Shown here: positions 1 to 64,000 of the stretch, piece after piece
Layout of the letters: each line of letters opens with the position of its first letter
Position numbering within the stretch: the first letter of the stretch is position 1
Virus record (IMG/VR): IMGVR_UViG_3300006155_000013
Span: 10,535 to 74,534 of that record
DNA length: 64,000 nt
Strand: one strand, 5' to 3'
Origin: a virus
Lineage: Duplodnaviria > Caudoviricetes
Translations under genes and position numbers: made by a program
The notes under the pieces: generated by a model
Told to the model about the DNA's origin: nothing
Databases searched by the model: none
What the model saw: the letters and a program-made list of their open reading frames with translations, nothing else

Positions 1-421
1 GACCCACCAGTTCTATCCGGACGATATGGTCACCCTCCTGCCGGACGGCGCCCTGGGCAGTACCTGGTACGGCACCACGCCCGAGGAGCGCACTCTGCTG
101 GGCAGCGGCAAGGCGGATGTGGCGATCGTGGACACCGGCATCGCCGTGGCGGTCAGCGTCACCATTGATCCCGTGAACACCAAGACCACAGTCTCCGAGA
201 TCGTGCTGCCCTCCTACGAGCGCATGGACGAGACCTTTGTGATCAAGGTCGCCGGCGACACATCTACTGCCGCCCTGTCCGATGTTCCCAATGAGCAGGA
301 CGATCTCGACAGTATGACGAAGGACGAACTGCTCGCCTACGCCAACGCGCACAACATCAGCGGCGTCAGCGCCTCCATGAACAAGGCGGATATCCTGTCC
401 GCGATCAAGGCCGCGAGCTGA
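1..421 (+). CDS. Major capsid protein C-terminus (5' truncated by window) with fused C-terminal HeH/Rho-N-like helical domain
   Basis: Frame open from base 2 (THQFYPDDMVTLLPDGALGSTWYGTTPEE, capsid-E-like); tail DLDSMTKDELLAYANAHNISGVSASMNKADILSAI. Confidence 0.7.
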   Translation, partial: THQFYPDDMVTLLPDGALGSTWYGTTPEERTLLGSGKADVAIVDTGIAVAVSVTIDPVNTKTTVSEIVLPSYERMDETFVIKVAGDTSTAALSDVPNEQDDLDSMTKDELLAYANAHNISGVSASMNKADILSAIKAAS

Positions 422-438
422 GAAAGGAGGCCCGCCGG

Positions 439-861
439 ATGGCTTACGCTGACTACGATTTTTACCTGAACGAGTACCTCGGGGACGCGATCACCGGGGA
501 GGACTTCCCGCGGCTCTCCCAGCGGGCCTCCGACTACATCAGATCGGCCACCAAGGGCCTCTCCGACAGGGCGGACGGCTTGCAGTTGGAGGCCGTGAAA
601 AAGTGCGCCTGCGCCATTGCGGACATCCTGCTGGACGAGAGCATCATGACGGCAAGCGCGTTCAGCGGGGAGCAGGCGGTCTCCAGCGAGACGGTGGGGG
701 GCTGGTCCAGGAGCTACCGCGCCCCTTCCGTCTCCTCCGCTGAGGTGTCATACCTCGCCGGGCGGAAGCGGGAGGCCCTGCTGCTGTACCTGGGGGAGCT
801 CCCGGCCTTCGCCGGTATTTTCAAAGTGAGGTCGTACCCATGCCCGCACCGAAGAGGCTGA
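439..861 (+). CDS. Head-tail connector/adaptor protein
   Basis: RBS GAAAGGAGG; MAYADYDFY...RASDYI...SETVGGWSRSY motif; position after capsid. Confidence 0.75.
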   Translation: MAYADYDFYLNEYLGDAITGEDFPRLSQRASDYIRSATKGLSDRADGLQLEAVKKCACAIADILLDESIMTASAFSGEQAVSSETVGGWSRSYRAPSVSSAEVSYLAGRKREALLLYLGELPAFAGIFKVRSYPCPHRRG

Positions 862-899
862 GCCGCCCCCGGCGGCTGAACGCGTCCCCAGCGGCGGGG

Positions 900-1376
900 A
901 TGTTCCCCCACACGGTCACGCTTTACAACGTGGCCGTCAGGACCGGCAGGGGGACGGTCAGGAGCACGGTGGAAAGCAGCGTCACCCTCCTGCGGGGCGT
1001 GTTCCTGGACGCCTCCAGGGGGGCGGACCCGGACCGGAACGGCCTGGAGGGCGCGGACGGGGCGGTCCTGTACGTGCCCTCCGGCGTGGAGGCCGTGGAC
1101 GCGGTGACCGGGGAGCCGAAAGCGTACCTGCCGCCGGTGGAGTTCTGGAGCGCGGGAGATAAAAGCGGCTTTTGGACCCTGGCGGCCAGCAGCCGGAGCG
1201 CCCCCGGCAGGGGCTTTACCTTTTTCGTGAAGGGCCTTGCCCCTCCTCCGGAGGGTACGTCTCCGGAGGAGGTGCGGGGGCGGCTGGAGGCGCTGTACGA
1301 CCAGGTGTACCACGTCTCCAGGATCAAAGAGCGGAATTTCGGAGGACTGGCCCACTGGGAGATCGGAGGGGTGTGA
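900..1376 (+). CDS. Head closure / minor capsid protein
   Basis: MFPHTVTLYN start, C-terminal HWEIGGV; synteny. Confidence 0.65.
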   Translation: MFPHTVTLYNVAVRTGRGTVRSTVESSVTLLRGVFLDASRGADPDRNGLEGADGAVLYVPSGVEAVDAVTGEPKAYLPPVEFWSAGDKSGFWTLAASSRSAPGRGFTFFVKGLAPPPEGTSPEEVRGRLEALYDQVYHVSRIKERNFGGLAHWEIGGV

Positions 1377-1377
1377 G

Positions 1378-1800
1378 ATGGCCGGTTTGACATTCAAAGT
1401 GGAAACAAGGGGCTTCGGAGATATCGCCCGGAGGATGGCCCAGGCCGCGCCTGGGGTGAAGCATACCCTCGCGGTCCAGATGGCGAAGGACACGGAGCCG
1501 TATGTCCCCGCGCGGACGAAGTCCTTTGCCGGCCGGACGCAGGTGGACGGCGACACCATCATCTACCCCGGCCCCTATGCCCGGTTCCTCTACAGGGGGA
1601 AGCTGATGATCGACCCCAGGACTGGCAGTCCCTTCGCGACAAAGGGGGCGACCAAGATCGTCACGGGCAGGGACCTGGATATCAGCACGGCGGTCCATAG
1701 CAAGGCCCAGGACCACTGGTTCGAGGCATCCAAGGCCCAGAACATGAGGAAATGGGAGCGCGTAGCAGGGAGGGCAATGCGGCATGAGTTCGGAAGATAG
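1378..1800 (+). CDS. Minor capsid / neck protein
   Basis: YVPARTKSF...IIYPGPYARFLYRG...HWFEASK motif typical of siphovirus minor capsid proteins. Confidence 0.7.
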   Translation: MAGLTFKVETRGFGDIARRMAQAAPGVKHTLAVQMAKDTEPYVPARTKSFAGRTQVDGDTIIYPGPYARFLYRGKLMIDPRTGSPFATKGATKIVTGRDLDISTAVHSKAQDHWFEASKAQNMRKWERVAGRAMRHEFGR

Positions 1801-2260
1801 GACCATTGAATTTGTCTCCGCTTTTGAGGAGGCGGGAATCTCCAGAAACCTTTTGGATTGGCTGAACAAGTGGCTGGAGGCGCAGGCGGACATCCCCTTT
1901 TCCATTGATTTCATTGACTATGAGTTCATGGAGGACGAGACGCCCGGCATGGCGATGTCCCTTGTCCAGAGCGCCTATATCGTAGAGCGGTTCATCAACG
2001 GGGCATACACAGCGGACTATCAGTTCAAGATCATCTACAGGACGGCTCCGGATACCCCGGAGGCCCGGCTGAGCGCGGACGAGCTCCTGGACGGGCTCGC
2101 ACAGTGGGCCGCGGGGCAGAAGCCGGATATCGGCGACGGTCTGGAGGTCCAGGAGATCGAGCAGGTCACTCCCGCCGCCCTCTTCGCCCGGATGGCGGGG
2201 GGCTGGGAGGACCATCAAATATTCATGCGGATGACCTATCAGGTCCATCCCGGAAAGTGA
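1784..2260 (+). CDS. Tail terminator-like (minor capsid) protein
   Basis: Synteny before tube; YQFKIIYR and HQIFMRMTY motifs. Confidence 0.6.
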   Translation: MSSEDRTIEFVSAFEEAGISRNLLDWLNKWLEAQADIPFSIDFIDYEFMEDETPGMAMSLVQSAYIVERFINGAYTADYQFKIIYRTAPDTPEARLSADELLDGLAQWAAGQKPDIGDGLEVQEIEQVTPAALFARMAGGWEDHQIFMRMTYQVHPGK

Positions 2261-2267
2261 GGAAACT

Positions 2268-2780
2268 ATGGCAGAAAAAAGAAGCGCGTTCCTTCTCTTC
2301 ATCAACACGGCGAAGGGGACCGGCGCGGGAACCTACGCCCTGGTCGGCGACGGCGTCACGGAGCTGACGATCTCCTACAACCCTCAGACCAGCACAGAGC
2401 AGTACATCCACCAGGACACGGCCACCACGGAAATGACCGGCTACCAGCCCAATGCCCCTGTTACCTCCCAGGTGGTCAAGGGGGACCAGGCCTTTGAATT
2501 CATCAACGATATGCGCAGGCGTCTCCCCATTGGCAGCGACGCCCATACGGATATCGTTATGGTGGATGTCTTCGAGACCGCATCCTCCGGCAGCTACCCT
2601 GCTACGAGGCAGCCGGTCTCCATCCAGATCGACAGCTACGGCGGCGCGGCCTCTGACCCGCTCTCCATCGGCTACACCATCAACTGGCGCGGAGCGGGGG
2701 AAGATGGGACTTTCAATCCTGAGACAAGGGTCTTCACCAAAGGTGCATCGGCAGCAGCCAACATGGAAGAGGAGGAATAA
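2268..2780 (+). CDS. Major tail tube protein
   Basis: ISYNPQTSTEQYIHQD...GYQP...IGYTINWRG; position before chaperones and TMP. Confidence 0.75.
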   Translation: MAEKRSAFLLFINTAKGTGAGTYALVGDGVTELTISYNPQTSTEQYIHQDTATTEMTGYQPNAPVTSQVVKGDQAFEFINDMRRRLPIGSDAHTDIVMVDVFETASSGSYPATRQPVSIQIDSYGGAASDPLSIGYTINWRGAGEDGTFNPETRVFTKGASAAANMEEEE

Positions 2781-2783
2781 GAG

Positions 2784-3221
2784 ATGGCAGGCATTCGCGT
2801 AAACACCGGGGTGAAGCGCATCGAAGTCAATGACGATGGCGATTACATCACCCTGAGCCTGAGCGACAACGACTTTCTCAACCGGTTTTTCGCCCTGTAT
2901 GAAAATTCACAGAAGATGGCGAATGAGTTCTCTTCCAGCGAGGCGCAGATCAGGGAGAAATACCAAGGGGACGCAGAAACCAGCGCGGCTTGCTTGCGGG
3001 AAGTGCTCTCCATCTATACGGAGGCCGGAAAGAACATGATGTCTGAGGTTGACAATCTCTTTGGCGCGGGCACCTGCCAAAAGGTGTTCGGAGACATCAC
3101 GCCCAGTTTTGAGCTTTACTATGATTTCTTCGAGCAGCTCACCCCGTACTTGCAGGAGTTTGCGAAGGAGAAGACCCAGCGCATGAGCAAGTACAGCGCC
3201 GCCCGCACCGGCAATGTATAA
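2784..3221 (+). CDS. Tail assembly chaperone
   Basis: Between tube and TMP; VDNLFGAGTCQKVFG motif. Confidence 0.7.
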   Translation: MAGIRVNTGVKRIEVNDDGDYITLSLSDNDFLNRFFALYENSQKMANEFSSSEAQIREKYQGDAETSAACLREVLSIYTEAGKNMMSEVDNLFGAGTCQKVFGDITPSFELYYDFFEQLTPYLQEFAKEKTQRMSKYSAARTGNV

Positions 3222-3771
3222 CGCCATGCTGGACCGCCTGCCGGAGGACTACTGCGGCTGGCTCATCCGCACGGACTACCGGATCGGGGTGCAGATTCAA
3301 CTCTGCATCTCCGACCCGGAGCTCAGCGACAGCGAGAAGACCGGCACGGCGCTGTCCCTCCTGTACGGCAACGGCATCCCCGATCTCCAGACCGCTCTGG
3401 AGGGCCTTTCCTGGTTCATGTCCTGCGGAAACGCCCCTGCCGCGTCCGGGGGAGACGATGAGCCGGAGGTGTTTTCCTTTGAATACGATTCTGCCCGCAT
3501 CGTCTCCGCGTTTCGGAAGGTGTTCGGCATCGATATCAGCCGGTCAAAGCTCCACTGGTTCGAGTTTATGCCCATGCTGGGGGATTTGACGGATACGGCG
3601 TTTACAAACATCATCAACATTCGGACCACTTCGGCCTCTGAGGTTTCTTCACAAAAGCGGGCGGAATTTATGCGCATGAAAAAGCGCTTTGCGCTCCCGA
3701 ACCAGTACACCCAGGAGGAGCTGGAGACCATCAACGGCATCCTGGAGAAGGTGCGCGGTCCGGCTACATGA
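3214..3771 (+). CDS. Gp15-family tail chaperone-like protein
   Basis: IRTDYR...FSFEYDSARIVSAF...LHWFEF motifs; directly before TMP. Confidence 0.75.
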   Translation: MYNAMLDRLPEDYCGWLIRTDYRIGVQIQLCISDPELSDSEKTGTALSLLYGNGIPDLQTALEGLSWFMSCGNAPAASGGDDEPEVFSFEYDSARIVSAFRKVFGIDISRSKLHWFEFMPMLGDLTDTAFTNIINIRTTSASEVSSQKRAEFMRMKKRFALPNQYTQEELETINGILEKVRGPAT

Positions 3772-3796
3772 CCACCGGAGGAGGTGAAATCATCCA

Positions 3797-6700
3797 ATGT
3801 TCGGATATGACGGTTCTGTCCGTATCAAGGCTGACCTGAACCACTCCGATTTCGACCGGGGCATTGCCCACATGACCAAATCGGTCAACAACTTTGGCGG
3901 GACCCTGAAAAAGGTTGCCGGTATCATCGGCACAGTGTTCGGCGTGGCGGCTCTGGTAAACTTTGGCAAGCAGGCTGTCAAGCTTGCCTCCGATATCCAG
4001 GAGGTCCAGAACGTCATTGATGTGACGTTCGGGAGCGGGGCGGCCAAAATCGAAGAATTTGCCCAGTCCGCCGCTGAGGCGTTCGGTCTGTCGGAGCTGT
4101 CCGCAAAGCAGTACGCCGGAACAATGGGGGCGATGCTCAAATCCTCCGGACTTGCCACCAGCGCGGCGCAGGATATGTCCATCGCGCTGTCCGGCTTGGC
4201 GGGGGACCTGGCATCGTTCTACAACCTGAACACCGATGAGGCGTTTGAGAAGATACGCTCCGGCATCAGCGGCGAGACGGAACCTCTGAAACAGCTCGGC
4301 ATCAACATGAGCGTGGCGAACCTGGAAGCCTACGCGCTCTCGAAGGGCATCACGAAGAGCTATAAGTCCATGTCCCAGGCGGAACAGGTGCTCCTTCGCT
4401 ACAACTATCTGCTGAGCGTGACCACGGACGCCCAGGGGGATTTCGCCCGGACCTCCGGGAGCTTTGCCAACCAGATCCGTATCCTCCAACTCAATTTTGA
4501 CCAACTGAAGATTGCCGTGGGCAACGCGCTGATCCCAATTGCTCAGGCGGTCTTGCCGGGGATCAATGCCATTATCGCGGCGCTCACAAAACTCGCCAGG
4601 GTTTTCGCAAAAGTGACCAACCTTCTGTTTGGCAGGAATACAGAGGGCAAAACGGAGACCGGCGTCGCTTCGTCCGCGAGTTCTGCCGCAACAGCAACGG
4701 ACAAACTGACGGAATCCACGGAGAACGCCGGGAGCGCGGCAAAAAAGGCGGCAAAGGACATGAAGGGCGTCCAGGCCGGATTTGACGAGCTCAATATCCT
4801 TGCAGGGAAAGCGGCCTCCAGCCTGGGAGACGCCGCAGGAGGGCTGGACCTCAGCAACACAGATGTGGAGCTTCCCGATGTGGACACAGAGGGAGAGATA
4901 TTCAGTGATGTGGAGATCTCCCCGAAGCTCAAGGAGGACATAGAAGCCCTGCGGGACGCCCTGGACCGTATCTGGGACGTGTTCAAAAAATCCTGGGAGC
5001 TCAATGGGCCGGAGGTCATAGACGCCGCCAAAAGGGCTTTAGAATCCATCTATGAACTGCTCAAGGCCATTGGACGGGCCTTTACGGAGGCGTGGACCGG
5101 CGGCGCGGGGCTGGAGTTCTTAAATGCAGTCTGGGATTTCCTGGAGATGATCCTGAACGTTATCGCAGATATCGCGGACGCCTGGAAGACGGCATTTGAC
5201 AACGTCGGGACGGAATTTTTTGAATCGATCCTCTTCATGTTCACGGAGATCCTGAAACTGCTGACCAGCATCGGGGAGGCGTTCCGGGAGGCGTGGAACG
5301 ACGGTTCCGGCGTGGAAATCTGTGAGACCATCCTCAAGATTTTCACCAACATCTATAACACCATCGGGACCATCGCCATGAAGCTCCGGGAGGCATGGGA
5401 GGCAAACGGGAACGGCGTCGCCATCTGGAACGCGATCCTGGACATCGTGCAGACAGTCCTCAGCTTCATAGAACGGCTTACGGCGTCAACGCTGGAGTGG
5501 GCGAAGGGGCTCAATTTCGAGCCGCTTATGGCTGCGTTCCGGGGCCTGCTGGAGGCTATCGAGCCCCTTGTGGCCGTGATAACAGACGGATTGGCATATG
5601 CCTATGAAAATGTGCTCCTGCCGTTCGGAAAATGGTTCTTGGAGGAGCTTGCCCCTGTTGGGATAGAATTGGTCACTGCGGCTATCGAAGCACTTACCGC
5701 AGTCCTGGAGGCAATCAAGCCCCTTGCAGAATGGCTGTGGGAGAACTTTTTACAGCCGATTTCAGAGTGGACCGGCGGTGTGATTGTCACTGTTCTGGAG
5801 GCCATCGCTGACGGCTTGCACGACATTGCATCCGTCATCAACGGGGAGCTCTCTCTTACCGATTTTATTGCGCAGCTCACACCGCTGCAGACCCTTCTTC
5901 TGGGGATCGCTTCCGCTCTGGTCGCGGTCAAGGTGGCAGCCGCCGGTATGGCTCTGGTGGAAACGATCAGAAAAATTGTTGAATATCTGACGAAATTGGA
6001 CCTTCTTGATGCTCCGGGGATCATCGGGAAATTGGCACAGGTCTTCACGATTGCAAGCTCCTCAGCCTATACCTTTTCGGATGCAATGCAAATGGTGTTT
6101 GGACCTGGTTCTATCCTCGCAGGCATTGGCGCACTCGTTGGCGGCGCTGTAACAGCAATCACCAATTTTATTTCCATGCTGAAAAACGGATTCAGTTGGG
6201 CAAATGAAGCGCTCATGCTTCTTGGCATTGCGATTTCCGCAGTTGGCGCAATTATCCTGGGCGCTCCCGCTCTTGTCGCAGGCGTGATTGCAGGAATTGT
6301 TGCGGCTGTAGCGACTATGGTCGTTGTGCTCAAAGATAATTGGGAGGAGGTCAAAAAGGCCGGAGCAGAGGCGTGGGAGAAAATCAAGGAGGCATGGAAC
6401 GCGGCGGGAGAGTGGTTCAGTAAGAATGTGGCAGAGCCCATCGCGAAATTCTTCAAGGACGCATGGGAAAATGTCAAGCAATTTGCCGCAGATGCCTGGG
6501 AAGCTGTCCAAGATGCTTGGGATTCTGCAAGCGAGTGGTTCAACACCAACGTCGTTGAGCCCGTAGCCGAATTTTTCTCCGGCCTCTGGGAGGACGTCCA
6601 GCAGTTGGCCTCCGACGCCTGGGACGGCATTGTCTCCGTCTGGGAGACGGTTTCCGGGTGGTTCGATGAAAACATCATCCAACCCGTGGCGGAGTTTTTC

Positions 6701-7309
6701 GGCGACCTGTGGGACGGCATCAAGGAAGGGGCAAGCGAACTTTGGGACAACGTGGTCTCCATCTGGGAGAAAGCCGGAGACTGGTTCAAAACCAATGTGG
6801 CGGACCCCATCGGCGCGGCCTTTGAGGCTGTCGGAGAATTCATCAAGGGTGTTTTCAACGGCATCATCGGCACGGTCGAGGGCATGATAAACGGCGTGAT
6901 CAAGGGCATCAACTGGCTCATTGAACAGCTCAACAAGATCAAGATCGACATCCCGGAGGGCGTACCGCTGGTTGGCGGGACGAAATTCGGCATCAACATC
7001 CAGAAGGTGTCCGACGTGAAGCTCCCCCGCCTCGCCAACGGCGCGGTGATCCCGCCAAACCAGCAGTTTGCGGCGGTCCTGGGCGACCAGCGCAGCGGCA
7101 TGAACTTTGAAGCGCCGGCGGGCCTTGTCCGGCAGATGGTCACAGAGGGGATTCAGGCGGCAATGGCCCAGGGCGGCGGCTTTGGGCGCGGCGGCAACAT
7201 GACCGTTGTCCTGGAAGTGGACAAGCGGGAGTGGGGCCGGGCAACGGTCAAATTCGGCGGCGCTGAATATCAGCGCATCGGAACAAAACTGGTGGAGGCA
7301 CGCACATGA
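3797..7309 (+). CDS. Tape measure protein
   Basis: 1170 aa, helical, Trp/Phe-periodic repeats, hydrophobic segments, C-terminal LPRLANGAVI motif. Confidence 0.92.
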   Translation: MFGYDGSVRIKADLNHSDFDRGIAHMTKSVNNFGGTLKKVAGIIGTVFGVAALVNFGKQAVKLASDIQEVQNVIDVTFGSGAAKIEEFAQSAAEAFGLSELSAKQYAGTMGAMLKSSGLATSAAQDMSIALSGLAGDLASFYNLNTDEAFEKIRSGISGETEPLKQLGINMSVANLEAYALSKGITKSYKSMSQAEQVLLRYNYLLSVTTDAQGDFARTSGSFANQIRILQLNFDQLKIAVGNALIPIAQAVLPGINAIIAALTKLARVFAKVTNLLFGRNTEGKTETGVASSASSAATATDKLTESTENAGSAAKKAAKDMKGVQAGFDELNILAGKAASSLGDAAGGLDLSNTDVELPDVDTEGEIFSDVEISPKLKEDIEALRDALDRIWDVFKKSWELNGPEVIDAAKRALESIYELLKAIGRAFTEAWTGGAGLEFLNAVWDFLEMILNVIADIADAWKTAFDNVGTEFFESILFMFTEILKLLTSIGEAFREAWNDGSGVEICETILKIFTNIYNTIGTIAMKLREAWEANGNGVAIWNAILDIVQTVLSFIERLTASTLEWAKGLNFEPLMAAFRGLLEAIEPLVAVITDGLAYAYENVLLPFGKWFLEELAPVGIELVTAAIEALTAVLEAIKPLAEWLWENFLQPISEWTGGVIVTVLEAIADGLHDIASVINGELSLTDFIAQLTPLQTLLLGIASALVAVKVAAAGMALVETIRKIVEYLTKLDLLDAPGIIGKLAQVFTIASSSAYTFSDAMQMVFGPGSILAGIGALVGGAVTAITNFISMLKNGFSWANEALMLLGIAISAVGAIILGAPALVAGVIAGIVAAVATMVVVLKDNWEEVKKAGAEAWEKIKEAWNAAGEWFSKNVAEPIAKFFKDAWENVKQFAADAWEAVQDAWDSASEWFNTNVVEPVAEFFSGLWEDVQQLASDAWDGIVSVWETVSGWFDENIIQPVAEFFGDLWDGIKEGASELWDNVVSIWEKAGDWFKTNVADPIGAAFEAVGEFIKGVFNGIIGTVEGMINGVIKGINWLIEQLNKIKIDIPEGVPLVGGTKFGINIQKVSDVKLPRLANGAVIPPNQQFAAVLGDQRSGMNFEAPAGLVRQMVTEGIQAAMAQGGGFGRGGNMTVVLEVDKREWGRATVKFGGAEYQRIGTKLVEART

Positions 7310-7707
7310 GCACAAGTGTATTTGCCGTAGACGGCGTGGAATATCCCGGTGTGTTTGTAAAATCCCCCCTCCGCAGGTCCTTCAACGTCCTGGACGGAGA
7401 GAACGCGGGCCGGACGATGGACGGCAAAATGCAGAGGGATATCATCGGTACATATTACACGTACCACATGGACCTCGATATGAGCAACAGCGACCCGGAC
7501 GAATATGACGCCCTGTTTGAAGCGCTGTCCGCTCCCGTGGACAGCCACCAGATTACCGTGCCCTACGGACAGTCTTCGATCACCTACGAGGCATATGTGG
7601 CGAACGGGGAGGATGAGCTGGAGCGCATTCACCGGGACGGCTCCAGAAAGTGGAACAACCTGTCCATCAACTTCGTGGCGATGGACCCCAATAGGAGGGC
7701 GTCATGA
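7306..7707 (+). CDS. Distal tail (Dit)-like protein
   Basis: DGENAGRTMDGKMQRDIIG motif; follows TMP. Confidence 0.65.
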   Translation: MSTSVFAVDGVEYPGVFVKSPLRRSFNVLDGENAGRTMDGKMQRDIIGTYYTYHMDLDMSNSDPDEYDALFEALSAPVDSHQITVPYGQSSITYEAYVANGEDELERIHRDGSRKWNNLSINFVAMDPNRRAS

Positions 7708-9233
7708 GTGTCCGCATCATCTACCAGGACATCGCCACGGGCGCGGACGAGGATGCGGCGGTCACCACCCCGGACGCCTCCGGGTTTTCGGACGTGTCGC
7801 TCCTGCCCTTCGGCGGGGGCGGGGCCCCGATAGCCGTCCTGGAGCCCTTCAGTTGGCTCCTGGACGGCACCCGGGAGGTGCTGGAGGACCAGCCCATACC
7901 CTTCTGGTCCACGGCCCAGAGCGACATCAACGGCGTATTCGAGGCCCCGCCGGAGATCACCTTCGAGTTTGATGAGCGCTACACCGCGCCGGGGCTGTTC
8001 CTGACCTTCGCGCCGGAGGTTGGGGAGTACTGCCGGAGCGTGACGGCCTCCTGGTACCGGGGGATCACCCTCTTGGCTACGGCGGAGTTTGAGCCGGACG
8101 GTCCGGAGTACTTCTGCCCCACGACCGTGGAATCCTTCGACAAGGTGGTCCTGCGGCTGAACGCCACCAACTACCCCTACCGCTATGCCAAGCTCCGGCA
8201 TGTGGCGTTCGGCGTGTCCAGACAGTTCCTGAGAGACGAACTGAGGGACGTGCGCGTGGTGGAGGAGGTCAGCATCCTCTCTTCGGAGGTGTCAGTGAAC
8301 ACCCTGGACTTCACCCTGGACAGCAAGTCCGACGTGGAGTATATGTTCCAGTTCAAGCAGCCGGTGTCTGCCTTCAACGGGGAGCAGCTAATCGGCGTCT
8401 TCTACATCAGCGATTCCACCCACCGGGCCCGGGGGCTCTACGACGTGTCCTGCATCGACGCCATAGGCGTCCTGGATGAGGACCCATTCCCGGCGGGGAT
8501 GTACAGCGAGTACCCGGCGGGGGCGCTGCTGGAGGAGATCATCGGCGGGCACTTCGAGCTGGAGCTGGACCCGGTCCTCGCCAATATGCCCATCACCGGG
8601 TATATGCCCCCCTGCACCCGGCGGGAGGCCATGCAGCAGGTGGCCTTTGCCCTGCGGGCGATGGTGGACACCAGCGGCACGGAGAAGATACGCTTCTACC
8701 GGGACCGGCAGGACCTGCCCCGGCGCATCCCGGCGGGACGGGTGTACAGCGGCGGCACCGTGGACACCTCCGCCATTGTGACGGCGGTGCAGGTGACCTC
8801 CCACAGCTACAGCACCTCCGGCGAGGGGAGCGACACCGTGGAGGTGGACGGCGTGACGTACTACCACACCACGTCCGTTGTGACCATCAACAACCCCAAC
8901 GTCACGGCCAACGACAAGCAGAACGTGGTGGAGGTCAAGGATGCCACGCTGGTCAGCCCCATGAACGCCCCGGCTGTGGCCCAGCACCTCTACGACTATT
9001 ACACCAAGCGGCAGACCCAGTGGGTACGGATCGTGATGGACGGGGAGAAGCCCGGGGACCATGTGGCCGCCCCCACGCCGTGGGGCACCACCGTGGACGG
9101 GTATATCACCTCCATGAGCATCGTCCTGAGCGGCATCGCGGCGGCGGACTGCGAGATCGTGGGCGTGGACGTTCGGCGCGTGGGGGAGACCGAGGGCATC
9201 GTCAGCGGTGAATTTGACTGCGGGGAGGTATAG
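7704..9233 (+). CDS. Tail hub/baseplate (Tal-like) protein
   Basis: 509 aa, follows Dit-like gene, GC3-rich codon use. Confidence 0.6.
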   Translation: MSVRIIYQDIATGADEDAAVTTPDASGFSDVSLLPFGGGGAPIAVLEPFSWLLDGTREVLEDQPIPFWSTAQSDINGVFEAPPEITFEFDERYTAPGLFLTFAPEVGEYCRSVTASWYRGITLLATAEFEPDGPEYFCPTTVESFDKVVLRLNATNYPYRYAKLRHVAFGVSRQFLRDELRDVRVVEEVSILSSEVSVNTLDFTLDSKSDVEYMFQFKQPVSAFNGEQLIGVFYISDSTHRARGLYDVSCIDAIGVLDEDPFPAGMYSEYPAGALLEEIIGGHFELELDPVLANMPITGYMPPCTRREAMQQVAFALRAMVDTSGTEKIRFYRDRQDLPRRIPAGRVYSGGTVDTSAIVTAVQVTSHSYSTSGEGSDTVEVDGVTYYHTTSVVTINNPNVTANDKQNVVEVKDATLVSPMNAPAVAQHLYDYYTKRQTQWVRIVMDGEKPGDHVAAPTPWGTTVDGYITSMSIVLSGIAAADCEIVGVDVRRVGETEGIVSGEFDCGEV

Positions 9234-9236
9234 CAG

Positions 9237-9776
9237 ATGCAGAGCTTCAGGGACTTTCTCATAACGGATAGGACGGCGGCGGACGTGGAGCGGGTAAAGG
9301 CCCTTGCGGCCCTCTTTGACCGCTACACCGGGCGCTTCCAGGGCACTCCGGCACAGTACCAGGAGCTCATGGACGGGCCCAAAGGGGCCTATACCTGGGT
9401 GGACCTGAACCGTGTGACCAGGGGATACGCCTATGTGGCGGCGCGCCTCGCGGCGGACGGGTACCGGCTGGAGCCGGAGATTTGCCCGGCGTACCTGGTA
9501 GCCGTGGGCACCGCCCCGGCGGGGGCGGACTTCTCCGGCGGCGGCATCTTCTACCAGGGCGAGACGGCCACGGTGCGGGCCATCAACGACGCATACAACG
9601 AATTCGACGAATGGCAGGAGGACGGCAGGACTGTCAGCCGGGATATCGAATACAGCTTCACGGTGGACCGGGACCGGCGGCTCCTGGCGGTGTTTGAACC
9701 GCTGGACGACGGGAAACTGGGCGTCGTAGGCCGGGGCCTCATCGGAAGCGCGAGGATCGGAAGGAGGGGCGCGTAA
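9237..9776 (+). CDS. Tail protein N-half fused to a divergent InlB B-repeat-like domain
   Basis: LITDRTAADV...KGAYTWVDLNRV then SGGGIFYQGETATVRA...FDEWQE...YSFTVDRDRRLLAVF. Confidence 0.6.
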   Translation: MQSFRDFLITDRTAADVERVKALAALFDRYTGRFQGTPAQYQELMDGPKGAYTWVDLNRVTRGYAYVAARLAADGYRLEPEICPAYLVAVGTAPAGADFSGGGIFYQGETATVRAINDAYNEFDEWQEDGRTVSRDIEYSFTVDRDRRLLAVFEPLDDGKLGVVGRGLIGSARIGRRGA

Positions 9777-10279
9777 TGGCCTACACACCGACAGAATGGA
9801 AGGACGGCGACCTGATCTCCGCCGCCCGGATGAACAAGCTGGAGCAGGGCGTGGCAAATGAACAGGTGGGGCCTCCGGGGCCCCAGGGGGAGCAGGGCAT
9901 CCAGGGTATCCAGGGGCCGATCGGGCCCCGTGGCGCGCAGGGGGAGCCGGGGGAGACCGGGGCGACAGGTCCTGCGGGGCCTGCCGGTCCGGGGGTGCCC
10001 GCGAGAGGCGCGGCGGGTCAGGTGCTTGCCAAGAAGAGCGGCACGGACTACGACACGGAGTGGATCGATCCGCCGGAGGGCGGGGGCGCGTTTACTGAGA
10101 CCGACCCTACCGTGCCGGACTGGGCGAAACAGCCCAATAAGCCGACGTATACCGCGCAGGAGGTGGGGGCGATACCATCGGGTGCCGTGACCGCTATCCA
10201 GGTGATGACAGAGGCCGAGTATGCCGCTCTCCCCGGTACCGCTAAATCCCCCTCCACCCTGTACCTCATAAAGGAGTAG
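9776..10279 (+). CDS. Collagen-like fibre adaptor
   Basis: Gly-X-Y run (GPPGPQGEQGIQGIQGPIG...); C-terminal MTEAEYAAL...TLYLIKE. Confidence 0.75.
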   Translation: MAYTPTEWKDGDLISAARMNKLEQGVANEQVGPPGPQGEQGIQGIQGPIGPRGAQGEPGETGATGPAGPAGPGVPARGAAGQVLAKKSGTDYDTEWIDPPEGGGAFTETDPTVPDWAKQPNKPTYTAQEVGAIPSGAVTAIQVMTEAEYAALPGTAKSPSTLYLIKE

Positions 10280-10282
10280 GCC

Positions 10283-11536
10283 ATGCTGAAGCTTGGAACG
10301 CAGAATATCTCCGGCCTGTACGTCGGGGAGCAGAAAATCAAAAAGGCGTTCGTTGGAGAGCAGTTGGTGTTTGAGGATAATCCAACTTACACGGTGTATT
10401 TCTATGCGGTTGATGAAGAGGATTCGAGTAAAGTTCTCAATTCCAGCTCGTTTACTGTAAATCCAGGAGAATCTGTTTCCGTGAATCCGTGGGATATCAA
10501 CGGATACAACTTTGCGGGTTGGTATGACGAAAGCGGGAATCTGGTCAGTTCCGGTTCGTCCTTTTCTGTTACTCCGACAGGAGATGCAACATATTATCTT
10601 AAATACTATGAGTATTATACGCTTCTTGTGTCTGCTTCTGGATTTGTGAGTTCCGAGCTGGTAGTCACAATAAATGGAGAAGACTACACCATTACAAGGA
10701 ATGCAGACGCGCAGGGGAATGGGGCGGAATTGCATCTCCGCAAAAATTCCGTAATAACCGTTAAGATCAAGACAATCCCAAGCGGGTACAAATTCGACAA
10801 TTGGGGATTGGTTTACGCGAATGTTACAAGCACTGCTGATCCGTATACATTCACGCTGACTCGAGATTTGGAAATTTTGCACGGGTATCTCTCCAAAGCA
10901 TCCCGGCTCCCGGCGGGGTATACGGAGGTGGAGTATGTACATTTCCCGGGCGGAACTGCAACATATTTTTCGCAAGCAATTCCATCACATACGCAAGCGA
11001 TTGCTCCATCTATTGAACTGGACGTGAAATTAGGTACAAAGAATCCTGGTACCAACAAAATATTGATATCCACAAGCTCACCTAATGGACTAACTAGATA
11101 TTTCAGTTTAACAACCGAGGGTTCTTCATCCAGCTTTACAGGATTGCGCTGCCCAACATCTTCTGCGAACAACACTATGAAAGTGCTGTCTGTGTCAGTA
11201 AATCAAAAGGTTCATGTGGAAATCGATAATCTGAATAAGGTATTCAAAGTAGGGAGCAGTTCGGTTTCTATAGGCGGGGGGACAATTGGCACCTCTACTA
11301 CGACAGGCTACGCAGGCGCTCTTGGAAATTCGTTGGCTTCTTACGTGCCGGAAATGTGGGTATATGAGTATAAATACTACACCAGTACGCAATATGCAAC
11401 GAAAAAGACGCTGGCCAAGCATTGGGTTCCCTGCATACGGACATCTGACAATTCTATTGGATTTTATGATTTGGTCAACAAAACATTTACCGCCAAATCA
11501 GGTGCTGGAACGGTAGAAGCAGGCCCCGCAGTCTAA
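10283..11536 (+). CDS. Receptor-binding/fibre protein (B-repeat domains plus variable C-terminal beta domain)
   Basis: AT-rich, Ser/Thr-rich; homologous anchors shared with 60136-61380. Confidence 0.7.
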   Translation: MLKLGTQNISGLYVGEQKIKKAFVGEQLVFEDNPTYTVYFYAVDEEDSSKVLNSSSFTVNPGESVSVNPWDINGYNFAGWYDESGNLVSSGSSFSVTPTGDATYYLKYYEYYTLLVSASGFVSSELVVTINGEDYTITRNADAQGNGAELHLRKNSVITVKIKTIPSGYKFDNWGLVYANVTSTADPYTFTLTRDLEILHGYLSKASRLPAGYTEVEYVHFPGGTATYFSQAIPSHTQAIAPSIELDVKLGTKNPGTNKILISTSSPNGLTRYFSLTTEGSSSSFTGLRCPTSSANNTMKVLSVSVNQKVHVEIDNLNKVFKVGSSSVSIGGGTIGTSTTTGYAGALGNSLASYVPEMWVYEYKYYTSTQYATKKTLAKHWVPCIRTSDNSIGFYDLVNKTFTAKSGAGTVEAGPAV

Positions 11537-11553
11537 GAAAGGAGGCACCAGCC

Positions 11554-11820
11554 ATGCCCGAAACATCCCCGCCCCGGCCCTGGACGCTCCAGGACATCCC
11601 CACCATGCAGAACATGGATAGATACCTGTCCATGCTACGGGCCTTGCGGCAATTCCTCCCGCGCGGCACCGCAGCGCCGGAGGTGCCCGCAGACATGAAC
11701 GGCTTGACCTTCCGTACGGCAAACGACATCGAAACGATCCTGATGGAGGCGGACCAGGCCGTTACCAATTTAGAGAACAGCTGGTTCGTATCCGGCGAAA
11801 TCGACGCAGGAGGTTTTTAA
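11554..11820 (+). CDS. Tail protein C-half (separated from 9237-9776)
   Basis: RBS GAAAGGAGG; WTLQDIPT...YL...LR...PEVP...ANDIETIL...SGE motif. Confidence 0.6.
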   Translation: MPETSPPRPWTLQDIPTMQNMDRYLSMLRALRQFLPRGTAAPEVPADMNGLTFRTANDIETILMEADQAVTNLENSWFVSGEIDAGGF

Positions 11821-11821
11821 T

Positions 11822-12172
11822 ATGCAGGACGGCATTATCAACGGCACCGGGAATTCCCGGTATTTGAAGACCATCAGCGGCTTTCTCAGCCTATACCCCA
11901 CCTATGAGGCGTTCGCCCAGGCGCTGATTGCAGGCACCCTGCCCATCGACCTGAACGGCAAGAACCAAGACGGTTGGGCCCAGCAGGGTACGCCCCTGAA
12001 CAAGGCGAACCTGCTCACCGACGCCACCGCCGCCCTGGTGGGCCTGGGAGCGGAGGCGAACCCGGACGAGATGTTCGCTACCCTCGCAAACCGCATCACC
12101 TACGGGACCGAGGAGCTGACGCCGGGGGTGTCGCCCCTCGCTACCGGGGCCATCTATGTGCAGTATGAGTGA
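11822..12172 (+). CDS. Tail-associated protein
   Basis: MQDGIINGTGNSRYLK...GTPLNKANLL...ITYGTEEL...GAIYVQYE. Confidence 0.65.
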   Translation: MQDGIINGTGNSRYLKTISGFLSLYPTYEAFAQALIAGTLPIDLNGKNQDGWAQQGTPLNKANLLTDATAALVGLGAEANPDEMFATLANRITYGTEELTPGVSPLATGAIYVQYE

Positions 12173-12276
12173 GGGGCGAGGGATGGGTACTAAGTATGCC
12201 CCCTATCTCACACTCTACTATATTCAAAGGATAAATTAACAGTTACAGATAGTGGATTAACAGGGGGATTAGCATT

Positions 12277-13323
12277 ATGGCTACTAGATATAATCGTTAT
12301 ATTTGGGCGACGTATTTGACATCAAACAACATGTTGAATGGATATGTTACTAGGTTAGATCGAAATGCAATTACGGATGGCTCTGTAGGTTCTGGAGTAC
12401 GCTACTCATATGTCGGAGAAGATTATATTTTGTATGATGGTACAACTATATCAGTATCCAGAGAAGGCAACCAAACAAAGTTCACCGTAACTGTCGGTGG
12501 TAGCATTCCATATCCACATTCCGTGAGTTCTGAGTATGCAACTAGATTAAAAACGCTTGCATTTGAATGTGATGTACAAGTTAACAAAAGCGGATGGACA
12601 TCTTTTATAAAACAATCAGGTGTATCCCCATTCAGTGTTACTAAAACATATACTGTAAACAATGGCTTTGATACTGTTCAATTTAGGTATACTTTTGCGG
12701 ATTTAAATGGCGCAGCAATTGAAAATTTTACATTATCCCCTATATATAAATCTAGCCATACTATAACTGTAAAGGCAGATACTGGAGGAAGCGTATCCGG
12801 CGGAGGAACCTACGAGGAAGGAACCTCCGTGACCGTCAAAGCCACCGCCTCCTCCGGCTACCGGTTCTCCCGCTGGACGGAGGGCGGGGCCACAGTAAGC
12901 TCCAACGCGTCGTACACATTTACTGTCACCCAAAATCGGACACTGACTGCGGTATTTTCCAAGATTCTCCCCTCCTACCGCATCACCGTCACCGCCTCCC
13001 CCGCCAACGGCGGCACCGTGAGCGGCGGCGGGAGCTACGAGAGCGGGCGGAGCGCAACCGTCCGGGCCACCCCGGCGGCGGATTTCCTCTTCGTGGAGTG
13101 GCAGGAGGACGGCGTGGCTGTCAGTACCAACCCCACCTACACCTTCACCGTCAACAAGGCCCGGACCCTGACCGCCTTCTTCAAGCGCAAGTTGTCCGCA
13201 TACGTGGGCATTGAGGGCAAGGCGCGAAAGGCGACAAACCTCTACGTCGGGGTCGACGGCAAGGCCAGGAAGGTCGTGCGGGCGTACATCGGCGTAGACG
13301 GGAAAGCACAGAAATTCTTATAA
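12277..13323 (+). CDS. Fibre protein with two InlB B-repeat-like domains and C-terminal YxGxxGKAR triple repeat
   Basis: Two GGSVSGGG(T/S)YE...F..W.E.G..VS....YTFTV repeats; AT-rich N-terminus. Confidence 0.7.
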   Translation: MATRYNRYIWATYLTSNNMLNGYVTRLDRNAITDGSVGSGVRYSYVGEDYILYDGTTISVSREGNQTKFTVTVGGSIPYPHSVSSEYATRLKTLAFECDVQVNKSGWTSFIKQSGVSPFSVTKTYTVNNGFDTVQFRYTFADLNGAAIENFTLSPIYKSSHTITVKADTGGSVSGGGTYEEGTSVTVKATASSGYRFSRWTEGGATVSSNASYTFTVTQNRTLTAVFSKILPSYRITVTASPANGGTVSGGGSYESGRSATVRATPAADFLFVEWQEDGVAVSTNPTYTFTVNKARTLTAFFKRKLSAYVGIEGKARKATNLYVGVDGKARKVVRAYIGVDGKAQKFL

Positions 13324-13336
13324 GGAGGCGAGTGCC

Positions 13337-13978
13337 ATGTTTCAACTTTACGCAAACAAAACCCAACTGACCGTCCGGGCCCGCGAACCCCTCACCAGCG
13401 GCAGTGTAAACGCCTACGAGGCCAGGTTTGAGTTCTCGCCGGACTGGGAGGGCCTGACGAAGACGGCAGTGTTCAAGGCGGGACCGGAGGTCCGGTCCGT
13501 GCGCCTGGACGCGGACAACCAGTGCGCCATTCCGTGGGAGGTGTTAAGCTCCCACGGGCGGCAGTTAACTGCCGGGATCTGCGGCACCCGGGGCACGGAT
13601 ATGGTGCTTCCGACCGTATACGCGAACCTGGGAACCATCCTGGAGGGGGCCGCGCCCGGGGAGAATGCCCGGCCTCCCACCCCGGACCTGTGGGAGCAGG
13701 CCATCGCCCGGAAAGCGGACGGGATGAAGCTGGACGATCTGACGCTGCGCCTCTTGTCGGGAACGGAGACGATAGCCGAGGTGGAGCTCCCGCCTGCAGG
13801 CGGCGGGGAGGGCGGTACATCTGACCACCGGTCCCTGACCGGACGGGACGCAGGGAATCAGCACCCAATCGCCGCCATTACCGGCCTTGGGGAGACGCTG
13901 GAGACCATCCCGCGCCCCATGACGGCGGATGAGCTGCGAAAAATTTTGTTAGGAGGAACGAAACATGCCCACAAATAA
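13337..13978 (+). CDS. Baseplate upper/BppU-like N-terminal domain protein
   Basis: LTSGSVNAYEARFEFSPDWEGLTKTAVF motif. Confidence 0.6.
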   Translation: MFQLYANKTQLTVRAREPLTSGSVNAYEARFEFSPDWEGLTKTAVFKAGPEVRSVRLDADNQCAIPWEVLSSHGRQLTAGICGTRGTDMVLPTVYANLGTILEGAAPGENARPPTPDLWEQAIARKADGMKLDDLTLRLLSGTETIAEVELPPAGGGEGGTSDHRSLTGRDAGNQHPIAAITGLGETLETIPRPMTADELRKILLGGTKHAHK

Positions 13979-14459
13979 CACCAGCGCATACCTTGACGGC
14001 GACCGCGTGGCTGAGCTGTGGACGGCGGTAAAGACGGCCCTGGCGGGCAAGGCGGACCTCGCTGATCTGGACGGCTACACCACGCCGGACGCAGTGGCGA
14101 CGGCCATCACATCGGCTCTGGCCAACTACGCCACCAACGCCGGAGTACAGATCGCCATTGCTGCGGCTTTGGCCAATTACATGACCGAGAGCGAGGTCAA
14201 TGATGCCATTGCAAAGGCGGTCACGGAGGCGGCGCACATCACCTTTGAGGCGGTGGACGAGCTGCCGGAGACCGGATCGCCCAATGTGATTTACCTGGTG
14301 CCCAACGGGAAGAGCAGGAGCAACGTCAAGGACGAATATATGTGGATTGACGGCGCGTGGGAACGCCTCGGGAGCATGGAGGTGGACCTGACCGGCTACT
14401 GGTCCAAACAGGAGCTGCGGGCCATGACGGCAGCGGAATTGCAGGCGATTCTGGTATGA
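13965..14459 (+). CDS. Fibre-associated protein
   Basis: ALANY repeats; VDELPETGSPNVIYLVP...DEYMWIDGAWERLGS motif. Confidence 0.65.
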   Translation: MPTNNTSAYLDGDRVAELWTAVKTALAGKADLADLDGYTTPDAVATAITSALANYATNAGVQIAIAAALANYMTESEVNDAIAKAVTEAAHITFEAVDELPETGSPNVIYLVPNGKSRSNVKDEYMWIDGAWERLGSMEVDLTGYWSKQELRAMTAAELQAILV

Positions 14460-15319
14460 GCTTTCTTGACGATGCACGGACCCGGGAGCTGTGGGAGAAG
14501 GTCAAAGCAGAGCTCTCTGGGAAGCAGCCCAAGCTGCGCGGCAGCGCGGGGCAGGTGGTGGGGTTCAACACCCAGGGAGCGGCGGTGGCGGTGAGCGGGT
14601 GGAGTAATCCGAATCTGCTGGATAACTGGTATTTTGCGGACCCAGTTAACCAGAGGGGGCAGGAGGAATATACGGCAACTGGATACACGATCGATCGCTG
14701 GAGAATTGCCCAAGGCATAAAAGCAGCGGTCAGGATAACGGACTCCGGCCTTGAGATAAAAAGAACCAGCGATACACGTGCTATTTTCCAACAAGTGCTC
14801 ACCATTGATGATAGGGAGTTCGTTCAATCCTTCGCGGGAAGAGAAGTTACATTATCGGCTCTTTTTGGGCAGGAACTTCGTTCTGTGACGATGACGATCC
14901 CGACATCGAACGATGAGAACTGGTACCCAGCGGGGACTTCTGGCTCGAAAGTAAACAGCATGTACGTTAGACTTTCTATCAACTCGAATACTACTACTGG
15001 ATATTTCGACTTGAATTTCGATATATACGTATCTGCTGGAGGGGCTGGTGGCGGGCTTATCACCGCTGTAAAACTGGAACTGAGCTCCCAGCAGACCTTG
15101 GCCCGCCAGGATGCGGACGGTAACTGGGTGCTCAACGACCCACCGCCGGATAAGACGCTGGAGTTGTTGAAGGGCCAAAGGTACTATCAGGTGTTTTCCC
15201 GTGAGGACCTGCGCCCCGATAAGGCGGTGGACTTCCGTCCGCCTATGCGCATTGACCCGGCGTTGAGCACAATCCAGATCAACGGCGTGACGTACTATAC
15301 GGCGGACGCCAATCTGTAG
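14456..15319 (+). CDS. Fibre/receptor-binding protein
   Basis: SNPNLLDNWYFADPVNQRGQ...GYTIDRW motif; AT-rich centre; ATGA overlap. Confidence 0.65.
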   Translation: MSFLDDARTRELWEKVKAELSGKQPKLRGSAGQVVGFNTQGAAVAVSGWSNPNLLDNWYFADPVNQRGQEEYTATGYTIDRWRIAQGIKAAVRITDSGLEIKRTSDTRAIFQQVLTIDDREFVQSFAGREVTLSALFGQELRSVTMTIPTSNDENWYPAGTSGSKVNSMYVRLSINSNTTTGYFDLNFDIYVSAGGAGGGLITAVKLELSSQQTLARQDADGNWVLNDPPPDKTLELLKGQRYYQVFSREDLRPDKAVDFRPPMRIDPALSTIQINGVTYYTADANL

Positions 15320-15328
15320 GAGGAAACA

Positions 15329-15676
15329 ATGGACAAATATTTCAACAACCACTACATCACCACAGACCCGGAGGGCCGGATCACCTACGGCTGGAGCACC
15401 GGCCCTCTCCCGGGCCGGGACACCTCCAACGCGGTCCTCCTGACGGACCAGGGCGGCTACCAATTCCGCCTCCACCCCGGCGGCGAGGAGAATCCGCCCC
15501 TGTACACCAAGGACGGCATCCCCCTCTACCGCTGGGACGGGGAGCGGGTGGTCCGGCGCTCTGAGGAGGAGGTCCAGGCGGACCGGACGGCTATCCCTCC
15601 TCCGCCGCCCTCTGAGCAGGAGCGCCTGCGGGCGGACGTGGACTTCTTGGCCGCGATGCAGGGGGTGACGTTATGA
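15329..15676 (+). CDS. Fibre assembly/hypothetical protein
   Basis: RBS AGGAGG; C-terminal ERLRADVDFLAAMQGV. Confidence 0.6.
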   Translation: MDKYFNNHYITTDPEGRITYGWSTGPLPGRDTSNAVLLTDQGGYQFRLHPGGEENPPLYTKDGIPLYRWDGERVVRRSEEEVQADRTAIPPPPPSEQERLRADVDFLAAMQGVTL

Positions 15677-15813
15677 GCGTGGCTGAGCTTGCACGGAAGT
15701 ACTACCCCCGCCTTTGGGACAAGTCCAGGCTGGAGGCCCTTGTCGCCGCCGGGCGGCTGACGGAGGCGGAATTTCGGGAGATCGTGGGGGAGGAGGAGAA
15801 CCGTGTACATTGA
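15673..15813 (+). CDS. XkdX-like small protein
   Basis: MSVAELARKYYPRLWDKSRLEALVAAGRLTEAEFREIVG read from the sequence; not in ORF track. Confidence 0.7.
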   Translation: MSVAELARKYYPRLWDKSRLEALVAAGRLTEAEFREIVGEEENRVH

Positions 15814-16081
15814 CATCGAGACGTTTATCGAACTGGCGGCGCTGCTGACAGCTCTTGGAGTGATCGGAGGCGCGGCGCTCTGGGCCGTAAAGTTCGTCGA
15901 CCGGCAGAAGAAACAGGACCAGGAGCTGACCGCCATCCGGAAAGAGCAGACCTTAATCTGCTACGGCGTCATGGCCTGCCTGCGGGGACTGAAGGAGCAG
16001 GGCTGTGACGGGCCGGTAACCGCCGCGCTGGACAAGCTGGAGAAGCATCTGAACCAGGCGGCACATGAGGAGGACAGCTAG
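15803..16081 (+). CDS. Membrane-anchored coiled-coil lysis accessory protein
   Basis: N-terminal hydrophobic helix; EQTLICYGVMACLRGLKEQGCDGPV. Confidence 0.6.
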   Translation: MYIDIETFIELAALLTALGVIGGAALWAVKFVDRQKKQDQELTAIRKEQTLICYGVMACLRGLKEQGCDGPVTAALDKLEKHLNQAAHEEDS

Positions 16082-16090
16082 GAGGAAAAC

Positions 16091-16306
16091 ATGGACAAAA
16101 CAATCATCAAACGCTTGGGGAACCTGCTGAGCGTCAAGAGCCTGGTCACTCTGACGCTCACCATCGTGTTTGCGGTCCAAGCCCTGCGGGGGACCATCTC
16201 CCAGGACTTCATGACCGTGTACGCGGTGGTCATCGCGTTCTACTTCGGAACGCAGTCCCAGAAGGTCCAGGACGCGCTGGAGGGAGGCGGCAATGAGAAC
16301 GGTTAG
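16091..16306 (+). CDS. Holin
   Basis: 71 aa, two hydrophobic helices, VIAFYFGTQ motif, upstream of endolysin. Confidence 0.8.
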   Translation: MDKTIIKRLGNLLSVKSLVTLTLTIVFAVQALRGTISQDFMTVYAVVIAFYFGTQSQKVQDALEGGGNENG

Positions 16307-17015
16307 AGACCTGCTGGAGGTCGCCGTCCGGCAGCTGAATGTGCGGGAGGACCCGCCGGAGAGCAACAACGTCCACTATAACACCTGGTACTATGGCCGG
16401 GAGGTCCACGGCAAGGCGTACCCCTGGTGCATGGTATTCGTGCAGTGGTGCTTCGCCCAGGTGGACGTGGGCCTGCCTGTCCGGACTGCCAGCTGCTCCG
16501 CTCTGATGAACGCGGCCAAGGGGGCCGGGTGCTGGGTGACGCGGAGCTTCCAGCCGGGAGACGTGGTGATCTACGACTTCACCGGGAAGAAAAAGCAGGC
16601 GGCCCATTGCGGCATCGTGGAGAGCGTGACCGGCAGCGGCGTGATCGCCATCGAGGGCAACACCGGCGCGGAGAACGACGCCAACGGCGGGCAGGTCCAG
16701 CGCAGGACCCGGCCCGGCAAATACATCATGGGGGCCGTGAGGCCCGGATTTGACAAGGAGGGACCGGAAATGACTCAGGAGGAATTCAACAAGAAATTTG
16801 AGGCGGCGTTGAGCGCTCACCGGCACAAGCTCCAGGACAACGACGCGAGCTCCTACAGCGCGGAGGCCCGGAAGTGGGCCGTGGCCTGCGGGCTCATCCA
16901 GGGCAGCGGGAAACTGCCGGACGGGAGCGACAACTATATGTGGGAGGACCTGCTGACCCGGGAGCAGATGGCCACGCTGCTGTACCGGTTCGCGCTTCTG
17001 ATGGGGAAGGCGTGA
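16293..17015 (+). CDS. Endolysin, CHAP domain
   Basis: PWCMVFVQW (Cys) and HCGIVE...IAIEGNT (His/Glu) motifs. Confidence 0.88.
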   Translation: MRTVRDLLEVAVRQLNVREDPPESNNVHYNTWYYGREVHGKAYPWCMVFVQWCFAQVDVGLPVRTASCSALMNAAKGAGCWVTRSFQPGDVVIYDFTGKKKQAAHCGIVESVTGSGVIAIEGNTGAENDANGGQVQRRTRPGKYIMGAVRPGFDKEGPEMTQEEFNKKFEAALSAHRHKLQDNDASSYSAEARKWAVACGLIQGSGKLPDGSDNYMWEDLLTREQMATLLYRFALLMGKA

Positions 17016-17290
17016 TGGAGTTCTCCAAACGGCTGATCTCCGATATCCGCGCCCTACTGTGGGTGGTGACGGTGGGCGGGCTTTTCCTCGCGGCCTACTG
17101 CATCCGCCGGGACTACGCCGGTGCCCTGCCGTGGCTGACCGCTATGGTGGGGCTCCCATGGACTGCCCATGGGACTGTCTGTGCGTTCTACTTGAACATG
17201 GCCAAGAGCGACCACAAGGCCGGAGGGATAACCTTTGAGACGGCCAGGGCGGCGGGGTTTCGGGGGAGTGAGAACAGTCCTAGCATATAA
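17015..17290 (+). CDS. Two-TM membrane protein after endolysin
   Basis: MEFSKRL plus two hydrophobic stretches; TGATG overlap. Confidence 0.6.
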   Translation: MEFSKRLISDIRALLWVVTVGGLFLAAYCIRRDYAGALPWLTAMVGLPWTAHGTVCAFYLNMAKSDHKAGGITFETARAAGFRGSENSPSI

Positions 17291-17348
17291 GAACAGTCCC
17301 CGATACTGGAATCCCCGTAGCGGGGACAATCGCACAAAGCACAAAATT

Positions 17349-17372
17349 TAGACGCGCTGGAGACAGCGCGTC
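17349..17372 (-). terminator. Hairpin at end of RHH-like gene
   Basis: AGACGCGCTG-GAGA-CAGCGCGTCT; the AGACGC/GCGTCT stem recurs after the second copy of the gene near 63800. Confidence 0.55.
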
Positions 17373-17554
17373 TACTTTGGATTCATCTCTTTTTCGATCA
17401 GCTCAACGATAAACTGCGTAGTACTTTTTCCACGCAGCTTTGCGTATCGGGTTATCTTTTCCTTTTGCCCCTTCTTGACCTTGATCTCTATCCGGTCGTA
17501 GGTCTTCTTATTGTACCGGGCCGTCGCCTCTTTCTGCGCGTCTGAATATGCCAT
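17372..17554 (-). CDS. Arc/RHH-like DNA-binding protein (antitoxin-like)
   Basis: YDRIEIKVKKGQKEKI...AKLRGKSTTQFIVELIEKEM ribbon-helix-helix pattern. Confidence 0.75.
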   Translation of the reverse strand: MAYSDAQKEATARYNKKTYDRIEIKVKKGQKEKITRYAKLRGKSTTQFIVELIEKEMNPK

Positions 17555-17666
17555 GAAAACACCCCTCTTGAGGGCAGTATATAGGATTCTATCTCTATTT
17601 TGTATAATGTCGATATGATAAATTTGTGTATTATCCCACCTTTTTATACGGTCGACAGTATGCTAC

Positions 17667-17703
17667 AATAAAAACCGTGCAGGGGCGGCAACCCCTGCAC
17701 GGT
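17667..17703 (-). terminator. Intrinsic terminator of XRE gene
   Basis: 12-bp perfect stem ACCGTGCAGGGG/CCCCTGCACGGT followed by T-tract on minus strand, 6 nt after the stop codon. Confidence 0.85.
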
Positions 17704-17708
17704 CCAGA

Positions 17709-18050
17709 TCAGCTGTGATCTTCTGAAAGCGCGTCTATCAAGTCGAGGAACAGGTGGATCGCCCTGTCCCTCCGCTCCGGCGGCAGGCTGCTGAACAGCC
17801 TCGCCGCCCGCTCCACCATCTCCGCCCGCTTCCACTCCGGTGGCCGGGCGGAGATTATTTCTGTTGCGGATACGCCGCATTTCTTCGCTAGGAGCTCTAT
17901 CGTATCCGCCCTGGGATTGCAATCGCCATTGAGGTAATTTGCGGCAGCGGACTTCGCAATGCCCAGCTCCTCAGAGAGCTCTGCCACGGATAACTGGCGC
18001 TCTTCCTTGTATCGCTTGATGAAGTTCGCGATATTCTCGTTGATCGGCAT
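17709..18050 (-). CDS. XRE-family HTH regulator
   Basis: RBS AAAGGAG; IKRYKEERQLSVAELSEELGIAKSAAANYLNGDCNPRADTI. Confidence 0.85.
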   Translation of the reverse strand: MPINENIANFIKRYKEERQLSVAELSEELGIAKSAAANYLNGDCNPRADTIELLAKKCGVSATEIISARPPEWKRAEMVERAARLFSSLPPERRDRAIHLFLDLIDALSEDHS

Positions 18051-18133
18051 GACGATCTCCTTTCTTTGCCTGTGGAGTTCCATGCCGAGTGGGGGGACTG
18101 CGGGAGCGCGGAGGCCCGCGTTTCCTTTGTAAC

Positions 18134-18178
18134 ATAAAAATGCAGCTCCATTCGTCTTGAAAGGAGCTGCATTTTTAT
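18134..18178. terminator. 16-bp perfect inverted repeat, bidirectional terminator candidate downstream of integrase
   Basis: ATAAAAATGCAGCTCC-N13-GGAGCTGCATTTTTAT. Confidence 0.7.
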
Positions 18179-18220
18179 TGCATAAAATTATTACTCCGAC
18201 CGGAATAAAAAGTTTATGCA
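18179..18220. other. att-like imperfect palindrome (serine integrase site candidate)
   Basis: TGCATAAA-atta-TTACTCCG-AC-CGGAATAA-aaag-TTTATGCA, 18 nt from integrase stop. Confidence 0.55.
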
Positions 18221-18237
18221 GTAAAATTCTCGAAAAA

Positions 18238-19632
18238 TTAAGGCCGGAAAAGGATCGTGATCTGCCGCGTGGGATGGACAAGTATCTTATCCAACGCCGA
18301 CCGCCAAAAGGCCTGCTTATCGGTCCTTCCCAGTTCCTGGTATGCGCTCTGCCATCCTTGATAGAAGATCGACAGCAACCGGTCCGCAGTTGGCACGGCG
18401 GCGGGCACACTGCGCTCTTCTATCGTCAGGGCGTCCAGCTGCGCGGTTAATGCTTCATAATCCTTTCGGTACAGCTCCAAATCTATTATAGCATCAACAT
18501 ACAGATCTTTCAAGCGGGAAAGCCTCTTTTTTAACTTGGTACGCTCCTCCTGGAAATTCTTTGCCGGCCTCCCGGCGGACGCGGTCTGCTCCAGCTGATA
18601 GCCGAATTGCCGCAGCTCTGCATCCACGTTCTGCAAGAGATAATCCTCCACCACGGTCTCCCGGATGTTGACATCGTTGGCGCAGTCCCCGTTATTATAC
18701 CGCCCGCGGCAGTTGTAGGCGATGCCGCTGCGCCACTCTCCCGACTTGACACGGTAGTTATTTGTATGAGACCCGTACCGCCGCCCGCACTCGGAGCAGA
18801 AGATGATCCCCGCAAAGAGATAGACCCGGTCTGCATCGGTCCTGCGCTCCGCACGGCGGCGGTTGGTGGAAATTTCGTCAAACTGCTCCTGCGTGATATA
18901 CGCCGGGCACATCCCCTCCACGCCCTCGAAGCACCCGCAGTACGCCTCCTTGGTCAGCATGAGCCGGGACAGGTAGTAGGTGAAGAGCACCCCGCAGCGG
19001 GCTTCCGTGGCTCTACGGGCCTGTTCAATGGATCGGGTGGCCAGGAAGCGCTCAAAAAAGCAGGACACCGCCGCCTCCGTCTCCGGATCCTTGACCACCT
19101 TCTTTCCCTCGATCTTGTACCCCGTCGGGACCTTGCCGGTGCAGGGCTCCTGCCGCTCCTTTTTGGAGGCGAACACCGCCTTGATCCGCTCGCTGGTGCG
19201 GTCCGCCTCGTCCTGGGCCACGCTGAGCATGATGTTGATCTTCAGACGGCCCGAGGCGGTAGAGGTGTCGTAGTCCTCGTGGATGGTCTTCCAGTCTACG
19301 CGGTGGCGCTCCAGGATTTCCTGGACCTTGTAATATTCAGCTATGTTCCTAAACCAGCGGTCCAGCTTGGTGAAGACAACCAAGTCAATCAGGCCGGTCT
19401 CCACGTCCGAGAGCAGCCGCTGAAGCTCCGGACGCTTCGCCGCGCTTTTGCGTGCGGAGATACCGGCATCAATGTAGTGCCCGGCCACCTGGACCCCTGC
19501 CGTTTCCGCCCAGGCGTCCAGAGCCTCCCGCTGGGCCTCGATGGACAGGCCGTGGACCGCCTGCTCTTCTGTGCTGACGCGGATGTACAGCGCGGCTCGG
19601 GCGGCGGGAACGATGCCTTTTTCTGTTTTCAT
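18238..19632 (-). CDS. int: Large serine integrase
   Basis: AALYIRVSTEEQ catalytic motif, KLDRWFR, recombinase domain, CSECG...YNC...C zinc ribbon, coiled coil. Confidence 0.95.
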   Translation of the reverse strand: MKTEKGIVPAARAALYIRVSTEEQAVHGLSIEAQREALDAWAETAGVQVAGHYIDAGISARKSAAKRPELQRLLSDVETGLIDLVVFTKLDRWFRNIAEYYKVQEILERHRVDWKTIHEDYDTSTASGRLKINIMLSVAQDEADRTSERIKAVFASKKERQEPCTGKVPTGYKIEGKKVVKDPETEAAVSCFFERFLATRSIEQARRATEARCGVLFTYYLSRLMLTKEAYCGCFEGVEGMCPAYITQEQFDEISTNRRRAERRTDADRVYLFAGIIFCSECGRRYGSHTNNYRVKSGEWRSGIAYNCRGRYNNGDCANDVNIRETVVEDYLLQNVDAELRQFGYQLEQTASAGRPAKNFQEERTKLKKRLSRLKDLYVDAIIDLELYRKDYEALTAQLDALTIEERSVPAAVPTADRLLSIFYQGWQSAYQELGRTDKQAFWRSALDKILVHPTRQITILFRP

Positions 19633-19634
19633 GG

Positions 19635-19746
19635 TTGCATTCCTCCTATAAAATGTGATAATATAGGAGAAGTGATAGGCGTTGCAATCTTATCACTTCT
19701 CCTTGAACCGTCTCCGGTGCTGGCGCACCGGGGACGGTTTTTTATT
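19635..19746 (+). ncRNA. Cassette A: antisense promoter plus two-hairpin sRNA opposite the integrase leader
   Basis: TTGCAT-N16-(TGT)GATAAT 19635-19662; 13-bp stem 19665-19703; 15-bp stem 19706-19739 with T-tract. Confidence 0.6.
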
Positions 19747-20080
19747 GCGCTTTTTTCAGCTCGTTGACGTCTGTACGCAGACGCTTGATAGAATCCTTCA
19801 TCATGGGCACGTCGCCCGCTAGTTCATACATACGGTCGTTGTCGGCCTTTTTCTTCAACTGCTCCATGATTGCTTCATGACCCTCGTAGAGCGCCTGGAG
19901 CCGGGGCAGGACCACGCCCTCCTGAGTGACGGCTACGCGGGTCAGGGTATCCTGCATCTCGTCCAGACGCTCTCCTTGTTGGGCCTGGGTGGCTTTCAGC
20001 TCTGCGACATCGCCTTTCAGTCCTGCGACATCGCCTGTCAGCTTTGTCAGCATCTGCAAAATCTTCTCTTCGTTGTTCAT
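19742..20080 (-). CDS. Coiled-coil hypothetical protein
   Basis: RBS GAAAGGAG; heptad pattern. Confidence 0.7.
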   Translation of the reverse strand: MNNEEKILQMLTKLTGDVAGLKGDVAELKATQAQQGERLDEMQDTLTRVAVTQEGVVLPRLQALYEGHEAIMEQLKKKADNDRMYELAGDVPMMKDSIKRLRTDVNELKKAQ

Positions 20081-20125
20081 GGTGTGCTCCTTTCTATGTA
20101 CCCCGCCGGGGAGGCGGGGGCTTTT

Positions 20126-20566
20126 TTATGCCGGTTTTGTTTCGCTGGAGGCGGAGGAAGCTGATCCGCCTGCCGCCCGTCTCTTCTCTTCAAGGATTTC
20201 CCGGTAGTACTCCTCCGCTTCGGCGCGGGCCTCTGTCTCGTAGTCTGTGGGGACAGGGGTGTCCGTACCAGCGGGCGGGGCGGGAGTGGTTGTTTCCGTT
20301 TTGGAAATAGCCGCCGGGGCGGGGGTGGCCGCCGGAGGAGTGGCAATGGAATTGATCAGTCGTTTTACAGCGGAACGGTCGGCTTCACTCAAATGTAGAT
20401 AACCCAAGATGATACGTTGGTCCAGCTCATCCAGGTCAAACTCTCCAACAATCTGGGCGATTTGCGATTCCGGTACGCTACGGAACATCTCGCCCTTGCC
20501 GGTGCGAAGCCAAGTTTCGTTGACATTGAACTCCCGGCAGATGGAGAATATGACCGCCTCAGACAT
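20126..20566 (-). pseudogene. N-terminally truncated repressor paralog lacking the HTH
   Basis: Begins at SEAVIFSICREFNVNETWLRTGKGEMF, homologous to residues ~45 onward of 20733-21398; may still be translated. Confidence 0.65.
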
Positions 20567-20645
20567 AGGAGGCGCTAGAGGCTCGAAAACTTTAGCACCT
20601 CCTTGACCGTCTCCGGTGTTGGCAGCACCGGGGGCGGTTTTTTAT
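20566..20645 (+). promoter_or_regulatory. Cassette B: truncated two-hairpin module (no promoter visible)
   Basis: ACCGTCTCCGGTG-TTGGCAG-CACCGGGGGCGGT-TTTTTATT, near-copy of cassette A terminator. Confidence 0.6.
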
Positions 20646-20732
20646 TCTCCTGCGTCTATTTCGGTGGCTTCCCTAAGTACCGGGCCAAGTCAATGACCTT
20701 GCCCCAGTCCCTTGTCTGGCAGGGCGGGGGCT

Positions 20733-21398
20733 TTATTTTGCCTGCTTTGTTCCACCACTCCCAGTATCGCTTTGTGAAGCTGAGGATTCTGCCGCCCGTA
20801 TCTTTTCTTGAAGGATCTGTTGATAGAACTCATCCGCTTCAGCACGGGCTTCCTGTTCGGCCTTAGTCCGTGCCGGGGTGATCTCCTCTGATACCTCAGA
20901 CCCTTGCTGCATTTTAGAAAAATACTCTTGTATTGCGGCCCTTTTTGCATCCTCTGCATATGCCAACGCTTCCTCTATTGAAGGGTATCCCATTTCTGTT
21001 TTCAGAAGTTCCTCCGGCTTTTTGTCGCCAACCGATTTCATCAGCACACGGTAAAAGAACGCCCGGATGGCTTTCCTGTTGTTGGGTGTCAAATGAAGGT
21101 ACTCATCCACCAGCGCCTCATCAAAGGGATCCAAATAGAAATCGACCGCAAGCTCCTCCAAAGCCGTGTTGGGGGCTTTAGTGAACATTTCCCCCTTCCC
21201 AGTGCGGAGCCAGGTTTCGTTGACGTTGAATTCTTTACAAATTAAGGAAATTACTGAATTGCTTGGACCGTTCCGGTCAATTTCATAACTTGCAACAGTA
21301 TTTCGTTTCATACCAATACGATCAGCAAATCCTTGCTGTGTAAGGTCTAGTGCCCTGCGTAACTTTTTGATTCGCTGGCTGATTGTTTCGATCTGCAT
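20733..21398 (-). CDS. CI-like XRE repressor paralog
   Basis: RIKKLRRALDLTQQGFADRIGMKRNTVASYE; RBS AAGGAGG before ATG 21398. Confidence 0.88.
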   Translation of the reverse strand: MQIETISQRIKKLRRALDLTQQGFADRIGMKRNTVASYEIDRNGPSNSVISLICKEFNVNETWLRTGKGEMFTKAPNTALEELAVDFYLDPFDEALVDEYLHLTPNNRKAIRAFFYRVLMKSVGDKKPEELLKTEMGYPSIEEALAYAEDAKRAAIQEYFSKMQQGSEVSEEITPARTKAEQEARAEADEFYQQILQEKIRAAESSASQSDTGSGGTKQAK

Positions 21399-21414
21399 TT
21401 TATCCTCCTTAAAA

Positions 21415-21786
21415 TTATTTTGCCAAAGCAAGAGCGAAGCGCGCCGCCGCCTGCAACTCTTCCTCGCTCATAGCGGCCAAAGCCGAGAGGAAGCGGTACC
21501 GGATGTTCCCCGGTTCATCGCACAGTGCCAAGTCTACAAAGGCGGAGATTTCATCGTTTGCGGTCCTCTTGATGAACATTTCCCCCTTCCCAGTGCGGAG
21601 CCAGGTTTCACTTATTTTAAATTCACGGCAGACACCTAGCAGTAGTTGGTCAGAAGTATTTCGTTTTCCAGATTCTATAAGTGCAATAGTGTTTTGCTTT
21701 ACACCAATACGCTCAGCAAATGCCTGCTGAGTAAGGTCCAAAGCCTTACGCAGTTTTTTTATGCGTAAATTGATGGTTTCGTTCAA
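21415..21786 (-). CDS. CI-like XRE repressor (promoter-proximal)
   Basis: TTG start, G-rich RBS; RIKKLRKALDLTQQAFAERIGVKQNTIALIESG. Confidence 0.85.
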   Translation of the reverse strand: MNETINLRIKKLRKALDLTQQAFAERIGVKQNTIALIESGKRNTSDQLLLGVCREFKISETWLRTGKGEMFIKRTANDEISAFVDLALCDEPGNIRYRFLSALAAMSEEELQAAARFALALAK

Positions 21787-21816
21787 ATTGCAATACCCCC
21801 CCTTCTGGATAAATTG

Positions 21817-21845
21817 ACAATAGCACAAAAGCGTTGGTTTGTCAA
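21817..21845 (-). promoter_or_regulatory. Leftward (lysogenic) sigmaA promoter
   Basis: TTGACA-N17-TATTGT with TGn extension on minus strand. Confidence 0.75.
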
Positions 21846-21853
21846 CAAAAAGA

Positions 21854-21903
21854 TTGAATCCGACAAAAAGCCTCTTGACAAAAGACGGATTCAAGCATAT
21901 AAT
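21854..21903 (+). promoter_or_regulatory. Rightward (lytic) sigmaA promoter with candidate operator half-sites
   Basis: TTGACA(21875)-N17-TATAAT(21898); inverted TTGAATCCG (21854) / CGGATTCAA (21886). Confidence 0.85.
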
Positions 21904-21937
21904 AGTCGGAGAAACAACAAAAGGAGGTGAACACAAA

Positions 21938-22111
21938 ATGCGGAAACCGAATACGGAAGCCATTTCCAAGGAGGATATGGACTTTATCCGTTTGATGGCG
22001 GCAATGCCCACAGAGGCAAAAATTCTGACAAGGGGCCTGATCCTGGGCCTTGGCCTTTCGGAAAAGATCCAGAAGGGAGGCAATCCGGAAACGGCACGGC
22101 CCAGCGCGTGA
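21938..22111 (+). CDS. Small helical protein in the Cro position, no HTH
   Basis: RBS AAGGAGGTG; FIRLMAAMPTEAKILTRGLILGL. Confidence 0.7.
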   Translation: MRKPNTEAISKEDMDFIRLMAAMPTEAKILTRGLILGLGLSEKIQKGGNPETARPSA

Positions 22112-22155
22112 AACCACCCCATGTGGACCGGGCGTAGGAAGGGAGGTGAAAGAAA

Positions 22156-22347
22156 ATGGCGAATCATCTGGACTATCTGGAAGAGACGGGAATGACGGCA
22201 AGCGAGTGGGAAAAAGCCACAAACGCCGCCGCCCAGGATCTGGTGGATGTCCTTCGCAAAAGAGGCTGCACCTACCATGACGCAAAAGCGGCCCTCAGCA
22301 AGGCCGACACCATTTTGGAGCGGGCCATCCTGAAGGCCAAGGTTTGA
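22156..22347 (+). CDS. Hypothetical protein
   Basis: RBS GGAGGTG; 63 aa. Confidence 0.65.
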   Translation: MANHLDYLEETGMTASEWEKATNAAAQDLVDVLRKRGCTYHDAKAALSKADTILERAILKAKV

Positions 22348-22372
22348 TCTATAAAAATAAGGAGGACACCGA

Positions 22373-22930
22373 ATGAACGAACTGAAAATCTTCGAGCATC
22401 CCAAATTTGGGAGAATCCGCACCATCATCGAGGATGGTAAGACCCTGTTCTGCGGTAAGGACGCCGCGTTGGCGTTGGGGTACAAGAATCACATCAAGGC
22501 ATTGGCAGACCATTGCAAGGGGGTAACGAAACGCGACCTCCCCACCAACGGTGGAGCCCAGACTATGAATTTCATCCCCGAAGGCGACCTCTGCCGCCTG
22601 GCCGCAAAATCCGAGCTGCCCGGTGCAAGCGAGTTCGAGAGCTGGATTTTCGATGAAGTGATTCCCGCTATCCTGCGGACTGGTACCTATACGGTGCCCG
22701 GAGCGGCCCCAAAGTTGCTTTACCTTCCCGAAGGCGTTTCTTTGAACGGACTGGCAAAGCTGCTGACCATCACGCGACGGATGATGCTGGACATGGGCAA
22801 AGGCCCGAACGAAATCGGTTCCGTAGCAAAGGGACTGTTTGACAGCTGCGGTGTGCCCCTTGCCCCAGCGTTCTACAACGAGCTCCCCGGACAGACCAGT
22901 CTTTTCGACTATCCCGCTCTGGAGAGATAA
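22373..22930 (+). CDS. Bro-N domain antirepressor
   Basis: MNELKIFEHPKFGRIRTI...FCGKDAALALGY...FIPEGDLCRL...FESWIFDEVIPAILRTG. Confidence 0.9.
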   Translation: MNELKIFEHPKFGRIRTIIEDGKTLFCGKDAALALGYKNHIKALADHCKGVTKRDLPTNGGAQTMNFIPEGDLCRLAAKSELPGASEFESWIFDEVIPAILRTGTYTVPGAAPKLLYLPEGVSLNGLAKLLTITRRMMLDMGKGPNEIGSVAKGLFDSCGVPLAPAFYNELPGQTSLFDYPALER

Positions 22931-23042
22931 AAAGCGCCCCGCCGGGTGCGCCAACATCCGACAGGGCAAGCGAGACCAAAACATACGAAAAATCAGCCTC
23001 TACCCTCCATTATACCGGAGGCCGGGGCGGAAAGCAAGGAGG
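22931..23042 (-). ncRNA. Cassette C: antisense promoter, sRNA and terminator
   Basis: Minus strand TTGCTT(23037-23032)-N17-TATAAT(23014-23009); GU-stabilised hairpin plus T-tract at ~22965-22927. Confidence 0.65.
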
Positions 23043-23047
23043 GCCCC

Positions 23048-23260
23048 ATGCGGGAGAACCTGAAAGCCGCCCGCAAGGCGGCGGGACTGACACAGCAGGC
23101 TATGGCGGAGAAACTATGTGTAGGACTACGGCATTACAAAAAAATCGAGAGCGGAGAAACACTTGGTAGTATCGATTTGTGGGACAAACTGGAGGATATT
23201 ACTGGGATTCATCAGCGGATTTTGCGAGAAATTCGTCTCGGCAAAGAAGATAGTCTGTAG
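23048..23260 (+). CDS. Cro-like XRE protein
   Basis: LKAARKAAGLTQQAMAEKL...HYKKIESGE. Confidence 0.85.
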   Translation: MRENLKAARKAAGLTQQAMAEKLCVGLRHYKKIESGETLGSIDLWDKLEDITGIHQRILREIRLGKEDSL

Positions 23261-23426
23261 AAACGTTCAGGATATCTGCTATAAGTACAAGTCCCTCAAG
23301 CGTTGGGTTTGCGTGTCCGCTTTCGTATTTTCGGTAGTTTCGCAACCCGGTTTGAAGCGCATCCGCCATTTGTTGAGCCGTAATCCCCCGTTCTTTTCGC
23401 GTTTTATTCAATCTTTCACCTAGCAT
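23199..23426 (-). CDS. XRE regulator, convergent and overlapping with Cro-like gene
   Basis: RLNKTRKERGITAQQMADAL...YRKYESGHANPT...STDYLL; RBS AGGAGG. Confidence 0.85.
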   Translation of the reverse strand: MLGERLNKTRKERGITAQQMADALQTGLRNYRKYESGHANPTLEGLVLIADILNVSTDYLLCRDEFLAKSADESQ

Positions 23427-23447
23427 AAAATTTTCCTCCTAAAAGTC

Positions 23448-23507
23448 TTGACAGTGCCATAATAATACACTATAATGAAGCTGTCAGTAAGTGCCATAGT
23501 ATGGCAC
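23448..23507 (+). promoter_or_regulatory. Consensus sigmaA promoter with operator
   Basis: TTGACA(23448)-N17-TATAAT(23471); perfect palindrome GTGCCATA-G-TATGGCAC 23491-23507 and a half-site GTGCCATA in the spacer. Confidence 0.85.
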
Positions 23508-23529
23508 CATCAGAAAGGAGGACAAGCAA

Positions 23530-23739
23530 ATGGTAATCACCTACGAACGGCTACGGGAACTCCGGTTCCTGGGCGTAACACCGGAGACCGAGTGCTGTGC
23601 GAACTGCGAGCACTTCCACCAGCACTACAACAAAGACGGGGGCCTGATTTTCGCAGGGCACTGCTGCTATCCGCGCATGAAGCCCAGGAAAGGCTACGAC
23701 CTCTGCAAGTATTTCAAGGGCAAGGAGGACACCGAATGA
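23530..23739 (+). CDS. Small Cys-rich protein
   Basis: CANCEHF...GHCCYP...LCKYF. Confidence 0.65.
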   Translation: MVITYERLRELRFLGVTPETECCANCEHFHQHYNKDGGLIFAGHCCYPRMKPRKGYDLCKYFKGKEDTE

Positions 23740-24272
23740 AAGTACAAGACTACCACGGCAAGAGCGTCATCGACAGCCGCGAGGTGGCGGAGATGGTGGA
23801 GAAGCAGCACAAGAACCTTCTCGCCGATATCCGCGGGTACCTCAAAATCATGGAGAAGGCTAACGGGCTGAATTTTCAGCCGGTCGATTTCTTCATTCCC
23901 AGTACCTACCAGGACAACAAAGGCGAGGACCGTCCCTGCTACCTCATCACGAAGAAGGGCTGCGACATGATCGCCAACAAGCTGACCGGCGAGAAGGGCG
24001 TGCTGTTCACCGCCGCCTATGTGACGGCCTTCGAGGACATGAAGCGGGCGTTGGACGCCCCCAACCGCGCCCCGGAGGTCTCCCCCAGCGGGCTCGCAAA
24101 GCTCATCACCATCACCCGTCGGATCATGCTGGACATGGGCGGCACCCCGGTCCAGGTCGGCACGATGGCCCGGGATGTATTCAAGGCGTACAACTTCCCG
24201 GTTCCCATTGCGCTGGACAAGCAGTTGGAGGGACAGATCAGCTTCTTCGATCCGCCTCTGCTGGGCAACTAA
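23736..24272 (+). CDS. Rha-family regulator/antirepressor
   Basis: IDSREVAEMVEKQHKNLLADIR...CYLITKKGCDMIANKLTGEKGVLFTAAYVTAFEDM. Confidence 0.9.
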   Translation: MKVQDYHGKSVIDSREVAEMVEKQHKNLLADIRGYLKIMEKANGLNFQPVDFFIPSTYQDNKGEDRPCYLITKKGCDMIANKLTGEKGVLFTAAYVTAFEDMKRALDAPNRAPEVSPSGLAKLITITRRIMLDMGGTPVQVGTMARDVFKAYNFPVPIALDKQLEGQISFFDPPLLGN

Positions 24273-24386
24273 AAAAGCGCCCCTGCGGGTGCTGCCAACA
24301 CTCGCAGGGGCAAGCGAGACCAAAACATACGAAAAATCAGCCTCTACCCTCCATTATACCGGAGGCCGGGGCGGAAAGCAAGGAGG
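24273..24386 (-). ncRNA. Cassette D: antisense promoter, sRNA and terminator (79 bp identical to cassette C)
   Basis: TTGCTT(24381-24376)-N17-TATAAT(24358-24353); 13-bp hairpin plus T-tract on minus strand. Confidence 0.65.
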
Positions 24387-24391
24387 AAATT

Positions 24392-24607
24392 ATGAATTTT
24401 CACATCACGCTCAGCCCGGAGCAGTTCGAGTTTCTGGACGGACTGCTGGGGGATGTGGTCCAGCTTTATGAGCACCAGGCCGCCGCTCTGGCCTGCCTGG
24501 ACGGCGAGGCGGCCCGGGACCTGGCCCAGGAGCGGCTGGATGCGTCCCAGAATGCGGCGGAGATCGCGTGGCTGCTGGCTAACACCAAGCCTGTGGAAGG
24601 AGCGTAG
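24392..24607 (+). CDS. Hypothetical protein
   Basis: RBS AAGGAGG; 71 aa. Confidence 0.65.
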   Translation: MNFHITLSPEQFEFLDGLLGDVVQLYEHQAAALACLDGEAARDLAQERLDASQNAAEIAWLLANTKPVEGA

Positions 24608-24611
24608 AGAG

Positions 24612-24818
24612 ATGGGACGTAGGGAAAAGCCGGTCACGTTCAAGATCGTTGTCCCGCCTAGCGCGGCTAGGGCCGAACAAATGAGCCGCGACCTGCTGGA
24701 GATGGTGATGAAAAAGGAAGGGATCACGGCCAAGATCACCCCCGTGAAGCGCGGGCCCGGAGACCCGATTCTGACCATCGTCCCGCCGGAGACGGCGGGG
24801 AAATCTGCGAGTGCGTGA
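24612..24818 (+). CDS. Hypothetical protein
   Basis: ORF filling the gap between neighbours. Confidence 0.5.
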   Translation: MGRREKPVTFKIVVPPSAARAEQMSRDLLEMVMKKEGITAKITPVKRGPGDPILTIVPPETAGKSASA

Positions 24819-24834
24819 GAGGAGGGACACGACC

Positions 24835-25020
24835 GTGAAGCTTTACAAATGCGAGACTATCGCCCAGTTCAAAATCGGCATGTGGCTGGTGGAGCAGGGC
24901 ATCGAGCGGGAGGACATCCTGACGGCAGAGCTCTTGGGGCCCAACGAGGTCAAGATCACAAATCCAGCCGGACAGTATATGCACATCCGGTGGATGGGAG
25001 ACCATGCGGAGATTGTCTGA
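24835..25020 (+). CDS. Hypothetical protein
   Basis: GTG start after GGAGG; KLYKCETIAQFKIGMWL. Confidence 0.55.
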   Translation: MKLYKCETIAQFKIGMWLVEQGIEREDILTAELLGPNEVKITNPAGQYMHIRWMGDHAEIV

Positions 25021-25033
25021 GGAGGTGATCAGG

Positions 25034-25177
25034 ATGTACATCGTCAAGTAGTGCGACTGCGAGGGGAACCTCTATGAGCGGAAGTTCCGCACTATCCGCG
25101 CCGCCCGTGCAGAGGCGGAAGAGCTCCGAAAAAAGTACGATGGCGTGGAGATCGAGAAGGTGCCGGACCGGCGGTAG
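25034..25177 (+). pseudogene. Small gene with in-frame TAG at codon 6
   Basis: RBS GGAGGTG; MYIVK*CDCEGNLYERKF...; frame stays open for 41 further codons. Confidence 0.55.
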
Positions 25178-25180
25178 GCA

Positions 25181-25293
25181 CAAAGTTCCCCGGCAGGTAC
25201 CCTAACACCTGCCGGGGGATGGAGGAAGCCGGGATTATCAGGTCCAGCCTCTTACTATGATTTTAGCACGGTTCGGGGCAGATTGCAAGGAGG
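25181..25293 (-). ncRNA. Cassette E: antisense promoter, sRNA and terminator
   Basis: TTGCAA(25288-25283)-N17-(TGC)TAAAAT(25265-25260); 11-bp perfect stem 25188-25217. Confidence 0.6.
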
Positions 25294-25298
25294 AACGA

Positions 25299-25901
25299 AT
25301 GGAAGCAGAAAAATATTTGGTGCGCACACGCGCCCTCCGCTCCCAGAGGGATGTGTGGAAACAGGCGGCGGTGGGGGTGCTGGCCCTGTCCATCACGGGC
25401 AACATCGGGCTGTACGGCATCGCCTGTTCCCGGGAGGCGAGACACCGGGAGGAGACGGCACAGCTTCGCACAGAGCTCCGGCACGTGGAGGCGGTCCGGG
25501 ACGACGCCCTGGAGGAGCTGGGCCGCATGGCCAACGACTACGCCCGGGAGAAGCTGGCCAGGCAGGAGCAGGCGGAGGCGTATGAGGCCGTGGGGGCCTG
25601 GGAGTACGTCGGAGAGTGTACCATCACCGCCTACTGCCCCTGCGCGGAGTGCTGCGGGCGCTGGGCGGACGGCGTGACGGCCTCCGGTCTTCCCGCAACG
25701 CCCGGCGTCGTCGCCGTGGACCCAGAAGTGATCCCGCTGGGGAGTACGGCCGTCATCGACGGTCAGCGCTACCTCGCCGCGGACACCGGGAGCGGCGTGG
25801 AGGGCCTGCATATCGACATCTGCATGGGCTCTCATGAGGAGACCGTGGCGCACGGGGTCCGGACGGCGGACGTGTGGGTGGCAAAGGAGGCGCAGCCATG
25901 A
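25299..25901 (+). CDS. 3D-domain (MltA-like) membrane-anchored protein
   Basis: TM helix, coiled coil, ITAYCPC...TASG...VAVDP..IPLGS...AADTG...IDI. Confidence 0.85.
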   Translation: MEAEKYLVRTRALRSQRDVWKQAAVGVLALSITGNIGLYGIACSREARHREETAQLRTELRHVEAVRDDALEELGRMANDYAREKLARQEQAEAYEAVGAWEYVGECTITAYCPCAECCGRWADGVTASGLPATPGVVAVDPEVIPLGSTAVIDGQRYLAADTGSGVEGLHIDICMGSHEETVAHGVRTADVWVAKEAQP

Positions 25902-26146
25902 GCGGGATTTTCCAGCAGCTGAAGGAGGAGGCCCTCTACGCGCAGCGGTCCCTGTCCACAGAGCTGCTGTACCAGACCTACGGCGCGGCCAAGATGGCCC
26001 GGCATCTGGGGTTCATCACGAAGGAATCCTTTCTGGAGCTCAGCAGCATGACGGTCCGGTTCATGAACACAGACCTCGCTTATCTCCGTCAGAAACAGAT
26101 CGAATTTGCCGCGCTGCGCGGCATGAAGGAGGGCGCCCATGAGTGA
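25898..26146 (+). CDS. Hypothetical protein
   Basis: ATGA overlap; YQTYGAAKMARHLGFITKE. Confidence 0.6.
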   Translation: MSGIFQQLKEEALYAQRSLSTELLYQTYGAAKMARHLGFITKESFLELSSMTVRFMNTDLAYLRQKQIEFAALRGMKEGAHE

Positions 26147-26831
26147 GAGCAAAGCGGAGCGGGCCAGGGCGCTCCGGTATAAGCGGGGAGCGCTGGCCTC
26201 CATGGGCTTCGAGTTCCTTCGCGCTGATCTGGACGAAATCCGCGAGGCCTGCGACACCATCCACTGGTGGACCGACCAGGATGACGAGACCCTGCTAAAC
26301 GCCTTGGACGGGGACGACGAAGACGTCTGGGAGTTCAAAATGGCCTTCGCCCACCTGGAGGCCAGGGCGGACGAGTTGCTTGAGACCATTTATGAGCTGT
26401 GCCGGTATGAGGATGATTTCGGTCAGGTCTACGATGACTGCACCGTGGCCCTCATCGGAAACCGCTACCGCACCATCGGCTATGACGGCTTCGAGGAGGA
26501 CTACTACGCCCTCACCGGCTATGAGCAGGAATTGGCCCAGACCGAATCGGGGAAGCGTCTCATGCGTAGGACCAAAGCGGAGATCCTATCCATCATCGGG
26601 CAGTGCTTTGGCATCCTTATCGCTTTCCTGGACCTGCGTCAGCAGTACGACTACCTCAAGGCCACCTTCGACATCCTGCGGGATGAGAACACCTCCATGC
26701 TCCAGCAGGTCAAGGAGATCGATGCCGCTTACAAGGCGATGGTCACGGCGGACTGGTCCGCACGGTCTGAGGCGGAAAAGAAGTTTGACCGCCTGCTGTC
26801 TGCCTTGCCGGACCGTGTGTGGGTGGAGTGA
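26139..26831 (+). CDS. Conserved phage hypothetical protein
   Basis: 230 aa acidic ORF with RBS. Confidence 0.7.
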   Translation: MSESKAERARALRYKRGALASMGFEFLRADLDEIREACDTIHWWTDQDDETLLNALDGDDEDVWEFKMAFAHLEARADELLETIYELCRYEDDFGQVYDDCTVALIGNRYRTIGYDGFEEDYYALTGYEQELAQTESGKRLMRRTKAEILSIIGQCFGILIAFLDLRQQYDYLKATFDILRDENTSMLQQVKEIDAAYKAMVTADWSARSEAEKKFDRLLSALPDRVWVE

Positions 26832-26948
26832 GCGGGACCATGACCATCGGCCTGATCTCCGTGGACGGCCAACCGGGTCAACAAAAAAAGTACGTTCAAA
26901 GCCTGTACCTGGGAGGAATTTCGGAGCGGGAAGAGGGAGGTGATTCAG

Positions 26949-28248
26949 GTGGAGCATTTTGGAGACATCAGGAGGCTGAACGGGTACGAGCTGCCAGCGA
27001 TCGATGTGGTCATTGGTGGTTCACCGTGTTAGCCAGGACCTGTCTGTGGCGGGAAAACGGGCGGGCCTCGCCGGGGAACGGAGCGGCCTGTTCATGGAAC
27101 AGATCAGGATCATCAAGGAAATGAGGGACGCGGATGCAGGCAGAGGACGGACAGGTCTCTTTGTTCGACCACGATTCATGGTGTGGGAGCAGGTCCCAGG
27201 AGCGTTCAGCTCCAAAAAAGGCGAGGACTTCCGGGCCGTCCTTGAGGAGACGGTCCGGATCGCAGAACCGGACGCCCCCGACGTTCCACTACCTCCAAAA
27301 GGAAAGTGGCCAATGGCTGACTGCTGGATGGGGGACGGCTGGTCCGTCGCCTACAGAGTTCTCGACGCACAATTTTGGGGAGTGCCCCAGCGCCGCCGCA
27401 GAATCGCGCTTGTCGCAGATTTTGGAGGACACGCCGCACCAGAAATACTATTTGTCCGCCAAGGCGTGTGCGGGGATCCTCCGGCGGGCGGAGCGGCGGG
27501 GGAAGAAACTGCCGCCGGAACTGGAGGCGGCGCTTATCCGGCAGTCGCGAGAAGCCTGACGGCCCGTCATGACGGGAGCCCGTGCGTGGACCGGGGACCA
27601 AATATTGTTGTGGCCGGATTCAAGCCCCATTCCGGAGTGTCCGCAGGGGGCATAGGGTATCAGGAGGAGACGGCACCTACCATCGACACGGGGAAACCAA
27701 TGGCGGTCTACGATGCCCGGGGAAACGGAGACGGGAAAACTGCATGTACACTGACCGGGGACCACCAGAGCCGGGTGACGGACTACACGGCCATCGTCAT
27801 GCGTCAGCACAACTTCGGCGAGTACCGAGAGGGTGTTGGGACGCTAACTGCGCACAACGGAACACGCCATGCGTCGGAGGCACTTGTAGTGGGCAGGAAT
27901 GTCCGCCGTCTTACTCCCCTGGAATGTGAACGCCTCTAGGGCTACCCGGACGGATGGACCGATATCGGGCCGTGGACGGACAGCGCCGGGAAGCTCCACA
28001 GGGAGAGCAGTGACAGTGCCCGCTATACGGCGCTGGGAAACTCCATCGCCCTGCCGCCATGGAAATGGGTGCTCAAACGACTGTGCGCCTGTTACGAGCG
28101 GAACGCTACCATGGCGAGCCTCTTTGACGGGATCGGCGGCTTCCCGCTGATCTGGGAGCGGCTGAACGGACCGGGTTCCTGCCTGTGGACAAGCGAGATC
28201 GGCGAGTTCCCCGCCGCCGTGACAAAGAAAAGATTTTGCGGAAAGTGA
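26949..28248 (+). pseudogene. Circularly permuted C5 DNA cytosine methyltransferase with a 4-nt insertion (~27030) and a nonsense codon (27937)
   Basis: GDI, GSPC|QDLS, WEQVPG, QRRRRI, RRLTPLECERL*GYPD, GNS, then SLFDGIGGF and SEI at the C-terminus. Confidence 0.85.
27134..27559 (+). CDS. Nested alternative-frame ORF inside the methyltransferase
   Basis: LSQILEDTPHQKYYLSAKACAGILRRAERRGKKLPPEL in the +1 frame. Confidence 0.55.
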   Translation: MQAEDGQVSLFDHDSWCGSRSQERSAPKKARTSGPSLRRRSGSQNRTPPTFHYLQKESGQWLTAGWGTAGPSPTEFSTHNFGECPSAAAESRLSQILEDTPHQKYYLSAKACAGILRRAERRGKKLPPELEAALIRQSREA

Positions 28249-28259
28249 GGTGACAGCCG

Positions 28260-28514
28260 TTGAACAAAACAAAAATGCGGCGCTGCAAAAATTTCAACTG
28301 CGATAAAATGCGCGGTCATTACTGCTGCACCGACTGCGACCAAAGGAAGTCGTGCGCCAACCCGTGCCTGAACCACCCCACCCGGTGCGGTCTGTCTGAG
28401 GCCCCGCCGGTGAGGCCGGGACCGGACGGTAAGGGAGTGGCAAAAGCAGGCCCGCCAAGTAAACACACACCTGGCGGGCCAAAGGAAAAAAATAATAGGA
28501 CACCTGCATTATAG
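28260..28514 (+). CDS. Cys-rich (Zn-binding) small protein
   Basis: C-x4-C...CCTDC...CANPC...C; TTG start after GAGGTG. Confidence 0.6.
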   Translation: MNKTKMRRCKNFNCDKMRGHYCCTDCDQRKSCANPCLNHPTRCGLSEAPPVRPGPDGKGVAKAGPPSKHTPGGPKEKNNRTPAL

Positions 28515-28536
28515 CAGGCCGGAAAGGAAAATGCAA
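28442..28536 (-). ncRNA. Cassette F: antisense promoter, sRNA and terminator
   Basis: TTGCAT(28536-28531)-N17-(TGC)TATAAT(28513-28508); 12-bp hairpin 28449-28480 fully paired only on minus strand, plus T-tract. Confidence 0.6.
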
Positions 28537-29852
28537 TGTCGTCAGTAAAAATCACCCAATTTGAGGCGGAGAACGTCAAGCGGATCAAGGCGCTGACGCT
28601 GACGCCGGCGGAAAACGGCCTCACGGTCATTGGGGGCCGCAACAACCAGGGCAAAACAAGCAGTCTGGACGCCATCGTCTGGGCCCTGGGCGGGGAGCGC
28701 TACAGGCCCTCCCAGGCGGTCCGGGAGGGCTCGGTGATCCCGCCCAGGATGCGCATGGAGCTGAGCAACGGCGTCGTGGTGGAGCGCTCCGGGAAAAACA
28801 GCGACCTGAAGGTCACCGACACCCGGGGCCGCAGGGCCGGACAGACCCTGCTCAACTCCTTTGTGGAGGAGTTGGCCCTCAATATGCCCAAATTCATGCA
28901 GTCCACCAGCAGGGAAAAGGCCGATACCCTCCTGCGCATCATCGGTCTGGAGGACCAGGTGCGCGCGCTGGAGCGGGAGGAAAAAGAGCTCTATGACCGG
29001 CGGCGGGCCGTGGGTCAGCTCTACGAGCAGAAAGCCAAGTATGCCGAGGAGCTCCCCTCGTGGCCCGACGCCCCCTCGGAGCCCGTCTCCGCCCTGGAGC
29101 TCATCCACCGTCAGCAGGACATCCTCGCCCGCAACGGCGAGAACCAGCGCAAGCGGGACCGGGCCAAAAAGCTGGACGAGCAGTGCGCCATCGCAAAGGA
29201 GCAGATGGAGGACCTGGAGAAGCGCCTCAGAGAGGCGCGGGAGAAGTACCTGAGCCTTTGCGCCGACTGTGAGACCGCCCGGCGGGACGCCCTGGACCTC
29301 CAGGACGAATCTACCGAGGAGCTGGAGCAGAGCCTCCGGGACGTCGAGGCGGTCAACGTCAAAGTCCGCACCAACCAGGACAAGGCCCGGGCCGTGGCGG
29401 AGGCGAAGCAGTACAGCGACCAGTACGCCGCCCTCACCGAGGAGCTGGAGACGGTGCGGCAGAAGAAGCTGGACCTCCTCAATGGCGCGGACCTGCCCCT
29501 GCCGGGGCTCTCGGTGGAGGACGGGGAGCTCACCTACCAGGGCCGCCCCTGGGACTGCATGAGCGGGAGCGACCAGCTCAAGGTCTCCACCGCCATCGTC
29601 CGGGCGCTGAAGCCTGAGTGCGGCTTCGTGCTCCTGGACAAGCTGGAGCAGATGGACTTGCAGACCCTCCGGGAGTTCTCCGCCTGGATGGAGGCCGAAG
29701 GGTTGCAGGGCATCGCCACCCGGGTCAGCACCGGGGAGGAGTGCAGTATCATCATTGAGGACGGGTGCGCAACTGCGCCCGCAGGGGACGGCCTCTGCGC
29801 CGTCCCGCCCCCCGCGCCCGTCCAGCCCGCCTGGCAGAAAGGAGTATTCTAA
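28536..29852 (+). CDS. SMC/SbcC-like AAA ATPase with long coiled coil
   Basis: GGRNNQGKT Walker A; SGS signature; LLDKLE Walker B. Confidence 0.85.
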   Translation: MSSVKITQFEAENVKRIKALTLTPAENGLTVIGGRNNQGKTSSLDAIVWALGGERYRPSQAVREGSVIPPRMRMELSNGVVVERSGKNSDLKVTDTRGRRAGQTLLNSFVEELALNMPKFMQSTSREKADTLLRIIGLEDQVRALEREEKELYDRRRAVGQLYEQKAKYAEELPSWPDAPSEPVSALELIHRQQDILARNGENQRKRDRAKKLDEQCAIAKEQMEDLEKRLREAREKYLSLCADCETARRDALDLQDESTEELEQSLRDVEAVNVKVRTNQDKARAVAEAKQYSDQYAALTEELETVRQKKLDLLNGADLPLPGLSVEDGELTYQGRPWDCMSGSDQLKVSTAIVRALKPECGFVLLDKLEQMDLQTLREFSAWMEAEGLQGIATRVSTGEECSIIIEDGCATAPAGDGLCAVPPPAPVQPAWQKGVF

Positions 29853-30907
29853 TGCAGATCATCACCGGAAAACAGGCCGGAGCGCTGAAAACCGTCATTT
29901 ACGGCCCGGAGGGCATCGGGAAGAGCACCCTCGCCGCCCGGTTCCCCCGCCCCGTGTTCATCGACACCGAGGGCTCTACCCGGCACATGGATGTCTCCCG
30001 GATGGAGAAGCCCTCCAGCTGGACCATGCTCCAGGAGCAGGTGCGCTACATCCGCGACACGCCGGGCCTCTGCGGCACGCTGGTCATCGACACCGCCGAC
30101 TGGGCGGAACAGCTCTGCATCAGAAGCATCTGCGCCAGTAAGGAGATCGGCGGCATTGAGGACCTGGGCTACGGCAGGGGGTACGTCTATCTCGCCGAGG
30201 AGTTCGGCAAGCTCCTCAACCTCCTGGAGGAGGTGGTGGAGCGGGGCGTCCATGTGGTCCTCACCGCCCACGCCATGATGCGCAAATTTGAACAGCCCGA
30301 CGAGATGGGTGCCTACGACCGCTGGGAGCTGAAACTCCAGAAGAAGACCGCGCCGTTGGTCAAGGAGTGGTCGGACCTGCTCCTCTTCGCCAACTACAAG
30401 ACCCTGTCCGTAGCCGCGGACAAGGAGGGGAAGAAGTTCAAGGCCCAGGGGGGCCGCAGGGTGCTCTACACCGCCCACCACCCCTGCTGGGACGCGAAAA
30501 ACCGCCTGGGCCTCCCCGAGGAGCTCCCCCTGGACTTTGACGCCCTCGCGCCCTACATCTTCCCGGCTGCGCCCGCACATACGGCCCCCACGCCCGCGCC
30601 GGTCCCTGTACCGGCCCCCCCGCCGGAGCCTGTACCAGACCCCGCGCCGGAGCCCGCCCCCGCGCCCGAACCCCCGCCCGTCACCCGCCCCGATTCGGAC
30701 GTCCCCGCCGTACTCCTGCCCCTGCTGGAGAGCGCCCACGTCACCGAGGACGAGGTCCGGGACGTGATCGCCCAGAAGGGCTACTTCACCAAGGACACCC
30801 CCTGGTCCGCCATGGAGAGCGCGGGGTTCGTGGAGGGCTGGGTGCTCCCCTGGTGGGAGAAGATCGTCGAGATCATCGAAAATGATCCCGACCGGTTGCC
30901 TTTCTAA
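29852..30907 (+). CDS. Sak4-like ATPase recombinase (AAA_24 type)
   Basis: YGPEGIGKST; LVIDTADWAE; WDAKNR; Pro-rich linker. Confidence 0.85.
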   Translation: MQIITGKQAGALKTVIYGPEGIGKSTLAARFPRPVFIDTEGSTRHMDVSRMEKPSSWTMLQEQVRYIRDTPGLCGTLVIDTADWAEQLCIRSICASKEIGGIEDLGYGRGYVYLAEEFGKLLNLLEEVVERGVHVVLTAHAMMRKFEQPDEMGAYDRWELKLQKKTAPLVKEWSDLLLFANYKTLSVAADKEGKKFKAQGGRRVLYTAHHPCWDAKNRLGLPEELPLDFDALAPYIFPAAPAHTAPTPAPVPVPAPPPEPVPDPAPEPAPAPEPPPVTRPDSDVPAVLLPLLESAHVTEDEVRDVIAQKGYFTKDTPWSAMESAGFVEGWVLPWWEKIVEIIENDPDRLPF

Positions 30908-30963
30908 GTACAACTTTTTTCAGATTTTGACCCTATGTATATCAAAATACAGGAGGTACCCCT

Positions 30964-31476
30964 ATGAACCAATACGATTCCACCTCTCGGGAGTTCGGCT
31001 GGGACGACGAGATCCAGCGGGACGACACTTTCCAAGTCCTCCCCGAGGGCGATTACCGCTTCACTGTCACCCGCTTCGAGCGGGCCCGCCACTCGGGCAG
31101 TGAGAAGATCCCCGCCTGCCCTAAAGCCGTCCTCACCGTAGCCGTCAGCAACGCCGGGGCCTCCGGCGAGGTGCAGACGAACCTCTTCCTCCACAGCAAA
31201 TTCGAGTGGAAGCTCTGTCAGTTCTTCGTCTCCATCGGTCAGCGCAAGCACGGCGAGGCCATGCACATGAACTGGAGCGCCGTGCCCGGGTCCGGCGGCG
31301 TGTGCCATGTGTGCGTGCGCAAGTGGACCGGAAACGACGGCAAAGAGCGGGAGAGCAACGAGATCACCGAGTTCTACGACCCGGAGAACGCCCCCCAGGT
31401 GGCGTCGCCCCAGCAGAAGACCTGGACCGAAGTGCCCCAGGGCGGCCCCACCCCCTGGAGTAAGGGGAGCTTCTGA
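30964..31476 (+). CDS. ssDNA-binding protein (DUF669-like)
   Basis: LPEGDYRFTVTRFE; follows the recombinase. Confidence 0.7.
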   Translation: MNQYDSTSREFGWDDEIQRDDTFQVLPEGDYRFTVTRFERARHSGSEKIPACPKAVLTVAVSNAGASGEVQTNLFLHSKFEWKLCQFFVSIGQRKHGEAMHMNWSAVPGSGGVCHVCVRKWTGNDGKERESNEITEFYDPENAPQVASPQQKTWTEVPQGGPTPWSKGSF

Positions 31477-33074
31477 TGGAGCTGAGACCCTATCAGGAGG
31501 AGGCCCGGCGGGCCGTGGAGGGGGACTGGGAGGGGGATTTTCTGCGGACCCTCCTGGTGCTCCCCACCGGGTGCGGGAAGACCATCGTCTTCTCCAAGAT
31601 CATTGAGGATATGGTCCGGCAGGGGGACCGGTGCCTCATCCTCGCCCACCGTGGAGAGCTCCTGGACCAGGCCGCCGACAAGCTCCTGAAGGCCACGGGC
31701 CTGCGCTGCGCCGTAGAAAAAGCGGAGGAGACCTGTCTCGGGAGCTGGTACCGGGTGGCGGTGGGGTCGGTGCAGAGCCTGCAAAGGCCCTCCCGCCTCG
31801 CCCGGTTTGAGGAGGACCACTTCGGCTGTATCGTCGTGGACGAGGCCCACCACGTCCTCTCAGACGGCTATCAACGGGTCCTGGAGCACTTCCCAGACGC
31901 GAAGGTGCTGGGCGTTACAGCCACCCCGGACCGGGGGGATATGAGAAACCTGGGGCAGTACTTCGAGCATTTGGCCTACGAGTACACGCTCCCCAGGGCC
32001 ATCCGGGACAGGTACCTGTGCCCTATCAAGGCCGTCACCATCCCTCTGCAACTGGACCTCTCAGGCGTGGGCGTCCAGGGAGGAGACTTCAAATCATCAG
32101 ACATTGACACCGCCCTGGACCCCTACTTATACCAGATCGCCTCAGAAATGCGGCAGTACTGCAAGGACCGGAGGACCGTGGTGTTCCTGCCCCTGGTGAA
32201 GACCTCCCAAAAGTTCCGCGACATCCTGGAGCAGAACGGCTTCCGGGCGGCGGAGGTCAACGGGAACAGTCAGGACCGGGCGGAAATTCTCCGGGACTTC
32301 GAGGCGGGACGCTACGACGTGCTCTGCAACTCCATGCTCCTCACCGAGGGCTGGGACTGCCCGGCGGTGGACTGCGTGGTGGTCCTGCGTCCTACGAAGG
32401 TGAGAAGCCTCTACAGTCAGATGGTGGGGCGGGGTACGAGGCTCCATCCCGGCAAAGAGGACCTGCTCCTCCTGGACTTCCTGTGGCACACCGAGCGCCA
32501 CGAGCTGTGCCGTCCGGCGTCGCTGATCTGCGAGGACGCGGCGGTGGCGCAGAAAATGACGGAGATCATCGAGAAGGCGGGCGCACCCCTGGACATCGAA
32601 GAGGCGGAGCGTCAGGCCGGGGAGGACGTGGTGGCGGCGCGGGAGGAATCCCTCGCCAAACAGCTCTCCGAGATGCGCTCCAGAAAGCGGAAGCTGGTGG
32701 ACCCCCTGCAATTCGAGATGTCCATCGCAGCGGCGGACCTCTCCGGGTACGTCCCCGCCTTTGGCTGGGAGATGGGCCCGCCTACGGAGAAACAGCGCTC
32801 AGCCCTGGAGAAATTCGGCATCTTCCCGGACGAGATCGATAGCGCGGGAAAGGCGTCGGCGCTCCTGGACCGGCTCTCAAAGCGCCGGACAGAGGGGCTC
32901 TCCACGCCCCGGCAGATCCGGGTGCTGGAGAACTTCGGCTTCCGCAACGTTGGGACCTGGCCTTTCCAGGACGCCAAGCATATGATCGACCGCATGGCCG
33001 CGGGAGGCCGGGGCGGGCGGTGGAGAGTGCCCTCCGGCGTTGACCCGGCGACATATGTTCCTGTGGGGATGTAA
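31476..33074 (+). CDS. SF2 DEAH helicase
   Basis: LPTGCGKT, DEAHH, TATP, QMVGRGTR. Confidence 0.92.
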   Translation: MELRPYQEEARRAVEGDWEGDFLRTLLVLPTGCGKTIVFSKIIEDMVRQGDRCLILAHRGELLDQAADKLLKATGLRCAVEKAEETCLGSWYRVAVGSVQSLQRPSRLARFEEDHFGCIVVDEAHHVLSDGYQRVLEHFPDAKVLGVTATPDRGDMRNLGQYFEHLAYEYTLPRAIRDRYLCPIKAVTIPLQLDLSGVGVQGGDFKSSDIDTALDPYLYQIASEMRQYCKDRRTVVFLPLVKTSQKFRDILEQNGFRAAEVNGNSQDRAEILRDFEAGRYDVLCNSMLLTEGWDCPAVDCVVVLRPTKVRSLYSQMVGRGTRLHPGKEDLLLLDFLWHTERHELCRPASLICEDAAVAQKMTEIIEKAGAPLDIEEAERQAGEDVVAAREESLAKQLSEMRSRKRKLVDPLQFEMSIAAADLSGYVPAFGWEMGPPTEKQRSALEKFGIFPDEIDSAGKASALLDRLSKRRTEGLSTPRQIRVLENFGFRNVGTWPFQDAKHMIDRMAAGGRGGRWRVPSGVDPATYVPVGM

Positions 33075-33077
33075 CCG

Positions 33078-35312
33078 ATGGAGAACAACTTGAATCTACT
33101 GGAGGCCCTGGACCACATCGACCCGGCGGAGCTCTGCTATCAGGATTGGCTCGCGGTGGGCATGGGGCTGAAGGAGGCGGGGTATCCCGCCTCCGCCTGG
33201 GACGAGTGGTCCCGGCGGGACGGCGCGAGGTACCACAGCGGAGAGTGCGAGAGGAAATGGGACAGCTTCGCCGGGACAGAAAACCCCGTCACCGGCGGCA
33301 CGGTGGCCAAAATGGCCCTGGACCGGGGGTGGCGTCCGATGGGCTCCCGCTCCTCGGACCCCTCCCAGCCCGTCCACCCCCTGGACTGGGACGACGAGAT
33401 CAGCGAGCGGGACGGGCAGGTGATCGTTGACCGGGCATGGCTGGAGGCCAAGGACATCCAGGAGCCCTCCGACAGTAACTGGCACCCCGCCCAGGACCTC
33501 ATCGAATACCTGGGCACCCTCTTTTCCCCCGACGATTACGTGGGCTATGTGACAGAGACCTTCCAGGCGGAGGACGGGGAGCGCAAGCCCACACGGGGCA
33601 ACTATGACCGCACCGCCGGTCAGCTCATCGAGGAGCTGAGAAAGTGCGGCGATGACCTGGGGGCGGTGCTGGGGGACTACGACCCCGGAACGGGGGCATG
33701 GATACGCTTCAACCCTCTGGACGGCAGAGGGGTCAAAAACGAGAACGTCACCGGCTTTCGCTACGCCCTCATCGAATCCGACAGCATGGATCTGGGGGAG
33801 CAGAACGCCCTCATCCGGGAACTGGAGCTCCCGGTAGCCTGCCTGGTCTACTCCGGCGGGAAAAGCCTCCACGCCATCGTCCATGTCGATGCCTCCAGCT
33901 ATGAGGAGTACCGGACGCGGGTGGACTACCTCTACACCGTCTGCGAGAAGAACGGCATGAAGGTCGATAAGCAGAACCGCAACCCCTCCCGGCTCAGCCG
34001 CCTGCCGGGAGCCACCCGGAACGGCCGGAAACAGTTCTTAGTGGAAACGAACCTGGGCAAAGCCTCCTGGGCGGAGTGGCGGGAGTGGATGGAGAGTGTC
34101 AGCGACGACCTGCCGGACCCTGAGGGGGACCTGACAACGGACCTCCCTCCCCTCGCTCCCCCGCTGATCGAGGGCGTTTTGCGGCAGGGACACAAGATGC
34201 TCCTCGCGGGCCCCAGCAAGGCGGGCAAGAGCTTCGCCCTCATCGAGCTGTCCATCTGCATCGCCGAAGGGCTCCCGTGGCTGGGGTTCCAGTGCGCCCA
34301 GGGGCGGGTGATGTACGTCAACCTGGAGCTGGACAGGGCCTCCTGCCTCCACCGCTTCAGGGACGTGCGGCAGGCCATGGGGGCCCCCAGCAGGCACAGC
34401 GTGGACATCTGGAACCTGCGCGGGCGCTCTATCCCTATGGACAAGCTCGCGCCGAAGCTCATCCGCCGGGCCATGAAGAAAAACTATATCGCTATCGTCA
34501 TTGACCCGATCTATAAGGTCATCACCGGCGACGAGAACAGCGCCGACCAGATGGCCCGGTTCTGCAATCAATTTGACAAAGTGTGTACCGAGCTGGGGTG
34601 CGCCGTGATCTACTGCCACCACCACTCCAAGGGCGCCCAGGGCGGCAAGCGCTCCATGGACCGGGCGTCAGGCTCCGGGGTCTTCGCCCGGGACCCGGAC
34701 GCCCTGCTGGACCTCATCGAGCTCCCTGTGGAGGAGGACCTCCGCAAGCAGGAGGTGGGGAACGCCGTGGGCGCGGCCTGCGGGGCGTACCTGCAAAAGC
34801 TGGACAAATCGGGCGAGGTCGGGCAGGATGACCTCTGCACCGAAAAGGCCGCTCTCGCCGCCTGTGAGGCCGTCCTCACCCCCCGGGAGTACCAGGACCT
34901 TCTCCCAGCCGTGGAGGCCGCGAGAAAGGCCGCCCAGGCCCGTACAGCGTGGCGTATAGACGGCACACTCCGGGAGTTCCCGAAGTTCCCTCCGGTGAAC
35001 CTGTGGTTCGATTTCCCGGTGCATCGGAATGACCTCAGCGGCGTGCTGGGGGATATCGACCCGGAGAAGGAGGCCCCGGCGTGGCAGCGGGCCATGCAGA
35101 AGCGCAAGCCAAAGGAGGTCAAGGCCAAGGAGCGGAAAGCGTCTATTGAGACCGCGTTTGAAGCGTGCAATTTTGGCGATGAGGTGACATTGAAGAGTTT
35201 GGCAGAGTACATGGGCGTCTCCGAGGACACGGTCCGGCGAAGGCTGAAGGAACACGGAGGATTCTACAACGACGGCGGCAAAATCGGGAAGAAGGCAGTC
35301 GCAAAAACATAA
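33078..35312 (+). CDS. Primase-helicase (PriCT-like, primase, AAA_25/RepA-like)
   Basis: WLAVGMGLK; YSGGKSLHA; GPSKAGKS; YCHHHSKG; C-terminal HTH. Confidence 0.88.
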   Translation: MENNLNLLEALDHIDPAELCYQDWLAVGMGLKEAGYPASAWDEWSRRDGARYHSGECERKWDSFAGTENPVTGGTVAKMALDRGWRPMGSRSSDPSQPVHPLDWDDEISERDGQVIVDRAWLEAKDIQEPSDSNWHPAQDLIEYLGTLFSPDDYVGYVTETFQAEDGERKPTRGNYDRTAGQLIEELRKCGDDLGAVLGDYDPGTGAWIRFNPLDGRGVKNENVTGFRYALIESDSMDLGEQNALIRELELPVACLVYSGGKSLHAIVHVDASSYEEYRTRVDYLYTVCEKNGMKVDKQNRNPSRLSRLPGATRNGRKQFLVETNLGKASWAEWREWMESVSDDLPDPEGDLTTDLPPLAPPLIEGVLRQGHKMLLAGPSKAGKSFALIELSICIAEGLPWLGFQCAQGRVMYVNLELDRASCLHRFRDVRQAMGAPSRHSVDIWNLRGRSIPMDKLAPKLIRRAMKKNYIAIVIDPIYKVITGDENSADQMARFCNQFDKVCTELGCAVIYCHHHSKGAQGGKRSMDRASGSGVFARDPDALLDLIELPVEEDLRKQEVGNAVGAACGAYLQKLDKSGEVGQDDLCTEKAALAACEAVLTPREYQDLLPAVEAARKAAQARTAWRIDGTLREFPKFPPVNLWFDFPVHRNDLSGVLGDIDPEKEAPAWQRAMQKRKPKEVKAKERKASIETAFEACNFGDEVTLKSLAEYMGVSEDTVRRRLKEHGGFYNDGGKIGKKAVAKT

Positions 35313-35533
35313 ATCGCATTTTCCGGAAATTCGCAGAAACACATTTTTGCAACTGCGAAATTCGCAAAATTTCGTTTTTGCAAATCTGCAAGATATTAGC
35401 AAAAACACGTTTTTGCGTCTGCAAAAATCCGCTTGCAGAAATATATATACTACGTATATATATTTTGCGCCTTGCGGCGGCATCGGGGAGAGGCAGGCGG
35501 GCTAAAGCTCCCGCCCGCCGCCTCCCTCTCCCG
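35296..35533. repeat. Candidate replication origin: short GCA(A/G)AA-type repeats, AT palindrome and GC hairpin
   Basis: About a dozen GCAAAA/GCAGAA-like motifs in both orientations; AAATATATATAC-TAC-GTATATATATTT 35439-35465. Confidence 0.55.
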
Positions 35534-35586
35534 ACCAATGCCGAATAGGTTTTTGAAATTAGATAAACTTTAGCGAGGTAAAAAAT

Positions 35587-35778
35587 GTGGAAAACAAAAT
35601 CTTTTTGGACGGCGTCTGTCCGGTCTGTGGACGCCATTGTGGAAACGGAGGACACGGTATGACGCTCCGGTGCCCGTGCGGCTGGACCGGGGAGTTTTCC
35701 GGGAAGGACCAGGAAATCCTGATGGAGTTCATCCGCTGTTCCCAGGAGCGGGAGAGGAAGGCCGAAAATGCGGATTGA
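35587..35778 (+). CDS. Zn-finger small protein
   Basis: CPVCG...CPCGW. Confidence 0.65.
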   Translation: MENKIFLDGVCPVCGRHCGNGGHGMTLRCPCGWTGEFSGKDQEILMEFIRCSQERERKAENAD

Positions 35779-36166
35779 ATGCTTCCTCCCTATGCTCCCC
35801 CCCACCGCCACCCACCAGGAGAAGCAGGTGCGGGTGGTCAATGGAAAACCCGTCTTCTACGACCCGCCGGCGGTCCGGGACGCCCGGGCGAAGCTCACCG
35901 CCCACCTGAGCGCCCACAGGCCGGAGAAGCCCATGCGTGGCGCGGTGCGGCTGGTAGTCAAGTGGTGCTTCCCCAGAGGACAGCACGCCGACGGAGCGTA
36001 CCGGATCACCAAGCCCGATACGGACAACCTCCAGAAGCTCCTCAAGGACTGCATGACCCGGGTGGGGTTCTGGAGGGACGACGCCCAGGTGGCCTCTGAG
36101 GTCTGCGAGAAATTCTGGGCCGAGGTCCCAGGCATCTACATCCGCGCCGAGGAGGTGGGCCCGTGA
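35768..36166 (+). CDS. rusA: RusA-like Holliday junction resolvase
   Basis: KPDTDNLQKLLKD...DDAQV motif. Confidence 0.9.
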   Translation: MRIECFLPMLPPTATHQEKQVRVVNGKPVFYDPPAVRDARAKLTAHLSAHRPEKPMRGAVRLVVKWCFPRGQHADGAYRITKPDTDNLQKLLKDCMTRVGFWRDDAQVASEVCEKFWAEVPGIYIRAEEVGP

Positions 36167-36525
36167 ACGAGCAGTGGGATTTTCCCTTCGAGCGGGAGGC
36201 CGCGCAGAACATCCTGCCGCCGGACCTCTCCCTCTCGGACCAGATGGCCTACAGCGCCCTTCGGAACATCTATCGGGCGTTCCGGGCCGGGGATATCGGT
36301 CGGGACCGGGCCGGGGAGGAGAAGCGGCGTCTGCGCCGTGCCTGGGAGCAGGCCAAGGAGGCCGAAGCCCTGGAGAAGAGACTCCTGGACTACCATGTGC
36401 GGCTCATCCGGGGCGCGGAGCTGGCCATCATCAGGTGCAGGAAGGATCCGACGGCGGAGAACGCCCTGTACCTGTGCAATGTGCTGGATGGGTTCGAGAG
36501 GCCGGAGGTGGGCACATGGTCATGA
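36163..36525 (+). CDS. Hypothetical protein
   Basis: GTGA overlap; 120 aa. Confidence 0.65.
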   Translation: MNEQWDFPFEREAAQNILPPDLSLSDQMAYSALRNIYRAFRAGDIGRDRAGEEKRRLRRAWEQAKEAEALEKRLLDYHVRLIRGAELAIIRCRKDPTAENALYLCNVLDGFERPEVGTWS

Positions 36526-36893
36526 CCAATGAGGAGATCGTCCGGGACTACCTCCAGGCCCGGAACAAGAGCAAACAGATCAGGATTTTGGCGGACCTGA
36601 ACCAGACCACCAAGGCGGAAATCAGGCAGATTCTCGCGTCGGAGGGCGCAGAGGCCGTAGAGGCAAATAAACGGCCTTTAAAGCCCCTTAATCCTAAGAT
36701 GAAGAATGACACGGTGGAGAAGCTGGAGGCCCCCAAAACAGAAATCTATGGCCAAATAGAGGCTATCCTCGCAGAACTGCCGGAGGATATGGGCGTCAAA
36801 GCCCGCTAGGCCGCCGGGAAGATGCTGGCGGAGATGTTCGCGGAGTACCTGAAGATGCGGCTGAGGCTGGAAGACGAAGGAGGGACGGCATGA
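36516..36893 (+). pseudogene. Hypothetical protein interrupted by TAG at 36807
   Basis: MTNEEIVRDY...KQIRILADLN; frame continues past TAG to a TGA that overlaps the next ATG (ATGA). Confidence 0.6.
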
Positions 36894-37213
36894 AAAAGAA
36901 CGGATATCTCCAGCGCATGGAGCGCAAAAACGAGGGCAAATATCGGCAGGCGTTCCTGGGGAAGATGGACACGCTCCAGCAGAAGTGCGTGGACGCGGCA
37001 TTCCTGGCGGCGGCGGACGTGTTTGAGATAGGTCCCGGGCGCTGTGAGAAGTTCGGCACGGCTATGATGGACTATCTGCACGAGATGGCCCGCCTCATGG
37101 TCGAGGACGCCCGGGACGACCCGGGCATGGTCTACACCAAGGAGGCGGTGGACCGCAGGCTCAGGAAAATCTGCGGGGAGAAGTTTGAGCCCTGGGAGGT
37201 GAGATACAAGTGA
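36890..37213 (+). CDS. Hypothetical protein
   Basis: C-terminal VDRRLRKICGEKFEPWEVRY. Confidence 0.65.
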   Translation: MKKNGYLQRMERKNEGKYRQAFLGKMDTLQQKCVDAAFLAAADVFEIGPGRCEKFGTAMMDYLHEMARLMVEDARDDPGMVYTKEAVDRRLRKICGEKFEPWEVRYK

Positions 37214-37554
37214 TAACGGATCTACAAATGACATATGCCGCTTTTGATTTGTGGCTGAGCGCCGAAGGAGAGGATAACCGTGCAGAGCTGGAACGGGTCA
37301 AGCGGATTCTTCCGATGATTTTGGAGGAATGCTGTACCGTAAAGCAGATGGAGTACATCACCCTCTATTTCATCGAAAAGATGACGATGAAAGAAATCGC
37401 TTCTCTCTGTGGCGTCACCAAGTCTTCGGTATGCAGGGGTATCAACCGCGGACTTGACAGAGCATATCCGTATCTCAAATTCTGCTCTCCGCTGTTTATC
37501 AAAGCTCCGCAGAAAAAAGAACGTCTGAGAACGGGGAGGAGGTTGAGGAAATGA
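37210..37554 (+). CDS. Sigma70 region-4-like HTH (late activator candidate)
   Basis: YFIEKMTMKEIASLCGVTKSSVCRGINRG. Confidence 0.75.
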   Translation: MITDLQMTYAAFDLWLSAEGEDNRAELERVKRILPMILEECCTVKQMEYITLYFIEKMTMKEIASLCGVTKSSVCRGINRGLDRAYPYLKFCSPLFIKAPQKKERLRTGRRLRK

Positions 37555-37898
37555 CCAGAGAGGAAGCGGCAGAAATCCTGGACGGGCGCAATATCGTGGG
37601 CCGCGCCGCATACCTGGAGGCGCTGGAGGTAGCGGCGAATGCTCTGTGCGAAAGCGCCGCCCTCCGCGCTGACGCTCCGCCTCCCAACGGCCCGCTGACC
37701 ATGGAGGAGCTGCGGGAGATGGCAGAAACACATGAGCCTGTTTGGTGTACCCATAAAAATGGATATGTGTTCATTGCAACGACAAAAACCGAACCCTATA
37801 ACCAGGTCTGGTTTTTTAACCACAAAGGATTTTGGGATACGGTCCTATATTATCACACAAAATTCTACCGCCGCAGGCCGGAGGAGGGGACGGTATGA
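37551..37898 (+). CDS. Hypothetical protein
   Basis: NGPLTMEELREM...PVW motif. Confidence 0.6.
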   Translation: MTREEAAEILDGRNIVGRAAYLEALEVAANALCESAALRADAPPPNGPLTMEELREMAETHEPVWCTHKNGYVFIATTKTEPYNQVWFFNHKGFWDTVLYYHTKFYRRRPEEGTV

Positions 37899-38197
37899 CA
37901 GAGCATGTAGAAAGCCATTCCGAGCGTGAAATTGTAAACAGCTGTGTCTCTCTGATGCAGGAACTGGTTGGATATTTTGAGGACTATTTGGACTTCATGG
38001 GAATTATCCCTCAGAATGAAGAAGAGCGTTTTCAGGTGGAGCTTTCCTACTTCCACATTGTCAACAGGCTCCTGCTTTGGGAAACCAGCCATAGCGGAGG
38101 GACGTCCACAAGGGAGAAATGTGATGAGCTGGGATTTGACTCCAGCGATTGCGTTACATTTGAGGATGAGCGATACAAGCAGGAGGAAGAGACATGA
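37895..38197 (+). CDS. Hypothetical protein (lower GC)
   Basis: ATGA overlap. Confidence 0.55.
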   Translation: MTEHVESHSEREIVNSCVSLMQELVGYFEDYLDFMGIIPQNEEERFQVELSYFHIVNRLLLWETSHSGGTSTREKCDELGFDSSDCVTFEDERYKQEEET

Positions 38198-38300
38198 CAA
38201 TCGATTGGCTGTACATTGGTTATGTTCTTGGCGTTGTGACGGCGGCTTGGATTTGTCCTGCGGCAGATAGCGCATTTAAGGCATGGAGGCGCAGAGGGAA

Positions 38301-38870
38301 ATGAAGCCGATACTGCTCAAAACCGAAATGGTCCGCGCCATTCTGGATGGCCGCAAGACGGTGGCGCGGCAGGTGGTGAAGCCGCAGCCAGGAAATCGTC
38401 TTGTTCCAATGCCTGTTGAGTCATGTTGGCCCGGATATTTTGGGGAGTGTGGCACATCCCGCGTTATAGGTCCACCCTACCGCCCCGGCAACATCCTGTA
38501 TGTGCGGGAGACGTGGCAGCAGGGGCTTGGCGGAACCTATCTCTACAAGGCCAGCGCTGGGCTTGACCTGTTTATGAACAAAGAAGGAAATCTTGTGTCC
38601 AACATTCCGTGGTGCCCCTCCATCCATATGCCCCGGGAGGCGGCGCGGATTTTCCTGCGGGTGACGGATGTGCGGGTGGAGCGGTTGCAGGGGATTGATG
38701 ATGATGGAGTTGTTGCCGAGGGGCTGGAGATTGGCGCTCCCTTCGATGAGCTCTGGGATAGCACCATCAAGCCCGCAGACCGTGCCCTCTACGGCTGGGA
38801 GGCGAATCCCTGGGTGTGGGTTATAGAGTTCGAGCGGATCAGCAGGGAGGAGGCGCGGCGCGATGCCTGA
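38301..38870 (+). CDS. ASCH-like domain protein
   Basis: MKPILLKTEMVRAILDGRKT...YVRETW...PSIHMPREAARIFL...NPWVWVIEF. Confidence 0.8.
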   Translation: MKPILLKTEMVRAILDGRKTVARQVVKPQPGNRLVPMPVESCWPGYFGECGTSRVIGPPYRPGNILYVRETWQQGLGGTYLYKASAGLDLFMNKEGNLVSNIPWCPSIHMPREAARIFLRVTDVRVERLQGIDDDGVVAEGLEIGAPFDELWDSTIKPADRALYGWEANPWVWVIEFERISREEARRDA

Positions 38871-39010
38871 TCTCTACGCCAAAGCCCTCCCCGCCAGACC
38901 GAAGAAGAAGCGCCTCCCCCGCAAGTGCTCCACCTGCGCAGACCGGGAATGCAAGCAGAGAGGGCGGGTGTGCGACTGGAAGCACTGCGGGAAGTGGAAG
39001 GTGGAACCAA

Positions 39011-39220
39011 ATGAAACCCGATAACCCATTCCGAAAAGGCACTCTGATCTGGTCAGTGATGGAAGGGGACTGGTCCGACCTGACGCCGAAGCAGATCGGC
39101 GAGGTCCTGGGCACCAGCGGGCGGTCCGTAACCGCGCAGATCACCAAGATCAGGCATCGGACCGGATACGACGTCCCGTACAGGAGGAACAGCCGGGGCA
39201 GGAGGCAAAAAAGCGACTGA
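39011..39220 (+). CDS. Small HTH protein
   Basis: WSDLTPKQIGEVLGTSGRSVTAQI. Confidence 0.6.
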   Translation: MKPDNPFRKGTLIWSVMEGDWSDLTPKQIGEVLGTSGRSVTAQITKIRHRTGYDVPYRRNSRGRRQKSD

Positions 39221-39266
39221 TTCAGAAAAGCGGTCGCACTTTGCTCTACCCGCCGCCGCCCCGCCG

Positions 39267-39275
39267 TGCTATACT
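39267..39275 (+). promoter_or_regulatory. Extended -10 box, candidate late promoter
   Basis: TGCTATACT 33 nt before the terminase small subunit; no -35 at normal spacing. Confidence 0.45.
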
Positions 39276-39307
39276 GGAACCATTTCAAACAGGATGGCGG
39301 TGAGATC

Positions 39308-39763
39308 ATGGCCCGGCCCAGAAAATTCAAGACCCCGAAAGCCCTCTCCGACGCCTGGGAGGACTACAAAGCCTGGTGCGACAGCCGGACGGTGCTGACC
39401 CACGATTTCAGCGCCAAAAATTCGGAGTTTGTCAGCGCGGAGCTCAAGCGCAGCGTGACCTACACCATTGAGGGCTTCTGCGTGTGGGCGGGCATCTCCC
39501 GCACCGCTTTTTACGAGTATTATGCGTCTGACAGGCGCTATGTTGACATCGTCACGCGCATGAGGGAGGCCTGCGAGGTGGACGCCCGGCACAAGTTCGA
39601 GCTGGGGGTCATCGACCCGAAGCTGGCCTCCCTCTGGATGGGGCGGCACGGCTACGGCGTAAAGACCGAGGCCGTCTCCCCGGACCAGCGGGAGGACGAC
39701 CCCATCACCCGGAGCCTGAAGGAGGCGGCCCATGTTCTCACCGAAACAGATCGCGGTCCTTAA
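39308..39763 (+). CDS. terS: Terminase small subunit
   Basis: MARPRKFKTP...YTIEGFCVWAGISR; precedes TerL. Confidence 0.8.
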   Translation: MARPRKFKTPKALSDAWEDYKAWCDSRTVLTHDFSAKNSEFVSAELKRSVTYTIEGFCVWAGISRTAFYEYYASDRRYVDIVTRMREACEVDARHKFELGVIDPKLASLWMGRHGYGVKTEAVSPDQREDDPITRSLKEAAHVLTETDRGP

Positions 39764-40970
39764 GTGGCCCTACACCGGAAAGCGGGCCCTCATCTGCGAC
39801 GGCGCGGTGCGCGCGGGCAAGACCAGCGTCATGAGCGTGAGCTTCCTCCTCTGGGCCATGGGGGCCTTTGACCGGCAGAGCTTCGCTCTCTGCGGCAAGA
39901 CGGTGGGCAGCGCGGAGCGGAACATCATCCAGCCGCTTCTCGCCGTGGGCTACCTGCAAGAGCATTTTGCCCTGAGCTACTCCCGGTCGGAGCACGTGCT
40001 CACCGTCAACCGGGGCCAAAAGACGAACCGCTTCTACGTCTTTGGCGGCCGGGACGAGGGCTCCTACATGCTCATCCAGGGCATCACCTTGGCGGGGGTG
40101 CTCCTGGACGAGGTGGCCCTCATGCCCCGGTCCTTTGTGGAGCAGGCCCTGGCCCGGTGCAGCGTGTCTGGGGCAAAGCTCTGGTTCAACTGCAACCCGG
40201 ACGTTCCGGAGCACTGGTTCCGGAAGGAGTGGCTCCTGAAGCTTCAGGAGAAGGACGCCACCCACCTCCACTTCCGCATGGAGGACAACCCCGGCCTCTC
40301 CCCGGAGACCCTGGAGATGTACCGGAACCTCTACACCGGGGTTTTCAAGCGCCGCTACATCGACGGCGAGTGGACCGCCGGGGACGGCCTTATCTACGAT
40401 ATGTTCGACCCGGAGGACAACACCTACGGCGATACGGACCGCCCCAAGGGCCTGGAGTACGTCTCCAGCCGGACCATCGCCTGTGATTACGGCACCGCCA
40501 ACCCCTGCGTGTTTCTGGATATCTACGACGACGGGGAGACGGTCTGGGTGGACAATGAGTACCGCTGGGACAGCCGGAAGGAGCTCCGGCAGAAGACGGA
40601 CGGGGAGTACGCGGACGCCTTTGAGGACTTCATGGGGCCGGACCCCCAGCACTTCTGCCCGGCGGTGGTGGACCCGTCGGCGGCGAGCTTCATCGCGGAG
40701 CTCCAGCGCCGGGGGGTCTACACCCTCCAGGGGGACAACGACGTCCCGGACGGCATCCGGCGGGTGAGCTCCCTGCTGGGACGGCGGGTCATTCGCATCC
40801 ACCGGGAGCGGTGCGGGGGGCTCCTGGGGGAGCTGGGCAGCTACGTCTGGGACAGCAAGGCGGCGGCGCTGGGGGTGGAGCGCCCGGTGAAGGCTCTGGA
40901 CCACGGCCCCGACGCCCTGCGGTACTACGTCAATACCTGCGTGCCCAAATGGCGCTATGGGGAGGAGTGA
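39732..40970 (+). CDS. terL: PBSX-family terminase large subunit
   Basis: GAVRAGKT, LLDEVA, DYGTANP, VVDPSA, DHGPDALRY. Confidence 0.95.
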   Translation: MFSPKQIAVLKWPYTGKRALICDGAVRAGKTSVMSVSFLLWAMGAFDRQSFALCGKTVGSAERNIIQPLLAVGYLQEHFALSYSRSEHVLTVNRGQKTNRFYVFGGRDEGSYMLIQGITLAGVLLDEVALMPRSFVEQALARCSVSGAKLWFNCNPDVPEHWFRKEWLLKLQEKDATHLHFRMEDNPGLSPETLEMYRNLYTGVFKRRYIDGEWTAGDGLIYDMFDPEDNTYGDTDRPKGLEYVSSRTIACDYGTANPCVFLDIYDDGETVWVDNEYRWDSRKELRQKTDGEYADAFEDFMGPDPQHFCPAVVDPSAASFIAELQRRGVYTLQGDNDVPDGIRRVSSLLGRRVIRIHRERCGGLLGELGSYVWDSKAAALGVERPVKALDHGPDALRYYVNTCVPKWRYGEE

Positions 40971-42411
40971 TCGCTTGTCCAGACGCCGGAAATCGAAACC
41001 GAATATCCCGCCCTCCGGGCTCACCGCCGTCCACGACGCGTTCTCGAACCCCCTCTTCCGCCTGGGGTACGGCTCCCAGTCCCCCCTGGAGGCCACGGAG
41101 TACCCAGCCATCCGGCTGACGGGGAACTACGCGCTGATGAACAGCCTCTACCGGGACAACTGGGTGGTGCAGAACGTGGTCGGCATCATCCCGGACGACA
41201 TGACCAAGAAGTGGTTCATGGCAGCGGGGGCCCTCTCGCCGGAGCAGCGTGCCGCCCTGGACGCCGTCCAACGGCGCACGGGCCTGCGGGAGAGCGTCAA
41301 CGAGGGCCTGCGCTGGGGCCGTCTCTACGGCGGCGCGGCAGGCATCCTCTGGATCAGGGGGCAGGAGGCCCTGCTGGAGCGCCCCCTGGACCTGGAGAGC
41401 ATCCTGCCCGGCGCCTTCGAGGGCCTCTACATCCTGGACCGCTGGTGCGGCATCGCGCCGGAGGCGGGGGAGGTGTTCCTCCAGGGCAGGCCGGAGCCGG
41501 AATATTACACCGTCCGCTTCCCCGACGGACGCACCGCCGCCCGGGTCCACCACAGCAGGGTGGTCCGCTTCACGGGCCGGGAGCTGCCGTACCTGGAGCG
41601 GATGGCGGAGCAGGGCTGGGGGGCCTCGGAGGTGGAGAGCCTGTACCGGGAGGTGGTCCAGTACGACAACACCACCGCCAACATGGCGGCGCTGACCTTC
41701 CGGGCCAACATCGACACCATGGAGGTCCAGAACCTGGACCAGCTGTTCTCCCTGGCCTCCGGGGAGGCCCAGCGGCGCTTCTGGAACGTGATGCAGGCCC
41801 AGAGCGTGCTACGCTCCAACTTCGGCTACCAGCTGGTGAACAAAGGGGACCAGGTGAAAAACACCCAGTACACCTTCACCGGCCTCTCCGACGTCCACGA
41901 GAGTATGTGCCTGAGCCTCTCGGGGGCGAGCCGCATCCCCATGACGAAGCTCTTCGGCCGGGCCCCGGCGGGGATGAACGCCACCGGGGAGAGCGACCTG
42001 CAAAACTACTACGACTACGTGGACACCCTCCGGGAGAGCGTCCTCGCCCCTATCCTGCGGCGGCTTTTGCCGGTGCTGTGTATGTCGGCCCTGGGGACGG
42101 TGCCGGAGGACATCGACCTGACCTTCCCGCCCCTCTGGACCCCCACGGCCCGGGAGGTGGCGGAGATCGCAAGGGACAAGGCGGAGACAGTGGCCGCGGT
42201 CTTTCAGGCGGGGCTTCTCCAGGCGGACACGGCGGCCCGGGAGCTCAAGAAGCTCTCCGGGGAGACGGGGCTCTTCGACAGCATCACCGATCAGGAGATC
42301 GCCGCCCTGCGGGGGAAGAGCTACCAGGATGTCACCGCTTTGCGGGACCCCCTCGCGGGGCTGAGCTGGGAGGAGGAGCCGGATGCCGAAGCTGACGCGC
42401 GGCCCGGCTGA
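40957..42411 (+). CDS. Portal protein (DUF1073-like)
   Basis: Follows TerL; RIPMTKLFGRAPAGMNATGESDLQNYYDYV. Confidence 0.88.
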   Translation: MGRSDRLSRRRKSKPNIPPSGLTAVHDAFSNPLFRLGYGSQSPLEATEYPAIRLTGNYALMNSLYRDNWVVQNVVGIIPDDMTKKWFMAAGALSPEQRAALDAVQRRTGLRESVNEGLRWGRLYGGAAGILWIRGQEALLERPLDLESILPGAFEGLYILDRWCGIAPEAGEVFLQGRPEPEYYTVRFPDGRTAARVHHSRVVRFTGRELPYLERMAEQGWGASEVESLYREVVQYDNTTANMAALTFRANIDTMEVQNLDQLFSLASGEAQRRFWNVMQAQSVLRSNFGYQLVNKGDQVKNTQYTFTGLSDVHESMCLSLSGASRIPMTKLFGRAPAGMNATGESDLQNYYDYVDTLRESVLAPILRRLLPVLCMSALGTVPEDIDLTFPPLWTPTAREVAEIARDKAETVAAVFQAGLLQADTAARELKKLSGETGLFDSITDQEIAALRGKSYQDVTALRDPLAGLSWEEEPDAEADARPG

Positions 42412-44143
42412 GCGGGAGCTCCAGCGGCTGATTGAGCTCTTTTTGCAGGCGGAGACGGATATCATCAACGAGATCGGCCGCCTGCGCTCCCTGGGCCTGG
42501 TGGACTACCACGCGGAGGCCGCGCTGGAGCGGGTCCAGGCCATCCTGCGGAAGCTGGAGACGGACTGCTGGACCTATGTGCCCCGGATGATCGAAACCCA
42601 GTTCTACGTCCGCCATCCAGAGGCCCGCAGGCCCCTGGAGGAGCCGGAGACGCCGGAGAAGCACCTGCGGGCCTATCAGAACGCCCGCTCCCTCACTGGG
42701 GAGCAGACGGACATCGCCGCCCGCCTGACCATGAACCTCATGGGGCAGATCACGGAGGCGGACGCCGTCGCCGCGGCCACCCTCGCGGACGCCCTCCTGG
42801 GCCGGGCGGAGCCGGACGTCTTCCGCCGCACCGGCCTGGAGCAGACCGCCCGCATGGCGGCGGCGGGCCGGGGGGCGTACCGGGCTCTGCCGGGGTTCGT
42901 GGAGGCCCTGCGCCGGGAGGGCGTGACGGCCTTCGTGGACAGGGCGGGGCGGCGCTGGAGCCTCCACACCTACGGAAGCATGGTCCTGCGGACCACCAGC
43001 CGTCAGGCGGAGATCATGGCCGTGCTGACAGCGGACCCGGACCACGACCTCTACCAGATCAGCGCCCACGGCACCACCTGCCGCCTGTGCGCGGGTCTGG
43101 AGGGCCGGGTGTACTCCAAAAGCGGCACGGACCCGGATTTCCCGCCCCTCGCGGCGGCCTTCGGGAAGATGGACCCGGCTGGGCCGGACACCCTCGCCAA
43201 CTCCTGGCTGAACATCCACCCCAACTGCCTCCACCAGCTCCGCCGCTGGACGCCCATGGGCCGTAGCGCGGAGGAGGTGCAGAAGATCAAGGACTTCTCC
43301 AGCTTTGAGAAAAATCCTCCGGACCGGGACCCCAGGACCGAGAAGCAGATCCGGGCGTACCGGGAGAAGGAGGCGAACCGCGCCCGCTATCTCCGGGACT
43401 ACCGGCAGTGGGAGCAGTACCGGGAGGCCCTGGGGAAGGCCGCGCCGGGGACCTTCGAGACCTTCCGGCGGCACAAGTACGCCGTTACGGACCCGGAGAC
43501 CGGGAAGCGGGGCGGGGATGAGAAGTTCAGAGGGTGGGCGGCGGCGTACCGGAAGAGGAACGGCCTTGCAAATCTCGCCGAACGTGATATACTGAAAGAT
43601 ACAAGGTACAAGGCAATTCCGGTCACAGATGAAGCCATCCAGCGCGTCCCGCGAATCAGGCCGCAGGGCTGGAGCGCCAAGCAGGCGGAACAGCTACAGG
43701 AGGCCCACCGGGAGCTGCTTCGGGCTGTGAAAGATAAACCGGTGGGGACGGAGGCCGGGGCGGTTTATACGCCGGATATGCAGCTAATCGAGCGGCGTGT
43801 TGGAAAAGATGCAGACCAGACGGTTTCACTGCCGCATTGCACACTGCCGCATATTTCGATTCACAGTCATCCAAGCGGAGAGGTTTTCAGCGCTAAAGAT
43901 TTGGAAACCTTCTTCTATAACGAAAACATGAATGGTATGACCGTAGTTGGGAATTCCGGGAAGGTATACGCCATCCTGAAATCTGCGGAATACGACGGAT
44001 TTCGGTTTGGCGCGGCATTTTTTGATATGTCGATTCAATTAAAGGCCGCTGTGAAAGATCAAGAACCGGATAGATATATCAATATCATAAAAAATTTTCT
44101 GAAAGGAGCGTCCCAATATGGAGCATACTTTGTCGAAAGCTGA
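42383..44143 (+). CDS. Minor capsid (MuF-like position) protein with C-terminal JAB-like extension
   Basis: After portal; CRLC...HPNCLH; low-GC C-terminus with E...HSHPSGEVFSAKD. Confidence 0.8.
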   Translation: MPKLTRGPAERELQRLIELFLQAETDIINEIGRLRSLGLVDYHAEAALERVQAILRKLETDCWTYVPRMIETQFYVRHPEARRPLEEPETPEKHLRAYQNARSLTGEQTDIAARLTMNLMGQITEADAVAAATLADALLGRAEPDVFRRTGLEQTARMAAAGRGAYRALPGFVEALRREGVTAFVDRAGRRWSLHTYGSMVLRTTSRQAEIMAVLTADPDHDLYQISAHGTTCRLCAGLEGRVYSKSGTDPDFPPLAAAFGKMDPAGPDTLANSWLNIHPNCLHQLRRWTPMGRSAEEVQKIKDFSSFEKNPPDRDPRTEKQIRAYREKEANRARYLRDYRQWEQYREALGKAAPGTFETFRRHKYAVTDPETGKRGGDEKFRGWAAAYRKRNGLANLAERDILKDTRYKAIPVTDEAIQRVPRIRPQGWSAKQAEQLQEAHRELLRAVKDKPVGTEAGAVYTPDMQLIERRVGKDADQTVSLPHCTLPHISIHSHPSGEVFSAKDLETFFYNENMNGMTVVGNSGKVYAILKSAEYDGFRFGAAFFDMSIQLKAAVKDQEPDRYINIIKNFLKGASQYGAYFVES

Positions 44144-44297
44144 ACGTAAAGAGCTTGAGGACGCGCTGGCGGCCGCCATACCGTACACAGAAGATGAGAT
44201 GTGTGTACTGGATGGGGAAGAAGATTTGGATAGGATAAGAGCCACACTGGCAAAGAAGCTTCTTGAAATGGCGGGGGAGAACAAGGAGGAGCCATGA
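44118..44297 (+). CDS. Small acidic protein, candidate immunity protein
   Basis: RBS GAAAGGAG; MEHTLSKAERKELEDALAAAIPYTEDEM...; overlaps the upstream gene. Confidence 0.6.
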   Translation: MEHTLSKAERKELEDALAAAIPYTEDEMCVLDGEEDLDRIRATLAKKLLEMAGENKEEP

Positions 44298-44422
44298 CGC
44301 AGCAAATGATCCGCTGCATAGAGGCGGCCCTCGCGGCGGGGCACCGGGTGCAGCTCAAGCAGCTCAAGGACGGTACCATCAAGGTACAGATCGTGTTCCA
44401 GAAGGAACTGAAAATTTCATAA
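44294..44422 (+). CDS. Small hypothetical protein (42 aa)
   Basis: MTQQMIRCIEAALAAGHRVQLKQLKDGTIKV; RBS AAGGAGG. Confidence 0.55.
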   Translation: MTQQMIRCIEAALAAGHRVQLKQLKDGTIKVQIVFQKELKIS

Positions 44423-44461
44423 CGCGCCCACGGTATAATGGGATACCGGGAAGGACCGATC

Positions 44462-44507
44462 GGGGTCAGCTTGCGGGGAAACCTGCGGGCTGACCCCCTT
44501 TTATTTT
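44462..44507 (+). terminator. Long GAAA-capped hairpin plus T-tract before the head morphogenesis gene
   Basis: GGGGTCAGCTTGCGGG-GAAA-CCTGCGGGCTGACCCC-CTTTTATTTT. Confidence 0.75.
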
Positions 44508-44520
44508 GCGAGGTGATGGA

Positions 44521-45699
44521 ATGCTTGCCTACTACGGCACGAAAATCTCCCCCCACATGACGGACACGCCGGAGGGATATCTGATCTGCCACGACGTGGC
44601 CATCGCCCGGACGGGGGATATGGCCTACCGCGCAGCGGAGCTGGGGTTGGAGGGGGACCCGGACCGTGCGGTCACTGTGCGGCGGTACGCGGAGGACGTC
44701 TTCGACCCGGCGGCGGTGGCGAGCTTTGAGGGCAAGGATGTCACAGCGGGCCATCCGGCGGAGAGCGTGGGCCCGGCCAACCACGGGGCCTACTCCAAGG
44801 GCCATGTACAGAATGTACGCCGGGAGGGGGAGTATCTCACGGCGGACCTGCTGATCAAGGACGCCGCGCTCATCAGCGACATCAAAAACGGCGTGGTGCG
44901 GGAAGTCAGCTGCGGATATCTGTGCAGCTACACGCCGGAGGGGGACCACTACCGGCAGGAGCACATCCGGGGCAATCACGTGGCCGTCGTGCCCAGAGGG
45001 CGGGCAGGCCGCGAGGTGGCGATACAAGATTCGGCGCAGGACGCCGGGAAAGGAACGAATACCATGAGCAAATTTGCGAAGGCCATCCTCACCGCCTTTG
45101 GCCTGGCGGCGAAGGAGGCCCAGGACGAGGCGGAGGTCCACTCCCTGGTGGACACCGCCATGACCGCGCTGGACGCCGAACCCGCCGGGGAGACCGCCCC
45201 TGCGCCGGAGGCCGCACCCGCGGTCGAGACCCCCGCGGCGGATGCCGCTCCCAGCGCCCTAGAGGGCAAGCTGGACGAGGTGATCCGCCTGCTGAAGGCC
45301 CGGGACAGCGAGAACCCCACCGGCGTGGAGGCGCTGGACAGACTGATCGAGGGCCTGAAGGAGAAGGAGGAGGAGAAGGAGCCGGAAGTCGTCCCCGCAG
45401 GCGGGGCAGAGGACGCGCCCCTCACCGGCGGGGCCCGGGACGCGGCCATGGCCATCCTCAAGCACGTGCGGCCGGCGGTGGCCTCCATCGAGGACGCAGC
45501 CACCCGCTCCAAGGTGGCGGACGCCCTGCTGGAGGCGGTCCGGAGCCCCGGCGCCCTGGAGGCCATTGCCCAGGCGTCCCGGGAGAGCGCCCGGAGCGCC
45601 GCCGACGCCGCCGGGCAGACCAGCTTTGACAAGCTCTGCGCGGAGCAGAAGGCGGCCTACGACGCCCGCAACCCCCACAAAAAGAAGGAGGACAACTGA
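44521..45699 (+). CDS. DUF2213-like prohead protease/scaffold
   Basis: TPEGYLIC...FEGKDVT.GHP...EVSCGY...GNHVAVVPRGRAG. Confidence 0.88.
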   Translation: MLAYYGTKISPHMTDTPEGYLICHDVAIARTGDMAYRAAELGLEGDPDRAVTVRRYAEDVFDPAAVASFEGKDVTAGHPAESVGPANHGAYSKGHVQNVRREGEYLTADLLIKDAALISDIKNGVVREVSCGYLCSYTPEGDHYRQEHIRGNHVAVVPRGRAGREVAIQDSAQDAGKGTNTMSKFAKAILTAFGLAAKEAQDEAEVHSLVDTAMTALDAEPAGETAPAPEAAPAVETPAADAAPSALEGKLDEVIRLLKARDSENPTGVEALDRLIEGLKEKEEEKEPEVVPAGGAEDAPLTGGARDAAMAILKHVRPAVASIEDAATRSKVADALLEAVRSPGALEAIAQASRESARSAADAAGQTSFDKLCAEQKAAYDARNPHKKKEDN

Positions 45700-45700
45700 T

Positions 45701-46210
45701 ATGGGACTGAAGCCTCAGAACATCGGGGCCGCAATGCCCCACGGATATGCCGGGAGCTACGCCCGGCAGCCGGACATGATCGTGACCACCCGCCCCGCCG
45801 GGGCGGAGCTGGTCTTCGGCGCGGCGGCGAAGTATAACGCCGCCGGGGCCGTGGTGCCCATGGGCGCGGGCGACGCCGCTTCGGCCTTCGTTGGCGTTGC
45901 CGCCCGGGAGGTAAAGAGCGCCCTCAGCTATCTGGACCAGAACGTGGGCCGGTACGCGGAGAAGGAGGCCGTCCCCGTCTTTCAGCGGGGGTCCATCAAC
46001 GTCATCTGTCAGAAGGGCACGCCCAAGCTGGGCGGTGCGGTGTATATCCGCATCGCGGCGAACGAAAGCTACCCCACCGCCGCCGTGGGCGGCTTCGAGG
46101 CGGAGGCGGACGACAAGAATACCGTACAGCTGACGAACTGCCAATGGGCGGGCCCGGCGGACGCCGGGAAGGTGGCGGAACTGCGCATCCTCACCATGAC
46201 GAACGCGTAA
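45701..46210 (+). CDS. Capsid cement/decoration protein
   Basis: Between scaffold and major capsid protein. Confidence 0.65.
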   Translation: MGLKPQNIGAAMPHGYAGSYARQPDMIVTTRPAGAELVFGAAAKYNAAGAVVPMGAGDAASAFVGVAAREVKSALSYLDQNVGRYAEKEAVPVFQRGSINVICQKGTPKLGGAVYIRIAANESYPTAAVGGFEAEADDKNTVQLTNCQWAGPADAGKVAELRILTMTNA

Positions 46211-46223
46211 GGAGGACGAGACG

Positions 46224-47267
46224 ATGAACTATCAGAACATGGGGACCTTTGACGGCGGCGTCGTGGGCGGTGTGCGCGCCGGCGGCGCGGCCCGGGGCGG
46301 CGTGCTGACTTTGGACGAGGCCGCTATCGCAAGCGGCGGAGCGTTCCTCCGCTCGGAGCTGGAGAAGCGGGATCCCCTCATCCGCACCCCGCTCACCAGC
46401 TTCACCTACCCCAGAGACATCAGCGTCAGCGTGGGCGGCGGCTGGGTGGACGCCATCTCCGCACAGGCCGTGGGCTACGGCGTCACCGGAGGGAGCGGGG
46501 AGAGCCCGGTGGGCTCCGGCGGGGCCAACGGCATTCCCGTGGTCAACGCCAACGTGACCAACGGCCTCTACAAGGCCCACGTCTTTCAGCTCGCCCTGAA
46601 GGTACTGTTCGTGGATATGCAGAAGGCCAACTACACCGGCCGCTCCCTGGACAGCCTCCTCACCGACGGCGTCCGCATGACCTACGACAAGCACATGGAC
46701 CAGAACGTCTATCTGGGCCTGCCCGCCTACGGTACTACGGGGCTCCTCAACTGCCCCGACGCCGTGGAGACGACTGTGGCCGGAAACGGCGCGGCTACGG
46801 TTTCCACCAAGTGGAAGGACAAGACGCCGGACCAGATCCTCGCGGATGTGAACGCGGCCCTCATCGCCAACTGGGCGGCGGCGGAGTACGACGATAGCGC
46901 CCTGCCCAACCACATTCTCCTGCCCTACGAGCAGTACACCCACATCCTGACCACCAAGGTGACGGACCTCGCCACGGACACCATTCTGGACTATCTCCTG
47001 CGCAACAACGCGGCGGTGAAGAACGGCGGCTCCCTCTACATCGGGGCCACCCGCTGGTGCAAGGGCGCGGGGACCGGCGGCACGGACCGCATGGCGGTCT
47101 ATTGCAACCGGGAGCGGTTCGTGAGCGTGGAGGAGCTGGTGCCCCTCAGCCGGGTGATGAGCACCCCCAACGCGGCGGAGGCGTGCTACGACACCGCCTA
47201 CATGGCCAACCTCTCGGAGGTGGAGGTCTTCTATCCCCAGACCATCGCCTACTACGACGGCATTTAA
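46224..47267 (+). CDS. Major capsid protein (DUF2184-like)
   Basis: FLRSELEKRDP...TYPRDI...YPQTIAYYDGI. Confidence 0.88.
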   Translation: MNYQNMGTFDGGVVGGVRAGGAARGGVLTLDEAAIASGGAFLRSELEKRDPLIRTPLTSFTYPRDISVSVGGGWVDAISAQAVGYGVTGGSGESPVGSGGANGIPVVNANVTNGLYKAHVFQLALKVLFVDMQKANYTGRSLDSLLTDGVRMTYDKHMDQNVYLGLPAYGTTGLLNCPDAVETTVAGNGAATVSTKWKDKTPDQILADVNAALIANWAAAEYDDSALPNHILLPYEQYTHILTTKVTDLATDTILDYLLRNNAAVKNGGSLYIGATRWCKGAGTGGTDRMAVYCNRERFVSVEELVPLSRVMSTPNAAEACYDTAYMANLSEVEVFYPQTIAYYDGI

Positions 47268-47280
47268 GGAGGATGCGGAT

Positions 47281-47559
47281 ATGATCGTGGTATCCAAGAG
47301 AAATATCATCCTCCCCGGCCCCAACGGGGAGGCGTTCCATATGCCCCGGGATTACATGGGGCCCGTCCCGGAATGGGCGGAGAAGTCCGCCTACTTCCAG
47401 GCTCTGGTATCGGACGGCAAAGTCATCGTCTCCGCCGGGAAAGCCTCCGGTGGGAAGGGGAAGGGTGCAAAAAAGTCCTCTGCTCCCCAGGAGGATCCCC
47501 CGAAAGAGGACCAGCCCCAGCCTGATCCGCCCGCCGGTGGTCCCGGCGACGCAGAATGA
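47281..47559 (+). CDS. Hypothetical head-associated protein
   Basis: RBS AAGGAGG; VPEWAEKSAYFQALVSDG. Confidence 0.65.
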   Translation: MIVVSKRNIILPGPNGEAFHMPRDYMGPVPEWAEKSAYFQALVSDGKVIVSAGKASGGKGKGAKKSSAPQEDPPKEDQPQPDPPAGGPGDAE

Positions 47560-48047
47560 AGCCCCAGTTCCAGGGCGTCCGGGCCGCGGCGGCGAACCTC
47601 AGCGAGGGCCGGGGGAATTACACTGCGGAGATGTTCCGGGAGGATTTTCCACAATTTTTCAATCCCCCTGTGGAAGATGAGCCTGTTGTATGCCACGTCC
47701 CGCCGGTGATGCTGGAGGAGTTCCTCCGCATCGCCAACGCCTCCGTCACCCCGGACCGTTTCCTGGACGGCTGGAGGTACTGCTGCGGGCTGTATGTGGC
47801 CCATCAGGCGGCGCTGTACCTGCGCACCTACGCGGAGAGCTCCGCCACCCCCGCACAGGCCGCCGCCACGGGCGCTCTGGTGGGGGTGGTGAAGAGCGCC
47901 GCCCTGGGGGACAGCTCCGTCACCTACGACACCGACGCCCTCACGAAAGCAACGGCGGACTGGGGGGACCTCAACGCCACCCAGTACGGGCAGATATTGG
48001 CCACCCGGGCCCGGCTCGCGGGGATGGGAGGGACGTACATCCTATGA
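47556..48047 (+). CDS. Head-tail adaptor (DUF4054-like)
   Basis: FREDFPQF...GLYVAH...GDSSVTYD...TQYG. Confidence 0.8.
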   Translation: MKPQFQGVRAAAANLSEGRGNYTAEMFREDFPQFFNPPVEDEPVVCHVPPVMLEEFLRIANASVTPDRFLDGWRYCCGLYVAHQAALYLRTYAESSATPAQAAATGALVGVVKSAALGDSSVTYDTDALTKATADWGDLNATQYGQILATRARLAGMGGTYIL

Positions 48048-48511
48048 ATTTTCAGGACTGGTACACCGACCGCATGGAGGTACGGCGGGTGTGCTCCGTG
48101 CAGGAGGGCGCTCTGACGGTCCAGCAGCGGGAGGTGGTGGCAAAGGAGATCCCCTGCCGCATCTACCGCGCAGGGGTCCACCCGCCCCGGATGCAGTCCA
48201 CCGCCGCCTACACGGAAGGGGAGGACAAGGTCTGCTGCGCCAATGAGGTGGACATCCGGGCCGGGGACGAGCTGCTGATCCGCCGTGGGGCGGCTCTGGG
48301 GCAGACCCGGCAGACGGTCCGGGCCTTCGCCGGGGAGCCGGTGTACTACTACGAACCATTTGGGGCGGTGCTCCCGGGCCTCGCCCACCAGGAGGCCGCT
48401 CTGCTGGAGCAGGAATACCTGGATGCGGAGAAGGAGGCAGAGGAAGATGGCGCTGGGGGATGCGATTCAGAAGCGGATGGAGGAGCTGTCCAAGCGGCAG
48501 GCGGCGTTTGA
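48044..48511 (+). CDS. Head-tail joining protein
   Basis: ATGA overlap; synteny. Confidence 0.6.
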   Translation: MNFQDWYTDRMEVRRVCSVQEGALTVQQREVVAKEIPCRIYRAGVHPPRMQSTAAYTEGEDKVCCANEVDIRAGDELLIRRGAALGQTRQTVRAFAGEPVYYYEPFGAVLPGLAHQEAALLEQEYLDAEKEAEEDGAGGCDSEADGGAVQAAGGV

Positions 48512-48953
48512 CGCCCGCTTAGCCGCTGTCGCGGAGGGCGCGACCCTCCGGGCAGTGGAGGAGGCGCAGGACAACACGCCGCCTAACACCTTTGAGGAGG
48601 ATGAGCTCCGGGGCGTCCATATGATAACCGGCGCGATGGCCAGTCACTGGGGAACGGACAGTCAGACCGCCCCCACTCGTGTCGGGAGCAGTTACGTGAC
48701 CGCTCTTGCCAACAACCAGGAGTACGCAAGCTACGTCAACGACGGCCACCGGCAGGACAAGCACTTTGTCCCCGGGCTGTATGTGGACGAGGACGGCCTC
48801 CTCTCCCGGGACCCGGGCCGTCCCGGCGGCATGATGGTTGGCACCAGGACCTCCTACGTCCCCGGCCTGTATATGAAGGAAAAGGCCGGGGAGCGGTACC
48901 GCGAGACGGTGGAGGCAGAGCTCCCCGGTTTGGCAAAGGAGATGCTGGAATGA
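48447..48953 (+). CDS. HK97 gp10-like neck protein
   Basis: NNQEYASYVNDGHR...FVPG. Confidence 0.75.
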   Translation: MALGDAIQKRMEELSKRQAAFDARLAAVAEGATLRAVEEAQDNTPPNTFEEDELRGVHMITGAMASHWGTDSQTAPTRVGSSYVTALANNQEYASYVNDGHRQDKHFVPGLYVDEDGLLSRDPGRPGGMMVGTRTSYVPGLYMKEKAGERYRETVEAELPGLAKEMLE

Positions 48954-49405
48954 TTTTTACCTTCCCCGCCCTGTCCCGGTCCTTGGCGGACTGCCTCGCG
49001 CCGGACCTGCCCGGGGTGCGGTTTTTTGCCGGCCCCACCCAGCAGGGCGCAAAACCGCCGATGCTGTTCCTCCGGCAGACCCACGCCTCCATCTCCCCGC
49101 AGACCGGGGACCGCTTCCTGCGGAAGTTGGGGCTGGATCTGGTATATCTGGAGCAGTTCAACCGCCTGGGAGCCGACAGCCGTCTGCAAGAGGCGGCTGA
49201 CGTGCTGGACCTGCGACTGGAGGTATTCCCCTACCGGAGCGCCCCCGGAGAGGAGCCGGTCCTTCTGCGGACCTATGACCGGAGCTGGGAGATCGCGGAC
49301 AGTGCGCTCCACTACAAATTCCAACTGCGCCTGCGCCTGACGGCGGCGGAGGACGCGGCGCTCATGCGCTCCATCCAGGAGCTGAACATGGAGGTCGACC
49401 CATGA
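48950..49405 (+). CDS. Tail terminator-like protein
   Basis: Synteny before sheath. Confidence 0.6.
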   Translation: MIFTFPALSRSLADCLAPDLPGVRFFAGPTQQGAKPPMLFLRQTHASISPQTGDRFLRKLGLDLVYLEQFNRLGADSRLQEAADVLDLRLEVFPYRSAPGEEPVLLRTYDRSWEIADSALHYKFQLRLRLTAAEDAALMRSIQELNMEVDP

Positions 49406-49569
49406 AAGAGACGGAAAAGACGTACCCCACCGAGGCCCTGCTCCAGAGCAAGGCCCTCGCGGGCTACCAGAAAGACTTCGCCCGGGCGCTGCTGCCCAAG
49501 AGCGCCTACTCCCTCCGGGAGGCGAAGCAGATTTTAGACAAATTCTTCAACAAGCGGGGTGACGCATAA
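49402..49569 (+). CDS. Small hypothetical protein (55 aa)
   Basis: MKETEKTYPTEALL...; overlaps both neighbours. Confidence 0.55.
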   Translation: MKETEKTYPTEALLQSKALAGYQKDFARALLPKSAYSLREAKQILDKFFNKRGDA

Positions 49570-50915
49570 TGGCGGGCGGCAACTGGACGGCCCAGAACAA
49601 GGTCCGTCCCGGCATCTACATCAACTTCACCAGCCGGGGCAGCGTCGGCCTCACCCCCGGTTCACGGGGGACCTTAGCGGCGTGCAGGGCCCTCTCCTGG
49701 GGGCCGGTGGGACAGCTCATGACCATCGGCGCGGGGGAGAAGCTCACGCCCTACACCGGCTATGACATCACCGCGCCCCAGTGCCGCTTCCTCCGGGAGG
49801 CGTTCAAGGGCACGGATGTCACCGGCGGACCTACCAAGGTTCTCCTCTACCGTCCGGAGGCGGCGGGGGCCGCGGCGGCGTCCGCGTCCCTGGGGGAGGG
49901 CGGCGTCACGGTGACAGCCCTGTACCCCGGCGTTCGGGGAAACGACATCTCCCTCACCGTCACCGAGGACGTGGACCAGCCGGGCACCTTCACTGTGGCC
50001 ACCTACGTCGACGGCGTCCAGGTGGACGCTCAGACAGTCAAGACGGCGGCGGAGCTGGTCCCCAACGCCTGGGCGGCGTTCTCCGGCGCCGGGACCCTCG
50101 CCGCTGTGGCGGGCGTCACCCTCACCGGCGGCGCGGACGGGACGGTGGGCGACACGGCCTACGCCTCCTTCCTGGAGGCCCTGGAGCCCTACAGCTTCGA
50201 CGTGCTGGTCTATGACGGCGGCTCCGCCCCCGTGCGGGACGCCATGATCTCCTTCGTCAAGCGCATCTCCTCCCAGGCCGGGCGCTATACCCAGCTCGCC
50301 CTCACCGGGGCCAAGAACGCAGACAGCCCCTTTGTCATCAACTGCGCCAGCGGCGTGGTGCTGGACGGCGGCGACACCCTCACGCCCCAGGAGGCGCTCT
50401 GGTGGCTCGCCGGAGCCCAGGCCGGGGCTCAGTACTACCAGACCCTCACCTACGCCCGCTATCCCGGCGCGGTGGACGTCTCCCCCCGCCTCACCGGCAC
50501 TCAGATCGAGGAGGCCATCCTCGCCGGGGACCTGGTGCTCTCGGAGGAGTTCGGGCGGGTCCGCATCGAGACGGACATCAACACCCTCACCACGGTCACG
50601 GAGACCTTCGGCCCGGCCTTCCGCAAAAACCGGACCATGCGGGCCTGCAACACCTTGGCCAACGACATCTACCGGGAGTTCTCTCAGAACTTCCTGGGCA
50701 AGGTCACCAACAACGCCGCCGGCCGGGCGCTCTTCCAGGCGGCCATTTTGCGCTACCTGCTGGAGATGTACGCCCGGGGAGCCCTCCGGGAGCGTCCCGT
50801 GGGGGAGGACGTGGAGGTCCTCATGGGGGATGCCACCGACAGCCTGGTTATCAACTTGGGCCTCTATTTGGCGGATGCCGTTGAAAAGATCTACATGACC
50901 ATCACCGTGATGTAA
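49569..50915 (+). CDS. Tail sheath protein (XkdK-like)
   Basis: MAGGNWTAQNKVRPGIYINF; ALYPGVRGN; RIETDINTL. Confidence 0.93.
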   Translation: MAGGNWTAQNKVRPGIYINFTSRGSVGLTPGSRGTLAACRALSWGPVGQLMTIGAGEKLTPYTGYDITAPQCRFLREAFKGTDVTGGPTKVLLYRPEAAGAAAASASLGEGGVTVTALYPGVRGNDISLTVTEDVDQPGTFTVATYVDGVQVDAQTVKTAAELVPNAWAAFSGAGTLAAVAGVTLTGGADGTVGDTAYASFLEALEPYSFDVLVYDGGSAPVRDAMISFVKRISSQAGRYTQLALTGAKNADSPFVINCASGVVLDGGDTLTPQEALWWLAGAQAGAQYYQTLTYARYPGAVDVSPRLTGTQIEEAILAGDLVLSEEFGRVRIETDINTLTTVTETFGPAFRKNRTMRACNTLANDIYREFSQNFLGKVTNNAAGRALFQAAILRYLLEMYARGALRERPVGEDVEVLMGDATDSLVINLGLYLADAVEKIYMTITVM

Positions 50916-50930
50916 GGGAGGAGAGACGAC

Positions 50931-51407
50931 ATGAGTTTTCTGCTGGAACGAGACACCCTCCACGGCGCGGCGGGGAAAGCCTTTCTCACCATCAATGGTC
51001 AGGTGAAGGAGCTCTTCGGCGCGAAGAAGGTCCAGACCCAGGCGGAGATCCAGGGCACGGACATGAAGGTCATCGGCACCAAGCGCATCCAGAACAAGCC
51101 CGGCGGCGTCAAGCAGACCGGCACCGGCACCTGCTACTACGGCACCCCCATCTTTGCCGATATCCTCGCCCGGTACGTCCGGGAGGGCGTGATGCCCTAT
51201 TTCACCCTACAGACCACCAACGACGACAAGGCCACCAGCGTGGGCGTGCAGACCATCGCCTACTACAACTGCAAGCTCTCGGGGACGGTGCCGCTGTCCG
51301 TCCTGGACGCGGAGGCCGATATGCTGACCTTCGACTTCTCCTTCACCTACGAGGACTTCGAGATCCTCAGCCGCTTCAACGACCAGCCCGCACAGTTGGG
51401 CACCTGA
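50931..51407 (+). CDS. Tail tube protein (XkdM-like)
   Basis: FTLQTTNDD...FDFSFTYEDF; after sheath. Confidence 0.9.
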   Translation: MSFLLERDTLHGAAGKAFLTINGQVKELFGAKKVQTQAEIQGTDMKVIGTKRIQNKPGGVKQTGTGTCYYGTPIFADILARYVREGVMPYFTLQTTNDDKATSVGVQTIAYYNCKLSGTVPLSVLDAEADMLTFDFSFTYEDFEILSRFNDQPAQLGT

Positions 51408-51419
51408 TAGGAGGATACC

Positions 51420-51830
51420 ATGGACAACCTGAACGCGTTTTTGAACCCTGTACAGAGCGCCGGACCCCTGGAGGTGATAATCTCCAGGCGCTTTCTCGGC
51501 GAGGACGGCAAGCCCGTCCCCTTCAAGATCCGCCCCGTGACCCAGGAGGAGAACGACAGCCTCACCAGGAGCTCCACCCGCCGGATCAAGATGAACGGGC
51601 AGAACGTGGAGAAGCTGGACACCGCCCTCTATGGCCGCCGCCTGGTGGTGGCGGCCACGGTGGAGCCGGACTTCACCAGCGAGGCCCTTTGCAGGGCCTA
51701 CGGCACCATGGACCCCCTGGAGGTGCCGGGGAAGATGCTCCTCGCCGGGGAGTACGCCTGCCTGCAAAGGGAGATCTCGGCCCTCTCCGGTTTTGACCTG
51801 GACGGCCTGGAGGACGAAGCAAAAAACTGA
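51420..51830 (+). CDS. Tail assembly chaperone (XkdN-like)
   Basis: FLGEDGKPVPFKIRP...LLAGEY. Confidence 0.85.
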   Translation: MDNLNAFLNPVQSAGPLEVIISRRFLGEDGKPVPFKIRPVTQEENDSLTRSSTRRIKMNGQNVEKLDTALYGRRLVVAATVEPDFTSEALCRAYGTMDPLEVPGKMLLAGEYACLQREISALSGFDLDGLEDEAKN

Positions 51831-51991
51831 TCGGCGGGGGCGACCCGGACACCCTTTTGGCCTACTATATGTTCGTCAACCACGGGTGGCGCCCCCGGCA
51901 GGTGGCGGACCTGCCCTACCGGGAACGGGTCCTTCTGACCCAGTTCGCGCTGAAGGAGATCCGCGCCCGCGAGGCGGCAAAGAGGAGGTGA
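51821..51991 (+). CDS. -1 frameshift extension of tail chaperone
   Basis: A AAA AAC slippery heptamer directly before TGA; -1 frame open for ~55 codons to the TMP RBS. Confidence 0.85.
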   Translation, partial: KKLIGGGDPDTLLAYYMFVNHGWRPRQVADLPYRERVLLTQFALKEIRAREAAKRR

Positions 51992-51997
51992 GCGTCT

Positions 51998-53995
51998 GTG
52001 GCAGTTATTCGGGAGACCTTCGTACTGGAGGACCGGTTTTCCGCCGTGTTCTCCTCCTATCTGAACCTGGGGCGGCAGATCGCCGCCAATATGCGGGCGG
52101 CGTCCGATACCCAGGACAGCTTCACCGCCGCCGTGGCGGAGAGCGGCGCGGCCCTGGAGGAGCTCTCCGGAGCCGGAAGCCGCACCGCCCAGGCCATGGA
52201 GCGCAGCAGCTCTGCCGCGGAGAAGATGGCCGGTTCCTCCGGCGGCGCGGCGTCGAAGCAGGAGCGGCTCAACCGGGCCATGCGCTCCGGCGCGGGGGCG
52301 GCGGACGGCCTGACAAGGAAGCTCCTGGGCCTCGCGGCGGCATATCTGAGCGTCCAGAGCGCCCAGAAGCTCCTCAGCCTCACCGACACCTGGACCCAGA
52401 CCACGGCCCGGCTGGACCGGATGAACGACGGCGCGCAGACCACGCCGGAGGTCCAGGACATGATCTTCCACGCCGCCCAGCGCTCCCGGGGCGACTACCA
52501 GGACACCGCCGACATGGCGGCAAAGCTGGGCACCCTCGCCCCGGAGGCCTTCGGCTCCACGGCGGAGGTGGTGGCCTTCACCGAGCAGATCAACAAGCAG
52601 TTCGCCCTTGCGGGCACCAGCGCCCAGGGGGCTCAGGCCGCCATGCTCCAGCTTACCCAGGCTATGGCCTCCGGCGTCCTGCGGGGGGAGGAGCTCAACT
52701 CCGTCCTGGAGCAGGCCCCCACCATCACCCAGGCCATCGCCAAATACATGGGCGTGACCATCGGGGAGCTCCGGGAGCTGGCCAGCGAGGGGCAGGTCAC
52801 GGCCCATGTGGTCAAAGCCGCCCTCTTCGCCGCAGCGGAGGAGACCAACGCCGCCTTTGAGGCGGTGCCGCTGACCTTCTCCCAGGCGTGGACTTTGGCG
52901 AAAAACGAGATGCTGAACGCCTTCCGGCCGGCCCTGGAGGAGCTCAGCGGCCTCCTCAACAGCGACATCGGGCACGATTTTCTAAACGGGCTCATCTACG
53001 CCGCGCAGATGGCGGGGAGCGCCCTCACATGGCTCATCGGCCTGGTCCGTTCCGGCGCGGAGGCGGTGCGGGAGAACTGGGAGCTGGTCTCCACAATCCT
53101 ACAGTTCGCCGGGGGCGCTGTCTTGGCCCTCACGGCCATCGCTGTGGCGTCCTCTATGGCGCGGGCGGGGGCCTGGGCCCTGGAGCACTGGCGGATGCTC
53201 GCCTTTGTGGCCGCCATTGGCGCGGTCATCACCGCCATGTACGCCATGGGCATGACCAGCGAGGAGGTCTTCGCACACATCGGCGCGGGGGCGGGGTGGC
53301 TCTTCGCCCTGGGGAGCAACCTGATTGCGGACGGCTGGAACCTGATCGCGACATTTGCGGAATTCTTTGCCAACGTATTCGACAATCCCGTGGCGGCTGT
53401 AGCAAATCTGTTTTTGGGCCTGTTCAACTTCATCATGGACGTGGTCGGCACCGCCGCCGGGGCCATTGACGCCCTGCTGGGGTCCGACATCTCGGGCGCT
53501 GTGCGGGGATTTCAGAGCGGGGTCAACGACTTTGTAACCGGGATCTTTGGAGAGAACAAGGTCAAAGTCGAACGCATGGAGAAAATCAGCTACGAGGACA
53601 CCATGGACCGCTGGTCCAACGCGGGAGCGGGGCTGGGGAAGGCTCTGGACAACTTCAACGCCCAGGACCTCCTCTCCAACATGGGTGGCACTCCCTTCGA
53701 CTACGACGCCCTCCTCTCCAACGCCGGGATCACCGGAGCTCTGGAGGACATCGGCGCGGACACCAAGGCCATCCGCAGCAGCGTCTCCCTCTCGGAGGAG
53801 GACATGAAGCTCCTGGTGGACCTGGCGGAGCGGGAGTACGTCACCAACGTCAACCTCACCGCCCAGACGCCCGTTATCAACGTCAGCGGACAGAACAGCG
53901 GCGACACCGATATGGACCGCCGGGCCCTGGCCGACGCCATCCGGGACATCCTCATCGAGCAGTCCGCCTCCCACACGGACCTCGCCTACACATAA
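51998..53995 (+). CDS. Tape measure protein
   Basis: AAQRSRG...QLTQAMASGVLRGEELNSVLEQAP motif. Confidence 0.93.
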   Translation: MAVIRETFVLEDRFSAVFSSYLNLGRQIAANMRAASDTQDSFTAAVAESGAALEELSGAGSRTAQAMERSSSAAEKMAGSSGGAASKQERLNRAMRSGAGAADGLTRKLLGLAAAYLSVQSAQKLLSLTDTWTQTTARLDRMNDGAQTTPEVQDMIFHAAQRSRGDYQDTADMAAKLGTLAPEAFGSTAEVVAFTEQINKQFALAGTSAQGAQAAMLQLTQAMASGVLRGEELNSVLEQAPTITQAIAKYMGVTIGELRELASEGQVTAHVVKAALFAAAEETNAAFEAVPLTFSQAWTLAKNEMLNAFRPALEELSGLLNSDIGHDFLNGLIYAAQMAGSALTWLIGLVRSGAEAVRENWELVSTILQFAGGAVLALTAIAVASSMARAGAWALEHWRMLAFVAAIGAVITAMYAMGMTSEEVFAHIGAGAGWLFALGSNLIADGWNLIATFAEFFANVFDNPVAAVANLFLGLFNFIMDVVGTAAGAIDALLGSDISGAVRGFQSGVNDFVTGIFGENKVKVERMEKISYEDTMDRWSNAGAGLGKALDNFNAQDLLSNMGGTPFDYDALLSNAGITGALEDIGADTKAIRSSVSLSEEDMKLLVDLAEREYVTNVNLTAQTPVINVSGQNSGDTDMDRRALADAIRDILIEQSASHTDLAYT

Positions 53996-54007
53996 GGGGG
54001 GCGCGCT

Positions 54008-54748
54008 ATGGAGAACCGATATGGCCTCTATCTCTCCCGGGAGGGCACCACCGTGCGCCTCCCCGTGAATCCGGAGAGCTACACCATCACCCGGGACAAC
54101 GACAACGGCAACTACAACGTCCTGGGCGTGGGTCCCATCATGATCCCCCGGACGCCCAAATTGCAGGCCGTCTCCTGGTCCGGCCTCCTGCCGGGCCGGG
54201 CGGACCTGGGGGCTGTGGTGACCGGCGGGGGCTTCCGGCCGCCCCAGTTCTACATCGACTTCCTCCAGTCCGCCCTGGATGACAAAGCGGTCTGCCGCTT
54301 CGTGGCCAACCGCTGCCTGGAGGACGGCTCCGCCCTCTTTGACACCAACCTGCCCGTCCTGGTCACTCGCTTTGAGACCGAGGAGCGGGGCGGCGAGACC
54401 GGGGATTTCTACTACAAGATCGCCCTGAGCGAGTATCGGGACTACTCTCCCAAGACCGTGGAGCTCCGCCCCGCGGCGGAGGCGGGCGGCCCTGTCACCG
54501 CCACCAGCGAGGAGACCCGTTCCATCCCCCAGGGCCAACTGACCGTAGGGCAGGCGGTGGTGGTCAGCGGAGCCTGCTGCCGGGACAGCTATGGCGGAAA
54601 GCCCCACGGAACGCTCTCCGGCTTCCGGGGCGTGATCAGCCGCATCGTCACCGACGACCCCCAGCGGGCGTATCCGTACCATATCACGGACGAGAGCGGC
54701 GCGGCCAAGGGCTGGGTCAAGGCGTCCCAGATCCAGGAGGGCGGCTGA
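54008..54748 (+). CDS. XkdP-like tail tube initiator
   Basis: LPVNPE...GDFYYKIALSEYR. Confidence 0.75.
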   Translation: MENRYGLYLSREGTTVRLPVNPESYTITRDNDNGNYNVLGVGPIMIPRTPKLQAVSWSGLLPGRADLGAVVTGGGFRPPQFYIDFLQSALDDKAVCRFVANRCLEDGSALFDTNLPVLVTRFETEERGGETGDFYYKIALSEYRDYSPKTVELRPAAEAGGPVTATSEETRSIPQGQLTVGQAVVVSGACCRDSYGGKPHGTLSGFRGVISRIVTDDPQRAYPYHITDESGAAKGWVKASQIQEGG

Positions 54749-54749
54749 T

Positions 54750-55724
54750 ATGACCTACGAGCTCATCATCCTGGAGAAGCGCACCGGCAAGGCCTGGGAC
54801 GCCGCCCCACAGGTGACACAGGTGACCTACACCACCAACCGCACCGGCTCCCCGGGGACGCTGAAATTTACCATCATCGCCTCCGGCGGCATCTCCTTCG
54901 TGGAGGGCGACCCGGTCCGGTTCTCCATGGACGGGCAGCTCATCTTCCTGGGCTGGGTCTTCACCAAGACCCGGGACCGGTACGCGGTCATAGACGTGAT
55001 CTGCTATGACCAGCTGCGCTACCTGAAGGCCCAGGCGAGCTACTGCTTTGTGGGCCGCACCGCCGGGGAGATCATCCGGGAAATCGCCCAGGACCTCCAG
55101 CTCACTGTGGGGAACCTGGAGGACACCGGGTGGCCCATCCCCTCCCTTATCATGGAGGAGAAGAGCTGTCTGGACATCATCTCCACAGCCCTGCAAAAGA
55201 CCCTCCTCGCCACGGGGACGCTCTACACGTTCTTCGACGATGGCGGCGCCCTCTCCCTCCGGGAGGCGGGGAGCATGGTGGCCTCCGGCGTGGTGGGGGA
55301 GAAGTCCCTGCTGACGGGCTACTCCTACAAAACCGACATCGACCACGAGACCTACAACTCCGTCAAGCTCGCCCGGCCCAACGAAAAGACCGGCCGGGCG
55401 GACGTGTTCCAGGTGATGGACAGCGCCAATATCAGCTCCTGGGGGCTCCTCCAGCTCTACCAGAGTGTGGACACCGCCCTCAACGACGCCCAGGTGGAGT
55501 CCATGGCCCGGTCCATGCTGAAGTACCACAACCGCCGCTTCCGGACCCTGAAGGTCCAGGCGCTGGGACTGGCGGGCCTCCGGGCGGGGCAGATGCTCAT
55601 GCTGGACATCCCCAAGCTGGGGGATATCTCCCTCCACCGGCTGTGCCTGCTGGAGCGGGTGAGCCACACCTTTCAAAACGACCTGCACACCATGGACTTC
55701 GATGTCCAGGAGTTAGGAGAGTGA
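54750..55724 (+). CDS. XkdQ-like baseplate hub
   Basis: CYDQLRYLK...YNSVKL...WGLLQLYQ. Confidence 0.85.
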   Translation: MTYELIILEKRTGKAWDAAPQVTQVTYTTNRTGSPGTLKFTIIASGGISFVEGDPVRFSMDGQLIFLGWVFTKTRDRYAVIDVICYDQLRYLKAQASYCFVGRTAGEIIREIAQDLQLTVGNLEDTGWPIPSLIMEEKSCLDIISTALQKTLLATGTLYTFFDDGGALSLREAGSMVASGVVGEKSLLTGYSYKTDIDHETYNSVKLARPNEKTGRADVFQVMDSANISSWGLLQLYQSVDTALNDAQVESMARSMLKYHNRRFRTLKVQALGLAGLRAGQMLMLDIPKLGDISLHRLCLLERVSHTFQNDLHTMDFDVQELGE

Positions 55725-55725
55725 C

Positions 55726-56265
55726 ATGGAGATCGCCGACATCCTCCACGCAATGATGGAGGATTCCCTGCGCTCCTACGGCCTGGCGGATCTCGCCGTG
55801 GGCACGGTGGTGAGCGTAAAGCCGCTGAAGGTCAAGGTCCGGGAGGACATGGACGCCCTGCCGGAGGAGGTGCTGTGGCTGACAGAGCCGGTCATTGAGA
55901 AGAAGATCCCGGTCCTGGAGCATTTCCACACCACCTCGGGCTTCCGGCACAGCCATGTCCTGCCGGATCTGGGCCACACCCACAGCGGCGGGGAAGGGGA
56001 CACGGGCCCCGCCCTGGATGGCACTCTGGAGACGGAGGACGGCCTGGAGCAGGACGCCTTCGATTCCGACAAGCGGCTCCTGGAGAAGGAGATCCTCTGC
56101 TATGAGGACGGGAAAAAACTCCCGGTGAAAGATGGTTTTATCATCCTCAACCGGGCGCTGGAGGAGGGGGACAAGGTGCTGCTGCTGCGGGTCTGCCGGG
56201 GACAGCAGGCCATCATCCTCTCCCGCATCTTTGAAAGGGGGGCCCAGCGTGCTGCCAAGAGCTGA
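55726..56265 (+). CDS. Baseplate spike-like protein (DUF2577-like)
   Basis: GTVVSVKPLKV...LEEGDKVLLLRV; His cluster. Confidence 0.75.
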   Translation: MEIADILHAMMEDSLRSYGLADLAVGTVVSVKPLKVKVREDMDALPEEVLWLTEPVIEKKIPVLEHFHTTSGFRHSHVLPDLGHTHSGGEGDTGPALDGTLETEDGLEQDAFDSDKRLLEKEILCYEDGKKLPVKDGFIILNRALEEGDKVLLLRVCRGQQAIILSRIFERGAQRAAKS

Positions 56266-56653
56266 TATCGACCTGAGAGGGGGCGTCATCTTCCAGGACC
56301 AGCCCACCCTCACCTGGATCGCCGACCCCGTCACCCGCCGCATCCGGGGACGGGGGGACGGCTGGGAGGCCATCCGGCAGGCGGTGGAGATCATTGTCAG
56401 CGTGGAGCGGTTCAAGTGGCAGATCTACACCCCCAACTTCGGCACCGACTACGACGGCCTCCTGGGCACGGAGCCTGGCTACGCCGCCTCGGAGCTCCAG
56501 CGGCGTCTGGAGGACGCGTTCCTTCCGGACAACCGCATTCTGGGGATGAAGGACTTCACCTGGTCCTTTTCCGGCGTCAGCCTCTCCGCGTCCTTCACGG
56601 TGCGCACGGTGTTCGGAGATGTAGAGAGCGGATTGGAGGTCAACCTGCGATGA
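56249..56653 (+). CDS. XkdS-like baseplate wedge protein
   Basis: ERFKWQIYTPNFG...DNRI. Confidence 0.8.
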   Translation: MLPRADIDLRGGVIFQDQPTLTWIADPVTRRIRGRGDGWEAIRQAVEIIVSVERFKWQIYTPNFGTDYDGLLGTEPGYAASELQRRLEDAFLPDNRILGMKDFTWSFSGVSLSASFTVRTVFGDVESGLEVNLR

Positions 56654-57762
56654 TCGATTTTTCTCAAAAGACCTACCGGAACCTTCTCCGCGCCCAACTG
56701 GACCGGGTGCCGGACAGCCTGGACAAGCGGGAGGGCTCCCTGATCCAGACGGCCATCGGCGCGGGGGCCTACGCCCTGGAGGAGTTCTATCTGGAGCTGG
56801 ACCAGGTCCAGCGGGGGGCGTATTTGCAGACCGCCGTTGGGCAGGACCTGGACTATTTGGCGGTCCTCGCCAACGTGCGGCGGTATCCGGCGTCGGCGGC
56901 GGTGCGGCTGGGGGTGTTCAACGTGGACATCCCCCTGGGCTCCCGGTTCTCCACCATCGACGGCGCGGAGAGCGTCAACTTCGAGGCCGTCGAGCGCTTG
57001 GGCCCGGGGCAGTACCGGATGCTCTGCGAGACGCCGGGCGCCATCGGACACCGCTACACCGGTCCCATCCTGCCCATCACCTACATCCAGGGCCTGACCT
57101 CCGCCCAGTTGACGGACATCCTGGTGGCCGGGGACGACGAGGAGGACGACGAGAGCCTGCGCAGGCGGGCCATCGCCGCCCTCACCGAACAGCCCTTCGG
57201 CGGCAACGTGGCGGACTACAAGCGGGTGGTCCTCGCCATCGACGGCGTGGGCGGCCTGCAGGTCTACCCCCATTGGCGGGGCGGCGGCACGGTGAAGCTG
57301 AGCGTCCTGGGGGCGGACTGGATGCCCGCCTCGGCGGAGCTGGTGGAGACAGTTCAGAACACGGTCGATCCGCCCCCGGACCAGGGCCTGGGCTACGGCA
57401 CCGCCCCCATCGGGGCCACCGTCACCGTCACGGCCCCGGAGGCGGTCACGGTGGACGTCTCCGCCGCCCTCTCCGTGGGAGGGGGCTATACCCTGGACCA
57501 GCTCAAGCCCCTGCTGGTGGAGGCAGTGGAGGCCTATTTCCTCTCCATCCGGCAGGACTGGGACACCCCGGAGACCTCCGGCCGGACCGACTACGCCTCC
57601 TGGGTCTACGCCGCCCGGGTGACGGCGGCCATGCTCTCGGTGCGCGGTGTCATCAACGTCACGGACCTGACGCTCAACGGTGCGGCGGAGGACTTGGCCC
57701 TCAGCGAGACCGGAGAGCTCCAGCAGGTCCCTGTTCTGGGGGAGGTGGCGCTCCGTGCCTGA
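56650..57762 (+). CDS. Baseplate J-like protein (XkdT-like)
   Basis: DKREGS...GDDEEDDESLRRR...GGNVADY. Confidence 0.92.
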   Translation: MIDFSQKTYRNLLRAQLDRVPDSLDKREGSLIQTAIGAGAYALEEFYLELDQVQRGAYLQTAVGQDLDYLAVLANVRRYPASAAVRLGVFNVDIPLGSRFSTIDGAESVNFEAVERLGPGQYRMLCETPGAIGHRYTGPILPITYIQGLTSAQLTDILVAGDDEEDDESLRRRAIAALTEQPFGGNVADYKRVVLAIDGVGGLQVYPHWRGGGTVKLSVLGADWMPASAELVETVQNTVDPPPDQGLGYGTAPIGATVTVTAPEAVTVDVSAALSVGGGYTLDQLKPLLVEAVEAYFLSIRQDWDTPETSGRTDYASWVYAARVTAAMLSVRGVINVTDLTLNGAAEDLALSETGELQQVPVLGEVALRA

Positions 57763-58636
57763 GACCAACATCTGCAAGTACTACCCCCACTGGTTCCGGC
57801 GGATATTGGATTTCCAGTACCTCTGCCGCAGCGAGGGGGAGGAGCTGCGCCTCATGGCGGAGAGCATGGACCTCATCCACCAGAACCTCTTCGTCCAGAC
57901 TATGGACGAGGGCACCTGCGCCCAGTGGGAGGCCATTTTGCGCATTCTGCCCGCCCCGGGGGAGGACCTGGACTTCCGCCGCCTGCGGGTACTCAACCGC
58001 CTCTCCCTGCGGCCCCCCTTCACGCTGATCTTCCTCCGGGAGCGGCTGGACCTGATCTTCGGCCCGGGAAAGTACGATGTGGAGGTGGACTACCCAAACT
58101 TCGCCCTCTACATCGAGGCGGACGTGGGGGACCCCCTCCGCTACGGCGAGGTCTCCGCCCTGCTGGGCATCGTCAAGCCCTGCCATATCGTCTACGTGCC
58201 CCGGCCCAGGGTCCGGGAGGGCCTGCTCGTGGGCGAGAAGGCGGCGCGGGTGCGCATGACCTACAACTATATCCTGGGCCGCTGGGCCCTGGGGCAGAAG
58301 CCCTTTGTCACAGTCGAGGAATTGGAGGTACTGAAAATGCCGGATACATCCAGCATCCGCCCCGAGCTGCTCCACCAGACGGCGGAGCTGGTGGCGGGGG
58401 ACATCGCCGCCGCCCGGGTCAATGGGACGCTTCTCATCACCGCCCTCTCCCGGTCCACCACCGGGAATGTGGGCAGCGTGACCTACACCGTCTCCCGGGA
58501 CCAGGCGGCGGAGGTGGAGCTCACGGAGCTGCTGGACAAGGACGGGAACGTCCTCACCAGCAGCGCGGTCCACGTGCCGCTGCTGGAGGAGCGCACCTCC
58601 ATCCGGCACAGCTTCACAGTAAAGGAGGGGACGTGA
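57755..58636 (+). CDS. XkdU/DUF2313-like baseplate protein with C-terminal extension
   Basis: NLFVQTMDE...WEAIL...FRRLRV...KPCHI. Confidence 0.8.
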   Translation: MPETNICKYYPHWFRRILDFQYLCRSEGEELRLMAESMDLIHQNLFVQTMDEGTCAQWEAILRILPAPGEDLDFRRLRVLNRLSLRPPFTLIFLRERLDLIFGPGKYDVEVDYPNFALYIEADVGDPLRYGEVSALLGIVKPCHIVYVPRPRVREGLLVGEKAARVRMTYNYILGRWALGQKPFVTVEELEVLKMPDTSSIRPELLHQTAELVAGDIAAARVNGTLLITALSRSTTGNVGSVTYTVSRDQAAEVELTELLDKDGNVLTSSAVHVPLLEERTSIRHSFTVKEGT

Positions 58637-58637
58637 T

Positions 58638-60131
58638 ATGGCGGAACGTCCGATCAAAGACGCATTGCCCGCAGACCTGCCGGAGAATTGGCAGGCGGAG
58701 CAGATCGTGGCCCCCACCGGCGAGGAGGTGGGCCTCTCCCACCAACACGGCTACAACTACCTCATGGAGATGGTCAACCGGGCCCAGCGGGGCGTCAACA
58801 GCGTCAACGAGGCCTTCGAAAGCGTCTCCGGGAAGCGGACCTGCCGCTTCGTGGTGGGCACCTCCACCGCGGGCTGGACCGCCGCGGACTGCGACTACCT
58901 CTGCGACGGCACCGACGACCAGGTGGAGATCCAGGCGGCCATTGACTCCCTGCCGAAAGAGAGCGGAAACTACGGTGGGGAGGTGGTCCTGCTGAGCGGG
59001 ACGTACCATCTGAACGGGTCTATCACGCTCCTGGAAAACGTGGTCCTGCGCGGAAATGGGGAGAGCACCTGCTTAGAGAGGAAAACAAAGGACGGGACCA
59101 GCACTGTCAAATGGGTCATCGGGCTGGGCAGAGACTGCGTCCTTTCGGATCTGGAATACAAAGAGGGTACAGAGCTTGATACAGAAGGATACCCCATTTT
59201 GCTCGGCGGGACCAGCGCCATACGCAATGTAAATATTTACAGATCTGGGGCTGTGTCCGGGGGGTGCATCTATGTGTCGTTGGCAAAGAATGCCTCCAAC
59301 GGACGCTTTGCAGAGGTCAGCGGATGCCATTTGTCGTCTTTGGGCGGCACAGAAGGGGAGATCCACCTTGCCTCCGGCGGAGATGTGCGGATCTTGAACA
59401 ATATCACAATTGGGGATCTCATTACCTCTGATCCGGACTGCGGCGTCCACCTCATTGCCCGCGGAAACTCCAGCGCTCTGGGGTCGTTCTACACCGGGAT
59501 CCATGTGGACGGCCTCTCGGTAGGGAGCATGATTTTGGAGAATGACCTGGATCACCTCTCTGTTCTGAATACAAACAGCACGTTTGCTGGGCGTTTCCAG
59601 GGCTCAAAATGCCTGGTATCCGGAAATGTTTTCCGCACCGCTGACCCCAGCACCGAGCCCGCCGTCATCCTGGGTACCAACACCAGTGAGATCTTCGTCA
59701 CCGGCAACCTGTTCTGCAACAAGGACGCGCCCGCCTACAGCGTCCAGGACAACGGGAGCGGGAACATTGTCCGCTTCAACAGCAACGACCTGACCGGATC
59801 CGGCGGAACACCCACCACAGTGGCCCAGGCGGTGCCCTCCATCTCCGTGGCGGAGGGCGGACTGGTCACCGCCTCCGCCACTCAGACCGCCGGGAACGTG
59901 GCCGCAGGGACAAAGAGCACTACCCATCAGCTCTCCGCCCAGGACGACCCGAACCTCGTCCCCGAGAACATCCGGGAGGGCGTGTCCATCTTCGGCGTCC
60001 AGGGGGCCATGCAGGCCGGGACCGGCGGCGTCACGTCCGAGACCGTGGCGGTCATCGTGACGCTGACTGAGACGGAGTATAACGCACTGAGCGCAAAGGA
60101 TCCTGCCACCCTCTACCTCATCAAGGAGTGA
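58638..60131 (+). CDS. Tail fibre/spike with beta-helix (pectin-lyase-like) region
   Basis: DGTDDQVEIQAAIDSL...GGEVVLLSGTY; Asn/Gly-rich repeats; C-terminal TLYLIKE. Confidence 0.75.
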   Translation: MAERPIKDALPADLPENWQAEQIVAPTGEEVGLSHQHGYNYLMEMVNRAQRGVNSVNEAFESVSGKRTCRFVVGTSTAGWTAADCDYLCDGTDDQVEIQAAIDSLPKESGNYGGEVVLLSGTYHLNGSITLLENVVLRGNGESTCLERKTKDGTSTVKWVIGLGRDCVLSDLEYKEGTELDTEGYPILLGGTSAIRNVNIYRSGAVSGGCIYVSLAKNASNGRFAEVSGCHLSSLGGTEGEIHLASGGDVRILNNITIGDLITSDPDCGVHLIARGNSSALGSFYTGIHVDGLSVGSMILENDLDHLSVLNTNSTFAGRFQGSKCLVSGNVFRTADPSTEPAVILGTNTSEIFVTGNLFCNKDAPAYSVQDNGSGNIVRFNSNDLTGSGGTPTTVAQAVPSISVAEGGLVTASATQTAGNVAAGTKSTTHQLSAQDDPNLVPENIREGVSIFGVQGAMQAGTGGVTSETVAVIVTLTETEYNALSAKDPATLYLIKE

Positions 60132-60135
60132 GATC

Positions 60136-61380
60136 ATGCTGAAGCTGGGTACACAGAATATCTCCGCGCTGTACGTGGGCGGAGCGAAGATCAAGAGGGC
60201 CCTGGTGGGGACAGAGGTAGTGTATGAGGCGGTGCGGCCTCCGACCGTCTATACCATTTCCGCCGTTGTGGCGCCGGCCTCCGGCGGCAGCGTCACCGGA
60301 GCGGGGCAGTACCAGGAGGGGGAAACTGTCACCCTCACCTACACTCCGGCGGAGGATCACCGCTTTACCGGCTGGTACGCCGGGAGCACGCTTTTGAGTC
60401 AGGCAAATCCCTACACCTTCGCTGCCGCGCAGGATATAGCTGTCACCGCCAAGTGCGAGGAGATCCCAACCTACACGCTGACATTGGCACCCACCGGCAT
60501 CAGCGCACAGAATTGGTCTTTTTCGATCGCTGTGAATGGGAGCGGGATAACGTGGTCCGGTTCTGGAGCGGCCGCATCGTCACCTGCACCCCAGCGGGCT
60601 GTGGTCAAAGAGGGCAGCGTCACCGTGCAGGCGACCAGTCCGGACGGGTACGAGTTCGCCGGGTGGCAGATCGGAAGCGGCAGTGTTATCACCAGTAACC
60701 CCTATACCTTCACGGTTACGGGGGATACCACGCTGTACTGCCGGTATGCGAAGAAATCCAGGCTCCCGGCGGGGTATACCGAACTGGAGTACATTGAAGC
60801 GGGCAGCGCATCTTCAAATATTTGCTTTAAGGGAGACAGTCTTAATACCAATACGGGGTCAACTTTCAATATTAAAGTCTATATTCCTAGTATTACAAAC
60901 AGTACGTTTAGCAAGGATGTATTACTTGGAAGCAACTCAACCGCTAGCGCTTACAGGTTAAACCTCAAAATTTTTAGCGGGAAATGGAACGCTGACTTTC
61001 ATTACGGAAAATTGAGCTACACGGAACTGACCGGCTTCCCAATTTCCGGGTTGCTTGAATTCAAGGTCACCTACGGTGATAAAAAGATTTCGCTGAACAC
61101 CTCTTACAGTAAAGCTTTGTCATCGGTCAGCGGATTCTCTGCAGGTGCCAACGGATTTACAGTAAATAGTACCCATGCAACCGGGTTCCGATTCTATGGG
61201 ATGTCTTGCTCGTCAACCACATCCACATCCGCAAATTACAACTGGGAAATAGTCCCGTGCAAGAACGCGTCCGGCGCAATAGGGTATTATATTCTTGGAA
61301 AAGGGAAGTTTTACTCAAAAGTAACAAGTGTGTATACAGCCGGGCTTTACGGAACTTGGACCGCAGGCCCCGCAGTCTAA
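60136..61380 (+). CDS. Receptor-binding/fibre protein homologous to 10283-11536
   Basis: MLKLGTQNIS, B-repeats, SRLPAGYTELEY, AGPAV. Confidence 0.72.
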   Translation: MLKLGTQNISALYVGGAKIKRALVGTEVVYEAVRPPTVYTISAVVAPASGGSVTGAGQYQEGETVTLTYTPAEDHRFTGWYAGSTLLSQANPYTFAAAQDIAVTAKCEEIPTYTLTLAPTGISAQNWSFSIAVNGSGITWSGSGAAASSPAPQRAVVKEGSVTVQATSPDGYEFAGWQIGSGSVITSNPYTFTVTGDTTLYCRYAKKSRLPAGYTELEYIEAGSASSNICFKGDSLNTNTGSTFNIKVYIPSITNSTFSKDVLLGSNSTASAYRLNLKIFSGKWNADFHYGKLSYTELTGFPISGLLEFKVTYGDKKISLNTSYSKALSSVSGFSAGANGFTVNSTHATGFRFYGMSCSSTTSTSANYNWEIVPCKNASGAIGYYILGKGKFYSKVTSVYTAGLYGTWTAGPAV

Positions 61381-61439
61381 AAATCCGCTGCCGTTTTGCC
61401 AACAGGTGTGATTTTAACTTTAAGAGAGGAGAGCGAAAA

Positions 61440-61961
61440 ATGCCGGATGAAAAATGTGGAACCTATCCGGGGCAGGACTGCCCGGTGGAAAAGCGCGTGG
61501 AAGAGGTGCGCGGCGAGGTGAAAGCCCTGGACCGCCGGTTGACTGAGTTTCATCAGGCCGTGACGGACACCAACAGCCGCTTCGGCGCTCGTTTGGGGAA
61601 ACTGGAATCCCACAACGAGGTCCAGGACGAACAGGTGCGCCAAATCAAGGAGACCCAGGCGGAGATCAAGCGCAATATTTCCGATGCGCAGAAGGAGCAG
61701 AAAAATTCCTTTGCCGAATTGCGGGCGGAGCACAAGGAGTCCATGGAAGAGCTCAAAAAGAGCAACAAGGAAATCCTGGACGCTGTGACGCCCATGAAGC
61801 ATAAGGTCGAAAGACTGGAAGCGCTGGAAGGGGATGTTGAAGAGCTGAAGGAGAAACCTGGGAAAACCTGGGAGGATATCAAGAACAAGGCCCTGGGGTG
61901 GGCCCTCGCGCTGATCCTCGCCATTGTCGCCGCAGCTCTGGGGCTCAGTAAGTTCCTGTAA
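61440..61961 (+). CDS. Coiled-coil protein with C-terminal TM (lysis accessory)
   Basis: Heptads plus ALGWALALILAIVAAALGL. Confidence 0.65.
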   Translation: MPDEKCGTYPGQDCPVEKRVEEVRGEVKALDRRLTEFHQAVTDTNSRFGARLGKLESHNEVQDEQVRQIKETQAEIKRNISDAQKEQKNSFAELRAEHKESMEELKKSNKEILDAVTPMKHKVERLEALEGDVEELKEKPGKTWEDIKNKALGWALALILAIVAAALGLSKFL

Positions 61962-61982
61962 GGACCGGAAGGGAGGAACAAT

Positions 61983-62288
61983 ATGGCAGACTACCACAGA
62001 TCCCGGCGCGTACAGAATCGCCGCCGTCCATGGGAGTTCAAAAAGAAATTGGCAGCATGGGCCGTTGTTATCGCTACTGCGGCGGCGGCCGCTTCCTACG
62101 TTCTTGCGGCAGCGGGCAGAGAGACGGCGGGTGATGTGACTGTTTCAATATTCACCGCCTGCGCCGCCTACCTGGTGAGCTACGCCGCCGCCTCTACGAC
62201 AGAAAAGGTCAGCCGGAACCGCCACGGCCTGGACGCTGATGGCTTCCCGCTGGACAGTGAACAGGAGGACAGCCGATGCAATTTGTGA
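61983..62288 (+). CDS. Two-TM membrane protein (holin-like)
   Basis: WEFKKKLAAW plus hydrophobic helices. Confidence 0.6.
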   Translation: MADYHRSRRVQNRRRPWEFKKKLAAWAVVIATAAAAASYVLAAAGRETAGDVTVSIFTACAAYLVSYAAASTTEKVSRNRHGLDADGFPLDSEQEDSRCNL

Positions 62289-62638
62289 TCGAATACTGGT
62301 ACATCATCGTGGCCTTAGCCGCCGTCGTGGCGGCGGCGGGAATGGCCATCCGGCACTATTTCGGCCTGCCCAGCACCGAGCAGATGGATAAGATCCGCGA
62401 GTGGCTGGTGTGGGCAGTCACCAGCGCGGAGAAAGAACTGGGCGGCGGCACCGGAAAGCTGAAGCTCCGGCGGGTCTACGATCTGTTTGTGACCCGCTTC
62501 CCCTGGTTGGCAAAATCGGTCAGCTTCGAGGTGTTCAGCCTCCTGGTGGACGACGCCCTGGAGGATATGCGTAAGATGCTGGAAAACAATATGGCTGTCA
62601 GGGCCATAGTAAATGGGGAGGATACACAAAATGACTGA
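62276..62638 (+). CDS. Holin
   Basis: N-terminal TM; WAVTSAEKELGGGTGKLKL...VDDALE. Confidence 0.75.
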   Translation: MQFVIEYWYIIVALAAVVAAAGMAIRHYFGLPSTEQMDKIREWLVWAVTSAEKELGGGTGKLKLRRVYDLFVTRFPWLAKSVSFEVFSLLVDDALEDMRKMLENNMAVRAIVNGEDTQND

Positions 62639-63434
62639 GGCTCAGGTAAGACAGAAAATCGTCGGCGTCATGCAGGGCTGGGTTGGCCGGAAGGAGGCCA
62701 ACGGCACCCACAAGGAGATCATCGACATCTACAACGCCCACCGGCCCCTTGCCCGGGGCTACAAGGTGAAGTACACCGACGCCTGGTGCGCCACCACCGT
62801 TTCCGCCGCCGCCATTGTTGCGGGGATGACGGACATCATCCCGACGGAGTGCGGGTGCGGCGCCATGATCGAGCTGTTCAAGCGCCTTGGCTGCTGGCAG
62901 GAGAACGACGCCTACCGGCCGCTCCCCGGCGACTTCATCTTCTACGATTGGCAAGACAGCGGCGCAGGAGACAACCTGGGCGCTCCTGAGCACGTAGGCA
63001 TGGTGGAGAAGGTGTCCGGGAACACGATCACCGTCATTGAGGGCAACTACTCCGATTCGGTGAAGCGCCGGACCATCAAGGTGAATGGCCGGTACATCCG
63101 TGGCTACGGCGTGCCGAAGTACGGCAGCAAGGCCGGGCAGGAGAGTGATGCTGTGGCCGCTGTGGACAAGCTCGCAAAGCTGGGTGTCATCAACTCCCCG
63201 GAATACTGGAAGCAGACCGTCAAGAGCGGACGGGTCAAGTACCTGGACGCCCTGCTGGTCAAGGCGGCGGCAAAGATCACCCGGGCCGGTCAGCGCTCTA
63301 GTACGCCGGAGAACGGTATCGGCGCCCTCGTCAGCGCCGGGGTCATCGATACGCCGGACTACTGGCTGGAGCACTACAGGGATGATCCCAACCTGGGGGA
63401 CCTCCTGTGCGCACTGGGCGGGGCGGTCAAATAA
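62631..63434 (+). CDS. Endolysin, CHAP domain with repeated C-terminal binding domains
   Basis: AWCATTVSA; HVGMVE...VIEGN; two GVI(N/D)(S/T)P(E/D)YW repeats. Confidence 0.88.
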   Translation: MTEAQVRQKIVGVMQGWVGRKEANGTHKEIIDIYNAHRPLARGYKVKYTDAWCATTVSAAAIVAGMTDIIPTECGCGAMIELFKRLGCWQENDAYRPLPGDFIFYDWQDSGAGDNLGAPEHVGMVEKVSGNTITVIEGNYSDSVKRRTIKVNGRYIRGYGVPKYGSKAGQESDAVAAVDKLAKLGVINSPEYWKQTVKSGRVKYLDALLVKAAAKITRAGQRSSTPENGIGALVSAGVIDTPDYWLEHYRDDPNLGDLLCALGGAVK

Positions 63435-63468
63435 GCGGACCGCTCCCAATAGAATACTGTCTGATAAG

Positions 63469-63498
63469 GCCCTCTTGCTTCCGCAAGGGGGCTTTTTT
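63469..63498 (+). terminator. Late operon terminator
   Basis: GCCCTCTTGC-TTCC-GCAAGGGGGC-TTTTTT. Confidence 0.85.
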
Positions 63499-63537
63499 CA
63501 TGCTCAATTTTCAAGGTGCCTATATAAAAACGGGGCG

Positions 63538-63682
63538 GCGGTTGACTCCCCCGGTGCCGATGGGGTATACCCATGAGCGCCCGCCCCGCTGCTGGGGCGG
63601 CTGGGCTTGCACCAGCGGCGGCGGTTGCCGTCGTCCTTGCGGGCTGTCATCAGGTGCGCTAAGCAGGGAGCACGTCAACCGC
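63538..63682. ncRNA. Candidate structured ncRNA (145 nt, multibranch)
   Basis: Closing GCGGTTGAC/GTCAACCGC and TCCC/GGGA stems enclosing at least five hairpins. Confidence 0.5.
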
Positions 63683-63816
63683 AAGCACACGGCATGGAGA
63701 GGCCGGGGAGGATACCAAGGATTGAAATTCCCAATCGGTTACGAATTTGAAAAGGGCAGAGGAGTGGCCTGCTGTAGAATGGATGAAAAAAGCAGACGCA
63801 TCATTTTTCAGTGCGT

Positions 63817-64000
63817 CTACTTTTTTGACCGCATCTCTTTTTCGATCAGCTCGACGATGAACTGCGTGGTGCTCTTGCCCTGCCGCGCCGCATATTGGAC
63901 GATCTTCTCCTTCTGCCCCTTCCTGACCTTGATCTCTATCCGGTCGTAGGTCTTCTTATTGTACCGGGCCGTCGCCTCTTTCTGCGCGTCTGAATATGCC
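63817..64000 (-). CDS. Second copy of RHH-like protein (start codon just outside the window)
   Basis: 77 bp identical to 17476-17552; same protein pattern. Confidence 0.8.
   Translation of the reverse strand, partial: AYSDAQKEATARYNKKTYDRIEIKVRKGQKEKIVQYAARQGKSTTQFIVELIEKEMRSKK

Follow-up and report, generated by a model that had tools for sequence, protein, structure and literature searches.

The window, a stretch of 64 kb analysed over its full length, comes from a prophage of a mouse-gut Oscillospiraceae bacterium. The strands of its genes were checked with Pfam (serine recombinase, HTH_3, Bro-N, Rha, 3D, C5 methylase and AAA_23), and the gaps between the integrase and the early genes, in both the leftward (repressor-to-integrase) and the rightward (early) operon, are occupied by six predicted RNA genes, units A to F. 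Each unit consists of a sigma-A-type promoter, a transcript of 60-90 nt and a terminator hairpin. As the first-pass annotation had claimed, the -35 box abuts or overlaps the Shine-Dalgarno (SD) sequence or start codon of the next gene in each unit, and the T-runs lie on the antisense strand (weakly in E), where they overlap or come after the stop codon of the preceding gene; the promoter boxes that it named for A and C to F are all present, with the TGn motif in A, E and F. The units and the neighbouring elements are:

19635-19746, plus strand: unit A, promoter TTGCAT-16-GATAAT with TGn at 19635-19662
20520-20646, plus strand: unit B, weak promoter TTGACA-18-GAGAAT (12.8 bits) at 20520-20549
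22929-23037, minus strand: unit C, promoter TTGCTT-17-TATAAT at 23037-23009
24272-24381, minus strand: unit D, promoter TTGCTT-17-TATAAT at 24381-24353
25180-25288, minus strand: unit E, promoter TTGCAA-17-TAAAAT with TGn at 25288-25260
28441-28536, minus strand: unit F, promoter TTGCAT-17-TATAAT with TGn at 28536-28508
19660-19687, minus strand: possible integrase promoter, TTGCAA-16-TATATT
20101-20119, plus strand: terminator-like hairpin with a T-run behind it, antisense to the leftward operon
20701-20731, plus strand: second terminator-like hairpin, just past the stop of the HTH_3 gene 20733-21431 (minus strand)

Unit A lies directly upstream of the serine-integrase start codon (19630-19632, minus strand) and reads away from the integrase. 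Its predicted RNA, of about 78 nt and with two hairpins, extends roughly from 19665/19669 to the T-run at 19741-19746; alternative pairings of its promoter boxes score similarly. The possible integrase promoter has its -35 box in the loop of the unit A 5' hairpin and a -10 box overlapping that of unit A, and the two promoters, if the former is real, would be divergent and overlapping. The unit had been described as opposing int: it is indeed antisense to the flanking genes, but in such a back-to-back arrangement it would diverge from the integrase mRNA instead of being antisense to it, and only read-through transcripts would be opposed. The promoter of unit B is the least secure of the six, as it is located inside conserved coding sequence, a conserved motif of which gives rise to its -35 box. 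The body of this RNA (20567-20645) comprises a 5' hairpin and the terminator, and if transcription started at 20556 the RNA would be able to pair with both the leader and the start codon of a 146-aa gene (20126-20566, minus strand). In two relatives (L125 and L137), the same body lies upstream of int and follows a 19.7-bit promoter.

In the rightward operon, units C (RNA of about 74 nt, 23002-22929) and D (about 76 nt, 24346-24272) are 90% identical. Unit C is placed between the Bro-N antirepressor gene (stop 22930) and an HTH_3 gene (start 23048), and unit D between the Rha antirepressor gene (stop 24272) and a 71-aa gene starting at 24392. Unit E (about 73 nt, 25253-25180) precedes the 3D-domain gene (start 25300) and is kept in L011, L090 and L141-L143. 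The -35 box of unit F overlaps the first base of the AAA_23 start codon, and its RNA of about 60 nt has a U-rich, unstructured 5' part followed by the terminator (28480-28449). As for the two additional terminator-like hairpins, no strong promoter was found near 20101-20119, and the sole promoter-like site upstream of 20701-20731 is weak (20619-20648, 11.2 bits).

A strand-blind detector, searching for a sigma-A promoter followed after 15-130 nt by a compact hairpin with a T-tail, was applied to the two strands of the entire window and returned A to F only, all six antisense to the flanking genes. Promoter-like sites of at least 15 bits are rare (only 11 in the 128 kb scanned), and 60 shuffles in 100-nt blocks of the 17-31 kb region gave a mean of 0.1 units and a maximum of one, against the six observed. 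With the same thresholds, OOP of phage lambda was detected, and nothing besides it in the cro-cII-O stretch.

The folding of the hairpins depends on the strand. G-U pairs had been said to favour the antisense strand in A, B, C and F, with D as the exception, and the antisense/sense counts agree (A 2/0, B 4/0, C 3/1, D 1/1, E 1/0, F 2/0). In a set of 51 distinct units, drawn from the window and from related phages, the terminator hairpins contain 136 antisense-strand G-U pairs versus 6 for the sense strand. Folding is more stable on the antisense side in 45 of these units and less so in 3, and the sense-strand hairpins are on average 5.9 kcal/mol weaker. Better folding of the antisense strand is also seen in the transcribed 5' part, a region that plays no role in the detector (41 units versus 11), and the region of the inverted repeat flanking the -10 box folds strand-symmetrically (75 versus 67 G-U pairs). 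The predicted hairpins are, in their pairing, RNA structures of the antisense strand. In two relatives (L141 and L142), variants of the unit D hairpin add G-U pairs on this same strand.

From sequence and predicted structure, units A to E are paralogues of one two-hairpin sRNA family, new here, whose 5' hairpin begins, at the predicted +1, with a purine run resembling an SD and which ends in a GC-rich terminator hairpin. The first-pass annotation was right about the common architecture of A to F, but wrong in treating A to E as merely alike. A covariance model, together with a comparison with Rfam, had been proposed as a check; model R2 matches A to E on the predicted strand and from the predicted transcription starts (A, 19665-19745, 76 bits; B, 95.8 bits; C, 36.1 bits, E-value 6e-6; D, 42.1 bits, 3e-7; E, 25.1 bits, 1e-3), while unit F is not matched and falls outside the family. 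In the R2 alignment, 97% of the cells are paired and double (compensatory) changes occur in 19/27 pairs, 13 of the 14 pairs of the 5' hairpin among them, although an alignment fitted to the model is biased towards the model structure; none of 500 shuffles was as good, and slid controls were about 50% paired. The family is absent from Rfam 15, whose models match none of the units even at a permissive threshold.

Members of the family are present in 20 of the 151 sampled genomes of the host family and in one cultured phage, Flavonifractor phage Castelnaud; unit A has a counterpart in an Oscillospiraceae MAG (L136). At 11 of the 14 top loci, a promoter of 10-20 bits ends 0-10 nt before the match, even though the model holds no promoter. 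The gene behind the RNA promoter was an integrase in all ten genome loci tested (nine tyrosine, one serine), and in other Oscillospiraceae genomes the family usually lies immediately in front of the integrase gene.

The same architecture recurs beyond the family. In 55 non-redundant sources (the window and 54 loci), a promoter lies 15-60 nt upstream of 60 of the 267 compact terminators, where 13 would be expected, and promoter-terminator distances peak at 20-60 nt. Some relatives carry an equal architecture of unrelated sequence at the same gene junctions, namely after Rha (L011) and before a 48%-identical integrase (L129), and different antisense units occupy the position of unit F in front of some AAA_23 homologues of 67-72% identity (L105, L110 and L113). 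Many other AAA_23 homologues have neither gap nor unit there, so the units are dispensable. Related phages also present a different unit family between a weak RHH (Arc-like) gene and Rha. Altogether, the earlier proposal of short antisense units of about 60-95 nt with their own promoter and terminator is strongly supported by the strand-specific folding, the covariation, the recurrence in relatives and the promoters beside the model matches.

Similar arrangements have been described in other phages. OOP of lambda, a 77-nt RNA, lowers the expression of a lysis-lysogeny regulator through RNase III. Like the units, it starts from a sigma-70 promoter on the start of the downstream early gene, runs antisense to the early operon across the intergenic gap and stops at an intrinsic terminator located at the 3' end of the preceding gene. 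In contrast, the units have neither sequence nor structural homology to OOP and do not involve a cII homologue; OOP covers about 50 nt of the cII coding sequence where the units overlap a stop codon only, and lambda has one unit instead of six. The sar RNA of P22 (68/69 nt, immI region) is an antisense RNA transcribed from the intercistronic gap of an antirepressor operon, and C and D likewise reside in antirepressor operons; however, they are downstream and not upstream of the antirepressor genes, and sar pairs with the ant ribosome-binding site, whereas C to F miss the next one and B would cover a start codon. A further precedent of phage antisense RNA is aQ. In the SF370 prophages of Streptococcus pyogenes, a Firmicute, Spy_sRNA779816 and Spy_sRNA1774740/1775122 occupy the gap that separates the integrase gene from the next gene of the prophage. 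Each has a promoter and a terminator predicted for it, and one is a Northern-confirmed 89-nt RNA. They resemble unit A and the wider family in position and make-up, but spread in multiple copies to other intergenic gaps was not reported for them. Rfam includes candidate structured RNAs near integrase genes of phages and mobile elements (int-alpA, RF02996, and Lacto-int), and the int-alpA match in L040 sits elsewhere than the antisense unit of that locus. IS10 (RNA-OUT, pIN/pOUT), pT181 and pIP501 use small stable stem-loop antisense RNAs whose promoter overlaps or opposes that of a gene for a recombinase or for replication; IS10 has converging promoters and RNAs that overlap the ribosome-binding site, whereas the putative integrase promoter here is divergent. 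Attenuation systems need a sense-strand terminator, which is missing here, the units having no sense-strand T-run. The first-pass annotation knew of no prior description, and the family is indeed missing from Rfam and from a 2025 review of phage sRNAs, but integrase-adjacent prophage sRNAs were already detected experimentally in S. pyogenes; the novelty is lower in view of these, OOP and sar.

By analogy, OOP-like cis-antisense damping combined with promoter competition would be the likeliest function. Except for B, the RNAs do not include the ribosome-binding site, SD or start codon of the next gene, and any effect on this gene must therefore be indirect. A mechanism in which the sRNA frees an anti-SD segment that then masks the SD was rejected for the window units, as in the folding model only D drops (0.68 to 0.40), with A, E and F unchanged and C slightly up; the same model works for the different unit family in related phages.

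The promoters could, with rather low probability, be the functional elements and the RNA a by-product: a strong extended -10 promoter seated on the SD or start codon, or overlapping the integrase promoter back to back, would compete with sense transcription or block it (sitting-duck interference or occlusion), and the terminator would keep the antisense transcript short, sparing upstream genes. That the -35 box abuts the SD or start codon in almost every unit fits this reading, as does the integrase-direction element. In about 12 of the 25 family members, this element uses the same -10 region and places its -35 box within the hairpin loop (sRNA nt 16-22); the sole loop sequence conserved in the 5' hairpin reads as such a box on the opposite strand. 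Nevertheless, the integrase-direction promoters have modest scores (8-16 bits), and the pairing of the 5' hairpin outlasts complete replacement of its sequence, which, together with the better folding of the 5' part on the RNA strand, argues for selection on the RNA itself.

Action in trans is likewise unlikely. The RNAs would then confer superinfection immunity to incoming related phages, form a pool cross-regulating several modules through the common terminator loop, or reach host mRNAs with CU-rich anti-SD stretches. STnc6030 of phage BTP1 is a known case of a prophage antisense RNA excluding the phage that encodes it, A to D have the top and loop of the terminator hairpin in common (13 identical bases in B and D), two loci, C and D, make the same RNA, and the promoters lack a copy of the switch operator and so are probably constitutive. 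On the other hand, one relative (L109) uses the loop flipped, which counts against a fixed loop code, and a perfect cis target is built into every unit.

The units could also mark module boundaries, as portable cassettes moving with gene modules and offering homology for inter-phage recombination with little regulation. We regard this as improbable: C and D do bracket a 1.34-kb secondary immunity module following paralogous antirepressor C-termini, close relatives have one or two copies, and a B-type body replaces the A-type body before a 96%-identical integrase, but the conserved promoter geometry, the strand-specific G-U pairs and the compensatory changes are left unexplained. A role as boundary markers is compatible with the preferred explanation, not exclusive of it. 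Finally, sense-strand mRNA structures (3'-end stabilisers, RNase III sites or SD switches) with incidental antisense boxes, or chance in AT-rich gaps, are very improbable, since the inverted repeat flanking the -10 box, which folds only in the sense mRNA because the antisense start is in its loop, and its strand symmetry are outweighed by the weaker sense hairpins, the T-runs of the antisense strand, the recurrence of fixed-distance promoters in independent genomes and the near-absence of units from shuffles.

We return, with moderate confidence, to antisense RNA genes that combine OOP-like damping with promoter competition and set a threshold on sense expression. In the lysogen, the unit promoters would fire constitutively, and each RNA would pair with the stretch between cistrons in polycistronic mRNA arising from read-through or leaky transcription, the duplex being cut, as with OOP, or uncoupling the downstream cistron. 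The polymerase-occupied antisense promoter may also compete or collide with sense transcription at the ribosome-binding site, and at the integrase gene it may compete with the overlapping divergent promoter. Throttling of the integrase, Cro-like, 3D-domain and recombination genes during lysogeny, as first proposed, is plausible: these genes would stay off at low sense transcription, and the strong early transcription following induction would overrun the block. The family, which in related genomes directly precedes integrase genes, probably damps leaky expression as OOP does.

The six antisense units of prophage 2, in which a promoter, a short RNA and a terminator are read against the flanking phage genes, are real features of this sequence. 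The description that suits them best is that of a new small RNA (sRNA) family, widespread and linked to integrases, which is found here at five intergenic positions (units A-E); the sixth unit (F) has the same design but is unrelated. The IMG/VR virus record of 74.5 kb contains two prophages in tandem, and units A-F are located in the second of these, in its lysogeny and early region; its integrase has its nearest bacterial matches in mouse-gut Oscillospiraceae MAGs.

Genes (Pfam assignments) and antisense units of the lysogeny and early region of prophage 2
18238-19632, minus strand: large serine recombinase
minus strand: three small genes (among them two for HTH_3 repressor-like proteins) and one more HTH_3 gene
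plus strand: Bro-N antirepressor, Rha antirepressor, HTH_3 gene, 3D-domain protein, C5 methylase, AAA_23 and AAA_24
19635-19746, plus strand: unit A
20520-20646, plus strand: unit B
22929-23037, minus strand: unit C
24272-24381, minus strand: unit D
25180-25288, minus strand: unit E
28441-28536, minus strand: unit F

The first-pass annotation, made from the sequence alone, had read these gaps as antisense cassettes with sigma-A promoters, and every promoter box that it listed is present at its coordinate. A strand-blind detector, requiring a sigma-A position-weight score of 12 bits or more followed, after 15-130 nt, by a compact hairpin of -14 kcal/mol or lower with a T-rich tail, recovered exactly six units when both strands of the 64-kb window were scanned; these are A-F, all antisense to the genes on either side. 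Only 11 promoter-like sites of at least 15 bits occur in the 128 kb scanned, and the three found between 24 and 31 kb correspond to the antisense promoters of units D, E, and F. Shuffling the 17-31 kb region in 100-nt blocks (60 shuffles) gave a mean of 0.1 units and a maximum of one. The same detector found no unit in the rest of the record, including the 10.6 kb outside the window (the first 10.6 kb, in prophage 1), nor in any late region. As a positive control, the cro-cII-O stretch of phage lambda, scanned with unchanged detector and thresholds, yielded one unit, which is the OOP gene with its promoter pO. The antisense promoters of A-F score between 12.8 and 17.8 bits and, in A and C-F, the -35 box lies on the Shine-Dalgarno (SD) sequence or start codon of the downstream gene. 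The terminator hairpins range from -21 to -30 kcal/mol, and their T-runs overlap or follow stop codons, the tail of E being weak.

The strand on which these RNAs fold agrees with this orientation. The G-U pairs of the hairpins had been said to favor the antisense strand in A, B, C, and F, with D as the exception, and the counts bear this out (antisense/sense: A 2/0, B 4/0, C 3/1, D 1/1, E 1/0, F 2/0); in close relatives, the D-type hairpin has extra G-U pairs on the antisense strand. Pooling 51 distinct units, namely those of the window and those detected in 77 loci around Rha homologues, the terminator hairpins contain 136 G-U pairs in the antisense reading vs. 6 in the sense reading, and the antisense fold is stabler in 45 units and less stable in three (mean difference 5.9 kcal/mol), an asymmetry larger than the effect built in by a detector that itself folds the antisense strand. 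The transcribed 5' part, which plays no role in detection, folds better antisense in 41 of 56 units and better sense in 11, once units from AAA_23 and integrase loci are added.

Each of the predicted RNAs A-E comprises a 5' hairpin and a terminator hairpin, whereas that of F has an unstructured U-rich 5' part and a terminator only. A and B have common ends, and the stem of the 5' hairpin is wholly replaced between them with full compensation; relatives with a 96%-identical integrase carry a B-type body in the place of A, with a stronger promoter. When the units were aligned with MAFFT, promoter and 5' hairpin came out scrambled and, therefore, a covariance model was seeded on three near-identical sequences and the others were realigned to it. 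This first model, made of three B-type sequences alone, matches A, D, and C, as well as E-type copies in relatives, over their full length and on the right strand. After one realignment round, the second model scored B at 95.8, A at 76, D at 42.1, C at 36.1, and E at 25.1 bits, all on the predicted strand, and the alignments of A-E start at the transcription start predicted from the -10 box. In the model alignment, 97% of the cells are paired and double changes are found in 19 of 27 pairs (13 of 14 in the 5' helix), values reached by none of 500 shuffles and somewhat inflated by an alignment fitted to structure; in slid controls, about 50% of the cells are paired. F is not matched by the family model. 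A-E are more than alike in architecture and form one RNA family. The annotation knew of no description of the units as a system in Clostridia phages, and no described motif of Rfam 15 matches them: there was no match in 19000-29500 at the gathering threshold or at permissive E-values up to 5, nor was any family matched at the loci of this sRNA family in other genomes (the window and 35 loci in all).

Searched against other genomes, the covariance model built from the unit copies retrieved further members, with matches at E<=1e-4 in 20 of the 151 genomes that represented the host MAG's family and up to five copies per genome. In 11 of the 14 best loci, the model match is preceded, at a distance of 0-10 nt, by a sigma-A promoter that scores 10-20 bits and in most cases has a TGn extension; this confirmation is not circular, because the covariance model does not include the promoter sequence. 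An opposite-strand ORF begins 20-32 nt behind the match start in 10 of these 14 loci, and the ORF behind the sRNA promoter is an integrase in all ten loci tested (a tyrosine recombinase in nine of them and a large serine recombinase in the tenth). The position directly upstream of the integrase is thus that of A and of the ten genome loci, B-E being located in other gaps of prophage 2. Several family-linked integrases are followed by tRNA genes, as expected at prophage ends. In some other genomes, the integrase-proximal copies may instead be leaders or attenuators of a co-directional gene, since our gene caller, based on third-position GC, is too noisy there to give gene strands beyond the units; in the window, this reading is excluded because no gene lies downstream of any unit on the unit's own strand.

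A megablast search of the region against 50,697 phage records gave no match. The cultured Flavonifractor phage Castelnaud (L146, ON453903), an inducible prophage of a cultured F. plautii strain (YL31) from the OMM12 mouse consortium, carries an integrase-upstream unit and a second antisense unit in the early operon. The RNAs predicted for this phage are of about 80 nt (minus strand, about 35817 to 35736) and about 65 nt (plus strand, about 32274 to 32338). The early-operon unit, predicted at 32245-32332 (+), lies under an annotated hypothetical CDS (32239-32490) that may be an over-call. As Castelnaud can be induced in a cultured OMM12 strain, the prediction is directly testable.

Antisense units also recur at equivalent positions with other sequences. 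In L011, a close relative, the intergenic region after Rha is unrelated in sequence to D and contains an antisense promoter (TTGACA-17-TACAAT), a T-run, and a hairpin in which two G-U pairs form on the antisense strand. Different antisense units occupy the F position in some AAA_23 homologues (67-72% identity), and the A position has an antisense unit beside a 48%-identity integrase. In many other homologues, both the gap and the unit are missing, showing that the units are accessory. The window and 54 loci, taken together as 55 non-redundant sources, contain 267 compact terminators; 60 of these are preceded by a promoter at 15-60 nt vs. 13 expected from promoter density, and the promoter-terminator distances peak sharply at 20-60 nt. 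In many IMG/VR phages, a second large group of units is found some 400 nt upstream of Rha, where it immediately follows a small gene that weakly matches RHH_1 (L020:2504-2604 (-) and about 20 other distinct loci, e.g., L015, L033, L038, L041, and L057), a layout resembling the arc-sar-ant region of P22. All nine predicted pairs of its terminator hairpin show compensatory changes (RNAalifold), and the arms of an inverted repeat around its -10 box copy the SD of the downstream gene, varying with it. A third type with the promoter-to-terminator design (L051:240-361 (-), L052:1271-1387 (-), L067:1242-1360 (-)) has a long conserved 5' part of 52-57 nt, common to three otherwise different phages. 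A match to the Rfam int-alpA RNA (51 bits) was observed in a related phage at L040:1757-1826 (+), which is not the position of the antisense unit of that locus.

Anatomy, strand-specific folding, covariation, and genomic association thus support the structural half of the earlier interpretation; from the sequence, we infer that the units would be expressed and would affect the genes that they oppose. The predicted RNAs are complementary to the intercistronic part of a polycistronic mRNA and not to an SD or start codon, B possibly excepted. In A and C-F, about 35 nt separate the predicted transcription start from the SD, with the promoter between them, and B, if transcribed from 20556, would be the only unit to cover a start codon. 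In P22, sar pairs with the ribosome-binding site of the regulated gene, and the lack of such complementarity makes a sar-like direct block of translation unlikely for A and C-F, although the antirepressor context of the units recalls that of sar. Two mechanisms would fit the geometry: an OOP-like duplex between the unit RNA and the read-through mRNA, and competition or collision with sense transcription by an antisense promoter sitting on the ribosome-binding site. About half of the family members examined, mostly integrase-adjacent ones, have a promoter-like element on the opposite strand, with the conserved 5'-hairpin loop as its -35 box and with a -10 box that overlaps that of the sRNA. If this element is real, the integrase and sRNA promoters would be overlapping, divergent, and mutually exclusive, and the sRNA would oppose only read-through transcripts from the repressor operon.

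Prophage 2 has two switch regions, each with a perfect consensus sigma-A promoter (TTGACA-17-TATAAT; 21875-21903 (+) and 23448-23476 (+)) opposed by a divergent minus-strand promoter. Directly downstream of the second of these consensus promoters lies a near-perfect 17-bp palindrome (23491-23507, one mismatch at the center base). Two HTH_3 genes with significant Pfam matches, 23048-23260 (+) and 23199-23426 (-), are convergent, with a 62-bp overlap of their 3' ends. A secondary switch module of 1.34 kb is bracketed by a segmental duplication (22359-23042 vs. 23722-24386), each copy of which contains an RBS with its start, the C-terminal portion of an antirepressor (from Bro-N on one side and from Rha on the other), and the sRNA unit that follows. 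Elsewhere in the prophage, a promoter-like site immediately past the terminator of unit A (19764-19794 (+), TTGACG-19-TAGAAT with TGn) could drive transcription antisense across a 112-aa gene up to a terminator-like hairpin (20101-20119), which could produce an antisense RNA about 320 nt long, and a full-length match to the twister-sister ribozyme (RF02681; 63564-63647 (-), 74.8 bits, E 3e-15) is found near the prophage end. The palindrome has no second copy in the window and thus none at the antisense promoters, ruling out that these carry this repressor operator and fitting constitutive firing.

Many units have an inverted repeat around the -10 box, with arms often mimicking SD and anti-SD, and in the second group blocking the sRNA-complementary part of the mRNA is predicted by folding to bury the SD in 17 of 38 units and to expose it in none. 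An sRNA-triggered SD/anti-SD switch is not supported by folding as the mechanism of the window's units, the effect being an observation on these second-group relatives. It seems rather unlikely, though conceivable, that the integrase-linked sRNA is a portable "antisense lock" copied into any intergenic gap, with each copy thresholding the next gene, its SD-like 5' end and anti-SD segments forming a translational switch in the sense mRNA, and its common terminator loops letting one RNA pool couple the integrase, antirepressor, and recombination modules, all of which would amount to an RNA-based layer of lysogeny control and immunity that runs alongside the protein repressor. There is a known case of a prophage antisense RNA by which the phage excludes itself, leaving room for a role in trans or in immunity. 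A type I toxin-antitoxin system is rejected, as the neighbors (integrase, HTH_3, 3D-domain protein, AAA_23, and a non-hydrophobic 71-aa ORF) include no small hydrophobic toxin ORF. Countertranscript-driven attenuation of the pT181/pIP501 type is discarded, no hairpin being followed by a sense-strand T-run, and T4-style sense-oriented promoter/stem-loop cassettes fail on orientation or missing parts.

The closest known architecture is that of lambda OOP, in which a promoter at the start of the downstream gene reads against the operon and an intrinsic terminator lies at the 3' end of the upstream gene. In contrast, the sequence and fold of A-F differ from those of OOP, and the upstream genes here are Bro-N, Rha, and unknowns instead of cII. 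In S. pyogenes SF370, small RNAs with their own promoter and terminator have been found beside prophage integrase genes by RNA-seq and Northern blot. A 2025 review of phage-derived sRNAs contains no example from a Gram-positive or clostridial phage. The kind of element is already known; the novelty lies in the family itself, in its association with integrases from two enzyme classes, and in its having multiplied in a single phage.

Temperate phages are abundant in gut Clostridia and, to our knowledge, there has been almost no study of how they are regulated; those phage antisense RNAs of the textbooks that we are aware of (OOP, sar, and c4) belong without exception to coliphages or phages of Salmonella. 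An sRNA family that is conserved and uncatalogued, located next to integrases from two unrelated enzyme classes, present in about one-eighth of the sampled host-family genomes and in five copies in one phage, offers a concrete target for study. It is also relevant to annotation, a hypothetical protein having been annotated over one unit in the published Castelnaud genome. Finally, this family could help to explain how these prophages silence their integrase and early genes, and how tight their induction threshold is.

Follow-up and report, generated by a model that had tools for sequence, protein, structure and literature searches.

What kind of RNA, and on which strand, is encoded by the 145-nt segment (63538-63682) that lies between a phage endolysin gene and an RHH gene, and what might it do there? 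The segment belongs to a 64,000-nt stretch of the virus record IMGVR_UViG_3300006155_000013, which was analysed over its whole length and is called the window here. The initial annotation had drawn the segment as a multibranch, phage-borne structured RNA, ribozyme-like or regulatory and possibly of an undescribed class, with its strand left unresolved. Its surroundings are as follows.

62613-63434, plus strand: CHAP endolysin gene (CHAP domain match)
63471-63496: endolysin terminator hairpin (terminator scan), convergent, so placed that a transcript of the ribozyme and its companion would enter it
63786-63826: two-way terminator hairpin at the end of the RHH gene, upstream of the ribozyme (seen in the sequence; missed by the scan because of its 11-nt loop)
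63817 to beyond 64000, minus strand: RHH gene, partial (homologue matches TacA1/RepB-RCR_reg)

The segment contains a twister-sister ribozyme on the minus strand

The ORF listing between the CHAP endolysin and RHH genes bore out the description of the segment as a gap without a credible ORF, and upon inspection of the sequence all the stems that had been drawn were present. These are an outer 9-bp stem, in which GCGGTTGAC (63538-46) pairs with GTCAACCGC (63674-82), followed by TCCC 63547-50 / GGGA 63666-69, ATGGG/CCCAT (63560-74), AGCGC 63576-80 / GCGCT 63656-60, CCGCCCC/GGGGCGG (63581-600) and CTGG/CCAG (63601-15). The element had also been said to be lacking from prophage 1 of the window, and indeed only 63809-64000 matches there (17364-17552, 86% identity). 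We observed that the 145-nt segment folds moderately better than its dinucleotide shuffles, with z = -2.76 for the plus and -1.68 for the minus strand; these values are suggestive and leave the strand undecided.

The strand was assigned by a scan against all Rfam families (cmscan), which gave one strong match, to the twister-sister ribozyme (RF02681), on the minus strand only. The match covers model positions 1-81 of 81 and reaches 74.8 bits, the gathering score being 34 (E 8.3e-17), and RF02681 is the sole Rfam family above threshold both in the window and in the 74.5-kb virus record. The expectation of a ribozyme-like, phage-borne non-coding RNA was thus right, and that of an undescribed class has to be given up in view of this full-length match to a known family. 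The score stands at the low end of the range of 74-91 bits obtained with 20 relatives. The helices listed below were assigned from the cmscan alignment to RF02681.

63564-63647, minus strand: twister-sister self-cleaving ribozyme, four-way-junction form (RF02681 covariance-model match)
63644-41 / 63572-69, minus strand: P1, GCCC/GGGU
63640-36 / 63578-73, minus strand: internal loop L1, GCAAG / GCUCAU
63635-33 / 63581-79, minus strand: P2, GAC/GGC
63634, minus strand: A at the central P2 position, where C is near-invariant; the result is an A.G mismatch (non-canonical pair in the cmscan alignment)
63630-27 / 63622-19, minus strand: P3, CGGC/GCCG
63616-13 / 63603-00, minus strand: P4, GCUG/CAGC, with the loop GUGCAAGCC at 63612-04
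63599-94 / 63587-82, minus strand: P5, CGCCCC/GGGGCG
63574-63575, minus strand: predicted scissile bond C63575 / A63574 (C62-A63 of the solved four-way structure)

In the crystal structure of the four-way-junction form, the cut falls at C62-A63 within G59-C60-U61-C62-A63-U64, and the L1 residues G5 C6 A7 A8 G9 and G59 C60 U61 C62 A63 U64 as well as the SL4 loop are highly conserved (PMC5660989). We located the cut site of the window copy by mapping its GCUC^AU onto G59-U64 of that structure (PMC5660989) via the Rfam alignment. All the conserved L1 residues (GCAAG, GCUCAU) and the SL4 loop are kept in the window copy. As far as family and anatomy can tell from the sequence, the flagged RNA is a twister-sister ribozyme, one more copy of a known family; given the mismatch in P2, self-cleavage of this particular copy is a prediction.

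The conserved fold differs from the multibranch one that had been drawn, in which P1, P2 and the catalytic internal loop were assigned to other stems. Among the inner hairpins of that drawing, those that correspond to P5, P4 and, in part, P3 survive, whereas AGCGC/GCGCT, ATGGG/CCCAT and TCCC/GGGA together with the 9-bp stem compete with P1 and L1. The UGCAAGC loop and the U run had been correctly seen; the presumed GCAA loop of the GNRA type is the conserved L1 strand GCAAG of the ribozyme.

The window copy is atypical within its family

A stringent pattern search gave 160 twister-sister instances, spread over more than 113 viral contigs, with many instances forming arrays of 2-5. In 75 of the 114 distinct viral 3′ flanks, a Shine-Dalgarno sequence and an ATG are reached within 85 nt, a ribozyme between cistrons being the known layout of twister-sister copies. 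A hairpin–boxA companion, described in the following section, comes after 5 of the 114 distinct viral copies, and the window copy, which has no ribosome-binding site and gene behind it, falls in that class.

P1, P3, P4 and P5 pair in the window copy, and the 3-bp P2 is not fully paired. P2 is GCC/GGC in 140 of about 145 distinct copies, and GAC/GGC was seen only in the window and the near-identical contigs L055 and L101, which together make up one of those distinct copies. This mismatch lowers our confidence in activity and leaves the ancestry unaffected. The ribozyme fold is the predicted minimum for 141 other copies (median penalty 0, mean 0.34 kcal/mol). The active fold of the window copy lies 4.3 kcal/mol above its minimum, the second-highest penalty among the 141 copies compared, and when the flanks are included, alternative folds are better by 8-12 kcal/mol. 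Because of the A.G mismatch in P2 and an active fold that is not the predicted minimum, this atypical ribozyme may be slow or inactive.

In one RNA-library contig, the same A-bearing ribozyme recurs with two neighbouring P5 pairs exchanged, G-C standing in place of C-G. The double swap is compensatory, and speaks for selection on structure inside the window lineage and against pure decay.

A conserved companion lies directly 3′ of the ribozyme

Directly 3′ of the ribozyme we observed a conserved companion, about 60 nt long (63562-63500, minus strand), consisting of a hairpin and then GCACCUUGAAAA. Its parts, with the hairpin that would precede them in the cleaved RNA, are the following.

63560-63574, minus strand: hairpin H0 (AUGGG-UAUAC-CCCAU), predicted in every fold of the 3′ product
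63531-63553, minus strand: hairpin T, closing pair C63553-G63531, GGGG 63552-49 / CCCC 63535-32, invariant interior GAGUCAACCGCCG
63508-63520, minus strand: boxA-like motif GGCACCUUGAAAA, the same 12-mer as in the Oscillospiraceae rrn leader and spacer

The consensus after the cut runs from H0 through CGGCAC, the 21-mer GGGGGAGUCAAYCGCCGCCCC and a U-rich/AYAUA spacer to GCACCUUGAAAAC-N-GAACA. In the window, a U-rich/AUAUA spacer (63521-63530) parts hairpin T from boxA, and the RNA of the boxA region reads GGCACCUUGAAAAUU. H0 borrows the 3′ strand of P1 and would sit at the 5′ terminus of the 3′ cleavage product; its equivalent varies with the ribozyme type (AUGGG/CCCAU, GCGGG/CCCGU, GUGGG/CCCAC), with one violation, in L123.

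The 21-mer core of the companion was invariant across 15 matches in viral contigs and 29 in Oscillospiraceae genomes; two more matches, in actinomycetes, look like chance. Diverged companions were found neither by nhmmer over all the collected loci nor by a relaxed pattern over the viral contigs, both of which gave only exact 21-mers. As the core is invariant, only the closing pair of hairpin T could be tested by covariation, the other pairs being uninformative. This pair does covary (AU 17, CG 14, UG 1, none unpaired), to an extent that 0 of 500 shuffles reached, and slid controls displayed no covariation. As a whole, the companion folds no better than its shuffles (z from +0.4 to +1.5), and on this ground we rejected it as a structured RNA. 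Apart from the lineage-specific 5′ flank, neither its core nor the complement of the core was found elsewhere in the 64-kb window.

Three other readings of the companion were also rejected. Read as a leaderless mRNA, a 66-codon ORF (63574-63374, minus strand) would begin at the AUG made by the cut. This frame is not conserved among the relatives, and a difference of 1 nt in length (CCC versus CCCC variants) shifts the frame through the invariant core, so that the companion is not coding. A promoter, on either strand, was dismissed as there is no conserved -35/-10 pair with workable spacing, nor any promoter-like site in a scan of 63300-64000. An attP site was dismissed from L143, where the module is set about 2 kb into the prophage, distant from its tmRNA-side end. 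As a separate observation, in those twister-sister copies whose P1 3′ strand starts with G, the cleaved RNA begins with 5′-AUG.

The outer stem, drawn initially as closing the RNA fold, has its 3′ arm in this separate conserved element. The other arm is confined to one lineage.

63666-63682, minus strand: 5′ arm of the closing stem (GCGGUUGAC ... UCCC), only in the window, L055 and L101

The 3′ arm, GUCAACCGC, recurs 3′ of diverged twister-sister ribozymes with unrelated 5′ flanks and upstream genes, and the closing stem was not found in any relative outside the window lineage. Shuffling the 5′ flank 3000 times produced a 9-nt complement in 53 cases (chance about 0.018), and the overall energy of the flank duplex is ordinary (883 of 3000 shuffles). 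The 5′ arm can pair with the loop and with the 5′ strand of hairpin T, which makes the two pairings mutually exclusive. We take the closing stem to be lineage-specific, marginally beyond chance and possibly accidental.

The companion carries a host-type boxA

The boxA-like motif of the window, GGCACCUUG, is identical at 8 of 9 positions to the Aquifex rrn boxA, GGCUCCUUG, in which contacts of nucleotides 1-8 with NusB-NusE are structurally defined (PMC3177189). In rrn operons, boxB-boxA has two canonical places, one behind the rrn promoter and one ahead of the 23S gene; for the antitermination complex to assemble, boxA is both required and enough on its own (PMC10250234).

Our reference for the rrn boxA is a set of Oscillospiraceae genomes that includes a carrier of the module, Flintibacter muris, and that may not represent the window's own host. 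In three Oscillospiraceae genomes, a leader boxA (GCACCTTGTAAA) is located about 30 nt past the rrn promoter, and a spacer boxA (GCACCTTGAAAA) in the 16S-23S spacer beyond the tRNAs, each with a hairpin before it; the two motifs occupy both the canonical positions. The F. muris leader consists of the promoter, the hairpin CCGCU-GAUG-AGCGG and then GCACCTTGTAAATTAAACAAC, and its 16S-23S spacer of tRNA-Ile, tRNA-Ala, a hairpin and then GCACCTTGAAAACTGAACAG. Two further Oscillospiraceae genomes also showed such a leader/spacer pair, about 2.05 kb apart. Over four genomes we counted 21 occurrences of the 12-mer, compared with 5 of a reversed control.

Judged by sequence and position, the companion motif is a host-type rrn boxA. 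We read the combination of a hairpin and a host-type boxA on the strand of the ribozyme as the likely anatomy of a nut-like or rrn-like antitermination site.

Ribozyme and companion are linked across relatives

In all 29 matches from Oscillospiraceae genomes and all 15 from viral contigs, a ribozyme lies directly 5′ of the companion. This partner is usually a twister-sister (truncated in L130, of the three-way form in L136), and at six loci (L115, L123, L124, L128, L132, L142) a hammerhead-like ribozyme is found instead. The hammerhead-like units follow the order CUGAUGA-U-stem II-GAAAC-stem III-GUC and were identified from this core motif and from three covarying stems seen by eye; with the L115 hammerhead-like neighbours, Rfam gave no match at E up to 1. 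The presence of two unrelated ribozyme classes in one slot suggests that the cut itself matters, and not the particular ribozyme. Cultured hosts with the module include Flintibacter muris DSM 110149 and Pseudoflavonifractor sp. 60. Beyond the companion the loci vary: many end at a terminator hairpin, and in others genes or long non-coding stretches follow.

An example of a hammerhead-like unit in the place of the twister-sister is L115:7990-8160 (minus strand). At this locus and in L124 and L128, a second hammerhead-like unit comes about 20 nt after boxA, so that the companion is bracketed by two cutters.

The module faces the lysis cassette

In contig L101 and in prophage 1 of the window, the gene order is serine integrase, XRE regulator and RHH, all on the strand of the ribozyme. 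Prophage 2 continues with the RHH terminator, the ribozyme and the companion, and then meets the convergent endolysin terminator head-on. In prophage 1, which lacks the module, about 80 nt separate the lysis genes from RHH. The head-on layout with respect to the lysis cassette was observed in at least eight phage lineages with canonical ribozymes (L034, L078, L117, L118, L119, L148 and others), and this recurrence argues that the arrangement is not an accident of one phage. In L143, the module is in a rightward early operon, two genes past an XRE repressor pair beside a tmRNA gene; this position is nutR-like, and the context supports the antitermination reading.

A promoter scan between the RHH terminator and the ribozyme found no sigma-70-like promoter, and transcription of the ribozyme would therefore need read-through or an unrecognised promoter. 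Downstream of the companion, the window contains nothing coding. Contigs assembled from RNA libraries of three studies contain the stretch from RHH to the ribozyme (63532-63996, 63604-63999 and 63641-63833); being assemblies that possibly include DNA and that break in repeats common to many phages, they allow no strand, ends or cut to be read. The absence of contig cover over 63374-63531 in partial holders carries no weight.

A proposed ribozyme-fronted antitermination site and its alternatives

On balance, we think it probable that the ribozyme and its companion constitute a nut-like or rrn-like antitermination site fronted by a ribozyme that cuts at C63575/A63574. A minus-strand twister-sister would thus stand at the far end of a leftward lysogeny-side unit (serine integrase, XRE, RHH) and face the end of the lysis cassette. 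The transcript would cut itself between C63575 and A63574, leaving an upstream product that ends in the folded ribozyme with a cyclic phosphate and a downstream product that starts with a 5′-OH and H0. Through boxA, NusB-NusE would then be brought to the transcribing polymerase together with NusG and NusA, and the polymerase modified in this way would resist Rho and terminators. By severing the upstream transcript, the ribozyme would provide the site with a context-independent 5′ end. Binding of Nus factors is what the sequence of the companion would predict.

It is puzzling that the site faces a convergent lysis cassette in the window. An antiterminated polymerase would have ahead of it there only the terminator of the convergent gene and the lysis genes in antisense; that the role is to damp leaky expression of the lysis genes in the lysogen is speculation.

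We propose tentatively, and with less assurance than for the site in the window, that Oscillospiraceae prophages have a composite module made of an interchangeable twister-sister or hammerhead-like ribozyme, a hairpin with an invariant loop and the host rrn boxA, in which self-cleavage is functional in processive antitermination. The cut may break the track for Rho or for 5′-end-dependent RNases arriving from upstream, or it may secure context-free folding of the nut RNA.

Several features of the locus would also fit a decaying relic, namely a module that came by mosaic recombination at the lysis/lysogeny junction and is now idle, with the outer stem and the alternative pairings as GC-rich accidents. 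A near-invariant P2 position is mismatched and the penalty on the active fold is the second worst of 141 copies; there is no downstream gene and no recognisable promoter; prophage 1 does without the module; the outer stem is near chance; and L130 pairs a truncated twister-sister with an intact companion. We nevertheless consider a relic unlikely, as the head-on layout recurs in at least eight lineages with canonical ribozymes, the A-bearing lineage has the compensatory double swap in P5, and the companion of the window is letter-perfect.

The ribozyme could instead release a small RNA of about 100 nt, made up of H0, the single-stranded core and the terminator at 63471-63496, that acts in trans or antisense to the 3′ end of the endolysin mRNA; the likeness to boxA would then be incidental or would serve only for protection from Rho. 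An improbable reading, it has to contend with the lack of a complementary target in the 64-kb window besides the lineage-specific 5′ flank, with the other loci in which genes or long non-coding stretches, and not a terminator, come after the companion, and with an exact match to both rrn boxA copies that is hard to credit to chance. What lends it some appeal is that the companion is invariant and less structured than its shuffles (the positive z values given above), as seed regions are, and that in many loci it ends with a terminator hairpin.

In the window, hairpin T runs into UUUUU. It was not called in the terminator scan, and several relatives have a short U tract or none; hairpin and U run together could themselves terminate transcription. 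That this is the intrinsic terminator of the lysogeny-side transcript, with the ribozyme trimming its 3′ UTR, we regard as very improbable. The stem is GC-rich and one RNA-library contig ends at 63532, but this end coincides with the edge of an assembly-breaking repeat common to many phages. Moreover, the U tract is not conserved (GAUCAAC in L078 and L130), terminators do not need an invariant interior of 11-13 nt, and the conserved boxA beyond hairpin T would never be transcribed.

Scarcely credible, finally, is a new structured-RNA class or a plus-strand RNA folded as initially drawn, which has the better z-score of the plus strand (-2.76) on its side and is already refuted by the match of the minus strand to a known family over its full length, by drawn closing stems that are not conserved, and by a ribozyme fold that is the minimum for 141 relatives.

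Comparison with known systems

Compared with the twister-sister ribozymes of RF02681 (PMC5660989), the window copy has the full-length model match, P1-P5, the L1 strands with the C-A step, the SL4 loop GUGCAAGCC and the phage context in common. It differs in the middle pair of P2, which is A.G and not C-G, in an active fold that is not the predicted minimum, and in being followed by the companion instead of a ribosome-binding site and a gene. With intercistronic twister-sister arrays of phage operons it shares the ribozyme family, the host group and, in many relatives, the placement directly after a stop codon; the window, however, has a single copy, with a terminator between it and the upstream gene and no downstream cistron.

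With the lambda nut sites and the rrn boxB-boxA (PMC10250234, PMC3177189), the proposed site has in common a stem-loop beside a host-type boxA on the transcribed strand, and the L143 site, like a lambda nut site, is found near the start of an operon, right after the repressor genes. Among the differences, the hairpin of the window stands on the 5′ side of boxA, an order shared with rrn but not with lambda, and the interior of this hairpin is invariant and dissimilar to the host rrn hairpins. The window site has a self-cleaving ribozyme directly before it and points into a convergent lysis cassette. An N-like protein, which belongs to the lambda system, is not among the parts identified here.

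The RiboJ insulator of synthetic biology, used at 5′ ends, is a hammerhead-type ribozyme with a hairpin. As with RiboJ, the cut in the window module would remove variable upstream RNA and leave a defined 5′ end with a small hairpin before a functional RNA signal. The window module is natural, and the signal that it would guard is an antitermination site, not a ribosome-binding site.

The ribozyme family is already known; its pairing with boxA we did not find described in the literature searched. On its own, the flagged element is an ordinary result, another copy of twister-sister, atypical and possibly weakened. The biological role of twister-sister and of most bacterial self-cleaving ribozymes is still unknown, and a fixed partnership of a ribozyme with a host-type antitermination signal offers a specific, testable hypothesis for the role of the cut. 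If the reading as a composite module is true, it would give such ribozymes a concrete job.

Further conserved elements near the ribozymes and boxA motifs

A second recurrent companion, GUAACAAACACG...CGCGCACCCAUCGCCAACAAUGGCCGCCAGCCCGCCGGGGUGCUGGCAUAAGUCC, comes directly 3′ of 24 of the 114 distinct twister-sister copies (L007, L011, for example L011:3096-3200, L050, L059 and about 20 other loci). Within this second companion lies a 6-bp hairpin, GCCAGC/GCUGGC; its start, ACCCAUCG, is shared by the companion of the window, and Rfam gave no match to the second companion.

In the largest subclass of loci, about 150 nt of conserved, GC-rich non-coding sequence, GGAACAGGAAACGGCCACACCGCCCCCUGCCGCUG...GGCGGAGGGGUAAACACCCGC, come between boxA and the next gene (L033:8225-8400, L143:5355-5500 and about 15 related genome loci). 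This stretch could be a structured RNA, or it could hold terminators that the site reads through. At nine loci (L078, L119, L120, L130, L135, L136, L137, L147, L152) the palindrome AAAUCCCAA-ACGC-UUGGGAAUUU occurs 15-30 nt after boxA; in the window, a half-related sequence, GAUUGGGAAUUUC (63722-63745, minus strand), is instead located upstream of the ribozyme.

Exact boxA 12-mers also head other non-coding stretches in the host genomes, at L165 and L167 (genomes G001 and G004) and at L166. One such stretch, ...GCACCTTGAAAAtttcatatcagcagtacggatcaccacacgg, is conserved between two genomes. These occurrences suggest that the host genomes may encode further boxA-protected untranslated RNAs. In addition, a related viral contig has an RT-18 RNA (Rfam RF03021, 69.6 bits) at L038:5308-5386, minus strand.
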